Origin: a virus
Taxonomy: Duplodnaviria > Caudoviricetes
DNA length: 64,000 nt
Virus record (IMG/VR): IMGVR_UViG_3300029305_005547
Location: 214,850-278,849 of that record
Strand: one strand, 5' to 3'
Positions within the stretch are counted from its first letter, which is position 1. Each line of letters starts with the position of its first letter. The notes beneath the pieces were generated by a model. It had not been told where the DNA came from. It was given only the letters and a program-made list of their open reading frames with translations, and made no database searches. Both the position numbers and the translations under genes were made by a program. This document shows, one piece after another, positions 1 through 64,000 of the stretch.

Positions 1-47
1 TTAGCATTTATCCTCTGGAACAGGGAACGAAAATAATTTTTCATCAT

Positions 48-2753
48 ATGACTGCAAAGGATTTATACAACGTATATGAATCTCAGAAATTTCATGATGT
101 TTGTATTATGTGTATCCCTAACGTAGTTATCAAATTTATATCTATGACTAAGGATGATGCATTAAAAGGGATCATTCCTTTGGAGGATCCCAATAATCTC
201 AAAGTTGGAACTTATTTCGTATCATTTAAAAATGAAAAGAATTCAACTAACCTTATTCCAACTAAGGTAGAAGAAAATACCATCGTTGCAAAAATTAACA
301 AAAATGCAACAAAAATTATCAATGATTCACAGGGAAATATTGAGGTTGCGATCATATTTTTCCAAGATTTAAGAAAGTATGACTTTACTCTTTCTGCTGA
401 TGGAACTGTACCTACAGTTAAAAGAGTTTATGTCACAGAAGAAACTTATGAAGAAAGACCTGAATCTAAGTTGTTTATTCCTATTTTAGATGGCTCAGTT
501 CTTCCTATGCCTGTACCGGAAGAAAATGTATTGATTCTCAAATCAATATATGAAGGTACGTCAATCGATAGGTATGAACAAGCATATGAATGTACAACTA
601 AATTATATTATCCTAATATTTATCAGATAGATGATAAGAATCATAAGATCGAAGATAGATATGAGGTATATTACTTTTACAAACATAATGAAAATATGAG
701 GTATACACCTCTATTTGATTTTTATTATGATTATCTTAGATCTCGTTTTAATAATAAACTTTCCTTAGAAGAAGTCCTTAATAAGATATATTTTAAGGAA
801 ATTGGTTATAATGTAAACGAGACTATAGATGAAAACGAATCTGATCCGGATGTATTTAGACTTCGTGTTCTTGAAAACGAATATTTGGAAGCATTTTATA
901 CCGTATTTGAAAAAATGCTTAATTATCAAGATTACAAATATAAGTATGGTACTCCTGATTTTATTTGCGATTACCAGGGAGATGAAATTCCTCTTCAGTA
1001 TAAAATTGCTAGAATGATGGAATTTATACGAGCTGATTGGAACGTTCTTCCGGAATATGTCATTAAACAAAGAAGAAAAGAAACTCTTTTTCATTTCTTC
1101 ACCAATACTATCAATTTGTCTGGACGTATAAGAAGATCTACACGTCTTGAAGACAGAGAAAATGATATTATATCATTTGCATCTTCTGCTAATATAACTG
1201 ATGATTCAAATCCAAATGCATATATTGTAACGGATTCGAAATCATATGACATCAACAACGAAGTATATATTGATGATATTAAATTATTAATTCCTTCAGT
1301 TAAGGTTGGGGATTTTGTAGAATTCACTGATCTTACTGATAGATATGTATTTGCATTCAAAAATCCTGGTAAAGATTATTTAGCATTAAAAATCTTTATC
1401 GATGGAATCTTATGTACTGATGTCATAACTATAAATAGTCTTGGAACGGATTATTTATATTTACCTACAAATATGGTAAATGAAAATAGTTATATCATGA
1501 TGGAACTTGAATGGACAACGGAAGATCCTCAGGTAGAAACACTTAAATTTGAGTCTTCTGACGATATTCATGTTATTCATTTAGTTGATGTCGATCATGT
1601 TGAATATACTATGAGTGATATTGTACTTAAAGTGAATGGAATTACAGTTCCTGAAACTGAATACACGATGTTACTTAGAAGAAATGATGTCGATTATTCA
1701 ATGGAAGATGAAAACCATAATATTGTGAATAAATATGGTATCGTAACTGATGTTTCAATACAGTTTACAAATACAACAAGAACTTTCCCTATAAATGTAG
1801 ATGTGCAAGTAAACAAAACGTCATTCGTTTCTGCAGGTGTTGCACATAGAAATGGGTATCCACGATTTGATTTATCTGAACTTAAATTAAATCCTGAGGT
1901 TTCATATGCAAGAATGTATTACAATGGAAGAATAACACCAAGTAATACATTTAGGGTAGTAGATTCACAAGGAAGATCCTATGTACAATCAAGGGTATTT
2001 TGTAAAAAAGGAGATCAATACATGTTTGAATTTTCTCCATATACAAAAGAACTTATTTGCACTATGGAAGAGTTCGATCCAGATGCAATCATAGACTTCT
2101 CTGAATATATTGATAAACCTTTGAGACCTGAATATTACGAAGTATATGTAAATGGTAGAAGACTTGGTCTTCCTAACTTATTTGCATTTGGACCTACGAA
2201 ATCTGTGTTTAGAGGTCTTAAAAGTAAGTATTTACTTACTATTTACGAAAAAGAAAGAGACTTTGAATATTTCGGTTATTCAAAATCCGTTGGCGATGAC
2301 AAATACTTCTATTTGGCAACAGATCTTACAAATGAGATCTTTTTAAGTCCTAAGGAAGTTGATGTTATTATCGATAAATATATAGAATCAATTAAAAATG
2401 AAAATGCTATCATACTTCCAAATGAACCTACTGAGGAAACAATCATATTTGATGTTGAATATGGTTTAATTGAAGAAATGAAAATCTTTTTCTTTGAAGA
2501 GTTGTTACCTCTTGGTCTTGGAAACCCTGATACATTACAATTTAATAAGGCTTACTTCTCTGAAGTTTTCCCTGATTTTACTAAAGAATTCATGATTGAA
2601 TCGGATGATGGTGAATCTCAAGTTATTTATTTAGATCCAGATGTTACTGCTAGAATCTATGATAGATACAAAAATATATATGAGATAATTGACACTGCAG
2701 ACGCTGATCCTGAAAAATCTTTTGTAATGTTAACGGGAGAAGCTGGTGTATAA
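48..2753 (+). CDS. Large putative virion structural protein (901 aa; may extend upstream of the window)
   Basis: Long acidic, beta-rich ORF at the head of a + strand cluster. No catalytic motif recognised; the structural role is inferred from context. Confidence 0.5.
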   Translation: MTAKDLYNVYESQKFHDVCIMCIPNVVIKFISMTKDDALKGIIPLEDPNNLKVGTYFVSFKNEKNSTNLIPTKVEENTIVAKINKNATKIINDSQGNIEVAIIFFQDLRKYDFTLSADGTVPTVKRVYVTEETYEERPESKLFIPILDGSVLPMPVPEENVLILKSIYEGTSIDRYEQAYECTTKLYYPNIYQIDDKNHKIEDRYEVYYFYKHNENMRYTPLFDFYYDYLRSRFNNKLSLEEVLNKIYFKEIGYNVNETIDENESDPDVFRLRVLENEYLEAFYTVFEKMLNYQDYKYKYGTPDFICDYQGDEIPLQYKIARMMEFIRADWNVLPEYVIKQRRKETLFHFFTNTINLSGRIRRSTRLEDRENDIISFASSANITDDSNPNAYIVTDSKSYDINNEVYIDDIKLLIPSVKVGDFVEFTDLTDRYVFAFKNPGKDYLALKIFIDGILCTDVITINSLGTDYLYLPTNMVNENSYIMMELEWTTEDPQVETLKFESSDDIHVIHLVDVDHVEYTMSDIVLKVNGITVPETEYTMLLRRNDVDYSMEDENHNIVNKYGIVTDVSIQFTNTTRTFPINVDVQVNKTSFVSAGVAHRNGYPRFDLSELKLNPEVSYARMYYNGRITPSNTFRVVDSQGRSYVQSRVFCKKGDQYMFEFSPYTKELICTMEEFDPDAIIDFSEYIDKPLRPEYYEVYVNGRRLGLPNLFAFGPTKSVFRGLKSKYLLTIYEKERDFEYFGYSKSVGDDKYFYLATDLTNEIFLSPKEVDVIIDKYIESIKNENAIILPNEPTEETIIFDVEYGLIEEMKIFFFEELLPLGLGNPDTLQFNKAYFSEVFPDFTKEFMIESDDGESQVIYLDPDVTARIYDRYKNIYEIIDTADADPEKSFVMLTGEAGV

Positions 2754-2776
2754 CTTAAGAAAGGAAGAGAAGAAAC

Positions 2777-4024
2777 ATGGCAAATCAAACATACGATGCA
2801 GATGTTAGATATGGTTCTAGTTTTCTAAGCATCGACAAAAATAAACAAAGTGTGTCTGGAGAAATAATGACTGATAAACTTACGGGTGAGGTTTATATTA
2901 AAAGACCTCACGATGGAAAGATAATCAGTTTCCGCCAGAAATCACATAGTGTATATGAAGCTATCCAAGAATTCAATATTCAGTTCCAGTCATCTATCGG
3001 ATTCACATATCCTGAAGATCCTGGTTCATATCTTCTTGGAACAAAAGTAGATGTTGATGAGTTCGTCTCTATTGAAGAGAAAACTGACATTTTATTGAAG
3101 AATCATGAATTCAGTAAAAACTACGGTGATAAAAAAGATTTCCGGTTTGAAGTTTCAGGTAAGACTAATGGTTTTTATATCAAACCTATTACACGTCTCG
3201 GTGACAGAACTGTTAATGGATATCTTACTGGTCAGTTTGCTGAACATGAATATGTTAATTTTGGTACTACAGTAAGAACCTTTACTGAATGGCTTGATAT
3301 TTCCACTCTTTATTCGTCACCATATCTTTATACTGAATGGAGAGATGAAGAAAAATGGGCAGCATCAAATGCTATTGTTGATTGTACTATTACAGTCACA
3401 GGTTCTGATGCTAATGGAAATTCAGTAACGAATGTTAAAGACATTACAACTGTTATTCAGCTTGATGAATTTAACTTTGTCCATTTTCCTGATGATTATG
3501 ATGAGGAAATGGAACACATTACAACTATAAATGTAGTTGTTACAAAAATTTATGCACCTAAGTTGCAGTATGAAAGATATCTTGCAAATGACAGTAATGC
3601 AACATCTGGAATCAATCCAATCGTAGATAGGATGATGGAAGCTGATGATAGAGTAGTTTTACAGTCAGTTGATTTGTTTTATTTTATTTCTGGAGCATCT
3701 CAACTTCCTACAAATGAAAACACTTTAATCAATCATTGTTATGATGTTGAATTCCTTGACCAAGCTATTGTATACTTGTCTACAGCAAGTGGTGCAAGAT
3801 CAATTCAGTCGCAGGTTGAAGAACCTTCAGCGTGGCCTGTAGATACTATATGGGCAGAAGAAATTCGTGACATTCAGTATGGAGGTGCTGTGAAAGAAAC
3901 TGCGTCTGTAAATAAGTTTTCTGATCTTGAAAGAGCATTGTATCAGGATACATCCGACAACGTTGAATATACGGATCAGTTAGCTAATGCTGAAAACCTT
4001 CTGGTTATTGGCAGAAATTTGTAA
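2777..4024 (+). CDS. Putative virion structural protein (415 aa)
   Basis: AAAGGAAG RBS; co-oriented directly after 48..2753. Confidence 0.5.
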   Translation: MANQTYDADVRYGSSFLSIDKNKQSVSGEIMTDKLTGEVYIKRPHDGKIISFRQKSHSVYEAIQEFNIQFQSSIGFTYPEDPGSYLLGTKVDVDEFVSIEEKTDILLKNHEFSKNYGDKKDFRFEVSGKTNGFYIKPITRLGDRTVNGYLTGQFAEHEYVNFGTTVRTFTEWLDISTLYSSPYLYTEWRDEEKWAASNAIVDCTITVTGSDANGNSVTNVKDITTVIQLDEFNFVHFPDDYDEEMEHITTINVVVTKIYAPKLQYERYLANDSNATSGINPIVDRMMEADDRVVLQSVDLFYFISGASQLPTNENTLINHCYDVEFLDQAIVYLSTASGARSIQSQVEEPSAWPVDTIWAEEIRDIQYGGAVKETASVNKFSDLERALYQDTSDNVEYTDQLANAENLLVIGRNL

Positions 4025-4042
4025 GAAAGGATGGTAATATAA

Positions 4043-4258
4043 ATGGCTACATTATTAACTCCATCTAAATCATTATACATCGATAACTGTCAGTGTCTTC
4101 ATATGAACGATAAAGTAATTGGAGAGCACCCTGCAGGATTTGATGAATATCCTCAACACTTCTTATTTGAAGTACTTGATGAAACGAGGGTTGATACTGA
4201 GGTTCCAAGTAATAATAATCCTCTGTCTATCAATTTGACTGGAAATATGAAGAATTAA
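4043..4258 (+). CDS. Hypothetical protein (71 aa)
   Basis: AAAGGA RBS and tight operon spacing. Confidence 0.65.
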   Translation: MATLLTPSKSLYIDNCQCLHMNDKVIGEHPAGFDEYPQHFLFEVLDETRVDTEVPSNNNPLSINLTGNMKN

Positions 4259-4276
4259 AGGAAGGAGAATAAGATT

Positions 4277-4510
4277 ATGTTTCCACATCCAAAAGATGTA
4301 ATTTTACATGTAAAAAATAAAATCGCTGGTATTGGTACAGTTAAAAAGACAATTTACCCTGTTACAAGATGGGAAAATGTTTTAGGCGCACCAAGACTTT
4401 TAGATCAGTCATCTTTGGAAGATGCGTTCCCTTCCGAATATGCAATTTATGATTATAGAGACATCTCTATTTCTGATGAGGAATATGAAGCTTGTTTCGG
4501 AGAATTATAA
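4277..4510 (+). CDS. Hypothetical protein, possible tail-fibre-associated (77 aa)
   Basis: AAGGAG RBS. The IYPVTRWENV motif resembles LYPVVRDVDV at the N-terminus of the 27435 tail fibre. Confidence 0.6.
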   Translation: MFPHPKDVILHVKNKIAGIGTVKKTIYPVTRWENVLGAPRLLDQSSLEDAFPSEYAIYDYRDISISDEEYEACFGEL

Positions 4511-4514
4511 AAAA

Positions 4515-4544
4515 TAAGGGTAATCCAATTACGGATTACCCTTA
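4515..4544. terminator. Bidirectional intrinsic terminator
   Basis: 12-bp inverted repeat TAAGGGTAATCC/GGATTACCCTTA between convergent genes. Confidence 0.8.
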
Positions 4545-4547
4545 AAT

Positions 4548-4811
4548 TTATTTCATCATAATACCTGCTTTAAGTAATGCATCCTGCATTGGTACAACAC
4601 ATCTTAATGCTTTCGTGCATGATTGTTCGGTCGCAGCTACAGCCCGTTCAATATTATCAAGTCGGTCACTTACTTCTTTTTCATGTTTGTTCTCCTTCAC
4701 AAGAGCAACAGTTCCAATGGTTACTCCAGCTACACCGGTTACAACACCTGTACCTGCAACTACCATCATTTCAGTTTTCATCTTTTTCATTTTTCTTTTT
4801 GTTACAATCAT
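4548..4811 (-). CDS. Small membrane protein (87 aa)
   Basis: GGAGG RBS; basic N-terminus, one Gly/Val-rich TM helix, short coiled coil; TATATTAT promoter motif at 4883-4892. Confidence 0.65.
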   Translation of the reverse strand: MIVTKRKMKKMKTEMMVVAGTGVVTGVAGVTIGTVALVKENKHEKEVSDRLDNIERAVAATEQSCTKALRCVVPMQDALLKAGIMMK

Positions 4812-5038
4812 TTTTTGTTTCCTCCATTTATTATTTTTAATTACAAGTAGGCATTGAACTCTTTTGTAATTATTCTAATATAATAATATATCATTGAAAT
4901 TTTTAAATATTTATGCGGGGTTTAACAAAAAAAATAAGAGAGTGGTACCAGGTGTTCCACTCTCTTATAGTTTATCGTAAATAACTATAAATACCAACCT
5001 GGACTAAGTATTATAGTAAATCAGGTTTGATGTGTATG

Positions 5039-5242
5039 TTATAAACCTAATTCGTTTCGTTTGGCTTCAAGAGCTTTTAAACGAAGAGACATTAGGTATG
5101 TAACTGAATTTGGATCTTTCGACCAAGTAATTAATACTTGTTCGTCAGACACAAATCCAAGATTGATAGCTGCATACCACAAAGCAGCTATCAATCTGTC
5201 TGCGTAACTCATACAAATAACCTCACTTTCATTTATATTCAC
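5039..5242 (-). CDS. Hypothetical protein (likely start MSYAD)
   Basis: GAGG RBS before the internal ATG; promoter-like motif at 5247-5256. Confidence 0.5.
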   Translation of the reverse strand: MNINESEVICMSYADRLIAALWYAAINLGFVSDEQVLITWSKDPNSVTYLMSLRLKALEAKRNELGL

Positions 5243-5379
5243 TAATATGATATATAAATGAAATAAGTGACTTTTACATCCTTTTGTTCAAATTTATATT
5301 TACGGATAGAGCACCAGTTATCCTTTCTATTTCTAACATTTATCTAATGATATTATTAAATGGAAAGGACGATGATCAA

Positions 5380-6087
5380 ATGGAAACACTACCAGAAAAC
5401 ACAGTAGATAAAGTTCTGGAAAAAATGATGGAAAGTCCAATTGGATTTATCATAGTATGTATCATTGTCGTTATAATTGCACTTTTACCATTTTGGAAAT
5501 GGTTATATAGTGTATATAAAGACTGGAAAGATAAACGTGATGCAAAACGTGAAAAGGAACTAAAAGAGGCTAAAGAATTGCAAGATAGTATCAAACAAAT
5601 TGCAAAGCATCTTCCTGAGCTTGATCAGCAAGTTCTTTCTCTTTCAAATGAAGTTTCTTCGTTTAGAGATTTAAAAGATGAATGGATTGATACGACTAGA
5701 TCACTACATAATACTGTGGTTGAAATGAAAGCAGATATATCTTCTTTAGCAAATAAATCACAACATGATGATGATGAACTTGCTGAAAGACTCAAGGAAA
5801 CACAAGAAATAGTTAGTGATATGAGACAATCAACCAAAAAAATTGAAACTGATATGGGTGTTCTCTTTGAAGGAGAGAACAACGAGTTTCGCATTTATTT
5901 GACACAACTCCATGAACGACATATCACAAAAGGTGAACCGATGACTCGTGAAATAAGACAACGTCTGAGGATCAAATTTGAAAGTTATGAAAAACGTGGA
6001 GGAAATGGATGGGCAAAAGAATTATATTTAGATTTGATGAGTCTACCTATAGAGTCTTATGTGTTGCCAGATGACAACAATAATTAA
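5380..6087 (+). CDS. Membrane-anchored coiled-coil protein, holin-associated type
   Basis: Start revised to ATG 5380 (AAAGGA RBS). N-terminal TM helix, coiled coil, and a C-terminal YxxxGGNGxxxxxY...LP motif common in Firmicute phage lysis-region proteins. AACA-N6-TA at 5335-5346. Confidence 0.6.
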   Translation: METLPENTVDKVLEKMMESPIGFIIVCIIVVIIALLPFWKWLYSVYKDWKDKRDAKREKELKEAKELQDSIKQIAKHLPELDQQVLSLSNEVSSFRDLKDEWIDTTRSLHNTVVEMKADISSLANKSQHDDDELAERLKETQEIVSDMRQSTKKIETDMGVLFEGENNEFRIYLTQLHERHITKGEPMTREIRQRLRIKFESYEKRGGNGWAKELYLDLMSLPIESYVLPDDNNN

Positions 6088-6125
6088 AAAAGAACCTAAC
6101 GCTTATTTCGTCGTTAGGTTCTTTT
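6088..6125. terminator. Bidirectional intrinsic terminator
   Basis: AAAAGAACCTAACG...CGTTAGGTTCTTTT between convergent genes. Confidence 0.8.
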
Positions 6126-6128
6126 ATT

Positions 6129-6689
6129 TTACAGCTTACACTCAATAAGTATAGATTCAGTTAAAACTCCATTATTTTCTTCAGAGAGTTTATCAAGTTT
6201 CTCAAGATCAAACTCTTCTTTCTGAAATTTAAACTGAATCCATGTTGGTTCGAATTCTCTGTAATCTAACCATGATTTAGGGTTTTCGTTACCAAGAACT
6301 TTCTTAACCATTTCAAGAAGTCTTTCACCTGCAGCTTTAGATTTAACAAAGCCTGATAGATCATATCCAATACCTCTTGATTTCCAATATTCACCTTCTT
6401 CAGGTCTGGGATCTGGTTGAACCCATGGATGCCAAGGAATTCCTTTTCTAGGATGCTCTTGTAATTCAGGATATTCGAATATAATTTTACCTTCTTTATC
6501 TTTCATATCTGTGCCAAACCCTATTGATGATTTTTTCACTCCATTGGCTAATAAACAAAATGTAGTTCCGCATTCTCTACAGGTTCTAGTCCCACAACCT
6601 CCACCAGAAACAGGTCCACCATAAGATGAATCACAACCACAATTCACACAACCAAATTTTAAATAATCATTCCATGAAATAGCTATCAT
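6129..6689 (-). CDS. Zn-ribbon-containing hypothetical protein
   Basis: CxxC (CVNC) ... CxxC (CREC) motifs; translationally coupled to the upstream gene. Confidence 0.65.
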   Translation of the reverse strand: MIAISWNDYLKFGCVNCGCDSSYGGPVSGGGCGTRTCRECGTTFCLLANGVKKSSIGFGTDMKDKEGKIIFEYPELQEHPRKGIPWHPWVQPDPRPEEGEYWKSRGIGYDLSGFVKSKAAGERLLEMVKKVLGNENPKSWLDYREFEPTWIQFKFQKEEFDLEKLDKLSEENNGVLTESILIECKL

Positions 6690-7042
6690 TTTTCATTCCC
6701 TCTCTTAAATCTTCTACATGCTCTTTCACCATTAACTTTTTTGCATTTCCGAACACAATTATCACAATTAACATGGCAATTTAATTTAGATCCGTACATA
6801 CACGTACAATCAATATTGTTATGATCACACCCTCTAGCATAACACTTAATATCTGTAAGTAATCTTCGCATAGTAGGATTCTTTGAAATTATAATCATTC
6901 CAGATGTTTTATTTGGATCACAAGTATACCATTTACCTTTCTCATAGAACATGCTTTTATCACATTCCTCACATCTACCTGAGCATCTATGATGAGGAAG
7001 TTTACCACTCATAATACCGACCTCCTTAGTATTTAACACCAA
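6686..7042 (-). CDS. Cys-rich hypothetical protein
   Basis: Multiple Cys clusters; GGAGG RBS before MSGKLP. Confidence 0.6.
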   Translation of the reverse strand: MVLNTKEVGIMSGKLPHHRCSGRCEECDKSMFYEKGKWYTCDPNKTSGMIIISKNPTMRRLLTDIKCYARGCDHNNIDCTCMYGSKLNCHVNCDNCVRKCKKVNGERACRRFKRGNEK

Positions 7043-7391
7043 ACATAGTCTCTACCATATTAATAATTGCAGGATTATGTTTTCTATGGTATTCTCTAAT
7101 TTGTTCTTCGTATTTAGCATATTCATCTTTATCTTCATCCGGGATTTTCCAGCTATTACTATACTGGCATTTTTCTTCATGGCATAAAACACAGCTATAA
7201 TTCATTATAGGACTTCCATCTTCTTTATATCCTAAGATGTAATTACAAGGTTTTCCATCTTTCATAGGAGGATACAATTTATCCCATTTCTCTTTTAACG
7301 GATTTACAGGAAAATCAGAAGTGTCAGTTCCATCTTCATTTATCACTGTTTTAACGCATGCTTCTTTTTCCATGTTAGTTCTCCTTCTCAA
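7026..7391 (-). CDS. Hypothetical protein (likely start MEKEAC)
   Basis: AAGGAG RBS; operonic overlap. Confidence 0.6.
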   Translation of the reverse strand: MRRRTNMEKEACVKTVINEDGTDTSDFPVNPLKEKWDKLYPPMKDGKPCNYILGYKEDGSPIMNYSCVLCHEEKCQYSNSWKIPDEDKDEYAKYEEQIREYHRKHNPAIINMVETMFGVKY

Positions 7392-7848
7392 AAGCTTCAG
7401 GCGCTTCCTGATATGCTAAAATTACATAAGACTCATTGATGTCTAATGTTTCATCGATACAGAAACCTGTATCATGATAATCTAAAAACTCTATTGTTTT
7501 ATAGCTATCTGATATTTCGCCATTATCAGTTTCAGTAATGAATTCAATCGTTAAAATATAAGTCTTCTCTGGAACAAAAGGATTTTCAGACTCCGGATTA
7601 AATTTAATCCAATCACCGTTATCTTCTTTACTTTCATCATAAATTTCAGGAAGTTCATCCCATGCAATAACACGATATTCATCGCTTTCGGATGATGTTT
7701 TCCAAATAAAATTTCCATCACGAGTTTCTTCATAAATATCCTTACTTACAAAATTAGGTTCCATTAAAAGAGAACCGTCAAATGTTACGGTATACCATTT
7801 TTCAGGAATAGGATTTTCAATTGAAGCGTCTTTCCAATTAGATTTCAT
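7375..7848 (-). CDS. Acidic hypothetical protein with two DUF551-like W...P...AW repeats
   Basis: Internal duplication: WKDASIENP...VIAWDELPE and WIKFNPESENP...ILAYQEAPE. Confidence 0.55.
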   Translation of the reverse strand: MKSNWKDASIENPIPEKWYTVTFDGSLLMEPNFVSKDIYEETRDGNFIWKTSSESDEYRVIAWDELPEIYDESKEDNGDWIKFNPESENPFVPEKTYILTIEFITETDNGEISDSYKTIEFLDYHDTGFCIDETLDINESYVILAYQEAPEAFEKEN

Positions 7849-7912
7849 TTTTTTAATCTCCTTTACGAAAATAATATAAGACTAGGTAAATTATTTACCT
7901 AGTCTTATTAAT

Positions 7913-8725
7913 CTACATAAGTCCCTTAATCTGTTCGATTTTATCAACACATTCGCACATATATTTATATTGATCTTCATCAATTAAATACAATTTTGCA
8001 TTCTTCATAAGTAAACGATACTGATCAAGTTGTTTACCTATTGAATCTAGTGCACTATTCTGGAGTTTTTCTAATATAATTAACTCTCTTTTTAAAGTTG
8101 ATAATAATGCTCCACGAGTTTCATCATCAAGTGTTGAATCTTTGTCAGATTCCAGTTCAGCAATCTTATCAACTACCATACGATAACAAACCATTTGCGA
8201 TTCATACCATATATTACGTTTTTCGATCCCAGCTAATTGATATCTTTTAGGACCTGCTAATCCACACATATTCTTCACAAATGTGTTTAAATTATCCATA
8301 ATTCTGGAGAACTCCATAGTTCTAGGATAAACATATTTTTGTATATTTCTGTTACTGCAGTTTTCTGAGAAATTACGAGATATCACTTCACATTCAGGTG
8401 CTGAGTATGCAGGGAATGCAATCAATTTATCAGGACACATTGCCACAATATCAATCCCATTCTCGATAAGTTTATCAATTACTGCAAATGAATCAACTTC
8501 GATAATAATAAGATCTAAGTTTTCTATAGCCATATTCAAAAATTCAACATGACTTGATACTAAAGAATCGGGAATACCTCGAATGTAATGAAATAAAACA
8601 TTACAGCCTTCATCTATTAATTTATACGAATCCTGCAAATAACCTTGTAATGAACCTAAAGGACATATAACAATTTTTATTTTATTCATTTCTTTACCAT
8701 CCTTCTTTAATATTAGTAATTCCAT
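7913..8725 (-). CDS. Hypothetical protein (270 aa)
   Basis: Long ORF coupled to the helicase gene and followed by a hairpin at ~7879-7906. Confidence 0.65.
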   Translation of the reverse strand: MELLILKKDGKEMNKIKIVICPLGSLQGYLQDSYKLIDEGCNVLFHYIRGIPDSLVSSHVEFLNMAIENLDLIIIEVDSFAVIDKLIENGIDIVAMCPDKLIAFPAYSAPECEVISRNFSENCSNRNIQKYVYPRTMEFSRIMDNLNTFVKNMCGLAGPKRYQLAGIEKRNIWYESQMVCYRMVVDKIAELESDKDSTLDDETRGALLSTLKRELIILEKLQNSALDSIGKQLDQYRLLMKNAKLYLIDEDQYKYMCECVDKIEQIKGLM

Positions 8726-10184
8726 GATCTAATATTTCAATATCAGATATTTCTTTTGCAACACGTTCAAGTTCTTTTGTATGAGCAGTTTTTACTGTTT
8801 CCATAAATGGAATATTGATATCAATCAAATCATAAAAATAGGTATCATCACCTTTAAACCTATCCAATCTACCTTTTAACTGATGAGTCATTATTCTTGA
8901 TGAATGCGGCTCAATACAAATTATAGTTTGTAAATTAGGTGGATTAAATCCAGTTCCACATGATTTAATCGTTGAACTAATGATATCACAGTTCTGGTTC
9001 TTGAAATTGATTTCTTCACTATTATCGGAAAATATAGTTCCTATACTGCGAGATTTACCGACAATCTCGGACAAGAATTCTGCAATAAATGTTACAGATT
9101 CCTTCTTTGGCGTTACTATTAATATCTGTCCATCACGATCTAAGCATTCATGAAGAACAAATCGTAATGCATGAAGAACTTTCTTCTCAGGATCACACTT
9201 AAGAGCACCATCTATAAATTTATAAGATGAAAACCCATGAGCAGATTTCATTGCCATTACATATTTAAGAGGAATCTTACTCTTATATAATACTGGATGA
9301 TAATGAATCTTTTTAACATAATCCCTGTTTTCATCATTATACTTACAAGATGCACTAAGCATTAACTGAAATACTTTGTTTTCTTGTTTATTACTTCTTC
9401 CATAAGTTGCTGTGAGATAAAATGTTTTTTCAACATTAGTATTCGCATCAATTACAAAAATAGATGAAATGAATTCATGACATTCATCATATACTTTAAG
9501 TCCTATACCAGCAACTTTCATAAATTCATTTACATCTCTCCAACCATACAATTTAGCATATGATTGAATAGTTTGATGCATAACTATATACACATCGGCA
9601 TCAACTTCAGCTTCAAGAACACGTCTAATTCCATCAGTATCAACTTGCATAATTCTATCTTCTGGAATATTTGTGAATTTAGCTATTTCGGATTTCCAAT
9701 GTGATGATAAATATTCTCTATTCACAACAATAAGAGTTTTAACCCCTAACTGTGTAAATGAGTTTATAGCACAATATGTTTTACCACCAGCTGTTTCCAG
9801 ATTAAGTGTATATTGACAATATGCAATTCTGGATGCATATTTTCCAGTCGCAGTTAAAAACTCAACACTATCTGTTTGAACTTGTGATCTTGGTGGTATC
9901 AATACTTCGTATTTTTCACTCATCTTTTGTTTCGGATTAGCTTTATAATTCATCGTAGCTTTGCATCCAAAATACTCTTCGAGAGCTTCTATATTAATTC
10001 CTTTTGGAATAAATAAAACATCTTCGCGAATGAAGTATGCAACTGCTTCATATCGTCCATGTTTTTTAGTTATTTGATTCCATCTAGATAATGCTTTTTC
10101 CAATTCAAAATATTCTCCTTTTACATACGGAGAAATTTCTATATGTGTATGAAACACATCTATTCGTTTTTGCATAAGAATCAC
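8694..10184 (-). CDS. Superfamily 2 DExH helicase (UvsW/Res-like)
   Basis: Motif I variant TAGGKT, motif II DECH, motif III TAT, motif V GTGFN, motif VI QLKGRLDR. Confidence 0.85.
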   Translation of the reverse strand: MILMQKRIDVFHTHIEISPYVKGEYFELEKALSRWNQITKKHGRYEAVAYFIREDVLFIPKGINIEALEEYFGCKATMNYKANPKQKMSEKYEVLIPPRSQVQTDSVEFLTATGKYASRIAYCQYTLNLETAGGKTYCAINSFTQLGVKTLIVVNREYLSSHWKSEIAKFTNIPEDRIMQVDTDGIRRVLEAEVDADVYIVMHQTIQSYAKLYGWRDVNEFMKVAGIGLKVYDECHEFISSIFVIDANTNVEKTFYLTATYGRSNKQENKVFQLMLSASCKYNDENRDYVKKIHYHPVLYKSKIPLKYVMAMKSAHGFSSYKFIDGALKCDPEKKVLHALRFVLHECLDRDGQILIVTPKKESVTFIAEFLSEIVGKSRSIGTIFSDNSEEINFKNQNCDIISSTIKSCGTGFNPPNLQTIICIEPHSSRIMTHQLKGRLDRFKGDDTYFYDLIDINIPFMETVKTAHTKELERVAKEISDIEILDHGITNIKEGW

Positions 10185-10228
10185 CTCAAAAAAGGAACGA
10201 GTTATATTTCAAACTCGTTCCCGTGGTA

Positions 10229-10369
10229 TTAATTTGATTTAAAAGCCCTGTTAACTTTCATAGAATTAAATCCTTTGGAATTTAAATTCTTCTGGTTTCC
10301 ACCAAAGAACGAACTTTTATTCCTGGAAGGAATAGAGTTATTGGCTTTTTTCTTTTTATCTTTCGGCAT
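10229..10369 (-). CDS. Small basic protein (46 aa, MPKDKKKKANNS...), not in the ORF track
   Basis: AGGAGG RBS overlapping the upstream stop; open frame of 47 codons ending in TAA. Confidence 0.6.
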   Translation of the reverse strand: MPKDKKKKANNSIPSRNKSSFFGGNQKNLNSKGFNSMKVNRAFKSN

Positions 10370-10381
10370 GACTGCATCCTC

Positions 10382-10597
10382 CTAACACATGTAGATGAAA
10401 GCATATTTCATAATCAGGAATTTATCAGCATCAGTGAAACCTGCAAGCAACTTATCAATTGTTGCACTTTTCTCACCTTCACTACCGGGTCCGCTTAAGT
10501 GTTTAGCAATCTCCTTACCTGCTTTCTTAATGGATGCATCTTTTTCCTCTCTAATATCATCAAGAGAAGATTTAAGTTGTACAAATGATTTTGCCAT
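10382..10597 (-). CDS. Hypothetical protein (71 aa)
   Basis: AAGGAG RBS; operonic. Confidence 0.7.
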   Translation of the reverse strand: MAKSFVQLKSSLDDIREEKDASIKKAGKEIAKHLSGPGSEGEKSATIDKLLAGFTDADKFLIMKYAFIYMC

Positions 10598-10614
10598 AAG
10601 TAATCACTCCTTCT

Positions 10615-11445
10615 TTATTTTATTAAAACACCGTTAACCGAAACTTCATTTGTCATGTTATCGATTCTTGCATCAGATGTCGTGTACTTACATGTGAACG
10701 TTGTAACCTCTTCTGTAAATACAGGTCTAATGTCATCAATTGCTGCCGGAAAGATATTTGGAAGAGAAGCTTTCCCTGACATAAGAATATTCGCAAGTTC
10801 AGACTTCATAGATCTTTCAAATACTGATTTAGCAGCATACAACAATGTATTTTTGATGAGGGATGGTGAAACTGGTTCTTTAACATTAAATGAAGCAACA
10901 ACAGCAACACTAGTCACAAGAACAAACCACTTGTCATAAGGTGATTCATTATCCTCTACCTTAAATGGTCTAACCGGAATTGAAACTGAAACTTCTGCTG
11001 TGATTTCATTAAATCCACTACTCTTCTCCGTTATATAAGTAAAGGCTGCATCGAAAATTCCATTAGGATTCTTATGCAAGATATGATCTTTCTTGGAATT
11101 ATCAATTGTATATACGACAGGAGATGATGCGATACGGAAATCTTTAACCGGTAATGAATCCACATCATCAGCAATTGTAACCATCGCTGTATAAGGGATA
11201 TTCATTGTATATTCATCAGTATCTTCACCAATCCGAACTGTATTTTTAGATTCACACAGTTGCATAAGTTCAATAGAAGTATCTTCCTGCTCAGAAACAT
11301 ATCCAGCTATTTCCTTAATGGAATCCAAATCTTCAACTTCAAGATCATCACCAGGTTTATGGTTAAGATCTATATTTGTAAGGTTTCTTACAGTTTCAGC
11401 AAATTCTGTATTAACGGGTTCATTATTTTTCTTTTTTCCAAACAT
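10615..11445 (-). CDS. Hypothetical protein (276 aa)
   Basis: AAGGAG RBS; long ORF. Confidence 0.7.
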   Translation of the reverse strand: MFGKKKNNEPVNTEFAETVRNLTNIDLNHKPGDDLEVEDLDSIKEIAGYVSEQEDTSIELMQLCESKNTVRIGEDTDEYTMNIPYTAMVTIADDVDSLPVKDFRIASSPVVYTIDNSKKDHILHKNPNGIFDAAFTYITEKSSGFNEITAEVSVSIPVRPFKVEDNESPYDKWFVLVTSVAVVASFNVKEPVSPSLIKNTLLYAAKSVFERSMKSELANILMSGKASLPNIFPAAIDDIRPVFTEEVTTFTCKYTTSDARIDNMTNEVSVNGVLIK

Positions 11446-11473
11446 GATTAGGTCTCCTTCTTAATTGGTATTT

Positions 11474-12253
11474 TTATAAGTTCTCTGATAAGAACTCTTT
11501 AATCTCATCCTTCTTTACTACATTCAGAGAGTCATTACGACTCTTATAAACGATGTAATCTCTGATAGGATCTTCGTTATCTGTTCCACTATCTTTCAGT
11601 ATAATAACACAATCAACTCCAAGAATTTCAATCCATGTCTGCCAAACAGTTGTAGAAACTTTTGTAGATGAATTAAGACCTTGAAATAGATTACTGAAAG
11701 CATAAGCTTTAGATAACTTCTTTCTGTATTTAGTTGTAGCGACATTCTTTATCAAAAAGACTGTCTTAATTAATTTCTTAAGAAAGTCATCTTCCTCAAG
11801 AATCTCAGGAACATACGGAGCTGAAGATGATGCAATGTATGCACTGTTTTCATCTTTTCCAAAATCTGCATCAACCGGTGTTCTTGAGCATATTAAATTG
11901 AGTCTTTGATTTTCCACACTTTCATACGTGATTTCACCATCACATATTGAAGGAATCGTTACAATACCGAGTTCCTTATCAATACTGATCATCGGAAATT
12001 CTTTAGCTCTTGAAGGGAGTTTCTTCTTATACTTCCATACTTTACCGTCATGAATATAGTAAGAATTCTCAATAAGTTCATTAGAACTTGATTCTGCAAA
12101 TTCTCCGATAATCATTATATGTTTCCCTTGAATAGTCGCATGAAGTGGGAAAGTCATTTGCTTTTGAGTCTCATCTGTTTCATTTTTAGATGAACCAAAT
12201 ATTCTGCATTTTTCGATTGCTTCATCGATTTGTGATGTAGTATTCTCACTCAT
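11474..12253 (-). CDS. Hypothetical protein (259 aa), possible C-terminal HTH-like DNA-binding region
   Basis: AAGGAG RBS; early motif at 12280-12289. The function is inferred only. Confidence 0.6.
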   Translation of the reverse strand: MSENTTSQIDEAIEKCRIFGSSKNETDETQKQMTFPLHATIQGKHIMIIGEFAESSSNELIENSYYIHDGKVWKYKKKLPSRAKEFPMISIDKELGIVTIPSICDGEITYESVENQRLNLICSRTPVDADFGKDENSAYIASSSAPYVPEILEEDDFLKKLIKTVFLIKNVATTKYRKKLSKAYAFSNLFQGLNSSTKVSTTVWQTWIEILGVDCVIILKDSGTDNEDPIRDYIVYKSRNDSLNVVKKDEIKEFLSENL

Positions 12254-12296
12254 TGGTTAGGTTTCTCCTTTCTAAATAAATAATATATCAATTCAA

Positions 12297-13025
12297 TTAT
12301 GAAGACACTATCTGTTCTCTAGGGATATTAAGCCCATAAACAGTATCTGGTTTCATTGTAGAAAGACCTAATGCCATCTGTGTAGCCTGCATTGAAATCT
12401 GTGCAGGTTTTATTGAATCGAGTATATCTATAAAAGCCGCAAGTTCATCTACAGTAAGTTCAGCAATTGTATTATTTGAAGGATTAATCATTCTTATTCC
12501 TTCATATATACTATACTCATTATTACCTGTCATTTCACGTATTATACAATACATGATTTCAATAATAGAACCCCTTATAGGAAGAAGTTGTTTTTCTCTT
12601 TTTACAATATCTTCATTTATCTGCAATTGGTTATTTACAAGATAAAATAAATCTTGTCTACTAAAACCTCTTTGCATACTACGAAGTGTTTGTTTAAGAG
12701 CATTTAAATGAGTATGAGATAAATATACTGTAGTTTTAGAATCAAATCTTCCGTCCATACTTCTCATATTAAACGGATAATCAATTAATGGTGAACTTGA
12801 TAAATATAATGACTGTCCATCTATCGACTGAATATGTACTCTGGATGGACTAACCACTTTACCGAATTTTTGGTTCCTTAATATTGTATCCTGATTATGA
12901 GTAAACCTAATCCGTAACTTTAGCGTAAGATTCTTTGGGACCATCGGAAGTTCTATCAGAACCTTGTCCACTTTCCCTTGAAACGGATTCTTCACTCCTT
13001 GAAACATCTGATTTTGGTCTTGCAT
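12297..13025 (-). CDS. Hypothetical protein (start revised to MQDQNQ, 242 aa)
   Basis: GGAG RBS upstream of ATG 13025; overlaps the 3' end of 12907..13389. Confidence 0.6.
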   Translation of the reverse strand: MQDQNQMFQGVKNPFQGKVDKVLIELPMVPKNLTLKLRIRFTHNQDTILRNQKFGKVVSPSRVHIQSIDGQSLYLSSSPLIDYPFNMRSMDGRFDSKTTVYLSHTHLNALKQTLRSMQRGFSRQDLFYLVNNQLQINEDIVKREKQLLPIRGSIIEIMYCIIREMTGNNEYSIYEGIRMINPSNNTIAELTVDELAAFIDILDSIKPAQISMQATQMALGLSTMKPDTVYGLNIPREQIVSS

Positions 13026-13389
13026 TCTTATCATCTCCAATAATATCTTTTTCATTATCCGCCTGGACTTTACCAAATAATACCAATGCACACTGTGCCA
13101 TGATATTAGATGCTTCAACATAACCACCGGCAAGCTGAGCACTTCTTGCAATTTCAGAAAATCGGTGGTAAATATTTCTTTTTGTGTTAAGTTCCTTATT
13201 TTCAAGCAGATATCTTTCAATGGATTTAAACAACCCAAATACTTGACATACTAACAAGAATAATATAATCACAGAAAGACATGAGAAAAGTATAACAAAC
13301 CATACCACTAATCCCTGATGCCCATCTGCTAATTTAAGTAAGAAGTCAAAAATCAATTTTAATACTTCCATTGGTTTTACTCCTTTCAT
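12907..13389 (-). CDS. Membrane protein (N-terminal TM helix, acidic tail)
   Basis: Hydrophobic segment LVVWFVILFSCLSVIILFLLVC; AAAGGAG RBS before MEVLK. Confidence 0.55.
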   Translation of the reverse strand: MKGVKPMEVLKLIFDFLLKLADGHQGLVVWFVILFSCLSVIILFLLVCQVFGLFKSIERYLLENKELNTKRNIYHRFSEIARSAQLAGGYVEASNIMAQCALVLFGKVQADNEKDIIGDDKNARPKSDVSRSEESVSRESGQGSDRTSDGPKESYAKVTD

Positions 13390-13404
13390 ATAAGAGGATG
13401 ATGA

Positions 13405-16400
13405 TTACTCATCATCCTCAGTATCCTCATAATCCGTTGTGACTTCGCCTGTTTCATGTTCAGCAATCATATCAGGTTCACGCTGGAAAATAACTGCAGG
13501 TTTATCCCTGAATACTCCATATGCGACAATGTCGTTATCAAGGAAATGCTCTACATAGTTCATAATTTCATAATACTCTTCTTTGGTCTCGAACTCAATT
13601 TCAATACATTCGTGACCTTCTTTCTTAATCAAACGATTAATATCCTTAACAAATTCTGTTAGGAAGAAATCAGGTTCTCCATCGTTATTAAAATAGAGAC
13701 CTTTAATCTTACTGAACGGGGAAAGAATCCCGCTCGTACCTGGGTCACTGTTGCCGCAAGTTAACAAATCGAACTCACTAATAAATGACGGGTGTAATCC
13801 TCTATATTTAGCGGAAATGTTATTACTATTCTTGCGCCCTAATGAATGTGGACCTTTGCTTCATATCAAATATTTTGATGCTGACTATATCATCATCCAA
13901 CATAACTATTACCATTATATTGGAGCCTACCTTTTCGGAATTACTTCCTACTCTACTTGGTTACTCACTATAGTATTTCTCTATAGCTATCCTTTCGATA
14001 GTCGATGAACACACAACCATTTCATTCATATAGTTAGTAGAAATAATAATCATCAGAAATATCTGTCCAATGACGTCTTTCTTTAATACGCCTAATTAAA
14101 TTCTCTGCTTTAGGATCCAACTTAAGTCTTTTTATTATTTCTTTAGTTGAATATCCCATTTCAAGATTAACACAAATACGTCTAACCAAATCACTATCAT
14201 ATTTATGATTATTAGATTCATCACCATAACGTATTTTTTGTAATCCCATAGCAATAGAATGCTTTATGTTTTCAGATGATGTTACCCATTCTAAATCTTT
14301 AGCACCATTTTTACTTTTATCACCCTTCTTATGATTAACTTGAAGTTCTTCTAAAGTATATCCTTCAGGTAATGGTATAAAATGAATTGCTACTAATCTA
14401 TGAATGGAGTATTCTTTTTGTTTACCTTTTTTCTTCGATGAAAGATTAACTCTATAGTATCCATTATGTTTCTTAATTGGTCGCAAAATTGTATCAGATT
14501 TTATAGAATAAATTCGTCCTTTATTACTAATCTCATACATACCTTCACGAATATCTTCATAAACTAATGGAACCCATATTTCACCTTTCTTATTTATTCT
14601 AGGTATATTTCCTCTATTCTTTCCTATATGATTCACCTTCTTTCATTCATTATAAATTGAATGAAATGGTTGCTTCGTTGCGGATTATATCAGTATATAT
14701 TCTTTTTACTATACCTTTGGAGTTACCCATTGCCACTAAGTATATTACTATCTTAGTTTAGTAAATATATACTACGGATACGTTCCCGCAGTTAGATAGG
14801 TTTTTCCAACACATTACTGTGTTTCGGGACAAGCCTTTCGTCCATTTAAATTTGTTAAAGAATGTCATATCATTAATACACTCGTTGAAGCGCAAAATTC
14901 CTGAAACATGCATCTTCTGCAATTGATTTAATCAATTAGACTATATCTTCATTTTATATTCTTTTATCAAATATAAAATGCCTCCCATTTCGGAATTACT
15001 TCCTACTCTACTTGGTTACTCACTATAGTATTTCTCTATAGCTACCCTTTCGATAGTCGTTGAACTTGTATCTATTCGTTTTAAATTAATTATTTCGTAT
15101 TGCTTCAATTAATAAACCTGTAATTGGGGATTCGTCTATAACTATAACATCTTTAAATGATGTAACAGTTCTTTCTCCATTTGGGTCTACATTAAAATCT
15201 TTATCTAAATGATAAGGTGTTTCTTTTAAATCAGTTAATATTATTAGATGACCTTCTTTCATTAGAAAAATTGCATTATCTGTTTCATTATTTAATCTAA
15301 ACATCTTGATTACTTTATACTGCAATTCTTCATCAAGTTCTGAAACTAATATATTTCCTAATGATTCTTGTATTTTATCTTTTATATTATTACCCATATA
15401 TTAACTCCTTTTATTTTTTGTAACGAATAGATAATTAGCTGCGGATTATATCTTAACTTACTCTTTTTACTATACCTTTGGAGTTACCCATTGCCACTAA
15501 GTATATTACTATCTTAGTTTAGTAAGTAAGTGTCATTGATTATGTCCCCGCAATTAAAGAGGTTTATTCTCACCCATTGTGTTAAATGAGAAGGGTTCCA
15601 GGGAATTTGAAAATGTCGCATATATTTTCAAGTGTTACCTTAGCACCCATGTTAATAATACGATTCAAACGTGTACTAAATTCTTGTGTAAGTAATGATG
15701 CTACGTATTCATAACAACGTAGTCTCTTATTTTCAAGAGACAAGTTATCTTTCATACGAAGCTGATTAAATTCCATCATAGCCCATCTGATAATAGCATA
15801 GACATCTTTCTTATGGTAATCATCAATCTTTAAAATCTTTCTTGTCGTTTCATCGAGCATACGATTGAATGATGTTAAAGTATCCATACCTTTTTCAACT
15901 GTATTAGATGGAGTAAGTTTCTTAATGAAGTTCTCAGTATTATCAATCTGAGATAAATCAAAACGATTTGTAAGAATCTCTAAGAATCCTGCTACAACCG
16001 CTTGCACATAATTCCACTTCTCAAACATTTCCTCATTTACTTCCAAATAACATTTGGATGAAACCTGGAAATATAAACAATCATCTCTACGATTGTCAAG
16101 ATTTGGAATTAAATGAATAATTGAATCTACCTTAAGGTAGATCAAGGCATATTCAATACCAAAGTTTGCTGCTACAAACAGCATTACATCAGTCTCTCTA
16201 TGGAACACAAAAGTTCTAAAGAGTGGTAACATATATCCTTTACCATCTACATCTTCATGTACACAAGGTACACGTTTAATTACGATTGGCATAAGTGACT
16301 TAATAACAGTCGATGTTAAAGTCGTATATGTAGACTTTTCAAGAAGCTGGTAAATCATATAATACTTTCTTCCATTGATGAAAAGATATCCATCATCATC

Positions 16401-16778
16401 TTCAAGAGGAATAAGCATATCTTTGTTGATTACTTTCTCCCTAACTTTTTCCTGACCTGTCTTAGGGTCTTTTTCTGTAATACTGATTAATAGATGAACT
16501 GTAAGAAGTCCTACTCTATCATCATTGATCAATTTGTAGTCGTACTGATATTTCTTGGGAACGTTTTTATTACGTTTGAAAATATGGCGATTAATATCAA
16601 TCGTTGATTCTCTAGTATTAAATTCATACCCTAAGAACTTAATGTACTTTACTACTTCCAGTGATTTCCATGAGTCAACAACATAGTCAACAAGTTCACC
16701 ATCTGCTGACTTAGTCATTAAATCCACGTTTAATTCGTCTTCATAATCTCCTACGAAGTCTTTTAAAAACGGTAGCAT
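13405..16778 (-). CDS. rpoB: Phage multisubunit RNA polymerase beta subunit, N-terminal half; spliced join(15585..16778, 14840..14919, 13405..13861), ~576 aa
   Basis: Exon 1 has the beta-like GYLFINGRKYYMIYQL. The spliced frame reads ...FPGTLLI|QKMHVSGILRFNECINDMTFFNKFKW T|SKGPHSLGRK...RGLHPSFISEFDLLTCGNSDPGTSGILSPF, equivalent to beta GPGGL..R...HPSHYGRIC...P..G. Exon lengths restore one continuous frame. Confidence 0.85.
13862..14839 (-). ncRNA. Group I intron 2 in the RNAP beta gene (978 nt)
   Basis: P AACUGCGGGAAC, Q AAUCCGCAAC, R GUUCAUCGACUA, S AUGAUAUAGUCA. IGS GCUUGUCC pairs with 5' exon GGAC and 3' exon AAGC. Terminal G at 13862. Confidence 0.9.
14034..14636 (-). CDS. Intron-encoded NUMOD4/HNH homing endonuclease (I-HmuI-like)
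   Basis: EIWVP...YEISNKGRI (NUMOD4) and HRLVAIHF...VNHKKGDKSKN...LEWVTSSENIKH (HNH); GTG start. Confidence 0.9.
   Translation of the reverse strand: MNHIGKNRGNIPRINKKGEIWVPLVYEDIREGMYEISNKGRIYSIKSDTILRPIKKHNGYYRVNLSSKKKGKQKEYSIHRLVAIHFIPLPEGYTLEELQVNHKKGDKSKNGAKDLEWVTSSENIKHSIAMGLQKIRYGDESNNHKYDSDLVRRICVNLEMGYSTKEIIKRLKLDPKAENLIRRIKERRHWTDISDDYYFY
14920..15584 (-). ncRNA. Group I intron 1 in the RNAP beta gene (665 nt)
   Basis: The 5' exon ends in U (CUCAUU pairing with IGS GGUGAG). P AAUUGCGGGGAC, Q AAUCCGCAGC, R GUUCAACGACUA, S AAGAUAUAGUCU; terminal G at 14920. Confidence 0.9.
15086..15397 (-). CDS. Intron-encoded protein of unknown function (103 aa)
   Basis: AAAAGGAG RBS; lies between the Q and R elements of intron 1; no HNH, GIY-YIG or LAGLIDADG motif seen. 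Confidence 0.65.
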   Translation of the reverse strand: MGNNIKDKIQESLGNILVSELDEELQYKVIKMFRLNNETDNAIFLMKEGHLIILTDLKETPYHLDKDFNVDPNGERTVTSFKDVIVIDESPITGLLIEAIRNN

Positions 16779-16936
16779 AAGATGTTCTCCTTTCCATTAT
16801 TTCATATAAATAATAAATCATTAAAAGTTATTTCTTCAAAAAATAAAAGCCGATTTACATAACTTTTTATTTGGGTATAAAAAGGATTGACTCACAGGGT
16901 AAAACCTGCAAGACAATCCTCAAATACACTTATTTA

Positions 16937-17647
16937 TTATTCATATTTTGTGGTTGCATCTCCGTCTTCTTTGATGAGACCTTTGCTGTATACACAAGGC
17001 TTAAATGATATCTCGATACCATCTTCCATAAGCCTTGCATAAATATCATAACATCCTGCCATGTTCATGCGAAGTTCCCACTTATCCTCTTCCGCTCTCT
17101 TAAGCTTCATGAACTCTACTACCTTATCATGGATAGAACAGAAAATAGGCATAATAATTTCCGGATTTGCACCCTGAATAGATAATTCAGAACTTACCTT
17201 ATCAACTGCTAACTTCGTAATCTGCTTCACGTCATCAATAGATGTAGTGATATTAGATTCGTTCCACTGAGTACATCTGATAACAGACTTATCTTCTGTT
17301 TCATCAACCTCAGTAAGCTTATCATTTTCAATATGCTTAATGAACGGCATAAAGTTACCAAGTTTCTCAAGATCCTGGTTTTCTTCAACATCAAAACTTG
17401 TTGTAAAACCAATCTCAAGTCTGTTAGCGATAATAATAGAATGAGACTCCTTTGTCTTCTGAAGAGACTTAAGGTGTTTCATAATACAGTCAAATACAAC
17501 TGCATAAATTGAGATGGGAACTGCATTACTTCCCATTTTGATTTTGAAATTACGGTAAATATCCGGACGAGCCATTTCCGCAATTGTTTCGATATAGTCG
17601 CGATCTTCCACAACTACATTGTCAAAATACTCTTCTGCTTTTGTCAT
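16937..17647 (-). CDS. Hypothetical protein adjacent to the RNAP gene (236 aa)
   Basis: Long ORF with a TAATG stop/start overlap with the upstream gene. Confidence 0.7.
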   Translation of the reverse strand: MTKAEEYFDNVVVEDRDYIETIAEMARPDIYRNFKIKMGSNAVPISIYAVVFDCIMKHLKSLQKTKESHSIIIANRLEIGFTTSFDVEENQDLEKLGNFMPFIKHIENDKLTEVDETEDKSVIRCTQWNESNITTSIDDVKQITKLAVDKVSSELSIQGANPEIIMPIFCSIHDKVVEFMKLKRAEEDKWELRMNMAGCYDIYARLMEDGIEISFKPCVYSKGLIKEDGDATTKYE

Positions 17648-18240
17648 TACTTCTGACCTCCTGATTTAGAATTTCCAAAGGTACCTTTTGTGGTACGGAT
17701 ATTAAGTCTTGTTCCAACGGAATTGTGATGGTTAGACCCTCCATTTCTGTTTCCGTTATAAGGCTTCTTACCAGACTGCTGATGGAAATTCTTCTGTCCA
17801 CCCCTATTGTTATAGGGTTTCTTACCGGAATTCCCTTTGTTAGCCATACGCTTCTTCTTGCGTTCTTCTTCCTGCTTTCTTACAGTCTCTTCAAGCTCAC
17901 GTATCCACTTTACCTCTGATAATAATATATCTTTGAGATAATGAAGTGCCACATTAGGAGAATTGATTGTGGAATTTTCAAACAGCATATTCAACGTTCT
18001 GCCATTTATAATAAAGCTTGTTACGGTTTTCTTGTTTTCGAAGATGTACAGAGCAATCTTATACTCTTTAGATCTGTCACTCTTCTTGTTACGAATGACA
18101 AACACAAATGTCAGTGAACCGTTCTCTTCTTTTGAAGTATCAGGACGGAAACTGATTGCGTAATCGGAAGCTTCTTTTCCGAGTTCAGTTACAAGTTCTT
18201 TCAAGGACTTAATATAATCCTGGGTGTTCATCAATTTCAT
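17647..18240 (-). CDS. Hypothetical protein with basic Gly/Asn-rich low-complexity tail
   Basis: AAAGGA RBS; tail contains GKKPYN twice. Confidence 0.7.
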   Translation of the reverse strand: MKLMNTQDYIKSLKELVTELGKEASDYAISFRPDTSKEENGSLTFVFVIRNKKSDRSKEYKIALYIFENKKTVTSFIINGRTLNMLFENSTINSPNVALHYLKDILLSEVKWIRELEETVRKQEEERKKKRMANKGNSGKKPYNNRGGQKNFHQQSGKKPYNGNRNGGSNHHNSVGTRLNIRTTKGTFGNSKSGGQK

Positions 18241-18260
18241 ATGGTATTTTATCCTTTCTT

Positions 18261-18812
18261 TTACTCTTCATCAACAATGTTGAATAAGTTGATGTTTTCC
18301 ATGAGCTTGTTAGTGTCGATCTTATAAACAGCATCGACAAGTTCTGCTTTTGATAAAGCATCTTTAGCAACAGCAAGATCTGTTTCTGTAATTTCACCAT
18401 CGGTAGAATAGTGCGCAAATACTTCTTCGATAGGTTCATGTGTTTCAGCATGAAGAACTTCCTTGTTCGGTGTTACTGTTACAGGAACCAGTGCTCTTTC
18501 ATCACCGTTAATGGTTACTTCAAGAACAAACAGACCTTTGCATCTTTCTGAAATATCATTAAAAGATTTAATTCCGGGATCATTAATCTTTTCCCAGATA
18601 ATGAATTCTGACAAAGTATCGTCAGCAATTTCATCTTTAAGCATGTTACGTAATACTTTCTCAACCTTTTCAGGTTTCGATTTCTTCTTTTTCTTTTTCT
18701 TTTTACCAGAGTCTTCAATACCAAAGATATTCTGGTTTTTACTCTTTTTGATCTTGGTGTCATGTTTGGATTTTCCACCAAACACTTTAGAGTAATCGCT
18801 CTTTTTACTCAT
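18261..18812 (-). CDS. Lys-rich hypothetical protein (start revised to MSKKSD)
   Basis: AAAGGAAGG RBS before ATG 18812; poly-Lys tract. Confidence 0.65.
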   Translation of the reverse strand: MSKKSDYSKVFGGKSKHDTKIKKSKNQNIFGIEDSGKKKKKKKKSKPEKVEKVLRNMLKDEIADDTLSEFIIWEKINDPGIKSFNDISERCKGLFVLEVTINGDERALVPVTVTPNKEVLHAETHEPIEEVFAHYSTDGEITETDLAVAKDALSKAELVDAVYKIDTNKLMENINLFNIVDEE

Positions 18813-18909
18813 TGGGTTAACCTTCCTTTCAAACCGTAATAAGTCAATAATGACCAGTAAGTAAATGTGCCTTGAAAAATGATAAATTATCCAAGGCACA
18901 TTTTATAGA

Positions 18910-19425
18910 TTAATCTTCATCTGAAGACTTACTGTTTTTAATGACCTTAGCTAAAAATCCCTTAGGAACTTCCATCTTTTTAACAGAACTACCATAAAGA
19001 ATTTTGTTAACGTTTACATCAGAATCCATAGATTCTAATTTCTTTCTAAGCCAGTCTTTGTAACTATCACCCGACTTAGATAAAGCAATTCTCGGGAATT
19101 CAAACTCATCAGACTTAATGATATATGTCTCAAGCTTTGTATCACCTACTAATGCTCGAACAACATATATTCCTTCACCATCATTCTTCAAGAAATCAGC
19201 ATAAGGAACATACACAGAATCGTTACTAGGTTGACACTTCTTATCAGCCTTAATAATCGAATAACAAGAATGATTTTCTAAAGTAGAATTTACTCCTTTA
19301 GTTTTCTTCTTTTTCTTCTTGTCTTTGTCTTTCTCCTTACCGTGCTTCTTTTCTTTGGATTCCTTGTTCTTTTTCTTCTTACCGGAATCTATCATTCCGT
19401 CAAGAGTCCAATAATTGCTACCCAT
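18910..19425 (-). CDS. Lys-rich hypothetical protein (171 aa)
   Basis: AAGGAGG RBS; N-terminal poly-Lys tracts. Confidence 0.7.
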   Translation of the reverse strand: MGSNYWTLDGMIDSGKKKKNKESKEKKHGKEKDKDKKKKKKTKGVNSTLENHSCYSIIKADKKCQPSNDSVYVPYADFLKNDGEGIYVVRALVGDTKLETYIIKSDEFEFPRIALSKSGDSYKDWLRKKLESMDSDVNVNKILYGSSVKKMEVPKGFLAKVIKNSKSSDED

Positions 19426-19481
19426 GCATTTCTCCTCCTTAATATGGTATTTTCTAGAACTTGGGTTAGTTCTTATATAAA

Positions 19482-21608
19482 TTAATTTCCGTATCTTCTT
19501 TGAATAACGGATTTCAATTTATCAATTTCCACAATTCGAACACCGTGTTTCTTTGCAAGTTTAACTTTACCAGATGTTGTGTCCAAATTAGGTACTACAA
19601 GTATTGAAGTTTTTGCATTTACATTATCTACAACTTCTCCACCCATATTAATAATATATGTCTCAAGTTCAATATCTCGAACCTTGGTGAAACACACTGT
19701 AAACTTGGCATTTGATATATCTTTGTGATAAATGTCAAGTTCTTTCCATAAAAACTTAATGAGTGATTTATTATCTTTAATTCCAGATATTAACTTCTTG
19801 GCTTTCTTTTCACCAATTCCTTCGATCTCTGTTAAAGCTTCAATATCACCAGATTCAATGATATCCATAAATTCATCGAAATCATATTTTGATAAAATCC
19901 TTGAAAAGTTCTTTTCCGCAATTCCATCAATACCTAAAGCACCAAGAACCAAATAATCAGGAACTCGTCTTTTATCATTTATCTGGTCTATCCAGTTATT
20001 AAAGCTTACTTCACCAAAACCTGGAATAGAGCAAATAAGTTTTCCGTGTTTATGAAGTTTATATATATCTTCAATACTTTGTAAAATACCAAGATCATAA
20101 AGTTCATCAACTGTAGCATATGAGATATCTTGTATACGTAATTTTACAAGATAATTTAAGATACGACCTTTCTTTCTGCAATCACAGTTTACATTGTTAC
20201 ATACCAAAAATGCACCTTGACGTTCAAGTTTAGATCCGCAGCTTGGACATTTTTCTTTAGGTTTAATTGGGCTATTTCCGCTTCTATCAAATTCACATTC
20301 ACCATCGATTGTAGCGTATGGAATAATGTCATAAAGTATTTTCACTTTATCACCTTTTGCAAGGTGAAGTTCATTAAATCTATCCATATTACTAAGTGAT
20401 GCTGATGATATTGTATTTCCTTTAAGCTTTACAGGTTTAATTTTAACAACTGGTGTAATTCTTCCTAATAATCCAACCTGGAACTCAATATCTTCAACGG
20501 TAGTATACTCATATTCTTCAGTAAATTTGTATGCTACTTCAAAAGCATTCTTATCATTTTCTCTACCAAGAATACGTTGGATATTTTCATCTTTTATATG
20601 AATTACGCATCCATCACATCTTAATCCTTCGGTAAATCTATGATCTTGTGCAAACTCTTCAATTTTATCGTAATCTCCAAGTTTACACATAATGAATGGA
20701 TGATCAAACACTTCAGGACACAGTTTCTCGACATCATCATTTTTCGTAATATATCTAAGCTGCATTATAACCAGATATTTATTTCGTTCATCAGGTTTAT
20801 CGGAATTAATAATACCACTAGCAATAGATCTTGATTGTTTATAGTCCTTACCATACATAGCATTATATTCAAGAACAGATTCTTCTAATACCATAACTTC
20901 AGTTTTAAGACCATATTCTTCGGAATCTTCACTACCACCTTCTAATCGTCTAATAGGTCGTTTAAGTCCTCTAAAATGGTGGGTAATATCTTCTGCTGTA
21001 TTAAATTTGGTATATCCTCGTGTCAAAGCTTTTATTAAAGTTCCATCTTCTTCAAATTCAAATATAACTGAAACCCCATCCCATTTAGGAAATACATACA
21101 CATCAAGATCTCTAAAATTTATATGTTTTCCGGTTTTCTGGTAATAAGATTTCTCAGCAGATTCAATCCACATATCAAGTGATTTTCTTGATTTATTTTC
21201 TTTTTCAGTCGGATGGTGTAAATAATGAATTTTACTTAAGGTACCTCTAAGCTTTGGAAATGAATGATAAGAAACTTCTTTATTCTTTTCATTCATAAGG
21301 GGTAAAGTAACAAAGTCTTCTTTACCATTTAAAGTAAGCATTTCATACAATTTATCATACTCACTATCAGTTAATCCGGTATCTAATCCTGAATAAGTGT
21401 AGATATAATATGCGATATCTACAATGTTTCCAATTATAGCAGCCGTTGATTCATCTAATGCAGTCATGCCACTATCAAATTCTTTAATTATAGTATGAAT
21501 AAATTCTTGATTATCTCTACGACGTAAAACGTTGGATGCTTCATCAACACTTATTGTACCTTTTTCTAGTCCAAGTTTTACGTCAGTTAATTCAATAACT
21601 CGTTTCAT
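19482..21608 (-). CDS. ligA: NAD-dependent DNA ligase
   Basis: KWDG adenylation motif, LTRG, DGCV, AYKF, QVGLLGRITPV OB-fold, C4 zinc finger (CPSC...C...C), HhH repeats, C-terminal BRCT. Confidence 0.95.
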   Translation of the reverse strand: MKRVIELTDVKLGLEKGTISVDEASNVLRRRDNQEFIHTIIKEFDSGMTALDESTAAIIGNIVDIAYYIYTYSGLDTGLTDSEYDKLYEMLTLNGKEDFVTLPLMNEKNKEVSYHSFPKLRGTLSKIHYLHHPTEKENKSRKSLDMWIESAEKSYYQKTGKHINFRDLDVYVFPKWDGVSVIFEFEEDGTLIKALTRGYTKFNTAEDITHHFRGLKRPIRRLEGGSEDSEEYGLKTEVMVLEESVLEYNAMYGKDYKQSRSIASGIINSDKPDERNKYLVIMQLRYITKNDDVEKLCPEVFDHPFIMCKLGDYDKIEEFAQDHRFTEGLRCDGCVIHIKDENIQRILGRENDKNAFEVAYKFTEEYEYTTVEDIEFQVGLLGRITPVVKIKPVKLKGNTISSASLSNMDRFNELHLAKGDKVKILYDIIPYATIDGECEFDRSGNSPIKPKEKCPSCGSKLERQGAFLVCNNVNCDCRKKGRILNYLVKLRIQDISYATVDELYDLGILQSIEDIYKLHKHGKLICSIPGFGEVSFNNWIDQINDKRRVPDYLVLGALGIDGIAEKNFSRILSKYDFDEFMDIIESGDIEALTEIEGIGEKKAKKLISGIKDNKSLIKFLWKELDIYHKDISNAKFTVCFTKVRDIELETYIINMGGEVVDNVNAKTSILVVPNLDTTSGKVKLAKKHGVRIVEIDKLKSVIQRRYGN

Positions 21609-21835
21609 TGTTTATTCTCCTTTATTTTTAATATAAAAACAATTTAGTAATCAGAATGGTCTGATATAAAAATACCATACAATTTTTTCATTGGATTAGG
21701 GTTCCTTAACAATGCGTTGACAGATACTTGCCGGTATCTGTCAACTTCTCGTTTCCAATGGTAATTACTAATAAAATAATATATTATCACAGATTAAAAA
21801 CCTGGTAACCCTAAAAAAGGTTACCAGGTTATATT

Positions 21836-22207
21836 TTATTCTTCGTTTTCGACAGATTCTGCGGAATCATTCTTTTTCCCGTCATCAAGTAAATCCTTAA
21901 TTTGAACAAACCATTTCTGAAGGATTACTCTAATCATATCGGGAGTTGTGAAAAGCTTAACTACTTTAGGCAACATTTCGTATGCCTTTTCGCAAACCCA
22001 GTCCATCTTTTCAGCACCAGCACCAGATTCAACAAACAAATGCTCTGCCTTGAGGAACAACTGGTATACATCTTCTCTAATTCCTTCAATACTACGGTTC
22101 CTGATATATAACACGATTAATGCTACAACGATAACAACCGATGCAACAATAATAGCTACAACAGGAGTACTGACATTAGGAATATTTGCAGAAAACATAG
22201 CTTTCAT
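21836..22207 (-). CDS. Putative holin (LL-H-like)
   Basis: Single N-terminal TM helix followed by the AEHLF...GAGAEKMDWV pattern; AAGGAGG RBS. Confidence 0.6.
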   Translation of the reverse strand: MKAMFSANIPNVSTPVVAIIVASVVIVVALIVLYIRNRSIEGIREDVYQLFLKAEHLFVESGAGAEKMDWVCEKAYEMLPKVVKLFTTPDMIRVILQKWFVQIKDLLDDGKKNDSAESVENEE

Positions 22208-22481
22208 TCTTTATTACCTCCTTATCAAGAATAACTGCTAGCCAATTCTAGCTTATTATAATGTCATCTTTATAAAACAAAAAATTGTGAGGATAAGCAT
22301 TGAGCTTATCCTCTGGTAAAAGTACAATGAAGGTATTAGATACGCAGAATTTATTCTATTTTACTGCCTAAATAATTGTTACTTTATGATTAGATTTTAT
22401 TACTAAAAATAAAAAGACTAGAGCGGAATTAACCGCCCTAGTCTCTTATAGGTTTATTCAGTATCTACCAATATCCTTCGA

Positions 22482-24227
22482 TTAGCGATTGAAGCTAGAA
22501 TCGATGAACTCAGCATTGCTGAAGGTTACCAGACCCTGGATACCCTGAACAGCTGCATCTGTGTAACGAGATACACCCATCAGGTTGGTGTAAGAACCGC
22601 CAGGAAGATCAGGAGCCTTGTAAGCGCTGTCCTTAGCAGTAAGGATATGGGTATTGTACTTAAAGTGCTTAAAGGTCATCTGAGCAGGATTCAATGCGAT
22701 AGGCACGATTCTCAATCCCTGATGATTAGGATGCTTCTCATCAAACTTGAGTGCAGAAACAACCTGAACCTTTACATTACCGGTAGTCATAACACCATAG
22801 CTGTAGTTATGCTTAATACCGCCGGTTGTGCTACCCTGGTTAAGAACCCAGTTAACGTTCTTGCCAAGCAGAGAAACGTACTTAGGATTACCATAGATAA
22901 CAAAAGTCAAATCTTCCATCTTAGCAGTATTGGTCAAATCAATGATGAAACGATCGATTTCCCACTTAAGCTGCTTCTCGATGTACTCTGACTGCAATGC
23001 AACAGTCTGAATTGTAGAATCACAGTTGAAATCCTTAAATCTTACAAAGCTGTTCCACTGAAGAGGATCCAGCTCAAGACCGGTAAAGTGATCAAACTGC
23101 TCATCCAAGAAGTCGATAACCTGAGAATCCTCCATCTGAGTAAGGTACTCAGCCATGTTATCATATGTCTTCTTATAGAGATCCATATTAAGCAGAGCCT
23201 TTGCATCATCGAGCTGCTCGATGCTGTAAGGGATGTTTACTCTGTGACCGTCTTCAATCTTCCATTCACGCTCTTCACGAGTGTAATCGAAAGATACGGC
23301 TCTTTCATTCTTTTCATTGCTCAGGTAGCCTTCGAAGATAACTCCGGTAACAGCACCAGATGCAGAAGAAAGAGTTACAGTGTTGCTGATGAAGTCAACG
23401 TTACCGGAAAGCATATCCTTAACTTCAACTTCATTACCTTCAGCGTCAGTATACTTAGCATCAATGTTACCACCCATCCACTGAGAAGTATGAACATTGA
23501 TCCACATATTTACAGGAATCTGTACATCGCCGGCTACTACTGCCTTGATCTTAAGATTGAAGGTAAACTTCTCTCTTGCAGGAACAACAGCATCAGTCAA
23601 ATTGCCGATGATATCATAATTGAAAATAGGCAGCTTAACAACGTCTTCCTTGATAGGCAGACCCTTACCTGCTGCATAAATGGTCTTATAATCTTCATTG
23701 TAGAAGCACTGAGGATATCTCCAACGATCCTGAGTCTGGTTGTCAACAATCCAAACCTGCTCCATCTGCTTCTTGATTACAGGACTCTTGGTTACTTCAG
23801 TCTGAAGAATATCTTTGGTAGCCAAAGACAGATGCTGCTTAACCAATACAGGATAATCGATAGCCTTAATAGGCATCAACTGACCTACTGTAGTAGACTC
23901 ACGTACGAAGTCTGCAGTACAGTTATCCCACAGCTGGGAAACCTGGTTATACATATTGGAGTATGCACCCCACTTATCAACATCACTTCTCTGATCAGAC
24001 TCAGTCTTGATACTGGACAATGCGCTCTCCTTGAAAGCTGCCATGATCTCGGGATTCTTGATCATTGCTGCAATATCCATGAAATAATTAATTCTACTCT
24101 GTTCTAATTCGTTTACAGCTGCTTCAAAAGTAGCGTCAAAACCGTTCTCTTCGTTAGCGAGATTGAAACCACCGATAGTAGTAGCTGCATTGAAATCCTT
24201 TACAGATTCAAGAAATGCCAATGACAT
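22482..24227 (-). CDS. Probable major capsid protein (581 aa)
   Basis: Strong codon bias toward C-ending codons (high expression), AAAGGAGG RBS, size, C-terminal MGVSRY reminiscent of T4-gp23-type TRY, position among head genes, downstream terminator. No profile search done. Confidence 0.65.
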   Translation of the reverse strand: MSLAFLESVKDFNAATTIGGFNLANEENGFDATFEAAVNELEQSRINYFMDIAAMIKNPEIMAAFKESALSSIKTESDQRSDVDKWGAYSNMYNQVSQLWDNCTADFVRESTTVGQLMPIKAIDYPVLVKQHLSLATKDILQTEVTKSPVIKKQMEQVWIVDNQTQDRWRYPQCFYNEDYKTIYAAGKGLPIKEDVVKLPIFNYDIIGNLTDAVVPAREKFTFNLKIKAVVAGDVQIPVNMWINVHTSQWMGGNIDAKYTDAEGNEVEVKDMLSGNVDFISNTVTLSSASGAVTGVIFEGYLSNEKNERAVSFDYTREEREWKIEDGHRVNIPYSIEQLDDAKALLNMDLYKKTYDNMAEYLTQMEDSQVIDFLDEQFDHFTGLELDPLQWNSFVRFKDFNCDSTIQTVALQSEYIEKQLKWEIDRFIIDLTNTAKMEDLTFVIYGNPKYVSLLGKNVNWVLNQGSTTGGIKHNYSYGVMTTGNVKVQVVSALKFDEKHPNHQGLRIVPIALNPAQMTFKHFKYNTHILTAKDSAYKAPDLPGGSYTNLMGVSRYTDAAVQGIQGLVTFSNAEFIDSSFNR

Positions 24228-24331
24228 TATCTCGTCCTCCTTTATATTTATTTTTTAGTTTAACGTATAAGGGTTTCATAATACATATGTTTTAGGTTTA
24301 TTACCTCAATAGAAGTAATTTTAAATTACTG

Positions 24332-25366
24332 TTATTTCTCATCTTTTGTAATTTTATTTAAATTCATAAGTTCAAGTAATAACAGTGATGATGCTTTTAT
24401 TTTTTCATAAAAGAATGAGTTCTGTAAGAAACTATCATTCTGAAATTTTAAAAGCATGTAATCTTTTAACAAATCTTCCAAAGCTTTGAACTTTATAAGT
24501 GCCTTATTAGCGGCATATTCAAACTTTATATTATCAGAAACACCAGTTTCTAATTTATCTATAAAGTATTGTACTGTGTTTAAAAGATTCATAAATCTCT
24601 TAAACAACTCATATTTTCTCATATCATCCTTTGTAATGGATGTTTCATCTGTACCAGCAGAAGGATCAACCGAAGTATCTGTACTAACAGCTGAAGAATC
24701 AGTTCCATCAGCAGCAGCTATATCAACTTCAGCACCTATATCTTCTGGCATTTCACTGCCAGTAGCATCGATGACTTCATTTCCTTCTTGTATTTCTTCA
24801 GTAGGTTGTTCGCCCTCTGGTTGCTCTGCAGGTTGTTCTGTTGTATCCGTGCTAGTATCAGTAGTTTCACCTTCAGGTACTTCAACAGTTTGGTCATCAT
24901 CAGATGTATCTTGATCTTCTGGTGATTCTATTTCTTCTGCAGGTACATCATTTTGCGTTTGATCATCATCTAATGTCAAATCGTCAAAACTAATATCTTC
25001 AGGAATTTCAAAATCAGGCAATTCTTCATCACCGTCTATAGGTTCTTCACCAATATCATCAGGAATGTCATCTTGACCAATATTAAAATCATCTTCGTCA
25101 CCTTCTATAGGTGTATCATTTAATAATTCATCATCTGCTAAATCATCACCTATATCCATATCAAGTGAATCATAATCAGATAAATCATCTCCTAAAGAGT
25201 CTATATCATCAATATCAATCAATTCATCCGGATCAACCATTGATGTATAATCCTTTCGAATTGGTCTTACTGAAATGACTCTAGGTTTTCTTTTCTTTTT
25301 AGGTGCTTCAGTAAAAATACCAAGCGACTCAAAAAGAGGTATTTCTCTAGCATGTTTTACAATCAC
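24332..25366 (-). CDS. Acidic head/scaffold-like protein
   Basis: Very D/E-rich disordered centre and helical C-terminus; immediately upstream of the capsid gene. Confidence 0.55.
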   Translation of the reverse strand: MIVKHAREIPLFESLGIFTEAPKKKRKPRVISVRPIRKDYTSMVDPDELIDIDDIDSLGDDLSDYDSLDMDIGDDLADDELLNDTPIEGDEDDFNIGQDDIPDDIGEEPIDGDEELPDFEIPEDISFDDLTLDDDQTQNDVPAEEIESPEDQDTSDDDQTVEVPEGETTDTSTDTTEQPAEQPEGEQPTEEIQEGNEVIDATGSEMPEDIGAEVDIAAADGTDSSAVSTDTSVDPSAGTDETSITKDDMRKYELFKRFMNLLNTVQYFIDKLETGVSDNIKFEYAANKALIKFKALEDLLKDYMLLKFQNDSFLQNSFFYEKIKASSLLLLELMNLNKITKDEK

Positions 25367-25380
25367 TAGTCATTACCTCC

Positions 25381-27300
25381 TTAGATATATTTTCCGTTAG
25401 TACTTACACGTTCTTTCTGTCTAGCTAATTCATCTCGAATACGAATAAGTTGGTATCTTTGTTTTTGATCACCAGCTGCCATTGCATCTTCAATTTTAGC
25501 TTCGGTTACCTTGATTTCTGTATCAAGTTCTCGTGCAAATTCATTACGAATTCTCTTATTTTTTTCTTTCGATAACTTTCTTCCAAACCAAACTACAGGA
25601 ATAAGCATCTTTTTAGTATGCCATGCTAAACCATACGTAGCTGCAACTCTAAGATTCTTAATAACCTTTTTTCTATAACCGGGTTGCATCATATATGCTT
25701 TTCTTCGATCATCATCCATCTTGTCAAATCCTTGGATCATATCTTTTAACCCATTAAGAAGTCCAGCAGGAATCTTTAAAACTGCAGTACCTGCATTTTT
25801 AACAGCTGTACCAGTTTGTCTAAGTTTAGCAGAATTCTTTCTACTATTCTTATGGGCATCCATTGCTTTATTTTGAACTTTTGTCAAAAAACCCTCTTTT
25901 ACTTTCTGTGGTTTAGAATTGGTAGCGTTAGGATTCGAAGAATCAGGCAAGTCATCACTAGCTACCCTAGTAGACTTGGGAAGTTCCGCTTCATCGTCTT
26001 CTTCCTCTAAAGCATCTTCATCATCACTATCTTTAGATGAATTATTTGAACCTTTTTTAACAGGTTCATCAATTTCTCTATACATACGATGTGATCTCTG
26101 AATTATCTTATTAGCAGACCCGTCCCCCGCTTTCTCAAAAAAAGAGGATTCATTTGCTTCTACTTCAGAAACTGCTTCATTAATGAGTTTAAATGCATCA
26201 CCTACACTGATGGGTCCTTCAATACCCATAGACTCCTTAATTACACTGAAAAGTTCAGTTTCAGGTAAAATATCAGTTTCTTCAAGAACCACATAATAAT
26301 TCTGAATAGTCTGTCTAACAGATTCATACACATCATGTTTCATATTAAGAAGTTCAGCTTTTGTTGAAGCTCTTTCTTCTTTATACATTTCATCGAATAC
26401 GGATTCTTCCATAATCGCATTTACTGCAGATCTGGAACTATCATATACAGGATTAATCGTATCTTCAGCTGCTTCTTTGAATGCTGTCACAATTTCATCT
26501 GCAATATCCGCACGAATCATTCCATTAACCAAAGTTCTTAGTTGGATGTTAGAAAACTGGTTTACAGCTTCCATGAAACGTTCAGATAGTACAAGATTTT
26601 GTACAGTTTCGCACGAAACAAGATTTGTTGCTTTATTATCTCCACCAGTAGAGTTCTCATTTATCATAGATGAATAACTCTCACAAAGAACGCCTTCCAA
26701 ACAAAGCTCCTTTGCATAAGGTGTCATATACATAACTTTCATCTGATGAGGGCATGACTTGATATAAGAATCAAAATCATTACAACCTGCATAAGGTACA
26801 TCGTTACCAAATAAAGTTGTTGCGCACTCATCATTATTTTCAAGTCTCTTTTTACATAAAGCAGCATAGCAATTATCAAAGAATTCATCAGATACATCAT
26901 CCTTGAACATACACATCTCAGTTGCACTTTCAGGAGATCTGCTCTTAAGGATAGATCCTATTTCGTTAACTGCATCAGCGTACATCTTTTCCATACTAGG
27001 ATGCATTTTCTCACGATTAGTCATCCAGTAATCTTCGATACACTGCTTAATGGCAATCATATTACGATAAGGATTAGGAAATGCCTTAGCAACCCATCTC
27101 ACAAAAGGAAGTCCAAACTGAGGTTCAGGTATAATATATTTCGCGTTCTTTACTATAAAGGAAAGAGGCTTTCCAATATAATAGGTACGATAATCTCTTG
27201 CCGTTTCATCTGAATACTGACTCTTCAGATTTTCATATGCATGAATAATCTGCTTGGTATCAGTACCATTTAAAATTTTTTCTGTATCTAAAATCGGCAT
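25381..27300 (-). CDS. Putative internal head/virion protein (639 aa)
   Basis: Late-type promoter AACA-N6-TA at 27330-27341; in an operon with the scaffold-like and capsid genes; basic helical C-terminal domain. Confidence 0.55.
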   Translation of the reverse strand: MPILDTEKILNGTDTKQIIHAYENLKSQYSDETARDYRTYYIGKPLSFIVKNAKYIIPEPQFGLPFVRWVAKAFPNPYRNMIAIKQCIEDYWMTNREKMHPSMEKMYADAVNEIGSILKSRSPESATEMCMFKDDVSDEFFDNCYAALCKKRLENNDECATTLFGNDVPYAGCNDFDSYIKSCPHQMKVMYMTPYAKELCLEGVLCESYSSMINENSTGGDNKATNLVSCETVQNLVLSERFMEAVNQFSNIQLRTLVNGMIRADIADEIVTAFKEAAEDTINPVYDSSRSAVNAIMEESVFDEMYKEERASTKAELLNMKHDVYESVRQTIQNYYVVLEETDILPETELFSVIKESMGIEGPISVGDAFKLINEAVSEVEANESSFFEKAGDGSANKIIQRSHRMYREIDEPVKKGSNNSSKDSDDEDALEEEDDEAELPKSTRVASDDLPDSSNPNATNSKPQKVKEGFLTKVQNKAMDAHKNSRKNSAKLRQTGTAVKNAGTAVLKIPAGLLNGLKDMIQGFDKMDDDRRKAYMMQPGYRKKVIKNLRVAATYGLAWHTKKMLIPVVWFGRKLSKEKNKRIRNEFARELDTEIKVTEAKIEDAMAAGDQKQRYQLIRIRDELARQKERVSTNGKYI

Positions 27301-27385
27301 AACAGATACCTTCCTTTCTTATTTTTCGTTACATATTTGTTGATTTTAACAATTATTATGCCTTCTAGCTGATGTTTTAACAAAA

Positions 27386-27397
27386 AACAATCAATTA
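27386..27397 (+). promoter_or_regulatory. Late-type phage promoter motif AACA-N6-TA (representative copy)
   Basis: Exact copies at 5335(+), 27330(-), 27386(+), 38484(+), 56510(-) and 61002(+); CACA variants at 48365(-) and 49554(+). They precede virion, lysis or membrane genes. Confidence 0.65.
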
Positions 27398-27434
27398 ACA
27401 GAATATCTATAATTCAACAAAAATAAAGGAAAGG

Positions 27435-30400
27435 ATGGGGTATCAAACTATGAGTCCAGTTTTAACTGAAAGTGATGTTTCGATCCTGATGTCGCAAAAG
27501 ACGACTGATGGTCAAACGTTATACTTATATCCCGTTGTTAGAGACGTAGATGTTTTACTCACTGAAGAAAGTGCAGAATATGAGAACCTTGGTGAGATGT
27601 TGGAAGCTGGTGTAAAACCTAATGTCGCATCTTTACAGGCAATCTTTCAGAATAGTGATGACATTGAATTCGAATTTGACGAAGAGACCGGTACAGTTGT
27701 AGGAACACATAAAAATGTCCTTGCAGCAGGTTCTGCTACTGCTACATCTGGTGATGTACAGTATGGTGCAACAATCGAAATTCCTACATTTTCTTTTGAT
27801 AAAAACGGTCATATTACTTCTGTTGGTAAGAGCATTATCACTCTTCCTAACGAATATGTACTTCCTAAGGCTTCTACTGGAAGTCTCGGTGGAATTATTG
27901 TCGGTGACGGATTAAATGTAGATCAGACTGGTTTAGTTTCTGTTAAAGAAGCTACCGAAAGTGAAGCAGGTGCTGTTAAACTTGTTTCTCTCACAAACTC
28001 TGATTCTACTACAGATGCTGCTACGCCTAAGGCTGTAAGTGACGCATTAGCAGCCGCTATCGATCATATTAATAACGAAATATCTAAGATTGACATGGAG
28101 GGTGTAACACCTAATTATGCTGATCTTATGAATATCTTTACAACAAGTGAAGATATGAAATTTACTATGGATGAAATGGCAAGAACTATTGCTGTTACCC
28201 ATAGAAATAGTATTGCATCAGGTGAAGTTATTGGTACTGAAGGTAGTGTAGATGCAGGTTCTGTAATTAAGATTCCAGCATTTTCTATTGATACCAAAGG
28301 ACATGTAACATCACATAGATTAGTGAGCGTATCTTTACCAGCAGCATATACATTACCTACTGCATCAGCTGATGTTAAAGGTGGTATTGTAATAGGTGAC
28401 GGTTTAGAAATTGATCCTACTACAGGTGAAACATCTGTGCGAAAAGGTTCTACATCCGTTGAAGGTATGGTAAAGTTAAGTTCTATTGCGGAGTCTGACT
28501 CTGAAACTGAGGCAGCAACTCCTAAAGCCGTTAAAGACGCTTTAACTGCAGCTAAAGAACATGCAAATCAGGCAGTTGAAAACGTAAAAACTGAACTTAA
28601 TGAAGAAGGTGTTGAAGCTAAGTATTCTTCTGTAGCTGGAAAACTTAATAGCAGTGATGATATTGAGGCTGAAAAAGACGATGCTAATGAAGTAATTAAG
28701 TTCACTCATAAAAATAAAATAGAAGCTGGTGCTGTTGCCAGCGGAGATACATCAATTATTAATGGTGGATCTATTAATATTCCTATTTTTACATATGATT
28801 CTAATGGACATCTTGTAACAGTTGGAACTGAAACAGTTACAATTACTCCATTAGTAGGTGAAAATGGAATTAAAATTGAAAATGAAAAGATAGGTCATAG
28901 TAATAATATTGCAGCAGGTACGACTCCTAAAACTGATACTAAGAAATTAGCTTTTGGCGAAGGATTCAAAGTTCCTGTTGTAACATATGATGCTAATGGT
29001 CATATTACAGCAGTAAGTTATGAAACGATGACATTACCTGATAATATCGATACAACATATACAGGTTCAAACGGTATTGTATTAGACGGTACTGTATTCA
29101 AGCATGGAAATAATGTTACTGCAGGTTCAGTAGTTCCTGGAACTACTGGAGATCTTACATTTGGTGGAACTGTTAAGATTCCTACTTTCAAATATGATGC
29201 TAATGGTCATATCACTGAAGCTGGTATTGTAGAATTTACATTACCTGATAATCCAAATGTAACTTACGAAATTTCTCAAACTTCTGATTCTATTGTGCTT
29301 ACTGGTTCAGACGGAAAATCAACTTCTATTAAGAAGTCTTCTGTTTATACACACCCTATTAGTGGTGTAACCGCAGGTACGTATAGATCAGTAACTGTTG
29401 ATGCGTATGGTCACGTTACAGCTGGTTCTAACCCTACTACTTTAGCAGGTTATGGAATCACTGATGCTGCTAAAAAAGAACATACGCATGGAAATGACGA
29501 TATTACAAGTATTGATGGTAGTAAGATTACTGGAACTGTACCTATTAGTGCTATTCCTGCAGGTGCTTTAGAAAGACTTGTAGAAGTTGCTAGTATAGAT
29601 GCAATGTATGCACTTACAACTGATGATGTTCAGTTAGGTGATACTGTACAAATCGGTGAAGGTGGTCCGATGTATAAAGTAATAGATGTTACTAACCTTG
29701 GTAACTCTAAGGGTTATAAGGTTTATACAGCGGGAGCTGCATCTAGTGTTCCTTGGTCTGGTGTAACTGGAAAACCTGACACATACACACCTTCTGCACA
29801 TACTCATTTATATGCTGGTTCTGCAACAGCAGGTGGTGCAGCAACAAACGCAATTAATGATAATGAGAATCAGAATATTGCGGAAACCTATATTAAAAAT
29901 ATAACCGTAAGTGGAACAACTGTTACGATTACCCGTGGTAATGGAACTTCATTTACAGTTAAAACCCAAGATACAAATACAACTTACTCTGCAATGACTG
30001 GTGCTTCTTCATCTGCAGCTGGTGCTGCTGGACTTGTTCCTGCTCCTGCGGCTGGAAAACAGGCATCATTCTTAAGAGGTGATGGTACTTGGGCTACTCC
30101 TACAGATACTAAGTATACACATCCTACGCATACTGCATATACAAGCGGTCTTTATAAGGTAACTGTCGACGCAAGTGGACATGTTACATCTGCTACTGCA
30201 GTTACGAAAGATGATATTACTGCTTTAGGTATTCCTTCTACGAATACAACTTACTCTGCAATGACTGGCGCTTCTTCATCTGCAGCTGGTGCTGCTGGAC
30301 TTGTTCCTGCTCCTGCGGCTGGAAAGCAAAGTTCATTCTTAAGAGGTGATGGTACTTGGGCTGTTCCTACAGATACTAAGTATACACATCCTAGTTATAC

Positions 30401-31838
30401 TGAACAAGCAACCGGTCTTTATAAAATTACAGTAGATACTACAGGTCATGTTTCTGCAGTTACTGCAGTTACGAAAGATGATATTACTTCTTTAGGTATT
30501 CCTTCTACGAATACAACTTATTCAAACATGACGGCTGCAACATCTTCTGCTGCTGGTAAAGCTGGTTTAGTACCTGCTCCTGCGGCTGGAAAGCAAAGTT
30601 CATTCTTAAGAGGTGATGGTACTTGGGCTGTTCCTACAGATACTAAGTATACACATCCTGCATATACAGCCCAAGCATCCGGTCTTTATAAAATTACCGT
30701 AGATGCTACAGGTCATGTTTCTGCAGTTACTGCAGTTACAAAGGCAGATATTACTGCTTTAGGTATTCCTTCTACGAATACAACTTATTCAGCTGTAACT
30801 GAATCTGCTAATGGTTTAGCTACTTCAGCAATGCTTACGAAATTGAATGCTATTTCTGATAGTGCAGATGCTGTATCATTCACACAGTCATTAACAAGTG
30901 GAACCAAGGTTGGTACCATTAATATTAACGGTGAAGATATTATTCTTTACGCTCCTAAGAATACTGATACACATTTTACATCTCATTTGTATGTAGGTGA
31001 ATCAGGTGGTAATGCTAATGCTACTAGTGCGACAAGTAATCCTTACTTGTTAATGGTAGATAACACTACTCATAGGGATGGTGTACAACTTAAAGCAGGA
31101 TCAAATATGTCTATCAGTGCTGTAAATGGTGTTGTTACTTTCACTGCAACAGATACTAAGTATACACATCCTACGCATACTGCATATACAAGCGGTCTTT
31201 ATAAGGTAACTGTCGACGCAAGTGGACATGTTACATCTGCTACTGCAGTTACGAAAGATGATATTACTGCTTTAGGTATTCCTTCTACGAATACAACTTA
31301 TTCAAACATGACGGCTGCAACATCTTCTGCTGCTGGTAAAGCTGGACTTGTTCCTGCTCCTGCGGCTGGAAAGCAAAGTTCATTCTTAAGAGGTGATGGT
31401 ACTTGGGCTGTTCCTACGAATACAACTTATTCAAACATGACAGCTGCAACTGCAGATGCTGCTGGTAAAGCTGGTTTAGTACCTGCTCCTGCGGCTGGAA
31501 AGCAAAGTTCATTCTTAAGAGGTGATGGTACTTGGGCTGTTCCTACGAATACAACTTATTCAGTATTCGTTAAATCTGGTAGTGGAGCTAAAGCTGGACT
31601 TGTTCCTGCTCCTTCAACAACAGCTGGTACAACGAAATACTTAAGAGAAGATGGAACATGGGTTAAACCGCCTAACACTACTTATAGTGTAGCAACAACA
31701 TCTGCTAACGGTTTAATGTCCTCAGCAATGGTATCTAAAATGGATGGACTTGATAATAATGTCGTTTCTGATACGGCACCTTCAAATCCTTCAACAGGAT
31801 ACACAATGTGGTTCAATGTTTTATCAACTGAGTCATAA
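27435..31838 (+). CDS. Long tail fibre protein (1467 aa)
   Basis: AATPKAV tail-fibre repeats, LPxAS...GGI..GDGL repeats, many DxxGH(V/I)T and AGLVPAP...FLRGDGTW repeats; late promoter at 27386-27397. Confidence 0.85.
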   Translation: MGYQTMSPVLTESDVSILMSQKTTDGQTLYLYPVVRDVDVLLTEESAEYENLGEMLEAGVKPNVASLQAIFQNSDDIEFEFDEETGTVVGTHKNVLAAGSATATSGDVQYGATIEIPTFSFDKNGHITSVGKSIITLPNEYVLPKASTGSLGGIIVGDGLNVDQTGLVSVKEATESEAGAVKLVSLTNSDSTTDAATPKAVSDALAAAIDHINNEISKIDMEGVTPNYADLMNIFTTSEDMKFTMDEMARTIAVTHRNSIASGEVIGTEGSVDAGSVIKIPAFSIDTKGHVTSHRLVSVSLPAAYTLPTASADVKGGIVIGDGLEIDPTTGETSVRKGSTSVEGMVKLSSIAESDSETEAATPKAVKDALTAAKEHANQAVENVKTELNEEGVEAKYSSVAGKLNSSDDIEAEKDDANEVIKFTHKNKIEAGAVASGDTSIINGGSINIPIFTYDSNGHLVTVGTETVTITPLVGENGIKIENEKIGHSNNIAAGTTPKTDTKKLAFGEGFKVPVVTYDANGHITAVSYETMTLPDNIDTTYTGSNGIVLDGTVFKHGNNVTAGSVVPGTTGDLTFGGTVKIPTFKYDANGHITEAGIVEFTLPDNPNVTYEISQTSDSIVLTGSDGKSTSIKKSSVYTHPISGVTAGTYRSVTVDAYGHVTAGSNPTTLAGYGITDAAKKEHTHGNDDITSIDGSKITGTVPISAIPAGALERLVEVASIDAMYALTTDDVQLGDTVQIGEGGPMYKVIDVTNLGNSKGYKVYTAGAASSVPWSGVTGKPDTYTPSAHTHLYAGSATAGGAATNAINDNENQNIAETYIKNITVSGTTVTITRGNGTSFTVKTQDTNTTYSAMTGASSSAAGAAGLVPAPAAGKQASFLRGDGTWATPTDTKYTHPTHTAYTSGLYKVTVDASGHVTSATAVTKDDITALGIPSTNTTYSAMTGASSSAAGAAGLVPAPAAGKQSSFLRGDGTWAVPTDTKYTHPSYTEQATGLYKITVDTTGHVSAVTAVTKDDITSLGIPSTNTTYSNMTAATSSAAGKAGLVPAPAAGKQSSFLRGDGTWAVPTDTKYTHPAYTAQASGLYKITVDATGHVSAVTAVTKADITALGIPSTNTTYSAVTESANGLATSAMLTKLNAISDSADAVSFTQSLTSGTKVGTININGEDIILYAPKNTDTHFTSHLYVGESGGNANATSATSNPYLLMVDNTTHRDGVQLKAGSNMSISAVNGVVTFTATDTKYTHPTHTAYTSGLYKVTVDASGHVTSATAVTKDDITALGIPSTNTTYSNMTAATSSAAGKAGLVPAPAAGKQSSFLRGDGTWAVPTNTTYSNMTAATADAAGKAGLVPAPAAGKQSSFLRGDGTWAVPTNTTYSVFVKSGSGAKAGLVPAPSTTAGTTKYLREDGTWVKPPNTTYSVATTSANGLMSSAMVSKMDGLDNNVVSDTAPSNPSTGYTMWFNVLSTES
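29977..31685 (+). repeat. Near-identical tandem modules in the tail fibre: 3 x 267 bp (A+B), a unique spacer, then B-A-A-A' (A = 129 bp)
   Basis: The ATACAACTTA anchor recurs at 29977, 30244, 30511, 30778 (267-bp period) and at 31291, 31420, 31549 (129-bp period). Confidence 0.9.
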
Positions 31839-31875
31839 CAGCTAGATAAATAAAAAAGAAAGGAAACTATACAAA

Positions 31876-32160
31876 ATGAGTAATACGAACGAAAAAGTAA
31901 CTGACTTCGATGCAAAAGTTCTTGCTGTAGAAGAATCAGCAGAACCTGCACCTATTGAAGAAACAAAAACTACAGAAGCTGTAGCCCCTGAAGCTGTCGT
32001 TGTAGATCATATCATGTTCTCTGAACAAAATATGAATGCTGTAATGGCATATCTTGACATGATTCAGGTTAAGGGCGTTGAAAATATCAACGCATTTTCG
32101 GAAGTTTGCAGAATTCTTACCACTACCGGTACAAGAGTTCCTGTGACAATTACACAATAA
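31876..32160 (+). CDS. Small protein after the tail fibre (possible fibre chaperone)
   Basis: AAAGGA RBS; followed by a terminator. Confidence 0.6.
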   Translation: MSNTNEKVTDFDAKVLAVEESAEPAPIEETKTTEAVAPEAVVVDHIMFSEQNMNAVMAYLDMIQVKGVENINAFSEVCRILTTTGTRVPVTITQ

Positions 32161-32165
32161 AAAAT

Positions 32166-32196
32166 AAGAGGTTGAGATGTAAAATCTCAACCTCTT
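32166..32196. terminator. Bidirectional intrinsic terminator
   Basis: AAGAGGTTGAGAT/ATCTCAACCTCTT inverted repeat between convergent genes. Confidence 0.8.
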
Positions 32197-32200
32197 CTAT

Positions 32201-33316
32201 TTAGTTCCAACGTCCAAATCGTTCATTAAGTTTTCGACGTGGTACGTAATCAACATGCTTTGGTATATCCAAATAAGATGATATATCTGAAACTACAGTA
32301 AATTCATCCGAATTTACATCAATAGGACAGTCTACAGAATTAACTACACTTTTAATTGCATCTAACACTCTATTACTACAATAAGCAATTTCTGATATAT
32401 CTACACTATCTCTATCAGTACTCCTGTCCAATTCTTTAAATAATGCTTTATCAAAAGACCTTTTAAATATACTTAAATCAGTCATTCTGTTTTTACACAT
32501 TGACCAAAGAACTGAAGATAAAGTAAACATGAAGTCACTAGCTTTATTAAAAGTGTCTTCAAATTCTGTTTTACTGAGAGATTTATGATTTTCTAATATA
32601 ACTTTTAGTGAGCTAAAACCTCTGTAGTGTGTAGGACTCATTCTAAGAAAATCATCAAATGCTTCTTTAATTATGAACATGAAACTGTCATTCAGTGCAT
32701 TCAATGTGGATAATAATATCCGTTCAGTTAATGTCGGATTAACCATTAAATCTGTCATATTAGATTTTCTTCCAGCCCGTCCATAAATATTAGTTAAATA
32801 TATTTTTTGGATACGGGTAAGATTATAATTAATATTATGCATCATAGTTTGGTTAAAAACATTAATTGATATAAATGGTATCATACGACCATATTGATCT
32901 TTGGTTCTTTCTAATTTAATAATTTCCTTAGAATTAAAGTGTTCCACAAATTGTTCTCCGACCATTTTAAATATATCACTTAAAATAGATCCACTCATTT
33001 GATCTGAATCATATTTAATAGGAACTTCAAATTTACTTAAAATTCCTATATCCATATCTTCAGGTTTCTCTCCTTCTTTAAAAAGATTCATAGCAGCTTC
33101 GTAATCAGAGAAAATATCATTTTCATGTGAATAAAATGGAATATGCTCTCTTTTAGGTCTTCCATCGCCCTTAACTTTATCATGACGAATAATATTGAAT
33201 CTTTTGCTGACTTTTTCCAAAACGTCATCTATAGGTTCAATTTCATCATCGTCATTTTTCCACATATTCTGGCTTACGTATTTATTTAGTAAGTTATCTA
33301 AATCTACTTTTGACAT
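32201..33316 (-). CDS. Hypothetical protein (371 aa)
   Basis: AAGGAGG RBS; long ORF. Confidence 0.7.
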   Translation of the reverse strand: MSKVDLDNLLNKYVSQNMWKNDDDEIEPIDDVLEKVSKRFNIIRHDKVKGDGRPKREHIPFYSHENDIFSDYEAAMNLFKEGEKPEDMDIGILSKFEVPIKYDSDQMSGSILSDIFKMVGEQFVEHFNSKEIIKLERTKDQYGRMIPFISINVFNQTMMHNINYNLTRIQKIYLTNIYGRAGRKSNMTDLMVNPTLTERILLSTLNALNDSFMFIIKEAFDDFLRMSPTHYRGFSSLKVILENHKSLSKTEFEDTFNKASDFMFTLSSVLWSMCKNRMTDLSIFKRSFDKALFKELDRSTDRDSVDISEIAYCSNRVLDAIKSVVNSVDCPIDVNSDEFTVVSDISSYLDIPKHVDYVPRRKLNERFGRWN

Positions 33317-33372
33317 AGTTTCCTCCTTACAAAATATTAGGAGGAAGTATGACCATACTTCCTCCTAAATTA

Positions 33373-35826
33373 TTACATAATTATCATTGACAATATTACA
33401 TCACCCTTAGGACACTTAAGCATCTTATCTGCTTTAGCAGCTCTTGTCTTAACAGGAATATCAGAAACATTTAAAGTTTCAGTTCCAGATTTCTTCTTAT
33501 AGAACATAAGCTTTTCATTACCAGATACAGATTTAACCGATACTAAATATTCCTGTGAATCAAGATTAATGAGACATAACGGTTCATCTTTCTTATTCAT
33601 AACAGGGAAATACTGTAATTCGGTTTTCTTTACACGTCCGGATGATGTTACATAAACAAGATACTGATCTTCGGGTCTCATAAGATTAGCACCCATTATC
33701 TTTTCAGCACCCTTAAGAGTTACAAGTCGTGAACCTTTACTTCCAGGAAGTTGTAATTGAATATCAGATACTGGATATCTCACACCATCACCATAATCAG
33801 TAAACATGATAATATCACGGTTTTCATTATCAGTACATAATACAACTTCGAGTTCATCACCATCATTAAGCAAAATAGCTTGTGACGAACCAGACTGTAT
33901 GTCTTTACTTTTAAAGAATGAACTTATAGATACTCGTTTAGCAATACCTTTCGCTGTAATCATTATGAAGAAATAATCTTTCAGATTACTTGCATTCTTA
34001 GGTACAACACTGCATGATACTACTCTACTTCCTTTTGAAAGTTTGATATATTTTGATATATCAAGTCCATTGTTTTTCTCTTTAAGAAGTGGTATAGCTG
34101 ATACTTGTAAGAAGTGCTTAACACCTGCACTATCAAACATAATCAATGTATCAGTATCTTCAGCGGGCATAACCATCATCATTGCAGATGAATCTTTAGA
34201 TACAGAACCGATAGGTTTTCCATCCTGTAATATCTTTTTGATATATCCATCTTCAGTAATTCCAATAATACAAGAATTATTTACAGCTATGGCATTTTCA
34301 TCTTCTACAACAACTGATCTACGACCACGACCATATTTCTTTATACCTTCTTCCATCTCTTTAATAATAACTTTATCAACCTTAGTATCACTATCAATGA
34401 TCTTAGAAAGTTCTTTAATTTCTTCTTCAAGTTTTTCACCTTCATCTTTAAATGCCAAACGTGAATCTTGGTTAAATGATGATGTAGGCATACCAGCAAT
34501 AATCTTTGCCTGTAAACTTGTAATATTATATGCTTTCATCAAAGCTTCACGATATTCATCGATATTCTTTGATTTCTTAGCAATTTCCAATGTTTTTTCA
34601 ATATTATCGTTCTTGCATAAGAATACTTTAATCTTGTTAATATGTTGCTTCTCAAGAAGATTCGATAATCTATTATTGAGTGATGCTCTCACCATATCTC
34701 TTCTGTAATCGATCCAGTTAAGAAGAACATCTCTTACTGAATAATCATCAGATACGAAATCATCAATAAGAATAATACTTGATGCATTGGTCTTTTTAAG
34801 AGATACTTTAGATTTATATAACTTAGCAAGAACTTCATCCGGGTTAACAGAAACTTCTTTTGCTTCTTTACCCTTATCTTTTACATTTATTTTATGATAT
34901 AGAACTATTTCAAGATTAAGACCATCCTGATCTGTCGTTCTATCATTTACTTCTTTAATTTCATCAAAACCACCAGCCAATCTCAAATTATTAATTGCGG
35001 TTATAATCATATTGGTATTAACCTGCATAGGAACTGATGTGAATGTAATGACGTTATTAAGGTAATCAATATTCGCATGAGCTCTCATTTTAATTTTGAC
35101 ATCATTTTCAGCCTTTTCAAATATTTCCTTTGCTTCTTTCTTTGTCATAATGAGATCTGCACCTGTAGGAAGATCTGGATAAATAAGAACTTTAGCCTTA
35201 GGATCTTCAATTAATGCAATAACCGCCTCACAAATTTCAGTGAAATTATACGGAGGTATATTACTCGAAAATCCATAACCAATACTCGAAAATCCTCCGT
35301 TGATTATTGCTACAGGATATTTAGCAGGTAATGTTACTGGTTCATAACTTTCTCCAGTATATGCAAGTCTCATATCTACACTTGAATTTTCAAAATCGCT
35401 AAAGTAACAGTCATATGCAAAGTCACTTATAGCTACGTCTAAATAACGAGGAGCCGCAGCAGCCTCACCACGGATAGATCCATTATTTCCCGGTGTGTAA
35501 ATAAGTGGTACATTATTAGTCCAATCCTGGCTCATACCTATACACACATCTGCTATAGAACTATCACCATGTGGGTGAAATTCGACTGCATTAGATGCAG
35601 CTCTAGATAATTTGAGAAGACGACCTTTATATCGTCCTTCTTTATATAAACCATATAAAACTCTTCGTTCAACAGGTTTTAAACCGTCAATCAAAGATGG
35701 GAAGTAACGGTACAAGTTTTTATTTGCACCGTATATCTTCTGCCATTCTTCAGACTTTTCGGCAATATTAACCTGAATTATAGTTTCACCGAATTTACTC
35801 GGATCAATTTTAGTTGGTGTTGCCAT
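33373..35826 (-). CDS. gyrA: Type IIA topoisomerase subunit A (GyrA/ParC-like)
   Basis: DGLKPVERR, HPHGDSS, catalytic AAPRY, IPPYN, and C-terminal beta-pinwheel repeats. Confidence 0.92.
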   Translation of the reverse strand: MATPTKIDPSKFGETIIQVNIAEKSEEWQKIYGANKNLYRYFPSLIDGLKPVERRVLYGLYKEGRYKGRLLKLSRAASNAVEFHPHGDSSIADVCIGMSQDWTNNVPLIYTPGNNGSIRGEAAAAPRYLDVAISDFAYDCYFSDFENSSVDMRLAYTGESYEPVTLPAKYPVAIINGGFSSIGYGFSSNIPPYNFTEICEAVIALIEDPKAKVLIYPDLPTGADLIMTKKEAKEIFEKAENDVKIKMRAHANIDYLNNVITFTSVPMQVNTNMIITAINNLRLAGGFDEIKEVNDRTTDQDGLNLEIVLYHKINVKDKGKEAKEVSVNPDEVLAKLYKSKVSLKKTNASSIILIDDFVSDDYSVRDVLLNWIDYRRDMVRASLNNRLSNLLEKQHINKIKVFLCKNDNIEKTLEIAKKSKNIDEYREALMKAYNITSLQAKIIAGMPTSSFNQDSRLAFKDEGEKLEEEIKELSKIIDSDTKVDKVIIKEMEEGIKKYGRGRRSVVVEDENAIAVNNSCIIGITEDGYIKKILQDGKPIGSVSKDSSAMMMVMPAEDTDTLIMFDSAGVKHFLQVSAIPLLKEKNNGLDISKYIKLSKGSRVVSCSVVPKNASNLKDYFFIMITAKGIAKRVSISSFFKSKDIQSGSSQAILLNDGDELEVVLCTDNENRDIIMFTDYGDGVRYPVSDIQLQLPGSKGSRLVTLKGAEKIMGANLMRPEDQYLVYVTSSGRVKKTELQYFPVMNKKDEPLCLINLDSQEYLVSVKSVSGNEKLMFYKKKSGTETLNVSDIPVKTRAAKADKMLKCPKGDVILSMIIM

Positions 35827-35847
35827 AGTCTTTAGTTTCCTTTCATT

Positions 35848-38322
35848 TTAATTATCAAGGTCATCCTGTTTGATTCGATACTCTTCCATCATTTTCTTTC
35901 GAGCATTTTTATCTTTATTTGAAGTTCCATGAAGTTTATCAAATACCTTCAAATCCTTCTTAAGATCTCCAATTGTTAACTGGATAAGTACTCTACTACT
36001 AGGATCAAGAGTTGTTCCATACAAATCTTCAGGAGACATTTCTCCAAGTCCCTTATAACGGGCATCAATGTTAGGAATATACTTACAGTATTTCGTACTA
36101 AATTGTCCAATGGACATTTGATTATAATCACCGTCTTTTTCTTTAACAAGTAGTGCATAACCATATTTACGATATACATCGAACAAATCAACGATCTTAT
36201 TCATAAATCTATGTCCTAAATTAAGGGATGTATAATGACCCTCTGCAATACCGGACATAGTATTAGTATCTTCATAATACTTAATTTCAGGAAACATCAC
36301 CTGAATAGTTGACATAAAATCTGTAAGTATTTTTTGGTCTTTAAACAGATTAGCAACATCTGTGTCTCTGGAAATGCCAGGGAACTTATAAACCAAATAT
36401 GATGCAATTCTTTCAATTAAGAATGCATTGGATTTAAAATGTGCTGCAATTGAAGTAAGTGTGTCTAAATAATCAACTGTATCAAGAAGATATTCTCTGA
36501 ACTCATCTTTCTTAAGACTATTATTTCCAAAAGCAACTACTTTTACATCATAATTCTTAATAACTTTATCTCTGTAAAGGTCTACGTATTCTTCCTTATT
36601 ATGGATAAATACAGACTTCTTTCCATCACTGATTTTGTAAAGAGGGGGTAAAGCTTTATATAACTTACCTGCTTCAACAATACCAGGAAGCGCTGTGATA
36701 AAGAATGCTGACATCGCAGACGAAATTCCATGGCCATCAATATCTGCATCTGTTAAGATAATAATCTTATCAAAATACAGTTTATTGATATCAAAATTCT
36801 TTCCTATTCCACAACGCAAAATGTTAACCAATGTTCTCCATTCTCTATTACCAGAGTTTGGATCCATTAACTGAACTAATGTCTTCTTATAAGGATTAGC
36901 AGTCATACCTCTAACCGCAAAGAATGCCTGAAAATTAGGATTTCTTCTTCTTGTAGCAGAACCCTTAGCAGAATCACCTTCAACGATAAAAATTTCACGA
37001 TAATCGTTCTTACCGGTGTTAAGACATCTGTCATAATTAGGAATTTGCTGTTCCTTTAAAGGAGTCATTGTTTCTTTAGTTGTAGCAACTCTTGCCTTGG
37101 TTGCTTCAACACGAGCACGTGCGTTTGTTTTAATAATCTTTATTACTGCACGTAATTTCTCAGGATTAGAAGAAAAGAAGTTCTCAATTTCTTCTGTAAA
37201 TCCATTATAAAGAATAGGTCTTAAAGTTTCAGCTTTAATCTTTTCCTTTACATTTCCTTCGAACTGAACATTTGCATTCGTGTTAAGGAATACAACCATT
37301 TTAAGTCCAGTTCTAATATCATTCCAAAGAATATCAAGTTTACCTTTTTCATTCTCTGTCATAGAATCTTTTACTGCTTTCTGAATATAGGTACAGAAAG
37401 CCTTTTCTGCTGCATCCATATGAACACCACCGGAAATAGTATTAGTGAAGTTACAATATGAATCATACATAGGATCAATAGAATCGTCGTATGCTAACAT
37501 AAGTCCGTAATTAGCATTTCTGTGTTTAACTACTGTGTCAACATCCTTGGTTCTATCCGTATTAATAACTTCTTCATCAAACTCTTCACTTCTTTCGAAT
37601 GTAATAGGTTTGAGAATAATATTTTGAGAACAGATATCGTACAAAAGACCGATTGGATCTCTTTTCTCAAATACGATATGTTTGATCTCTTTCATTCCTT
37701 CACGAACTGTAAAATCAAGTCTCATGTTATTTGTGAAGAAATAAGAAATTTTTGCAATCCACTCTTCAATTGTATCACAAGGAAGATGTGTATTCGGGCC
37801 AAGATATTTTCTACTAGGAATCATCTTGGTAATCATCCCGTGTTGTTTACCTTTCTTATCTATAGGCTTAACTTCATCAAGCACTTTCTTTCCTTGTCGG
37901 AAAGAAATAGTATGAGCAGTCTTTTCCTTTTCACGATAAGATGTCATAGTAAACTCATCAGACAATGCGTTGCAACAGGTAATACCAATTCCAAATTCAC
38001 CAGCACTACCTTCTCCATCATCACGCATAAATTTTGATCCAGCCTGTATCTTTGTACAACAAATATCAAGAGGATAATCATCTTCAGGAATACCACGACC
38101 GTCGTCCTCTACTATGATTGAATCCTCTAATTTATCAATTATAACACTTATGTTACTACCCTCTGACTTAGGGTTCTTACATTCATCTGTACTATTCTGG
38201 ACAACTTCTTTTGTAAGATGAAATGCACCTTCAGGTCCATAAGACTTAAGGTATAAGTTTGTTTTCATCTGAATTTTTTCAATGTCATCCTCAATGTACA
38301 TCATTTTAGAATCTTGAGCCAT
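35848..38322 (-). CDS. gyrB: Type IIA topoisomerase subunit B (GyrB/ParE-like)
   Basis: GHKL motifs EVVQNSTDE and DDGRGIP; TOPRIM VEGDSA and TDADIDG; RYKGLGEM. Confidence 0.93.
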   Translation of the reverse strand: MAQDSKMMYIEDDIEKIQMKTNLYLKSYGPEGAFHLTKEVVQNSTDECKNPKSEGSNISVIIDKLEDSIIVEDDGRGIPEDDYPLDICCTKIQAGSKFMRDDGEGSAGEFGIGITCCNALSDEFTMTSYREKEKTAHTISFRQGKKVLDEVKPIDKKGKQHGMITKMIPSRKYLGPNTHLPCDTIEEWIAKISYFFTNNMRLDFTVREGMKEIKHIVFEKRDPIGLLYDICSQNIILKPITFERSEEFDEEVINTDRTKDVDTVVKHRNANYGLMLAYDDSIDPMYDSYCNFTNTISGGVHMDAAEKAFCTYIQKAVKDSMTENEKGKLDILWNDIRTGLKMVVFLNTNANVQFEGNVKEKIKAETLRPILYNGFTEEIENFFSSNPEKLRAVIKIIKTNARARVEATKARVATTKETMTPLKEQQIPNYDRCLNTGKNDYREIFIVEGDSAKGSATRRRNPNFQAFFAVRGMTANPYKKTLVQLMDPNSGNREWRTLVNILRCGIGKNFDINKLYFDKIIILTDADIDGHGISSAMSAFFITALPGIVEAGKLYKALPPLYKISDGKKSVFIHNKEEYVDLYRDKVIKNYDVKVVAFGNNSLKKDEFREYLLDTVDYLDTLTSIAAHFKSNAFLIERIASYLVYKFPGISRDTDVANLFKDQKILTDFMSTIQVMFPEIKYYEDTNTMSGIAEGHYTSLNLGHRFMNKIVDLFDVYRKYGYALLVKEKDGDYNQMSIGQFSTKYCKYIPNIDARYKGLGEMSPEDLYGTTLDPSSRVLIQLTIGDLKKDLKVFDKLHGTSNKDKNARKKMMEEYRIKQDDLDN

Positions 38323-38530
38323 TGTGTACCAATCTCCTTTCTTTTTATTTACTCATAATAATAATACATCATTTCAATCAAAATGTGCAAAATATAAGTG
38401 TTAATTACGTGTTATTCAGTAAATTATTACTTATTCGAGTACTCCCTCAGTAACATTATTTTTATGATATTCTATTATTCAAAAACATTATGGTAATAGA
38501 ACCCTTACTTTTATAAGAGAGGTAATTATT

Positions 38531-38770
38531 ATGGACAATCATAAAGGTTATCCTGTTTCTTCAGGATATAGAGGTTATATCGGTAATGGTGAATATAGAC
38601 TATTCTCTGATGAAGGTGAATATGACGAATATTATGATGAAAATAAAGAATCTATAGATAATGATTCAATTGAAGAATCAGTAGATGTTGTTAAGGATAT
38701 GATAAATGAATCTAAAAAAATGTCTGTAATTACAGACGATGAAGCAACTTATTTATTAGGGGTTTTATAA
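38531..38770 (+). CDS. Small acidic late protein (79 aa)
   Basis: AGAGGT RBS; AACA-N6-TA at 38484-38495; terminator downstream. Confidence 0.65.
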   Translation: MDNHKGYPVSSGYRGYIGNGEYRLFSDEGEYDEYYDENKESIDNDSIEESVDVVKDMINESKKMSVITDDEATYLLGVL

Positions 38771-38904
38771 CAAAAAATGAGATGAATGGTATTATCATTC
38801 ATCTCACATTTAAAGGATCTTAACTGTAGATATGGAAACAAATGGAGAGTGTTGAAACCAACACTCTCCACTATTATTTTCCATTAACCGGAATTTTCAT
38901 TTTA

Positions 38905-39324
38905 TTTCCCATATAAACAGCCATCAGGAAACGAAAGCTGTATGATAGCCAAACCTAAATCGATGGATTTTATAAACAATTAACATCATCACATATAAAA
39001 CTTCACATTTAAGTGGATTTATCCTTCTCGAATTAAATCCTACTAACATGTCACAGCTAAGGTCTTAACATTTGACATTTAACATGTAATCAAATAGCCA
39101 TCACGTATACCTTCAGGGTATGAGCCCGAATTTTGTCTGATGCTATTAGTAGTAATTGAAACCCTCTGTTTCAAAACCACCACTCTTATCATGTTATACA
39201 TGTTAGGATTAACTGTCCTAATGTATATAAACACCAAGCATGTGTTTTATATGGTGATAATAAATACTTTCACGTTTATTATCATTACGTGTCATATATT
39301 ATCGTTATTCGTCTATATAGGAAA
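38905..39324 (-). ncRNA. Structured ncRNA, copy 1 (7-nt repeat array plus tRNA anticodon-arm mimics)
   Basis: Closing stem UUUCCUAUAUAGAC/GUUUAUAUGGGAAA; core homologous to 56900-57273 with compensatory changes; no credible ORF. Confidence 0.75.
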
Positions 39325-39456
39325 GAGTAGGAGATGAAGTTTTGAGGCTCCACCTCCCTGTTTCATTTAATTCTTTTCCTCTATCAGTTGTTCGTTAAGA
39401 AGGAGATATTCGTTTGTTCATTTTCAAACGACAATACCATCTCAGGTATTACGAAA

Positions 39457-39954
39457 TTATCTCCAGCTACCGATAGTAGAGAAATCAGAACCGTTCTTCT
39501 TTTTCTTCTTCTTGTTTCTTACGGATTCTGCCTTTTCAGCAATACTTGCTACCTTACGATAGTTCTTAGGCAAACACTCCATCATGGAACCAAGTTCAGA
39601 TGCATAACGAACTGCATCATTACCTGCATTAACGGCAACGCTCAAATACTTAAGCTGGTTTACGACTTCCTTAGCACCCTTGATCTTATTGATAACTTCT
39701 TCCTTATCATAAGGACGACCCTTAAAGGATGCCTGACACATTCTACATGTACAAGTCTGCTTTCCATCATTATAGATGGTAGGCTTTACCTTACCGCTCT
39801 TATTCAATGTGTGATGAACACACGCACCACGCAGCACTCTTGTCTGCTTCTTATTCTTACCACGGATCTTACCATTCTTTGTGGTATTCTGTTTGATTAC
39901 GGAAATAACACTTCCTTCAGTAATCTTGTAATCAGGTCTCTTATTCTTAGCCAT
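39457..39954 (-). CDS. Basic putative Zn-finger protein (165 aa)
   Basis: CVH...CTCRMC; AAAGGAG RBS; early motif at 39990-39999; poly-Lys tail. Confidence 0.7.
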   Translation of the reverse strand: MAKNKRPDYKITEGSVISVIKQNTTKNGKIRGKNKKQTRVLRGACVHHTLNKSGKVKPTIYNDGKQTCTCRMCQASFKGRPYDKEEVINKIKGAKEVVNQLKYLSVAVNAGNDAVRYASELGSMMECLPKNYRKVASIAEKAESVRNKKKKKKNGSDFSTIGSWR

Positions 39955-40017
39955 TGTTGTTAGCTCCTTTCGATTTTTACTTCAAATAAATAATATATCG
40001 TTATGTCTCAAAAGATA

Positions 40018-41061
40018 TTAGTTACTCTTGATACATTTAATCATTGTAACAGTGTCTTTCGTTACATCTTCTGTTCCGTCCATACTGAAAATGTACAACG
40101 GTTTAACAGATTCAAACTGGTTCTTAAGTGCACGACAACCAACAAGGGTGAATGCTTTAACCTTATTTTCAATCATGCTGTTGACAACATTTGTCAAATT
40201 CTCATCATTTATGATTGATCCATCTTCACCAACAGTCACCTGATATGAAGTGAATGGTATATTCTCTCCGAGGGCATCACTAATAGGATGATGATTGACC
40301 AGCTCACCAATAACTTCATCACTCATACTAACGGGTGATACAAAGAATGATGTTATAATAGACGGCGTATAACGAACAAAGCGTCTTGCAGTCTTTTTGA
40401 TCTTGAACTTCTGATCAATCCCGCTCAGTCTCTTGATAAGTTCAGGTTTCTTAATCGTAGACTGAACTGCTTTCAAACCACCAGTCTCAGTAACAACATT
40501 CATTCTGAAATGAATGAATTCTTCGTCTTTTACAGTATCTACCATAATAAGACTTGTTTCTTTTGCCGGTTTTTCCTGATTCTTAATATCTTCAAGTGCA
40601 CCTTCATATACACGCATAATACAAGCAATTGCAGAAGGTGTATGGAATGTACAAATGATTTCACCGACGTCATGATTTACATTCGATCTGATGTATGAAT
40701 AATCTGTACCAACTAACAGAATAACGATCCGGTCTCTCGACTCGGTGTTTAAACCTGCCAGGTATGGATTTAAATTCTTGGAATTGATAAATGCAGATCC
40801 AAAAGGAATTTCTAACTCCTGCATAGAAATACCGTTCTCATTGGTTTCGATATCTCCGATAACAACGTTAGCAGGACTGAATTCTGCATCATCGGGGAAC
40901 TGTTTAGTAGCTCCACCAAGCTTAATTTTTTGCAATACTTTTTTATCCTCAGATTCGAGGAAATAGTTGAGAACTAAACGTCCTGCAACTTTGTGTTCTT
41001 CACCACCAATGCCCCATTTAGCATGGTTAGTTTTTCCTATTGTAATGATATTGACTTTCAT
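40018..41061 (-). CDS. Hypothetical protein (347 aa)
   Basis: Long ORF in the tubulin cluster. Confidence 0.7.
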   Translation of the reverse strand: MKVNIITIGKTNHAKWGIGGEEHKVAGRLVLNYFLESEDKKVLQKIKLGGATKQFPDDAEFSPANVVIGDIETNENGISMQELEIPFGSAFINSKNLNPYLAGLNTESRDRIVILLVGTDYSYIRSNVNHDVGEIICTFHTPSAIACIMRVYEGALEDIKNQEKPAKETSLIMVDTVKDEEFIHFRMNVVTETGGLKAVQSTIKKPELIKRLSGIDQKFKIKKTARRFVRYTPSIITSFFVSPVSMSDEVIGELVNHHPISDALGENIPFTSYQVTVGEDGSIINDENLTNVVNSMIENKVKAFTLVGCRALKNQFESVKPLYIFSMDGTEDVTKDTVTMIKCIKSN

Positions 41062-41089
41062 TTTATTACCCTCGCTTTTCTCTTACTTC

Positions 41090-42037
41090 TTATAAGAACT
41101 CTTCGATACTGGAATCCGAGTCTTTGATCTTCGCAATCACCTTAGTGATATTAGGGAAGTCATTCTCCGGCAATGTACCAAGGAAGAATCTTCTGTTGGA
41201 ATCCTTGCTCATTCCTTTATCGCGCTTACGTGCCTTGAAGTAAGCAAGCAGGATTTCACGGATCTCAACCTTGTCCATCTCTTCCATGGTATTAAATACC
41301 CAATCGGAAACCTTATAGAAGAATTCTTTCTGCTTCTCATCCAGATTTACAAAATCAGACTTTCTTTCAAGCAGAAGGTAAGTGATCAGTTCAGGATAAT
41401 GATTGCTTGTAATCACGTACTTAGCAATAACAGCGAAATCAATATCTTCTGTTTTAGCATGTGCATACAGCACCTGCATAAGCTGTCTCATACGATAAAT
41501 TCCACGCTCCAAAACTTTATTTGTAGGAACTACGCTCAGACAGTCAAATGCCAATTCCTTACTAACACCAGCTTTATCAAGCTTCTTCATCTTCTTACGA
41601 AGAATCATGTTAGAAAGATTGATGAGATCTGAAAGATCATAACCCTTTGCATCAGGATCTTCTTCCTTATCCTTACGGTGCTGGATTGTGGCTTCTTTGA
41701 TCACATCGTAAATAACGATAGGAAGCATCTCGATATTATCAATATCATCTCCCTTATCAACGCTCTTTGTAATCTTCTTTACAAGCTTCTTATCAAACAA
41801 ACGCTCGTAAATTTCTCCCTTAAGCTCGACAACTTTGTCGATATGGGAGTAATTAACCAGAAGCTTAATTACTTCAGGTAATTCACTGAGCAGCATTTCA
41901 TAGTAGCCCTTTTTCTGTTCTTTCTTGGACTCATAGCCGTCAGCATAATGTTTTCTGTACTTCTTTTCGGTTAAAGATGCAAACAACTTTACATCTTCAG
42001 GAATCTTAAATTCCTTTTTCTGGTTGTTACTACTCAT
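41090..42037 (-). CDS. Helical hypothetical protein (start revised to MSSNNQ)
   Basis: AAGGAG RBS before ATG 42037; biased codon usage suggests high expression. Confidence 0.7.
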   Translation of the reverse strand: MSSNNQKKEFKIPEDVKLFASLTEKKYRKHYADGYESKKEQKKGYYEMLLSELPEVIKLLVNYSHIDKVVELKGEIYERLFDKKLVKKITKSVDKGDDIDNIEMLPIVIYDVIKEATIQHRKDKEEDPDAKGYDLSDLINLSNMILRKKMKKLDKAGVSKELAFDCLSVVPTNKVLERGIYRMRQLMQVLYAHAKTEDIDFAVIAKYVITSNHYPELITYLLLERKSDFVNLDEKQKEFFYKVSDWVFNTMEEMDKVEIREILLAYFKARKRDKGMSKDSNRRFFLGTLPENDFPNITKVIAKIKDSDSSIEEFL

Positions 42038-42164
42038 TTTTGATTCTCCTTCTTTCTTAAAATTTCGAAATAAATTTTGGTAACGTAACAACTGTTAGAT
42101 TTCTCTAATAGTTAAAGTTACGTTACCAAATAAATAATTTATTATTTCGATTAGAAAATAGAAA

Positions 42165-43337
42165 TTATTTTTTCGTTTTGAACTTGTCAAACAAACCGGA
42201 GATATCGATCTGTTCAGGCTGTCCATTACTAGCACCTGCAGGACGTCTGTAAACTCTCTTTTCCTGAATTCCACTAAGGAGGCTTTCATCAAGTTCCATT
42301 TCATCCTGTTTCTTCTTCTGTGCTTCATTAATTTCATCGATACGATCTTTGATCTTTGCAATACGATCGTTCACAGGAGTCAAACCTGTTGCAATGTAAA
42401 ATACATTGTTAGGGAGTTTTCTTTCAGCATTGATAGATACATGTTCAAATTCCTCAATAGGAGCTCCAATAAGCTTCTGTACCTTAGGAACATGCGTATC
42501 AAATCTTGCCAACATAGATTCGCTAAGATTAGCGATAAGACCTGTTCTGTTAACGATACTGTCAAACTGCATTTCGCAATGAGCATTTTTCTTAAGTTCT
42601 GTAAGCAGCTTATCTTCCAGTGTTTCATCGTCATCACAGTCTTTTTCTTTCACATCCATAAGTGAACCTACTACAATACGACCGGGTGTTGTAACCAAAG
42701 TCATAGCATCACGTTCATCAATGGAATTGAAAGTTGTAGGAGCATTGTAATAACAACGAAGAGCATTAATGTCTTCAACGATTCTCTCATTTACTTTAGT
42801 AAGAGTTTCTACTGTTGACATCTTAGAAAACTTTTCATTGTCATACATCATGTAAGTAGGTGAGTCTGATAACTCATATAATTCAGTAAGATACTGAAGA
42901 GTGTTCGCCTGCGTTGCGAGGGCTTCATTTAATGTAGGTAAAATACCTACAGAAATAGGGAACACAGGTTTCTCATACTTCTGAGAAATCATAGAGATGA
43001 TGTTCGTGAAAAGAACTGACATTCCAGATCCTGTTCCACCACCGGTACTACTTACAACAAATACAATATCCAAACCTCCAAGGAAGGATTTAAACTGATC
43101 GTCTGCTACTACTTCCATAATAGCATTCTGTAAAAAGTTCTTTGCTTCCTCTCTGTTTTTACCTGCACCTTTTCCATCCCCAATGAGGATACGATTCTGA
43201 ACACTTGCAGGTAAAGTATTCATATCGTTTTCGCTACAGTTGAATGCAAATACAGGAATATCAGGATATTTCTTTGTACTTAATGCACATACCTGATTTC
43301 CAGCATTACCGCATCCGATAATTCCTACGTTTAACAT
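42165..43337 (-). CDS. Tubulin/FtsZ-family GTPase (PhuZ/TubZ-like)
   Basis: GCGNAG, GAGKNR, signature GGGTGSG, DNEK, T7-like SIDERD, C-terminal coiled coil and tail. Confidence 0.9.
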   Translation of the reverse strand: MLNVGIIGCGNAGNQVCALSTKKYPDIPVFAFNCSENDMNTLPASVQNRILIGDGKGAGKNREEAKNFLQNAIMEVVADDQFKSFLGGLDIVFVVSSTGGGTGSGMSVLFTNIISMISQKYEKPVFPISVGILPTLNEALATQANTLQYLTELYELSDSPTYMMYDNEKFSKMSTVETLTKVNERIVEDINALRCYYNAPTTFNSIDERDAMTLVTTPGRIVVGSLMDVKEKDCDDDETLEDKLLTELKKNAHCEMQFDSIVNRTGLIANLSESMLARFDTHVPKVQKLIGAPIEEFEHVSINAERKLPNNVFYIATGLTPVNDRIAKIKDRIDEINEAQKKKQDEMELDESLLSGIQEKRVYRRPAGASNGQPEQIDISGLFDKFKTKK

Positions 43338-43474
43338 AGTAATTCTCCTTTCTTAACGTTGTTTAACTTGGAATTTTTCTGGATATCTTAAGTTAAATTA
43401 AGTTATCTCTACTTAAATAATATATTACTGAAGTGCAAAACTCTATTTCAAGTTTGCACTTCAGCAAATTGTTG

Positions 43475-44485
43475 TTATGAACTGTAAATTCTATAGATAA
43501 TTACGAAATCCTTTGTTAAGGATAAGTTATTAACCTGGAAAGTTAATTTAGAGAATAATCTCACGTTCTCGTAATCACCCTTTGTTGCATTGTATCTACC
43601 TGTAAACAATGCAATTGTATTGATACGTGTCTCATCAATATTTGATGTAGCATCAAACCATTCCTTGATATCCTTAGGAGTAATCTTAAGAACCATCTCG
43701 GTGTATGTTTCGATTGTAGATGAGTTCGTAGTATTAGTACGAGGATAATACTCAGTCTGAGAAACCTCATTCGTACTTTCAGTTTCATCGGAAGCTGCCT
43801 TCCAGAAGTGGTTGATTGTAGGATCACCTTCAAACTTCTTTAAATAATATCCGATATTATCAGTATTAGAAGCTGTCCATGTTCCAGTCTTGCCGAAATA
43901 TTTAATAGCATCAGCTTCAGATAACTGATTAGGAGTAAATCTAAAAGGAATCATTACTCCGTTCATAGGTGCACCATCTTCAGTACCAAGACTCTCCTGA
44001 ATCGAATACTCTTTGTAATCAACAGGAGGTTTTGTCAATACATTAAGTGCAGAACCTGTAATACCAACACCGAAAAGACATACATACTCTCCAAGAGGAT
44101 GTGTAATTTCTTTTTTAGCATTAGCAGTATCACCATTAAGGTGAGGAACATGATATTCAACAACCTCACCAGCTGCCTTGTAATCACCAACTGTAACATC
44201 GGGAAGACCGATAGTATTTCCAGATACTTCATATAAAGTAGGAACTTTTACAGGTCCTTTAACACCAAACAGCTGCTCAAAAGAATACTGGCAACCACCG
44301 AGAGGAATCATATTCTCTTCATCAAATGTCGTTTCACCAAGAGATGAAACACCATTAACGTCTCTTGTAAAGCCATATCCGCCCATTACTCGTGTTCTCT
44401 GATAAATACCAGATCTATGGAGCTTAGGCATAGGCATCAATTTATCAGCCATGCCGATATTGTCTTTTAAAATTAAATTTGACAT
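43475..44485 (-). CDS. Putative baseplate/tail structural protein
   Basis: LFGVG..G, MIPFR, YYLKKF and RLFSKLTF motifs typical of jumbo-phage baseplate-region proteins; follows the wedge-like gene. Confidence 0.5.
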   Translation of the reverse strand: MSNLILKDNIGMADKLMPMPKLHRSGIYQRTRVMGGYGFTRDVNGVSSLGETTFDEENMIPLGGCQYSFEQLFGVKGPVKVPTLYEVSGNTIGLPDVTVGDYKAAGEVVEYHVPHLNGDTANAKKEITHPLGEYVCLFGVGITGSALNVLTKPPVDYKEYSIQESLGTEDGAPMNGVMIPFRFTPNQLSEADAIKYFGKTGTWTASNTDNIGYYLKKFEGDPTINHFWKAASDETESTNEVSQTEYYPRTNTTNSSTIETYTEMVLKITPKDIKEWFDATSNIDETRINTIALFTGRYNATKGDYENVRLFSKLTFQVNNLSLTKDFVIIYRIYSS

Positions 44486-44549
44486 TTTTCACGTCCACCT
44501 TTCTTTAAAGTGTGTTCATTAATATAATTGTTTTCACCTAAGAAAAAAC

Positions 44550-47500
44550 TTAGGATTCTTCATACATAATAAGTTCTTCACGCAATGTAAATGTTTCACT
44601 ATGTTCTTCAGTTTCTGTTATTTCTGCTAACGTATCAATATAATTAATAGTTCTTTCATCAAAATCCAGAACTTTAATTAAATCAATTCCGTCATTTAAT
44701 TTGATTTTAGAATCATCAGTAAGTGGTACAGTTTGAATGATTTTATTTATTTCATCACTTCTAAATAATTTACAGCAATCAAGCCATAATGTAGAATAGA
44801 AGTCTGCTTCCACTATATAAAGCATATAGTCATCATGATAAAGAGTTTCGTTAAAAATAACTTTATCTTTCATATCACGCAAATAACATGTATGATCACG
44901 ACAAGGATATGTTTTGTTTTTACATATTCTCTTAACATCACTTCCTTTAACAGATAAAAGTTCAATCCATTCACGAATTCCTTCAACACCTGTTGACGAA
45001 ATCACTAAGTCGAATCCTTTATCAGTTAAAATCTCGTTAACTTTATCAAGTGATTCGAATATCAATGTCACAAGTCTTTCAGGTGAAAACTTAAGTTCAT
45101 CTGTATATGGATTATATGAATCAATCATTGAATATGCAAAATATACTTTTTTCAAATGATCCCTAATAGCACATGCTACACATTCATTTTCGTTAGCATC
45201 TGTCGAAAGTAATAGATCTCTGTAATGATTAATATAATCCAAAAATTCTTTTGAATCATATCCATAATATCTGCATTCTTTTTCACCATCACCTTCATTG
45301 TATGTTCCTGAACATGATGATTTATTGTTATGGCAGAAATTCCTACAATGACCAAAATTTTTACACTTACTACAATCAACGTTATTCACAGAGGATACAT
45401 CTTTAAGAATAACATCTTGATACTGGCGTATCCATTCTTTATACTTTAAGGGATCAATTTCTTTTGTAGTTTCAATAATTTTCATTGTGTCTGAATACAT
45501 AAGTGGAAATGAATCCTTTGGTACAATAGACATATAAATCTTATAGTACTCTACTAACTTAAATAAGTTATCAGGTCTCATATCGAATATATATTCAGTA
45601 GTAACATCAATTAAATCTGTCGTATAAGACTTGAAAAATTTGATGAGTTTAATCAAATAATTAAGAAGTGATGAATTACTATCATTCACAGTGTAAAGAG
45701 TATGTAAATCATGCACGATCTTTTCAAGTCGTGAAATTGTGTGATCGATATATGTATAAATAATATCATCACTTGCTTCAACTATTGCATTATATAATGC
45801 AGGATTCATAAGTGATAAATATTCAAGATAAGTTTCAGCAGGTTTTCCTGTGTTACCCATCATAAATATTTCTGCGTTTTCATGACCTATAAACAAAGCA
45901 TTGTAAAAATCTCTCCATGCTCTATACTCAAATAGATTTTCTGCTTCAGACATTTTTCTACCAAGGAAATATCCAAGTCCTTTTATATTTTGATACATAT
46001 CATTTATAGCAGTAATTTTCTCTTTTGTTGTAGCCTGGTTAAGAGTGAGAACAGATAAATATTTAAAAAACTGATCTTTCTCTTCAGGTCGTAAAAATCT
46101 AGATGGATTATTTACAATTTCTTTATAAGTTTCGGCATTCGTTAACAATTCAAAATTAAATGCTAACGTATCACACGGTCTATAACCGTCAACATCTTCA
46201 GTTATATATCCCATTACATCCATAATAGAGGAATATCTTGTAAGAATTTCTCCTCTAAGATGATATTGCTTTGATATTAATGCACAAAGGAATACAACTA
46301 TTTCGAAAAGACTGATATTCATTGTACCTGTTATTTTAGGCAATGTTACAAATACATCAGTTGTCTCATCTTTTTTATCTAGTAACATCCTTAGAAGTAA
46401 GATATTCTCATATAAAACCTCCGACATCTTATAACTAATAGACATTCCAAGATATTTAGTTTCACGATAATTATAATGAATATGAGTAACTTCAGATTCA
46501 GTTTCTGCTGTATGTTTCGTATAATCACCATATACTTCAGCAAATGTATCAGCATCATCCCACCAAAGAGGATCTTCTAATGTAATTGATTCGAAATCAA
46601 CTCGTTTAGATTCATCTGTTAATGCTACTTGGAAGTTCGTTTCTTCAATATCAACTTTCTGAAAATACACATCATACATATTTTTCAGATCATTGATAAT
46701 TACTTCTTTATCAACCAATCGACCTTCACTATCAATAGTAGGTTCAACCGTTGTTGTATCGAAATACATAAGATTTTCATCACTGTCAAATTCTCGTTCC
46801 TTTACAAGATAATACTTATAAACGTTCACATCGTGATATCCAAGAATTGATGCAATATCCATAATAACTCTTGTTGTTGCCTTATTTTGAATTAAATAAT
46901 TTAAATTCTTAACAAGACGACGTTGTGTTTGATACGGAAGTGATGGATAATATGGAACTCCATACATTTCGAATAATAAACGAACCATGGTTTCATCATA
47001 AAAATCACGGTCTATTGCCGTCTGCATTGATCTAGCCATCGTCTGTGATACAGCCAACTGGACAATTGCAAGTCCAATGAAATTATCATAATAATCATAC
47101 ACGCTTCTATAATAAAAATTATATACTGTATTTACCATATAATCTCTTGCAGCACTATATGATACGGAAAATACCCATTGAATAACATCTCGTGTACAAG
47201 AAGGAATATAAAGAATATCAAAATTCTTAGCACTTCTTGCTTTCAATATAGGAATTCTTTTACTTCCAATATGATTAAGATATTCATCATTTGGATGGTC
47301 TTTAATAAGTTTATCCAAATATCCATTTGATTCCAAAATAGTTACAAATCGTTCTCCATAATATGAACCAATACAATGGATAGGAACCTTATTTGAAATA
47401 CCGTAAACGCTTCCAACATCCGATGTAACGTAATAATATCCAGACAAAAGGATGTTATCACCTACAACGACATTTTTATTATTCAGCAATGCTTCTGATA

Positions 47501-48338
47501 ACTTTATCATTTCATTACTATCATAATTATCCACAGTATCTTCTACAACAATAAAACTATTTGTGAAATAATAAGTAGTATCAAGTGTATCTCCAATATT
47601 AACATGAAAATACTTACCAATGATTTCATCTCCAGGAATACTTTCTGTTTCTGGAATACTATAAAGTATCGATTGTACATCTTTAAGATATACAGATTTC
47701 ACTGAAATATCAATGGTATCATCATTTCCTACGATAAGAAAAGATCTTGAAAAAGATGATTTTTCATTTTGAATTACAGCATTACTTATATAAATATGAT
47801 TACCAACATCAAATAAATTATTACCCATAATATTATAAGCTGAGGTTTTGGATATTCTCATACTTGTGTAATCGTTGATAAGTTCATAGTCATCATCTTC
47901 TACAACAAGAAGTGATTTATTCATAATAGAAGTAACTATAGATGCACCTGCTAATCCTTTAGGAGGTAAACCATTAAGTATTCTATAATAATCATTTGGC
48001 TCATCATATGTTTTGATTACAGTTTCTCTTCTAATTAAAAGAAGTTTATTCTGTAGAGCCTTAGGAATTTCAATTTCACCGTTCTGGTACTTCTTTATAA
48101 GTTCTTCATCAAAAACTCCTGCTTCAATATACTCGGATTTAGTATACTCATAAAGACCAAACGAATCAGTCTTATTAATAGCAGCAATATAGGTATCACT
48201 ATATTGACGGTTTTCAAGAGTTTCATATTTATCAGCTTTAATGCTGAATTTTACAACAAGTCCAGAAAGGATTGTTCTTAATTCATCGTATATTTGTGAT
48301 AACGGATTTATATCCGTATCTCTAGGAATACTAGCCAT
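44550..48338 (-). CDS. Putative baseplate wedge-like structural protein (start revised to MASIPRD, 1262 aa)
   Basis: AAAGGA RBS; CACA-N6-TA at 48365-48376; EPNDYYRILNGLP, LIQNKATT and FFKSYT motifs. The family assignment is from recall only. Confidence 0.55.
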   Translation of the reverse strand: MASIPRDTDINPLSQIYDELRTILSGLVVKFSIKADKYETLENRQYSDTYIAAINKTDSFGLYEYTKSEYIEAGVFDEELIKKYQNGEIEIPKALQNKLLLIRRETVIKTYDEPNDYYRILNGLPPKGLAGASIVTSIMNKSLLVVEDDDYELINDYTSMRISKTSAYNIMGNNLFDVGNHIYISNAVIQNEKSSFSRSFLIVGNDDTIDISVKSVYLKDVQSILYSIPETESIPGDEIIGKYFHVNIGDTLDTTYYFTNSFIVVEDTVDNYDSNEMIKLSEALLNNKNVVVGDNILLSGYYYVTSDVGSVYGISNKVPIHCIGSYYGERFVTILESNGYLDKLIKDHPNDEYLNHIGSKRIPILKARSAKNFDILYIPSCTRDVIQWVFSVSYSAARDYMVNTVYNFYYRSVYDYYDNFIGLAIVQLAVSQTMARSMQTAIDRDFYDETMVRLLFEMYGVPYYPSLPYQTQRRLVKNLNYLIQNKATTRVIMDIASILGYHDVNVYKYYLVKEREFDSDENLMYFDTTTVEPTIDSEGRLVDKEVIINDLKNMYDVYFQKVDIEETNFQVALTDESKRVDFESITLEDPLWWDDADTFAEVYGDYTKHTAETESEVTHIHYNYRETKYLGMSISYKMSEVLYENILLLRMLLDKKDETTDVFVTLPKITGTMNISLFEIVVFLCALISKQYHLRGEILTRYSSIMDVMGYITEDVDGYRPCDTLAFNFELLTNAETYKEIVNNPSRFLRPEEKDQFFKYLSVLTLNQATTKEKITAINDMYQNIKGLGYFLGRKMSEAENLFEYRAWRDFYNALFIGHENAEIFMMGNTGKPAETYLEYLSLMNPALYNAIVEASDDIIYTYIDHTISRLEKIVHDLHTLYTVNDSNSSLLNYLIKLIKFFKSYTTDLIDVTTEYIFDMRPDNLFKLVEYYKIYMSIVPKDSFPLMYSDTMKIIETTKEIDPLKYKEWIRQYQDVILKDVSSVNNVDCSKCKNFGHCRNFCHNNKSSCSGTYNEGDGEKECRYYGYDSKEFLDYINHYRDLLLSTDANENECVACAIRDHLKKVYFAYSMIDSYNPYTDELKFSPERLVTLIFESLDKVNEILTDKGFDLVISSTGVEGIREWIELLSVKGSDVKRICKNKTYPCRDHTCYLRDMKDKVIFNETLYHDDYMLYIVEADFYSTLWLDCCKLFRSDEINKIIQTVPLTDDSKIKLNDGIDLIKVLDFDERTINYIDTLAEITETEEHSETFTLREELIMYEES

Positions 48339-48627
48339 ACTTAAATCATTCCTTTCTTTTTGATTAAAGAATTGTGCTTTAAGAATTAATAAAAAACGTA
48401 ACATGGAGTTAAATATGTAGCGGCAACATCTTTTGTAATTATATGTCATAAGTGCAAGATGTATTTAAATACAAGTACTACATGCAGTCTCCTATTGTAT
48501 GGAAAGTATGTGACGACATACTTATGAATATTCCAACCCGCTACGAGAAAATGGGACACATCGGAAGATGTGTCCCATCATATTTTACTTCTTATAAAAC
48601 AACAAATTTAATGGAGGTGAAAAGAAG

Positions 48628-49272
48628 ATGCCAAAAAATTTACCTGATATTGAATATGCCGAAGGGTCAGAATATGATAAAAGTATAGTACCTTTTATCG
48701 ATTCAAAGAAGGCATTATATACAATTCCCTATTATAAGGATGAAAGTTATTTTTCTAACTTAGATTCTTATCAAAAATTTGTAAAGGCAGTTGAAAAACT
48801 TGTAAGATCTTCAGATAGATACAGTAAATACAAAGCGTATCTTATGGGAGAAGCAAGAATGGATCACTGCCAGGTTCTTAAAGATGTAACTACCCAAGAT
48901 GCTGAAATTGAAATGCATCATGGTCCAATATTTACTCTTTATGATTATTGCTCGATTATCCTTGAATACTGCCTTATTCAAAAATGGAAAATTACAACTT
49001 TCCGTGTTGCAGATGAGGTATTAAAAGAGCACGAAAAAAATAACATCCAAGTTGTTATGTTATCTGCTACAATCCATGAGCAGGTTCATAATAGAAATAT
49101 CTTTATCAATCCAGATCAGGCTTTTGGAAATTTACAAAAGTTTATTGAAAAATATGCTTGTGCAATCGGACCTGATTTGAGGGATAAATTTAATAGATAT
49201 TATGATAGAGCTATTATTTCAGAATCTACTGATTATGGTACTCTTGACTTAAATAACAAGCTTTGGAATTAA
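48628..49272 (+). CDS. HNH-like fold protein, paralog of 55820..56491
   Basis: C.VL...IEMHHGPIFTLYD...LSATIHEQVH; GGAGG RBS. Confidence 0.6.
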   Translation: MPKNLPDIEYAEGSEYDKSIVPFIDSKKALYTIPYYKDESYFSNLDSYQKFVKAVEKLVRSSDRYSKYKAYLMGEARMDHCQVLKDVTTQDAEIEMHHGPIFTLYDYCSIILEYCLIQKWKITTFRVADEVLKEHEKNNIQVVMLSATIHEQVHNRNIFINPDQAFGNLQKFIEKYACAIGPDLRDKFNRYYDRAIISESTDYGTLDLNNKLWN

Positions 49273-49273
49273 A

Positions 49274-49307
49274 AAATAAGGAAACTGATTTCTCAGTTTC
49301 CTTATTT
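49274..49307. terminator. Bidirectional intrinsic terminator
   Basis: AAATAAGGAAACTGA/TCAGTTTCCTTATTT inverted repeat. Confidence 0.8.
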
Positions 49308-49309
49308 CT

Positions 49310-49504
49310 TTATTTCTTAGATTCCATGTCTGCATATCTTTGACGCAGTTCGGATTCTATTTTGAAAATCTCAACATCTTTTTTTCGTTTTTCGTGCCGT
49401 TCGTTTATAGTTATTGCTACAATAGCAGCAGATACTATTCCAATAGCAACAACACCACCAACATTTGTTTCAAATCTAAAAGTATTATGATTCATATTAA
49501 TCAC
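49310..49504 (-). CDS. Small membrane protein
   Basis: AGGAGG RBS; one TM helix followed by a charged tail. Confidence 0.6.
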   Translation of the reverse strand: MINMNHNTFRFETNVGGVVAIGIVSAAIVAITINERHEKRKKDVEIFKIESELRQRYADMESKK

Positions 49505-49587
49505 CTCCTGTTTTATACATAATAATATTACATCATTGAAAATTTATGCTTTTCACAATAAAATAATTCATAAATTAGGAGGTCAAT

Positions 49588-50151
49588 ATGAATACTTTAA
49601 TAGTTAATATACTTCTTGGTGTAATTATTATTTCAGTCATTCTTTTTACTATCATGGGACTTATAGCAGGTTGGACTGCTATTTACATAAAGTTCTTTAA
49701 AAAAATACATTACAACAAGAAAAAAGAAAAGATTTTGAAAAAACTGACTTGGATGAAAAATCTTGATCCAGAAGAACAGAATTATTATAGAACTCGTATG
49801 GAAAAATACGAGGAATTCATTGCAAAAGATATAGTTCTTAATAATAAAGAGATTTCTATCGAGTGTATAGAGAAAACAGAAAGAATTAAAGACCTTATAG
49901 ACTCTATGATTGAGCTAGAAGTGTATTCTGCATTAAGAGCTAATATTTCATTAAATACGAAATACGAAATACTTAAGTTAGATGAAGACGTTCAAAAAAT
50001 TTCAACTAATGTGTTTGCTGGATTGAATAAACAAATAAGTTCATCTGAACTGGTATTTTCCACCGATTATATTATGAAGTATATTATTTCGAAATCATTT
50101 AATATGACTTTACGAACGGTTATTGAAATCAATGCTTCAGTAATAGACTAA
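49588..50151 (+). CDS. Membrane-anchored hypothetical protein (187 aa)
   Basis: AGGAGG RBS; N-terminal TM helix; CACA-N6-TA at 49554-49565. Confidence 0.65.
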   Translation: MNTLIVNILLGVIIISVILFTIMGLIAGWTAIYIKFFKKIHYNKKKEKILKKLTWMKNLDPEEQNYYRTRMEKYEEFIAKDIVLNNKEISIECIEKTERIKDLIDSMIELEVYSALRANISLNTKYEILKLDEDVQKISTNVFAGLNKQISSSELVFSTDYIMKYIISKSFNMTLRTVIEINASVID

Positions 50152-50156
50152 AAAAT

Positions 50157-50190
50157 AATCCCTGATATGGTTTTATCCATATCAGGGATT
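50157..50190. terminator. Bidirectional intrinsic terminator
   Basis: AATCCCTGATATGG/CCATATCAGGGATT inverted repeat. Confidence 0.8.
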
Positions 50191-58796: not shown

Positions 58797-59468
58797 TTAA
58801 ATTTCTTTTAATGTATTTCCAAATAAATCTAGAAATACCTCCAGAGTTTTAATAACGATATTATCTTTAAAAGAATCCATTACTCTATGATATTCAGATC
58901 CATAATATTCCAGATCACAATCATTTGCTCCACTAAAAGATAATAAATCAATACTTTTTTGAAGTTGAATTTTGTTTAAAAACTTTTCAAAATCATTTAC
59001 AAGAATATCATATTCTATCAGTGGAAGTTTGTCTTCTCTTCTAAAAATACCTTGAATTTTATTTATAACAAATTCGTCATCATTAATTCGTTCATGCTCA
59101 TAAACCGTTAAAACAGTAGGAGTTTTAATTACATCCCCATCAATTATATCAATCAACTTATCTTCTCTAAGCATTAATCGATTTAAATTTTGTTTCATAG
59201 GTTTAAACTTATCATTAGATATCTCAGTTTTATAATATTTAAATAATTTCATATTTCTAGTACTGAGAAATATATCACGGAATTTTTTAGATGTTGTCAT
59301 TGCGTAAAGGATTAAATAACTTCCATCCTGATAATTTATAACAGGATGGAAGCCTTTGTAATTTTTCTTTAAGCAATGTGAAAACTCAGTGATAAAATCA
59401 AACTCATCCGATCTAGTTTGATCATATTTTAAAAAGAATGAGTATACTATCATCTTTTCACACCTCAC
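58797..59468 (-). CDS. Paralog family member 3
   Basis: LYAMTTSKKFRDIFLSTRNMKLF; C-terminal LEVFLDLFG. Confidence 0.7.
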   Translation of the reverse strand: MRCEKMIVYSFFLKYDQTRSDEFDFITEFSHCLKKNYKGFHPVINYQDGSYLILYAMTTSKKFRDIFLSTRNMKLFKYYKTEISNDKFKPMKQNLNRLMLREDKLIDIIDGDVIKTPTVLTVYEHERINDDEFVINKIQGIFRREDKLPLIEYDILVNDFEKFLNKIQLQKSIDLLSFSGANDCDLEYYGSEYHRVMDSFKDNIVIKTLEVFLDLFGNTLKEI

Positions 59469-60151
59469 TAAAATAATTCACCAAATAAAGATATGAAACT
59501 GTCAAATTCATTAATCTTAAATGCGTTACAGTTCATATTTTTTTCATTAAAGTATGTCCATGTTTCTCTATCCATATAAGAATAATTATTCCAAAATACA
59601 TCTTGTCTACATCCTAAATCAATATCATTGTCATTAGGGTGACCTTCTTCATCAAACGGTAACGAATTTACTGAATAATTGAAGAATATATAGGAATATC
59701 CAAATCTTTCAAGTAGAAACAATATAGGATTTGAGAATATTAAAGGATCTGGTAAAGAATCAACTTTACCAAATATTTCAAATAATAATCCTTCATCACA
59801 TGATGATGTATTTTCAAACCCTGTTGAAACTATTAAAGTTTCTTCTCCATTCACACTTGAAAGATATGTGTACTCACGTAACTTACAAGATTCATTCATT
59901 TTGTCAAAATCATATGGATGATCATGATCAATTACAGGATTATCAAATGTCTTATATACAAATAATGATTTATTTCTTTGGCGTTTAAATTTTTTCATCA
60001 ATTTCTTTTCGTTTGTCCAAGCATATAAAGTAAACCATATATTTTTATCATCGTCACATTCCCAATCTAATGGACAATTCATTCCTTGTAGTCCTTTTAT
60101 ACTTGAACGAGTTTTTTGATCTACTTTTAAAAATGCTACATAATATTTCAT
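59468..60151 (-). CDS. Paralog family member 2
   Basis: LYAWTNEKKLMKKFKRQRNKSLF; C-terminal NEFDSFISLFG. Confidence 0.7.
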   Translation of the reverse strand: MKYYVAFLKVDQKTRSSIKGLQGMNCPLDWECDDDKNIWFTLYAWTNEKKLMKKFKRQRNKSLFVYKTFDNPVIDHDHPYDFDKMNESCKLREYTYLSSVNGEETLIVSTGFENTSSCDEGLLFEIFGKVDSLPDPLIFSNPILFLLERFGYSYIFFNYSVNSLPFDEEGHPNDNDIDLGCRQDVFWNNYSYMDRETWTYFNEKNMNCNAFKINEFDSFISLFGELF

Positions 60152-60159
60152 AATTTTAC

Positions 60160-60765
60160 CTACGTCTTCTTTACTTCAATAAGTATATTGTGAAAAAGAT
60201 GTATGTAAATGGAAACTTCATCTGCATATATTTTAGGTCCTTTTTTATCACCAGCAATAAGAATACAATTATTAGAAATACATAGAGTATCTCTACACGT
60301 AACTTGATTATTTATAATTGAAAAGAACCGAAATTTTTCTAGATCTAAAGCTACTTCATCCTTTAAAGCATATGCTGGAAAAGTATTAATGCCTACGTTA
60401 TATACTAATTTATTAAGGACTGTCATTACTTGAAGATCTAAATGTTTTTCCTCTTGTTTTGTCACAGCACATTCAATATCAATCATTTTACCATTCTTAT
60501 CTTGTGAATGTAAAATTCTTTTTATTAAATATTGATTCATTTCATCATGTGCTAAATTATTCACTTCTTGTCTTGTTAATATGAGTTTCTTTTTTATGAA
60601 TTTTCTCATATCATGGAATTTTTCAAACAGATTCGATAACTCTTTTGAATCTGTATATGCATAAATAAAATTGGGTTCGTTTATTATACAAGTAAGATCA
60701 TCAACTATGTCTGGATTGACATAGTAAACCCAATATTTGTACCTTTGTTTATTCATATAGATCAT
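60160..60765 (-). CDS. Paralog family member 1
   Basis: IYAYTDSKELSNLFEKFHDMRKF; C-terminal DEVSIYIHLFH. Confidence 0.7.
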   Translation of the reverse strand: MIYMNKQRYKYWVYYVNPDIVDDLTCIINEPNFIYAYTDSKELSNLFEKFHDMRKFIKKKLILTRQEVNNLAHDEMNQYLIKRILHSQDKNGKMIDIECAVTKQEEKHLDLQVMTVLNKLVYNVGINTFPAYALKDEVALDLEKFRFFSIINNQVTCRDTLCISNNCILIAGDKKGPKIYADEVSIYIHLFHNILIEVKKT

Positions 60766-60940
60766 CCTCGCAATTTTCTGCTAAATATTTTTGACCATTT
60801 CCATCTTCTACATTTTTCAACATCTTTTTTACTGTCTTTTTATCTTTTTTGTAATTACCGTTATAATTAGTTACATACTTAGAAATACGTAATGTCTCAT
60901 TAAGCATTTTAACGTATTCTGTATAGATATCACCTTTCAT
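60749..60940 (-). CDS. Hypothetical protein (63 aa)
   Basis: GGAGG RBS; early motif at 60972-60981. Confidence 0.65.
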   Translation of the reverse strand: MKGDIYTEYVKMLNETLRISKYVTNYNGNYKKDKKTVKKMLKNVEDGNGQKYLAENCEDDLYE

Positions 60941-61039
60941 TATATTTTACCCTCCAGAATTATTCAAATAAATAATATATCTTCACATATTTAAAGCGAA
61001 AAACATTTGTTTAATATTAAGAAATGAGGTACAACGTTT

Positions 61040-61780
61040 ATGGATATAAATAATCTTAAACAAATCCTCTCGGATCTTAGAAACTATGACACTTTTGTCA
61101 AAGAATCTTTTGACTTTTATAGTAGATCAAATGGAATTAAGGAGCACGCAGATAAGTTTGAATCTAGATTGGATGATGCTAAGATTACTAAAGTAGATGA
61201 GTGTAAATCAAAGCTTAAATCGATTCAAAATAAATGTGAAAAAGATAATACTTTTGCTAAAAAAAGTATTACAATTTCTAGAATCGATCTTATTAAGTCT
61301 TTATTTAAAGCTCTCGAAGATTGTGGTGATCGTGTTGCTTCTTATATTAGATCTGATTTTAGTTCAGGCGAAAAACTTTTTAAAGGAATTGAAGATACCG
61401 AGAAAGCGATAAAGAAACTCGATAATTTATGTGATGAAGTTTTTTCGTTTAAAGATACATTCAATATGTATTTTATAACTAATGAATTACTTAAATTTAT
61501 CGGAGATTTTAAAGTAGATATAGTATTTGATGTTATCGACGATTGTGTCGATTCAATTAAAGATGACGAAGAAGATATTGAAGAGTTTTCCAATTTCAGA
61601 TTAGATAATAAAATTGGAGGTAATGCTACATTAGAAGCTAAGAGACAAAAAATGATATTACTTCATAAGAAACTCGATAAAGTTCCATGGTTGATATCTT
61701 CATATGAAGATGTAGCATTTAAAATATTTAATAAAACATATCAAATGATTAATGGATTTTGCGATAAATATAATAAATAA
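61040..61780 (+). CDS. Helical late protein, possible internal virion protein
   Basis: AACA-N6-TA at 61002-61013; GAGGT RBS; terminator downstream. Confidence 0.6.
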   Translation: MDINNLKQILSDLRNYDTFVKESFDFYSRSNGIKEHADKFESRLDDAKITKVDECKSKLKSIQNKCEKDNTFAKKSITISRIDLIKSLFKALEDCGDRVASYIRSDFSSGEKLFKGIEDTEKAIKKLDNLCDEVFSFKDTFNMYFITNELLKFIGDFKVDIVFDVIDDCVDSIKDDEEDIEEFSNFRLDNKIGGNATLEAKRQKMILLHKKLDKVPWLISSYEDVAFKIFNKTYQMINGFCDKYNK

Positions 61781-61950
61781 ATTACCTAGTAGGATATTTT
61801 CCTACTAGGTAAATTTTTCGATATTCTACAATCGTATCTGAATTTTTGGAAAGCATGTCATAAGATTAACGTAATGTAATTATATAACTTTTTATATTCA
61901 ATTATTTAAAAAACTACTTTATAACAATTGAAAGGATTTCTTATTATTAA

Positions 61951-62289
61951 ATGGGGTATTTTACATTAAAAGAACAAATCATAATGGTATATTTAAATTG
62001 TGAAAATCCTATTGTCGAAACCACTATAAATAGGGATATTAATGTGGGAGATATAGTAAAATCTGAATATGGCGTTATTTATGAATTAATCTATATTTCA
62101 GAGATAAAATTTGAAAATTCAATAGATATGGTTGTACTACAAGATATATCAAGGCGTAATAGTTTTCTAGTACTTCCATATGATGATATCATTAATGATT
62201 TGAAGATAAGTGAATCTAAAAATAATTATTTTTATAAGTTTGAAAAAATTGCATATGTATTAAATTCTGTATGGAAAGGAGAAAACTAA
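61951..62289 (+). CDS. Hypothetical protein (112 aa)
   Basis: AAAGGA upstream; operonic with the next two genes. Confidence 0.55.
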   Translation: MGYFTLKEQIIMVYLNCENPIVETTINRDINVGDIVKSEYGVIYELIYISEIKFENSIDMVVLQDISRRNSFLVLPYDDIINDLKISESKNNYFYKFEKIAYVLNSVWKGEN

Positions 62290-62290
62290 A

Positions 62291-62476
62291 ATGGATTGCC
62301 CAAGAGGATTTACAAATTTAGCTGAAGTCACTAATAACGTTGGTGATGAAACAAACGAATGTGATACATGTCCTAATATGCGTTATTCGTGTGGAATGCT
62401 TACATGTAAATATGTTTTAGACGCATTAGGAACTAATGTAAGAAATGAATACAAAGAAATGAAAAGAGGTAAATAA
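62291..62476 (+). CDS. Small Cys-containing protein (61 aa)
   Basis: AAAGGAG RBS; CxxC...C...C. Confidence 0.6.
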   Translation: MDCPRGFTNLAEVTNNVGDETNECDTCPNMRYSCGMLTCKYVLDALGTNVRNEYKEMKRGK

Positions 62477-63777
62477 TGAAAATAACAAAAGTAACTTCAA
62501 GTGGAATAACAAGACTAATCAATGCTTATAAAGCATCAATGAATAGTCAAACCCCATTAAAATTCAGTGCAAAACAAGCAGAATTTTTTGAAAATATGGA
62601 AATCTCATTATTTCTTTCTGATGTTAAAGGAATAGAACTTATAACATTAAGAAAATGGTGTTCATCTTTATATGTAATTGATAATAATGGTTTAAGTTTT
62701 AGAGACAAACCTGCAACTATTACAAATGCAGTTTTAAGATCAAACCAGATTAAAAATGAAAACGATGTTAAACGTGAAAGAGATTTATCGCGTTTATCAG
62801 AGAAAATACCTTCTCTTGAGAAATATATTAGAAATAAGAATCCTGAAAACCTTTGGGATCAGGATGTAGATTCTATCGACAGTATGTATGATATAGGATC
62901 TTTCAGATTCAAAGTACTTGCAAGATTTGAAGGTGTTAATATTATGGCACTTTTAAATGCATTTCCTGAATACCTTTTGTATGTAAAAGGTAAACGAAAT
63001 GAATTTATTGAAGAAGGCACGAAAGCGTTTGAAAATCTTTGTGCTTCTCAATTTATTAAAAATTTCTTCAGTTATATGGAAACGATGTTATCAGGTATAG
63101 ATGTATTATCTGATGTTCGTTTTAATGAAGAATTTTTAAAATACACAAATACAATGGTTCCTTGTGTATGTACACATATAAGAAATCCATTAACAGAACT
63201 TAGTATGTCATCTTATACAGATGCTAATGAACTTATAAGAGACATGAAGTTACTTAAAACCGAAGCTAGTTTCATGCAATATAATATTGATGTAACAAAA
63301 GACTTCACATATCACTTTGCGGTTGAATCTAGTATGGAGACATTTTTAGCTTTCCTAGCATATACAAACCTTGTATATTATCATAGTGATTTGAAAGCTA
63401 TAATCGGTGTAAAATCAAAATATGATATCCCTTCATTTTTATCAGATGAAATGAAGATTGTATATAATGATGCAATTGTAGCATTGGATACATGGAGACT
63501 TGATGCACTTAAAGAACTTTCTGCAGAAGAAAAAGCTGATAATGGAACAAATAACAAGAAAAACGTTCATTACTCTAGACTTGAATTGTATAACTTTATT
63601 CCTAGAGCAGCAAAAATAAAATATATGCTTCATGGAACTGAAAAAGAATTTAATGAAGCATTATCATTTATCAGGAATGAAAAAGAATTATTGCTTCTTA
63701 ATCCTGAAATAAAAACTATATTTAATTTAATTGATGGTCAGTTTCCTTTGATTCATGCAGTTGATAATATGGTATAA
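62476..63777 (+). CDS. Hypothetical protein (433 aa)
   Basis: GAGGT RBS with TAATG overlap; followed by the terminator ACTACTAGTAGA/TCTACTAGTAGT. Confidence 0.7.
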   Translation: MKITKVTSSGITRLINAYKASMNSQTPLKFSAKQAEFFENMEISLFLSDVKGIELITLRKWCSSLYVIDNNGLSFRDKPATITNAVLRSNQIKNENDVKRERDLSRLSEKIPSLEKYIRNKNPENLWDQDVDSIDSMYDIGSFRFKVLARFEGVNIMALLNAFPEYLLYVKGKRNEFIEEGTKAFENLCASQFIKNFFSYMETMLSGIDVLSDVRFNEEFLKYTNTMVPCVCTHIRNPLTELSMSSYTDANELIRDMKLLKTEASFMQYNIDVTKDFTYHFAVESSMETFLAFLAYTNLVYYHSDLKAIIGVKSKYDIPSFLSDEMKIVYNDAIVALDTWRLDALKELSAEEKADNGTNNKKNVHYSRLELYNFIPRAAKIKYMLHGTEKEFNEALSFIRNEKELLLLNPEIKTIFNLIDGQFPLIHAVDNMV

Positions 63778-64000
63778 AAATACTACTAGTAGATGAATAG
63801 TCTACTAGTAGTTTTATTTTTATAAAAAATATCAATAATTAATTATTTATTTACTTAACAATTTATGTCTTAAACTTTACGATGCTAGTACAAATTATGA
63901 GGTCAAAAAAAAAAATGTATAATAGAGACTCGTCGTTCCTCCTCGTCTCTATTATACACTTCTTCTTTTTTCTTTCTTCCCTTTTTTTATTTTTTTTTTT

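What the first reader, a model, noticed from the sequence alone, without database searches (positions are those of the whole stretch)
38905..39324. Second, orphan copy of the ncRNA with compensatory base changes against the first
Seen: the two copies share UGUUAGUAGGAUUUA...UAAAUCCACUUAAAUGUGAA and UUGUUUAUAAAAUCCA but differ in paired positions. The stem is CCAUC/GAUGG here versus CCAAG/CUUGG in copy 2. Long-range pairs are AACGA/UCGUU and UAUGA/UCAUA here versus AAACC/GGUUU and UCAUAU/AUAUGA there. The closing stems differ in sequence but both pair. This points to selection on RNA structure rather than a simple duplication. This copy has no adjacent coiled-coil gene (it follows a basic Zn-finger ORF). 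Inference: it may load onto the same protein in trans and widen the decoy repertoire.
Basis: partly seen in the sequence, partly recalled or inferred. Interest (0 to 1): 0.85.

Follow-up and report, generated by a model that had tools for sequence, protein, structure and literature searches.

The report
Second copy of new phage RNA
This stretch is a real second copy of a previously undescribed, roughly 420-base, tightly folded non-coding RNA, and its relatives sit next to one conserved gene in many large phages, including T5-like laboratory phages, so its unknown function can now be tested at the bench.

Summary
Window 38906-39323 (minus strand) is one of exactly two copies in this 279-kb phage of a structured RNA; the other lies at about 56900-57271.

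- a 14-bp closing helix P1;
- a pseudoknotted core (Pa, Pb, P3);
- a 5' H-type pseudoknot;
- a central hairpin between two arrays of 7-nt units with invariant U-N-A.

Frequent G.U pairs place the fold on the minus-strand RNA. Rfam 15 has no match.

"Orphan" is misleading. This copy always follows a basic zinc-finger gene in 7 lineages, and it is the only copy in two complete relatives.

Distant members follow homologues of the 242-aa gene (phrog_1491; PVP-SE1's record calls its copy similar to T5.085) in metagenomic phages and, judged by architecture, in Vibrio, T5-like and rV5-like phages. In two of the three cultured phages examined the module sits among tRNA genes.

My best reading is a stable RNA that offers a periodic platform for a multimeric protein. 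This is inferred, not shown.

The tRNA-decoy idea is not supported family-wide, because the anticodon-like arms and the UGU motif are lineage-specific.

Other notes of this scan describe the same two loci in this genome.

The parts
39310..39323 (-). P1 5' strand (UUCCUAUAUAGACG), the closing helix. I first took this for a promoter box.
   Evidence: 14 contiguous pairs with 38906-38919; 98.9% paired in 20 sequences, with covariation at 10 positions.
39302..39306 (-). Pa 5' strand (AACGA)
39292..39296 (-). Pb 5' strand (UAUGA)
39255..39291 (-). 5' H-type pseudoknot PK1. S1 is CACG/CGUG. The S1 loop pairs downstream to form S2 (10 bp). The linker is A-rich.
   Evidence: Searches find the same topology with different sequences in 9 of 12 homologues automatically. 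The other 3, including copy A, were read by eye; for copy A the automatic search returned only the 10-bp S2 helix.
39091..39254 (-). Variable domain of four hairpins, including loops CAGUUAA and CUCAUAC (the latter on a GGG/CCU stem, 39112-39130).
   Evidence: Length and content differ between lineages.
39043..39090 (-). Heptad array 1: about 7 units of AUGUNAN with U and A invariant every 7 nt.
   Evidence: Invariant columns in alignment; TRF period 7; autocorrelation peaks at lags 7 and 14.
39015..39040 (-). Central hairpin Pc (GGAUUUA...UAAAUCC)
   Evidence: every homologue has a hairpin here, and most have unrelated sequence.
38972..39014 (-). Heptad array 2: about 5 units, more degenerate.
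38961..38966 (-). P3 5' strand, preceded by the conserved AAAAUCC.
38941..38945 (-). Pb 3' strand (UCAUA), inside the P3 loop.
38930..38934 (-). Pa 3' strand (UCGUU), inside the P3 loop. With P3 this forms a pseudoknot.
38921..38926 (-). P3 3' strand
38906..38919 (-). P1 3' strand (UGUUUAUAUGGGAA)
38777..38870 (-). Two terminator-like hairpins downstream of the RNA. The first (38843-38870) was called on the plus strand; the second (38777-38807) is on the minus strand and has a T-run.
39329..39358 (-). Terminator-like hairpin immediately upstream of P1. It covaries in the A-type loci.
39457..39954 (-). Basic 165-aa zinc-finger gene (pI 10.1). It lies upstream of every A-type copy.
56899..57271 (-). 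Copy B of the RNA, directly after the 242-aa gene at 57285-58013.

Best explanation
Window 38906-39323 (minus strand) encodes a paralogue of a new family of structured non-coding RNAs, 320-450 nt long.

Shown:
- A 14-bp helix P1 joins the two ends.
- Just inside P1, the 5' strand pairs through Pa and Pb with the loop of the 3' hairpin P3, giving a pseudoknotted core. P3 and P1 are one base apart on the 3' strand.
- An H-type pseudoknot and a variable set of hairpins follow.
- The long arm carries two arrays of 7-nt units with invariant U-N-A, split by a hairpin.
- The family has an A-type locus after a basic zinc-finger gene and a B-type locus after a 242-aa gene of the phrog_1491 family (PVP-SE1's record calls its copy similar to T5.085).
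- The gene-then-RNA arrangement of the B-type locus is ancient.

Inferred:
- The RNA is a stable molecule acting in trans. Its rigid core displays the arrays as a periodic, multivalent platform for an oligomeric protein, one subunit per 7 nt, much as TRAP and HutP read spaced triplets.
- The partner is either the phrog_1491-family protein or the basic zinc-finger protein.
- In two of the three cultured phages examined the module sits among tRNA genes, a region reported to hold anti-defence genes in T5-like phages. A role in host takeover or counter-defence is therefore plausible, but it is unproven.

Copy A would then serve the same partner as copy B.
For: Structure:
- P1.
- P3.
- Pa and Pb.
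- PK1.
- Pc.
- Minimum free energy z-score -4.8.

Strand: 45 of 280 P1 cells are G.U, and P1 carries a G.U wobble that is invariant in all 20 sequences plus a U.G kept in the 12 close homologues.

Periodicity.

Copy number: 2 in this genome and 1 in each of two complete relatives.

Link to the 242-aa gene:
- B-type loci.
- Distant metagenomic members, each after a homologue of that gene: with tblastn and hhalign.
- Cultured phages Achelous, S132 and PVP-SE1 have the same gene followed by an unannotated gap of 360-445 nt. The gap holds P1, P3, Pa/Pb and 7-nt U.A periodicity.
- G001 and G002 keep the gene but carry only the A-type RNA.
- G004 lacks both the gene and the RNA.

Motif change: the heptad core differs between clades (AUGUNA versus AGAUNA/GUUGA) while the period and U-N-A are kept, as expected if the RNA co-evolves with a binder.

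Anti-defence genes in the tRNA-rich region of T5-like phages are reported in bioRxiv 10.1101/2023.03.15.532788.
Against:
- No promoter was found. P1 starts 4 nt after a terminator-like hairpin in copy A and about 13 nt after the stop codon in copy B, so the RNA may be only part of a 3' UTR.
- The 242-aa protein is acidic (pI 4.8-5.5). Its AlphaFold model gave no informative fold match, to an RNA-binding protein or otherwise.
- Array 2 is nearly gone in the distant clade.
- Membership of the cultured-phage elements rests on architecture and a weak covariance-model score of 14 bits.
- No protein-RNA contact has been tested.
Confidence: 0.5

Rival explanations
1. tRNA-mimic decoy. The anticodon-arm-like hairpins and the UGUNA heptads imitate anticodon loops. 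They would soak up anticodon nucleases or tRNA-modifying enzymes such as TGT or colicin-E5-type enzymes.
For: - Seven-nt loops CUUUUAA, CAGUUAA, CUGUAAA and CU(C/U/A)AUAC on a GGG/CCU stem recur in the gut clade.
- A GGUUCGAAUCC T-arm is present in the B-type copies.
- AUGUNAN units resemble the loops of GUN-anticodon tRNAs.
- In Achelous and PVP-SE1 the module lies among tRNA genes.
- This 279-kb genome has no tRNA genes of its own.
Against: - Distant members lack the T-arm and these loops, and their heptads read AAAGAUN rather than UGU.
- Even within the gut clade G34-like positions are often A or U.
- There is no acceptor stem or D-arm, and ARAGORN finds nothing.
- No TGT or DpdA gene is present in three complete genomes.
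Confidence: 0.15
2. Cis-acting 3' UTR element. The fold stabilises, terminates or regulates the mRNA of the gene just upstream and has no role in trans.
For: - The RNA lies directly downstream of, and on the same strand as, the upstream gene in every locus.
- No separate promoter is recognisable.
- A terminator follows.
Against: - Two unrelated genes carry paralogous copies.
- G001 and G002 keep the 242-aa gene without the RNA.
- More than 400 nt with two pseudoknots and periodic arrays is far more than a stabiliser needs.
- The S132 element is at least 90% identical in 440 of 441 T5-like phage records.
Confidence: 0.15
3. RNA-only assembly. Like ROOL and GOLLD, the RNA forms homo-oligomeric particles, and the arrays mediate RNA-RNA contacts.
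For: It is a large ornate phage RNA that often lies beside tRNA genes, as reported for GOLLD and ROOL (PMC12286853, listed). U-N-A units are self-complementary in principle.
Against: Rfam shows no similarity to GOLLD, ROOL or OLE. RNAalifold predicts no pairing within the arrays. The link to a conserved protein gene suggests an RNP.
Confidence: 0.07
4. DNA-level element such as an origin, iterons or a packaging site, or an RNA decoy of the single-stranded promoter motif of a jumbo-phage RNA polymerase (AR9 type, 3'-UUGU-5').
For: Short periodic repeats are typical of iterons. 5'-UGUU-3' equals the AR9 template-strand motif (PMC9209446). Another note of this scan reports an RpoB-like, intron-split gene in the window; I did not check it.
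Against: G.U pairs and pseudoknots are maintained on one strand only. The 7-bp period is out of phase with the DNA helix. UGUU is not kept in other clades, and T5-like phages use the host polymerase (background knowledge). TAACA-type words are not enriched upstream of the genes.
Confidence: 0.04

Closest known systems
GOLLD and ROOL large ornate RNAs (Rfam; cryo-EM in PMC12286853)
   Same: They are several-hundred-nt, highly structured, pseudoknotted RNAs of unknown function. They are encoded by phages or prophages, often next to tRNA genes.
   Different: Rfam detects no sequence or structure match. The new family is smaller (320-450 nt), has 7-nt periodic single-stranded arrays, and is coupled to one protein-gene family.
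RNA targets of the ring proteins HutP and TRAP
   Same: Both show short triplets repeated at a fixed spacing. HutP reads three NAG triplets with 4-nt spacers, which is a 7-nt period, in two half-sites. TRAP reads 11 triplets. (Background knowledge.)
   Different: The triplet here is U-N-A, not (U/G)AG. The RNA is not a 5' leader attenuator. No HutP or TRAP gene is present in three genomes. Binding has not been shown.
CsrB/RsmZ-type protein-sponge RNAs and 6S RNA
   Same: They are stable non-coding RNAs that present many copies of a short motif, or a mimic, to titrate a protein.
   Different: The motif, the fold and the genomic context all differ. The sponge function here is only inferred.
Bacterial Y RNA / YrlA (PMC4201824)
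   Same: It is a modular non-coding RNA with a tRNA-like module, encoded next to its protein partner, and is also found in phages.
   Different: There is no Rfam match and no Ro60/Rsr gene. The tRNA-like T-arm occurs only in the gut B-type copies.

Membership tests
New heptad-array RNA family (defined here) | A 14-bp closing helix P1 that ends at invariant A.C and A.G mismatches. | tested here: met
   Copy A pairs at 14 of 14 positions. The family of 20 sequences is 98.9% paired.
New heptad-array RNA family (defined here) | A P3 hairpin preceded by AAAUCC, whose loop pairs with the 5' strand through Pa and Pb (pseudoknot). | tested here: met
New heptad-array RNA family (defined here) | Arrays of 7-nt units with invariant U-N-A upstream of P3. 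| tested here: met
New heptad-array RNA family (defined here) | Location directly downstream of a phrog_1491-family gene (the 242-aa gene). | tested here: not met
   Copy A follows the zinc-finger gene instead. This feature defines the B-type locus, not the fold.
Any Rfam 15 family (including GOLLD, ROOL, OLE, tmRNA, 6S, YrlA, RNase P) | A covariance-model score at or above the gathering threshold. | tested here: not met
   There are no hits at gathering score in the window. Nothing convincing appears at E<=10 over either copy. Only tRNAs are found in the related loci.
tRNA / tRNA-like gene | A cloverleaf with acceptor stem, D-arm, anticodon arm and T-arm. | tested here: not met
   ARAGORN finds none in the window or the genome. 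Copy A has only anticodon-arm-like hairpins and no T-arm.
HutP/TRAP-type regulatory RNA | (U/G)AG triplets at fixed spacing in a 5' leader, with the cognate ring protein encoded. | tested here: not met
   The spacing is kept but the triplet is U-N-A. The element lies in a 3' position. PF09021 and PF02081 are absent.
Type III toxin-antitoxin RNA (ToxI-like) | Tandem repeats of about 36 nt upstream of an endoribonuclease toxin gene. | tested here: not met
   The repeats here are 7 nt long, lie inside a folded RNA and are downstream of the gene.

The most novel reading that the evidence does not exclude
The phrog_1491-family protein (T5.085-like) and this heptad-array RNA form a previously unrecognised, widespread ribonucleoprotein module of large lytic phages (T5-like, rV5-like, Vibrio Demerecviridae, gut and freshwater jumbo phages). 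The module sits in tRNA and anti-defence regions and acts in host takeover or counter-defence. The gut jumbo phage has duplicated the RNA into two specialised paralogues.
Probability: 0.3. Interest if true: 0.9.

Novelty: categorically new. Interest (0 to 1): 0.8.

Why it matters
Large, pseudoknotted RNAs with strong covariation are rare, and each new class has tended to reveal new biology.

This one has no Rfam counterpart and an unusual feature: single-stranded arrays with a strict 7-nt period.

It appears to be coupled to one protein family across very distant phages. That includes 441 records of T5-like coliphages and Salmonella phages, where the roughly 370-nt stretch is left unannotated in nearly all rows listed.

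This makes an RNA found in an uncultured gut phage testable in standard laboratory phage-host pairs.

One caveat applies. The family could be among the unnamed candidates of a 2023 survey of viral structured RNAs (PMC10690425), whose tables I could not read.

Tried and rejected
- I first read the conserved box UUCCUAUAUAGACG as a promoter. Only the two copies carry it, and it proved to be the 5' strand of P1.
- The UGU heptads as mimics of Q-family anticodon loops (TGT or colicin E5 targets) are rejected as a family-wide explanation. Distant clades use AGAU/GUUG units, and no TGT gene is present.
- An AR9-type polymerase decoy: there is no enrichment of the motif upstream of genes.
- A RegA-type repressor sponge: PF01818 is absent, but the control genomes also gave nothing, so this is uninformative.
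- HutP and TRAP genes are absent.
- AlphaFold models of the 242-aa protein (pLDDT 87) and the 165-aa protein (pLDDT 69) gave no Foldseek PDB match below E 0.2. The ESM Atlas gave only hypothetical phage proteins.
- blastn of both copies against cultured phages found nothing. An exact 20-mer scan of IMG/VR found nothing. Single-protein scans of IMG/VR found nothing.
- A free duplex-energy comparison with wide windows was not discriminating in this AU-rich sequence. Position-restricted windows were.
- Small ORFs of 41 and 52 aa inside copy A have no counterpart on that strand in copy B.
- The supplementary tables of PMC10690425 are not held. 'T5.085' appears in no searchable paper.

Full report
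**Where the window lies.** The window is bases 214850-278849 of a complete 278,849-bp IMG/VR phage record. The region is about 32% G+C. It encodes a PhuZ-like tubulin and type II topoisomerase subunits. The whole genome has no tRNA genes.

**The observation.**
- A pairwise alignment shows a core of about 190 nt at 76% identity. The more 5' parts align poorly.
- BLAST and a covariance model find only these two copies in the genome.
- Rfam 15 gives nothing at gathering score and nothing convincing at E<=10.
- ARAGORN finds no tRNA.

**Homologues.** Homologues of the two upstream proteins led to contigs that carry the element.
- B-type copies follow the 242-aa gene in L005/6, L007, L014, L015 and L016/17. 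They are absent at that place in L008-L013 and L018/19.
- A-type copies follow the 165-aa zinc-finger gene in L028, L029/30, L020/23, L021, L031 and L032-34. These share 57-89% protein identity with the window's gene.
- Together with the window's two copies this gives 12 distinct sequences.

**Anatomy, in window coordinates for copy A.**
- P1. What I first took for a promoter box is the 5' strand of a closing helix, 39310-39323 paired with 38906-38919.
  - It has 14 contiguous pairs, with full pairing in 12 of 12 sequences at 13 positions and covariation at 10.
  - It carries an invariant G.U wobble in all 20 sequences; the U.G at the anchor position is kept in the 12 close homologues and becomes C-G in the distant clade.
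  - Pairing stops abruptly at two invariant mismatches.
  - With the distant members added, 98.9% of 280 cells pair, against 37-52% when the partner is slid.
  - 45 cells are G.U, which would be mismatches on the other strand.
  - A-type by B-type chimeras pair at only 9.5-10 of 14 positions.
- Pa and Pb. They lie at constant positions after P1 and pair with the loop of P3, with a different sequence in every lineage. Cognate partners beat swapped ones.
- P3. It covaries at 4 of 6 pairs. On 20 sequences 99.2% of cells are paired and 0 of 500 shuffles reach the covariation score. P3, Pa and Pb together form a pseudoknot. P3 and P1 are one base apart on the 3' strand.
- PK1. An H-type pseudoknot with an A-rich linker follows Pb in all 12 sequences (three, including copy A, were read by eye).
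- Pc. The central hairpin is present in all sequences, mostly with unrelated sequence.
- Overall fold. Copy A folds at -112.7 kcal/mol, with a z-score of -4.8.

**The arrays.** Between the variable hairpins and P3 lie two arrays of 7-nt units, separated by Pc.
- The alignment shows U and A invariant every 7 columns.
- The commonest unit is AUGUNAN.
- TRF reports period 7 in both copies.
- U.A autocorrelation peaks at lags 7 and 14.
- RNAalifold predicts no pairing within the arrays.

**Ends and strand.**
- The element has the orientation of its flanking genes.
- A terminator-like hairpin lies 4 nt upstream of P1. Two terminator-like hairpins lie 36-130 nt downstream of P1; one of them was called on the plus strand.
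- No promoter was recognised.
- In copy B, P1 starts about 13 nt after the stop codon.
- Whether the RNA is an independent transcript or is processed from a 3' UTR remains open.

**Copy A is not an orphan.** Two complete relatives, G001 (275 kb) and G002 (249 kb), have a single copy, at the A-type locus. Both still encode the 242-aa protein, elsewhere in the genome. G004 lacks both the RNA and that protein.

**A much wider family.**
- A degenerate pattern for the P3-P1 junction, filtered with the covariance model, found members in IMG/VR (L050) and in nine metagenome contigs, at 24-34 bits.
- Seven of these ten loci showed tblastn similarity to the 242-aa family in the upstream gene (P0011 versus L098, E 2e-9; versus L057, 1e-5). 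For L050 the link rests on hhalign, 34% identity over the C-terminal 50 residues.
- Seven of the eight distant members scored keep P1 at all 14 positions, L067 at 13, with new covariation.
- Their heptads read AAAGAUN or GUUGAAA. The period and U-N-A are kept, but UGU is not.
- The protein family (phrog_1491, often labelled 'tail fiber protein') is found in 110 cultured-phage records. PVP-SE1's record calls its copy similar to T5.085.
- In Vibrio phage Achelous, Salmonella phage S132 (T5-like) and PVP-SE1 (rV5-like) the gene is followed by an unannotated gap of 360-445 nt.
  - The gap holds AAA(U/C)CC-P3, a closing helix (20 bp in S132), a Pa/Pb-type duplex ending 2-3 nt before the P3 3' strand, and 7-nt U.A periodicity.
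  - The covariance-model score there is weak (14 bits), so membership rests on architecture.
- In Achelous and PVP-SE1 the module lies among tRNA genes.
- The S132 element is at least 90% identical in 440 of 441 T5-like records and is annotated 'none' in nearly all rows listed.
- Rfam finds only tRNAs in these loci.

**Mechanism.**
- Shown: a conserved, strand-specific, pseudoknotted RNA fold with periodic arrays; two old paralogous loci; and deep linkage to one gene family.
- Inferred: a stable RNA that offers a multivalent 7-nt platform to an oligomeric protein.
- The change of heptad core between clades, with the period unchanged, fits co-evolution with a binder. This rests on few independent clades.
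- The 242-aa protein is acidic (pI 4.8-5.5) and the zinc-finger protein is basic (pI 10.1). Neither model matched a known fold.
- Anti-defence genes have been reported in the tRNA-rich region of T5-like phages (bioRxiv 10.1101/2023.03.15.532788). This makes a counter-defence role plausible by association only.

**The decoy idea.** The gut clade has hairpins with loops such as CUUUUAA, CAGUUAA and CU(C/U/A)AUAC, and the B-type copies have a T-arm. These features are lineage-specific and absent from distant members. No TGT, HutP or TRAP gene is present, and the RegA search was uninformative. I therefore rank tRNA mimicry as a possible add-on in the gut clade, not the family's core function.

**Prior knowledge.** Literature searches found no description of this RNA. 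A 2023 survey predicted 10,006 unnamed viral structured RNAs (PMC10690425), and its tables are not held, so overlap cannot be excluded. Other first-stage notes of this scan describe the same two loci in this genome.

**Verdict.** The finding is one member of a new and apparently widespread phage RNA family whose function is still unknown.

Noticed in passing
window 39402-39446 (-): There is a second conserved structure between the zinc-finger gene and the RNA. CCUGAGAUGG and UCUCC flank a covarying hairpin with a conserved loop, G(A/G)AAAUGAAC. It is present in all seven A-type loci and absent from the B-type loci.
   Followed up: partly
window 38888-38900 (-) and about 56795-56808 (-); also L005, L007, L012, L015, L021, L028, L029: A motif (U)AUGAAAAU(A/U)CC recurs shortly downstream of the RNA and elsewhere in these intergenic regions. 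In copy B it forms a GGUAU-GAAA-AUACC hairpin. It may be a phage promoter or a processing signal.
   Followed up: no
G000 genome positions about 30-110 and about 278775-278849: The two ends of the record share the same sequence, although IMG/VR classes the record as linear. This suggests a circularly permuted or terminally redundant genome.
   Followed up: no
whole genome G000: ARAGORN finds no tRNA gene in this 279-kb phage. In Achelous and PVP-SE1 the related RNA-gene module lies inside tRNA clusters.
   Followed up: partly
L067, L103, L094, L057 (between the gene and the RNA): One to three copies of a GC-rich hairpin (GUCGGGUCC...GGACCCUU) are inserted between the 242-aa-family gene and the RNA in freshwater-type members. 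They look like a small repeated, REP-like element or stacked terminators.
   Followed up: no
L032:4131-5463 and L033:4255-5489: In some relatives the GyrB-like topoisomerase gene downstream of the RNA is split. In L032 an HNH_3 gene follows a short N-terminal HATPase_c ORF; in L033 the HATPase_c ORF and the DNA_gyraseB/Toprim ORF are called separately with a gap between them. This suggests an intron or a homing-endonuclease insertion.
   Followed up: no
window 56539-56899 (-): Downstream of copy B, a hairpin GGGCAGGA...UCCUGCCC followed by GAAAAAGA is conserved even in relatives that lack the RNA (L008-L013, with other stem sequences). It is therefore a separate element.
   Followed up: no
phage records, for example NC_048010.1 66918-67288: A non-coding stretch of about 370 nt after the T5.085-like gene is 90-100% identical in 440 of 441 T5-like Salmonella and E. 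coli phage records and is almost never annotated.
   Followed up: partly

What the first reader, a model, noticed from the sequence alone, without database searches (positions are those of the whole stretch)
39112..39130. Initiator tRNA-fMet-like anticodon arm at the equivalent position of ncRNA copy 1
Seen (minus strand): UUCGGG-CUCAUAC-CCUGAA-GGU closely matches the bacterial initiator tRNA segment UCGGG-CUCAUAA-CCCGA-AGGU, including the GGG run and the start of the variable loop. It is carried on the stem AUAGCAUCA/UGAUGGCUAU just 5' of the repeat array, the same slot that holds the Lys arm in copy 2. Two different anticodon arms in the same slot imply a swappable module.
Basis: partly seen in the sequence, partly recalled or inferred. 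Interest (0 to 1): 0.8.

Follow-up and report, generated by a model that had tools for sequence, protein, structure and literature searches.

The report
tRNA-like arm in new phage RNA
The Met-tRNA-like hairpin is real: it is the anticodon-arm-shaped part of a tRNA-like module inside an undescribed, expressed ~400-base structured RNA of gut jumbo phages, but related phages carry other triplets in the same loop, so it is probably not an initiator-tRNA mimic.

Summary
Observation confirmed, interpretation partly supported. On the minus strand, 39130-39112 reads UUCGGG-CUCAUAC-CCUGAA. It matches E. coli initiator tRNA positions 27-43 at 15 of 17 bases. It is the only such site in the 279-kb phage genome (expected 0.007).

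The hairpin lies in a 414-nt structured RNA (39321-38908). The genome holds a second copy at 57269-56904. Fourteen sequences from about ten lineages of related gut and cattle jumbo phages hold it, with strong covariation. Rfam has no match. Contigs from RNA libraries of two studies coincide with the element.

In orthologues the slot keeps a 5-bp stem and a 7-nt loop of the form CU-NNN-AC. The triplet varies: CAU, UAU, AAU, AAC, AUC, ACA, AGU, and UUU in copy 2. Three lineages also carry a T-arm-like hairpin in that slot; two have the full consensus GGUUCGAAUCC. ARAGORN calls one orthologue a tRNA. Two phages about 98% identical differ mainly in this arm.

My reading: a degenerate, tRNA-derived module whose shape is selected while its "anticodon" is not. 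CAU is probably a relic. Specific initiator-tRNA mimicry is unlikely, because many of the triplets begin with A, which natural tRNAs almost never do. The function is unknown.

The scan noted both RNA copies before on this same genome, without follow-up.

The parts
39112..39130 (-). The finding: anticodon-arm-like hairpin (HP-B), UUCGGG-CUCAUAC-CCUGAA. The core 5-bp stem and 7-nt loop are 39129-39113.
   Evidence: Sequence. It forms in the MFE folds. It matches E. coli metY 27-43 at 15/17 and is unique in the genome. The stem is 100% paired in 10 homologues, and all 5 pairs show double changes.
39094..39146 (-). The 'slot': closing helix AUAGCAUCA/UGAUGGCUAU enclosing HP-B. It is the degenerate tRNA-like module of copy 1 and has no T arm here.
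   Evidence: Orthologues have an equivalent closing helix of different sequence. In L104/L105 the slot folds as a three-way junction of closing helix, anticodon-like arm and T arm.
39204..39220 (-). Second 7-nt-loop hairpin (HP-A), UAGGA-CAGUUAA-UCCUA.
   Evidence: The loop CAGUUAA sits on covarying stems in L015, L055, L016, L104 and L101. It is CUUUUAA in L098 and L107, CUUUCAA in L099 and AUUUUAA in L110. The strain variant at 39211 gives CAGUCAA in RNA-library contigs.
38908..39321 (-). Whole structured RNA, copy 1 (414 nt). It is closed by helix P1, 39321-39311 with 38918-38908.
   Evidence: P1 (11 bp) and P6 (5 bp; 38966-38962 with 38925-38921) are 100% paired in 14 sequences, and 11 of 16 pairs show double changes. 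MFE -111.8 kcal/mol, z = -4.9. Rfam has no match.
38972..39088 (-). Conserved core: six 7-nt UGU units (39088-39043), a central hairpin GGAUUUA...UAAAUCC (39040-39015), and five more units (39012-38972).
   Evidence: The central hairpin covaries. An nhmmer profile of this core finds every orthologue.
38866..39313 (.). Extent of the contigs from RNA libraries that coincide with the element.
   Evidence: X17 has a 448-nt contig covering 38866-39313 (depth 21.7). X15 has a 440-nt contig covering 38866-39304 (depth 9.8). These are two studies. X16 and X20 give shorter pieces. Contigs cannot show the strand, and DNA carry-over cannot be excluded.
56904..57269 (-). Copy 2 of the RNA (366 nt).
   Evidence: The core is 70% identical to copy 1. 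RNA-library contigs cover 56897-57229 and 56903-57134.
57115..57131 (-). Lys(UUU)-like anticodon arm of copy 2, CUUGA-CUUUUAA-UCAAG, on the extension helix AUACGC/GCGUAU.
   Evidence: At 90% of its threshold, ARAGORN folds 57080-57158 as tRNA-Lys(ttt).
57089..57103 (-). T-arm-like hairpin of copy 2, GUGG-UUCGAAU-CCAC.
   Evidence: GGTTCGAATCC occurs once in the 279-kb genome, here (expected 0.04). The same 11-mer lies in the same slot of L104 and L105.
39329..39358 (-). Terminator-like hairpin just upstream of P1. It probably ends the ORF165 transcript and lies outside the RNA-library contigs.
38777..38870 (-). Two terminator-like hairpins downstream of the RNA (38870-38843 and 38807-38777).
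   Evidence: The RNA-library contigs stop at 38866, inside the first hairpin.

Best explanation
The hairpin at 39130-39112 (minus strand) is the anticodon-arm remnant of a degenerate, tRNA-derived module. The module sits in the variable 5' domain of an undescribed structured RNA of about 370-460 nt, found in a clade of gut and cattle jumbo phages that also carry tubulin and gyrase genes. Shown: the RNA is closed by a terminal helix, has a conserved core of eleven 7-nt UGU units split by a hairpin, occurs twice in this genome, and appears in RNA libraries. Shown: immediately 5' of the core, most members have a closing helix bearing a 5-bp stem with a 7-nt loop of the form C-U-N-N-N-A-C. Three lineages also have a T-arm-like hairpin there, two of them with the full tRNA consensus. 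Inferred: selection maintains the shape of an anticodon stem-loop, a U-turn-type loop presenting three bases, but not the identity of the triplet. CAU plus the UCGGG/CCUGA stem in this window is therefore most simply a relic of descent from a Met or initiator-type tRNA arm, not an active initiator mimic. Inferred with low certainty: the arm works as a shape-specific docking element of the RNA, either for a factor that recognises anticodon-loop geometry or for an RNA-RNA loop contact. It does not decode, because there is no usable acceptor end, no D arm, and most of the triplets begin with A34.
For: The sequence and fold are as described. The arm matches E. coli metY at 15/17 and is unique in the genome, with 0.007 expected. 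The RNA family is real: P1 and P6 are 100% paired in 14 sequences, 11 of 16 pairs show double changes, and a U.G pair is conserved in 13 of 14, which only works on this strand. Whole RNA-library contigs from two studies coincide with the element. The slot hairpin is 100% paired in 10 homologues, with all 5 pairs covarying. Loop columns are C 9/10, U 8/10, A 10/10 and C 9/10, while the middle three vary. tRNA ancestry of the slot: GGUUCGAAUCC occurs only there in the genome (expected 0.04) and at the same place in L104/L105, with a relaxed form in L111. ARAGORN at its default threshold calls L104:3255-3336 a tRNA, with this hairpin as the anticodon arm. At 90% of threshold it does the same for L105, L015 and copy 2. 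CAU is not conserved: the triplets are UAU, AAU, AAC, AUC, ACA and AGU in the homologous hairpin of other lineages.
Against: The Rfam tRNA model does not score the slot in any member. ARAGORN's only default-threshold call is marginal, with a weak D arm and one acceptor mismatch. The acceptor-like pairing is poor in copy 2. I picked the homologous hairpins by eye before counting pairs, which inflates. L101-103, L110, L111 and L120 do not show a clean CU-NNN-AC loop. In L016 the order of the two 7-nt-loop hairpins is inverted, so homology of individual hairpins is not certain everywhere. The ORF165 tree is unresolved, so CAU cannot be shown to be the ancestral state. The contigs give no strand and no RNA ends, and DNA carry-over in the RNA libraries cannot be excluded. 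No partner or function was tested.
Confidence: 0.6

Rival explanations
1. Arms-race decoy or bait. The tRNA-shaped module presents an anticodon-like loop to host anticodon-loop-directed factors, such as defence nucleases of the PrrC, RloC, VapC, colicin or PARIS type, or modification enzymes. Its triplet then changes quickly under diversifying selection. The first reader's fMet/VapC idea is the special case for CAU.
For: The anticodon-loop geometry (C32, U33, A37, C38) is kept while the triplet varies. L104 and L105 are about 98% identical overall but differ at about 9 of 35 positions in this arm, with compensated stems. This phage has no tRNA genes and none of the four RNA-repair or tRNA-related families I searched for: TROVE, RtcB, RNA ligase and CCA-adding enzyme. 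Many jumbo phages carry such genes against anticodon nucleases (PMC7824862). Copy 2 carries a natural-looking Lys(UUU) arm. From general knowledge, tRNA-Lys is the classic target of PrrC and PARIS.
Against: Four of the triplets (AUC, ACA, AAU, AAC) begin with A34 and match no normal bacterial tRNA, so they would be poor mimics. The T arm is dispensable in most lineages. The L104/L105 difference could be a recombination patch. No defence gene or nuclease was linked to the RNA, and nothing was tested biochemically.
Confidence: 0.15
2. RNA-RNA contact loop. The 7-nt loop pairs with another segment of the same RNA, of another copy (multimer), or of a trans RNA. The triplet then varies together with its partner.
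For: Six-nucleotide complementarity to the segment just 5' of the central hairpin is seen in L098 (CUUAUA/UAUAAG), L099 (CUAACA/UGUUAG), L106 (one G.U) and L016 (CGAGUA/UAUUCG). In L098 and L016 both sides carry lineage-specific changes. The large phage RNAs GOLLD and ROOL assemble through intermolecular contacts (10.1101/2024.12.08.627333). The central hairpin has GNRA-like caps.
Against: The matched-versus-shuffled test gives only p of about 0.05. No such complement exists in window copy 1, L015 or L104. L104 and L105 change the loop without changing that segment.
Confidence: 0.12
3. Chance resemblance. The hairpin is simply a structural stem-loop of the RNA with no tRNA ancestry, and the match to tRNA-fMet is coincidental.
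For: The Rfam tRNA model gives nothing. Copy 1 has no T arm, D arm or acceptor. The initiator hallmark of three G-C pairs is not met. 7-nt loops are common, and a reader comparing against about 45 anticodon arms has many chances to find a match.
Against: The arm matches at 15/17 plus AAG, with 0.007 expected genome-wide for one arm. Paralogous and orthologous slots carry perfect T-arm consensus sequences, which are otherwise absent from the genome. ARAGORN makes a default-threshold tRNA call in L104.
Confidence: 0.1
4. DNA-level element. The hairpins and heptamer arrays are protein-binding or recombination sites in double- or single-stranded DNA, not an RNA.
For: 7-bp repeat arrays are typical of operator and centromere sites for ribbon-helix-helix proteins (general knowledge). 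The same genome has other fold-back DNA elements (earlier scan notes).
Against: Conserved G.U pairs would be A.C mismatches on the other strand: U.G in P1 in 13 of 14 sequences, and G.U in the UCGGG/CCUGA stem. Long-range helices covary. RNA-library contigs match the element's limits at higher depth than the neighbouring genes.
Confidence: 0.03

Closest known systems
GOLLD RNA (and ROOL): large ornate phage and prophage RNAs, with tRNAs sometimes embedded in the GOLLD linker region (10.1101/2024.12.08.627333)
   Same: A phage-encoded, several-hundred-nucleotide, heavily structured RNA of unknown function. It has a conserved 3' part and a variable 5' part that holds tRNA-type sequence.
   Different: Rfam's GOLLD and ROOL models do not match. 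This RNA is smaller (370-460 nt). Its core is an array of 7-nt UGU units, which is not described for those classes. The embedded element is not an intact tRNA but a degenerate anticodon-arm module, with or without a T arm, and has non-natural triplets.
Bacterial initiator tRNA anticodon arm (E. coli metY, L121:2214-2290)
   Same: The arm matches at 15 of 17 bases, including the CAU, UCGGG and CC.GA elements and the following AAG.
   Different: G29.U41 replaces G29-C41, and C38 replaces A38. There is no acceptor stem, D arm or T arm in copy 1. CAU is not kept in orthologues.
Bacterial and phage Y RNA-like RNAs (YrlA) with Ro60/Rsr (general knowledge; the TROVE protein and its tRNA-like partner in jumbo phages are mentioned in PMC7824862)
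   Same: The 5' and 3' ends pair into a closing helix, and a tRNA-like module with a T arm lies inside.
   Different: YrlA mimics the T arm, D arm and acceptor, not the anticodon arm. This phage has no TROVE protein. Rfam gives no match. This RNA is much larger.
Triplet-repeat RNA targets of ring proteins (TRAP: 11 G/UAG triplets; HutP: UAG triplets spaced by 4 nt) - general knowledge, for the neighbouring array only
   Same: Eleven UGU triplets at a 7-nt period lie directly next to the arm.
   Different: The triplet is different. I did not search for a TRAP or HutP homologue, and binding is untested.

Membership tests
Bacterial initiator tRNA (tRNA-fMet) anticodon arm | Anticodon CAU in a 7-nt loop with U33 and A37 | tested here: met
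   The loop is CUCAUAC in the window. It aligns with metY.
Bacterial initiator tRNA (tRNA-fMet) anticodon arm | Three consecutive G-C pairs 29-41, 30-40, 31-39 (general knowledge) | tested here: not met
   The window has G31-C39, G30-C40 and G29.U41. L015 has G-C, U-A and G-C.
Bacterial initiator tRNA (tRNA-fMet) anticodon arm | Identity conserved among homologues, as expected if the mimicry is functional | tested here: not met
   CAU occurs only in the window clade and the L015/L055/L119 clade. Elsewhere the triplet is UAU, AAU, AAC, AUC, ACA or AGU.
Bacterial initiator tRNA (tRNA-fMet) anticodon arm | C1xA72 mismatch and an acceptor end for formylation | tested here: not met
   Copy 1 has no acceptor stem or CCA end. 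The closing helix is 9-10 bp of unrelated sequence.
tRNA gene (Rfam RF00005 / ARAGORN cloverleaf) | Cloverleaf with acceptor, D, anticodon and T arms that scores above threshold | tested here: not met
   ARAGORN finds 0 tRNAs in the window and the genome. Rfam gives no tRNA hit even at E up to 10. The only default-threshold ARAGORN call is the L104 slot, and it is marginal.
tRNA-like (tRNA-derived) module | T arm with the consensus GG-UUCGAAU-CC next to an anticodon-type arm | tested here: met
   Met in copy 2, L104 and L105, with a relaxed form in L111. Not present in copy 1, the arm of this finding.
GOLLD / ROOL / other Rfam families | Match to the family covariance model | tested here: not met
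   No match at gathering thresholds in the window. Only noise at E up to 10.
Y RNA / YrlA-Rsr system | Ro60 (TROVE) partner protein encoded nearby or in the genome | tested here: not met
   PF05731 is absent from the 279-kb genome, and the control genomes were positive.
Anticodon-nuclease decoy (hypothetical class) | Bound or cleaved by a tRNA-anticodon-directed nuclease | not testable with these tools
   This needs biochemistry or genetics.

The most novel reading that the evidence does not exclude
The module is a tRNA-shaped presenter of a fast-evolving, effectively programmable triplet. It would act as a phage RNA decoy or sponge aimed at host factors that read anticodon loops, such as defence nucleases or particular tRNAs. 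For example, the NAU/NAC triplets of the UCGGG-stem clade are complementary to the GUN anticodons of His, Tyr and Asn tRNAs. Patch-wise exchange between phages would retarget it. This would be an RNA-based counter-defence or tRNA-capture device with no described precedent.
Probability: 0.15. Interest if true: 0.85.

Novelty: new variant of a known kind. Interest (0 to 1): 0.6.

Why it matters
Large structured phage RNAs such as GOLLD and ROOL are still without a known function, and their link to tRNAs is unexplained. This is a further such RNA, not in Rfam. It comes from jumbo phages of animal guts, appears in RNA libraries, and has strong covariation. Here the tRNA link takes an unusual form. 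A degenerate tRNA module has kept its anticodon-loop geometry, but its triplet differs between lineages and even between near-identical phages. That gives a concrete handle for experiments: a 17-nt arm and a three-base variable site. It also gives a comparative test, the rate of change of the triplet against its flanks, for whether phages use tRNA-shaped RNA against host tRNA-directed systems. If the arm is only a relic, the finding still defines a new RNA family and its architecture.

Tried and rejected
- Rfam at gathering and at E up to 10 on the window, both copies and four orthologous loci gave no relevant family.
- ARAGORN on the window and the genome found no tRNA. At relaxed thresholds it gives many false calls (29 in the window), so only the default-threshold L104 call carries weight. 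A run with the wrong option (-ss) gave uninformative folds.
- BLAST of the region against 50,697 phage records found nothing.
- Exact-motif scans of IMG/VR returned only chance hits plus the known relative.
- A gyrB-based scan of IMG/VR and of metagenome contigs gave only 3 + 1 relatives. L056 and L057 were unrelated bacterial DNA.
- The phrog_12252-based scan gave 38 jumbo-phage loci, but none holds the element beyond the three closest relatives. The copy-2 site is empty in the closest relative (L017).
- Covariance model R1, run on five whole relatives' genomes, found one copy each in G001 and G002. The weak hits in G003 and G004 lie in coding sequence and are not real.
- The motif CTATATRG is not a genome-wide promoter motif.
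- The intramolecular partner search for the loop was only marginal, p of about 0.05.
- TROVE, RtcB, RNA ligase and CCA-adding enzyme are absent from the genome.
- The ORF165 tree is unresolved, so no ancestral-state inference is possible.
- Literature searches for a described equivalent found none. AcrIIIA1 (PMC11662646) binds host tRNA fragments and is not comparable.
- RNA-library contigs give neither strand nor ends. Parts without cover say nothing.

Full report
**Setting.** The window is the last 64 kb of a 278,849-bp phage contig. Near the finding lie a PhuZ-type tubulin gene (42165-43337, minus) and gyrase/topoisomerase II subunit genes (35848-38322 and 33373-35826, minus), so this is a jumbo phage. 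Sequencing runs that hold the region are faecal, gut and bovine gut metagenomes. ARAGORN finds no tRNA gene in the whole genome.

**The observation.** On the minus strand, one search shows AAUAGCAUCA-GACAAAA-UUCGGG-CUCAUAC-CCUGAA-GGUAUACG-UGAUGGCUAU, followed by the heptamer array. The coordinates are as stated.
- The hairpin and its carrier stem form in the minimum-free-energy folds of the slot and of the whole RNA.
- Against a real initiator tRNA gene (E. coli metY), the 17-nt arm matches at 15 of 17 bases, and the next three bases AAG also match.
- No other site in the genome lies within three mismatches. The expectation for two or fewer is 0.007.
- The initiator hallmark of three G-C pairs is not met, because position 29-41 is a G.U pair.

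**What the arm is part of.** Two intergenic regions share a conserved unit. Copy 1 lies between a 165-aa ORF and gyrB. Copy 2 lies between a 242-aa ORF and a phrog_12252 gene. There are only two copies in the genome, and Rfam has no match.

I recovered orthologues of copy 1 in three ways: through gyrB in IMG/VR and metagenomes, through homologues of the 165-aa ORF, and through their contigs. About 25 loci came back, representing about a dozen lineages (56-99% ORF165 identity). Where flanks are present, all share the tubulin...ORF165-element-gyrB synteny. A profile of the core finds the element in nearly all of them.

The RNA is closed by an 11-bp helix, CCUAUAUAGAC with GUUUAUAUGGG, and has a 5-bp helix P6.
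- Both helices are 100% paired in 14 sequences.
- 11 of 16 pairs show double changes, and no shuffle or slid register comes close.
- A U.G pair in P1 is kept in 13 of 14 sequences. The UCGGG/CCUGA stem has a G.U pair. On the other strand these would be A.C mismatches, so the functional strand is the minus strand and the molecule is RNA.
- Copy 1 is 414 nt (39321-38908) and copy 2 is 366 nt (57269-56904). Family members are 375-457 nt.

The core holds six 7-nt UGU units, a covarying hairpin and five more units.

**Expression.** In four metatranscriptomic runs from two studies, whole contigs coincide with the element.
- One contig is 448 nt, covers 38866-39313 and has depth 21.7.
- Another is 440 nt, covers 38866-39304 and has depth 9.8.
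- Two shorter contigs also map to copy 1, and contigs of 232 and 333 nt map to copy 2.
- Contigs on neighbouring genes have depths of about 2-6.
- Terminator-like hairpins flank the unit.

These are assembled contigs, so they give no strand and no exact ends, and DNA carry-over cannot be excluded. The evidence fits a discrete, fairly abundant RNA but does not prove one.

**The slot in homologues.** Just 5' of the array, most members have a closing helix of lineage-specific sequence that bears a 5-bp stem and a 7-nt loop.

| Member | Hairpin |
|---|---|
| Window copy 1 (and L113-116) | UCGGG-CUCAUAC-CCUGA |
| L015/L055/L119 | UCGUG-CUCAUAC-CACGA |
| L098 | UCGGG-CUUAUAC-CCUGA |
| L106-109 | UCGGG-CUAAUAC-CCUGA |
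| L016 | UCGGG-CGAGUAC-CCUGA |
| L099/100 | UUUGG-CUAACAC-CCAGA |
| L104 | GUAGC-CUAUCAC-GCUAC |
| L105 | GUAGA-CUACAAC-UCUAC |
| L118 | UAGUA-UACCUAC-UACUA |
| Copy 2 | CUUGA-CUUUUAA-UCAAG |

- The stem is paired in all 50 cells, and every pair covaries. I selected these hairpins by eye, which inflates that figure.
- The loop columns are C 9/10, U 8/10, N, N, N, A 10/10 and C 9/10. The geometry of an anticodon loop is kept, but the triplet is not.
- L101-103 have a 6-nt loop. L110, L111 and L120 have no clear equivalent.
- In L016 the order of this hairpin and the second 7-nt-loop hairpin is inverted.

**tRNA character of the slot.**
- Copy 2 has GUGG-UUCGAAU-CCAC after its Lys-like arm. GGTTCGAATCC occurs nowhere else in the 279-kb genome (expected 0.04).
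- The same 11-mer lies at the same place in L104 and L105, which are syntenic orthologues of copy 1. L111 has a relaxed form.
- ARAGORN at its default threshold calls L104:3255-3336 a tRNA, with this hairpin as the anticodon arm. At 90% of threshold it does the same for L105, L015 and copy 2.
- RNAfold gives a three-way junction of closing helix, extended anticodon-like arm and T arm in L104/L105.
- The Rfam tRNA model does not score any of them, and the D arm and acceptor are weak.

So these are degenerate tRNA-like modules, not tRNA genes. Copy 1 keeps only the closing helix and the anticodon-like arm.

**Is the module swappable?**
- L104 and L105 encode the identical ORF165 protein and are about 98% identical over 560 nt.
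- They differ at about 9 of 35 positions in this arm: the loop is AUC in one and ACA in the other, and two stem pairs are compensated. They also differ at 4 positions in the apical loop of the central hairpin.
- Copy 2's core is closest to copy 1 (70%). Its tRNA-like domain (AACAGAUUU...AAGUUAU...GGUUCGAAUCC) is closest to L104/L105.
- These patterns fit patch-wise exchange or local positive selection. Within the UCGGG-stem clade, however, the differences are single substitutions at position 34.

**Why not an initiator mimic.**
- CAU is confined to two clades.
- The same stem carries other triplets.
- Three G-C pairs are lacking.
- C38 replaces A38.
- There is no acceptor.
- AUC, ACA, AAU and AAC start with A34, which bacterial tRNAs essentially do not use (general knowledge), so the family as a whole does not copy natural tRNAs.

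The simplest reading is descent from a Met or initiator-type arm, with the shape retained. I could not confirm that CAU is ancestral, because the ORF165 tree is a star.

**Function.** This is inference only. The loop flanks and the stem are under selection, so the arm does something within the RNA. I see three candidates:
- a docking site for a factor that recognises anticodon-loop geometry;
- a decoy for tRNA-directed host systems. The phage has no tRNAs and lacks TROVE, RtcB, RNA ligase and CCA-adding enzyme, which many jumbo phages carry against anticodon nucleases (PMC7824862);
- an RNA-RNA contact. The loop is 6-nt complementary to the segment before the central hairpin in four lineages, but the test gives only p of about 0.05.

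**Comparison with known systems.** The nearest known analogues are GOLLD and ROOL. Both are large phage RNAs found near tRNAs, and GOLLD sometimes holds tRNAs in its linker. This RNA is not a member of either family. I found no description of it or of an anticodon-arm module with a variable triplet.

**Verdict.** The 'same slot, variable arm' idea is supported and extended. The fMet-specific reading is not supported. The underlying RNA family is new and of real interest. Its function and that of the arm are open.

Noticed in passing
window 38972-39088 and 56972-57082 (minus strand): Eleven 7-nt units, each with UGU (6 + hairpin + 5), form the conserved core of the RNA in all orthologues. RNAalifold pairs the two half-arrays with each other through many G.U pairs, because AUGU is self-complementary. 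The alternative is a periodic binding site for a protein, as for TRAP or HutP.
   Followed up: partly
window 39204-39220 (minus); L098:3247-3261; L107:3229-3243; L099:3265-3279: A second hairpin with a 7-nt anticodon-like loop (HP-A) has the loop CAGUUAA in six lineages, on covarying stems. The loop is CUUUUAA in L098 and L107, CUUUCAA in L099 and AUUUUAA in L110. A strain variant at 39211 gives CAGUCAA in RNA-library contigs.
   Followed up: partly
L104 and L105: Two phages about 98% identical differ almost only in the anticodon-like arm and in the apical loop of the central hairpin. These are local hypervariable patches.
   Followed up: partly
L118:1727-2036; L104:4629-5480; L106:4600-5463: The gyrB gene downstream of the element is interrupted in relatives. 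L118 has a group I intron (Rfam RF00028, 95 bits). L104 and L106 have HNH_3 endonuclease ORFs that split gyrB.
   Followed up: no
whole genome G000: This 279-kb jumbo phage has no tRNA gene and no TROVE, RtcB, RNA ligase or CCA-adding enzyme.
   Followed up: yes
window 39329-39358 (minus): A conserved hairpin lies just upstream of the RNA's closing helix. Its loop is CCUCAAAA here and GUCACAGC in relatives. It is terminator-like and lies outside the RNA-library contigs.
   Followed up: no
window 39015-39040 (minus) and orthologues: The central hairpin is capped by GNRA-type tetraloops (GUGA in L101 and L118) or by GAGAA/GAGGA pentaloops. This suggests a tertiary contact.
   Followed up: no
window 29829-31711: Tandem repeats of 267 and 129 nt lie inside the 1467-aa ORF at 27435-31838, so this is a repetitive protein.
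   Followed up: no
L017:3500-4000: The closest complete relative (G001, 275 kb) has one copy of the RNA only. The site of copy 2 holds unrelated sequence there, so copy 2 is specific to the window's lineage.
   Followed up: yes
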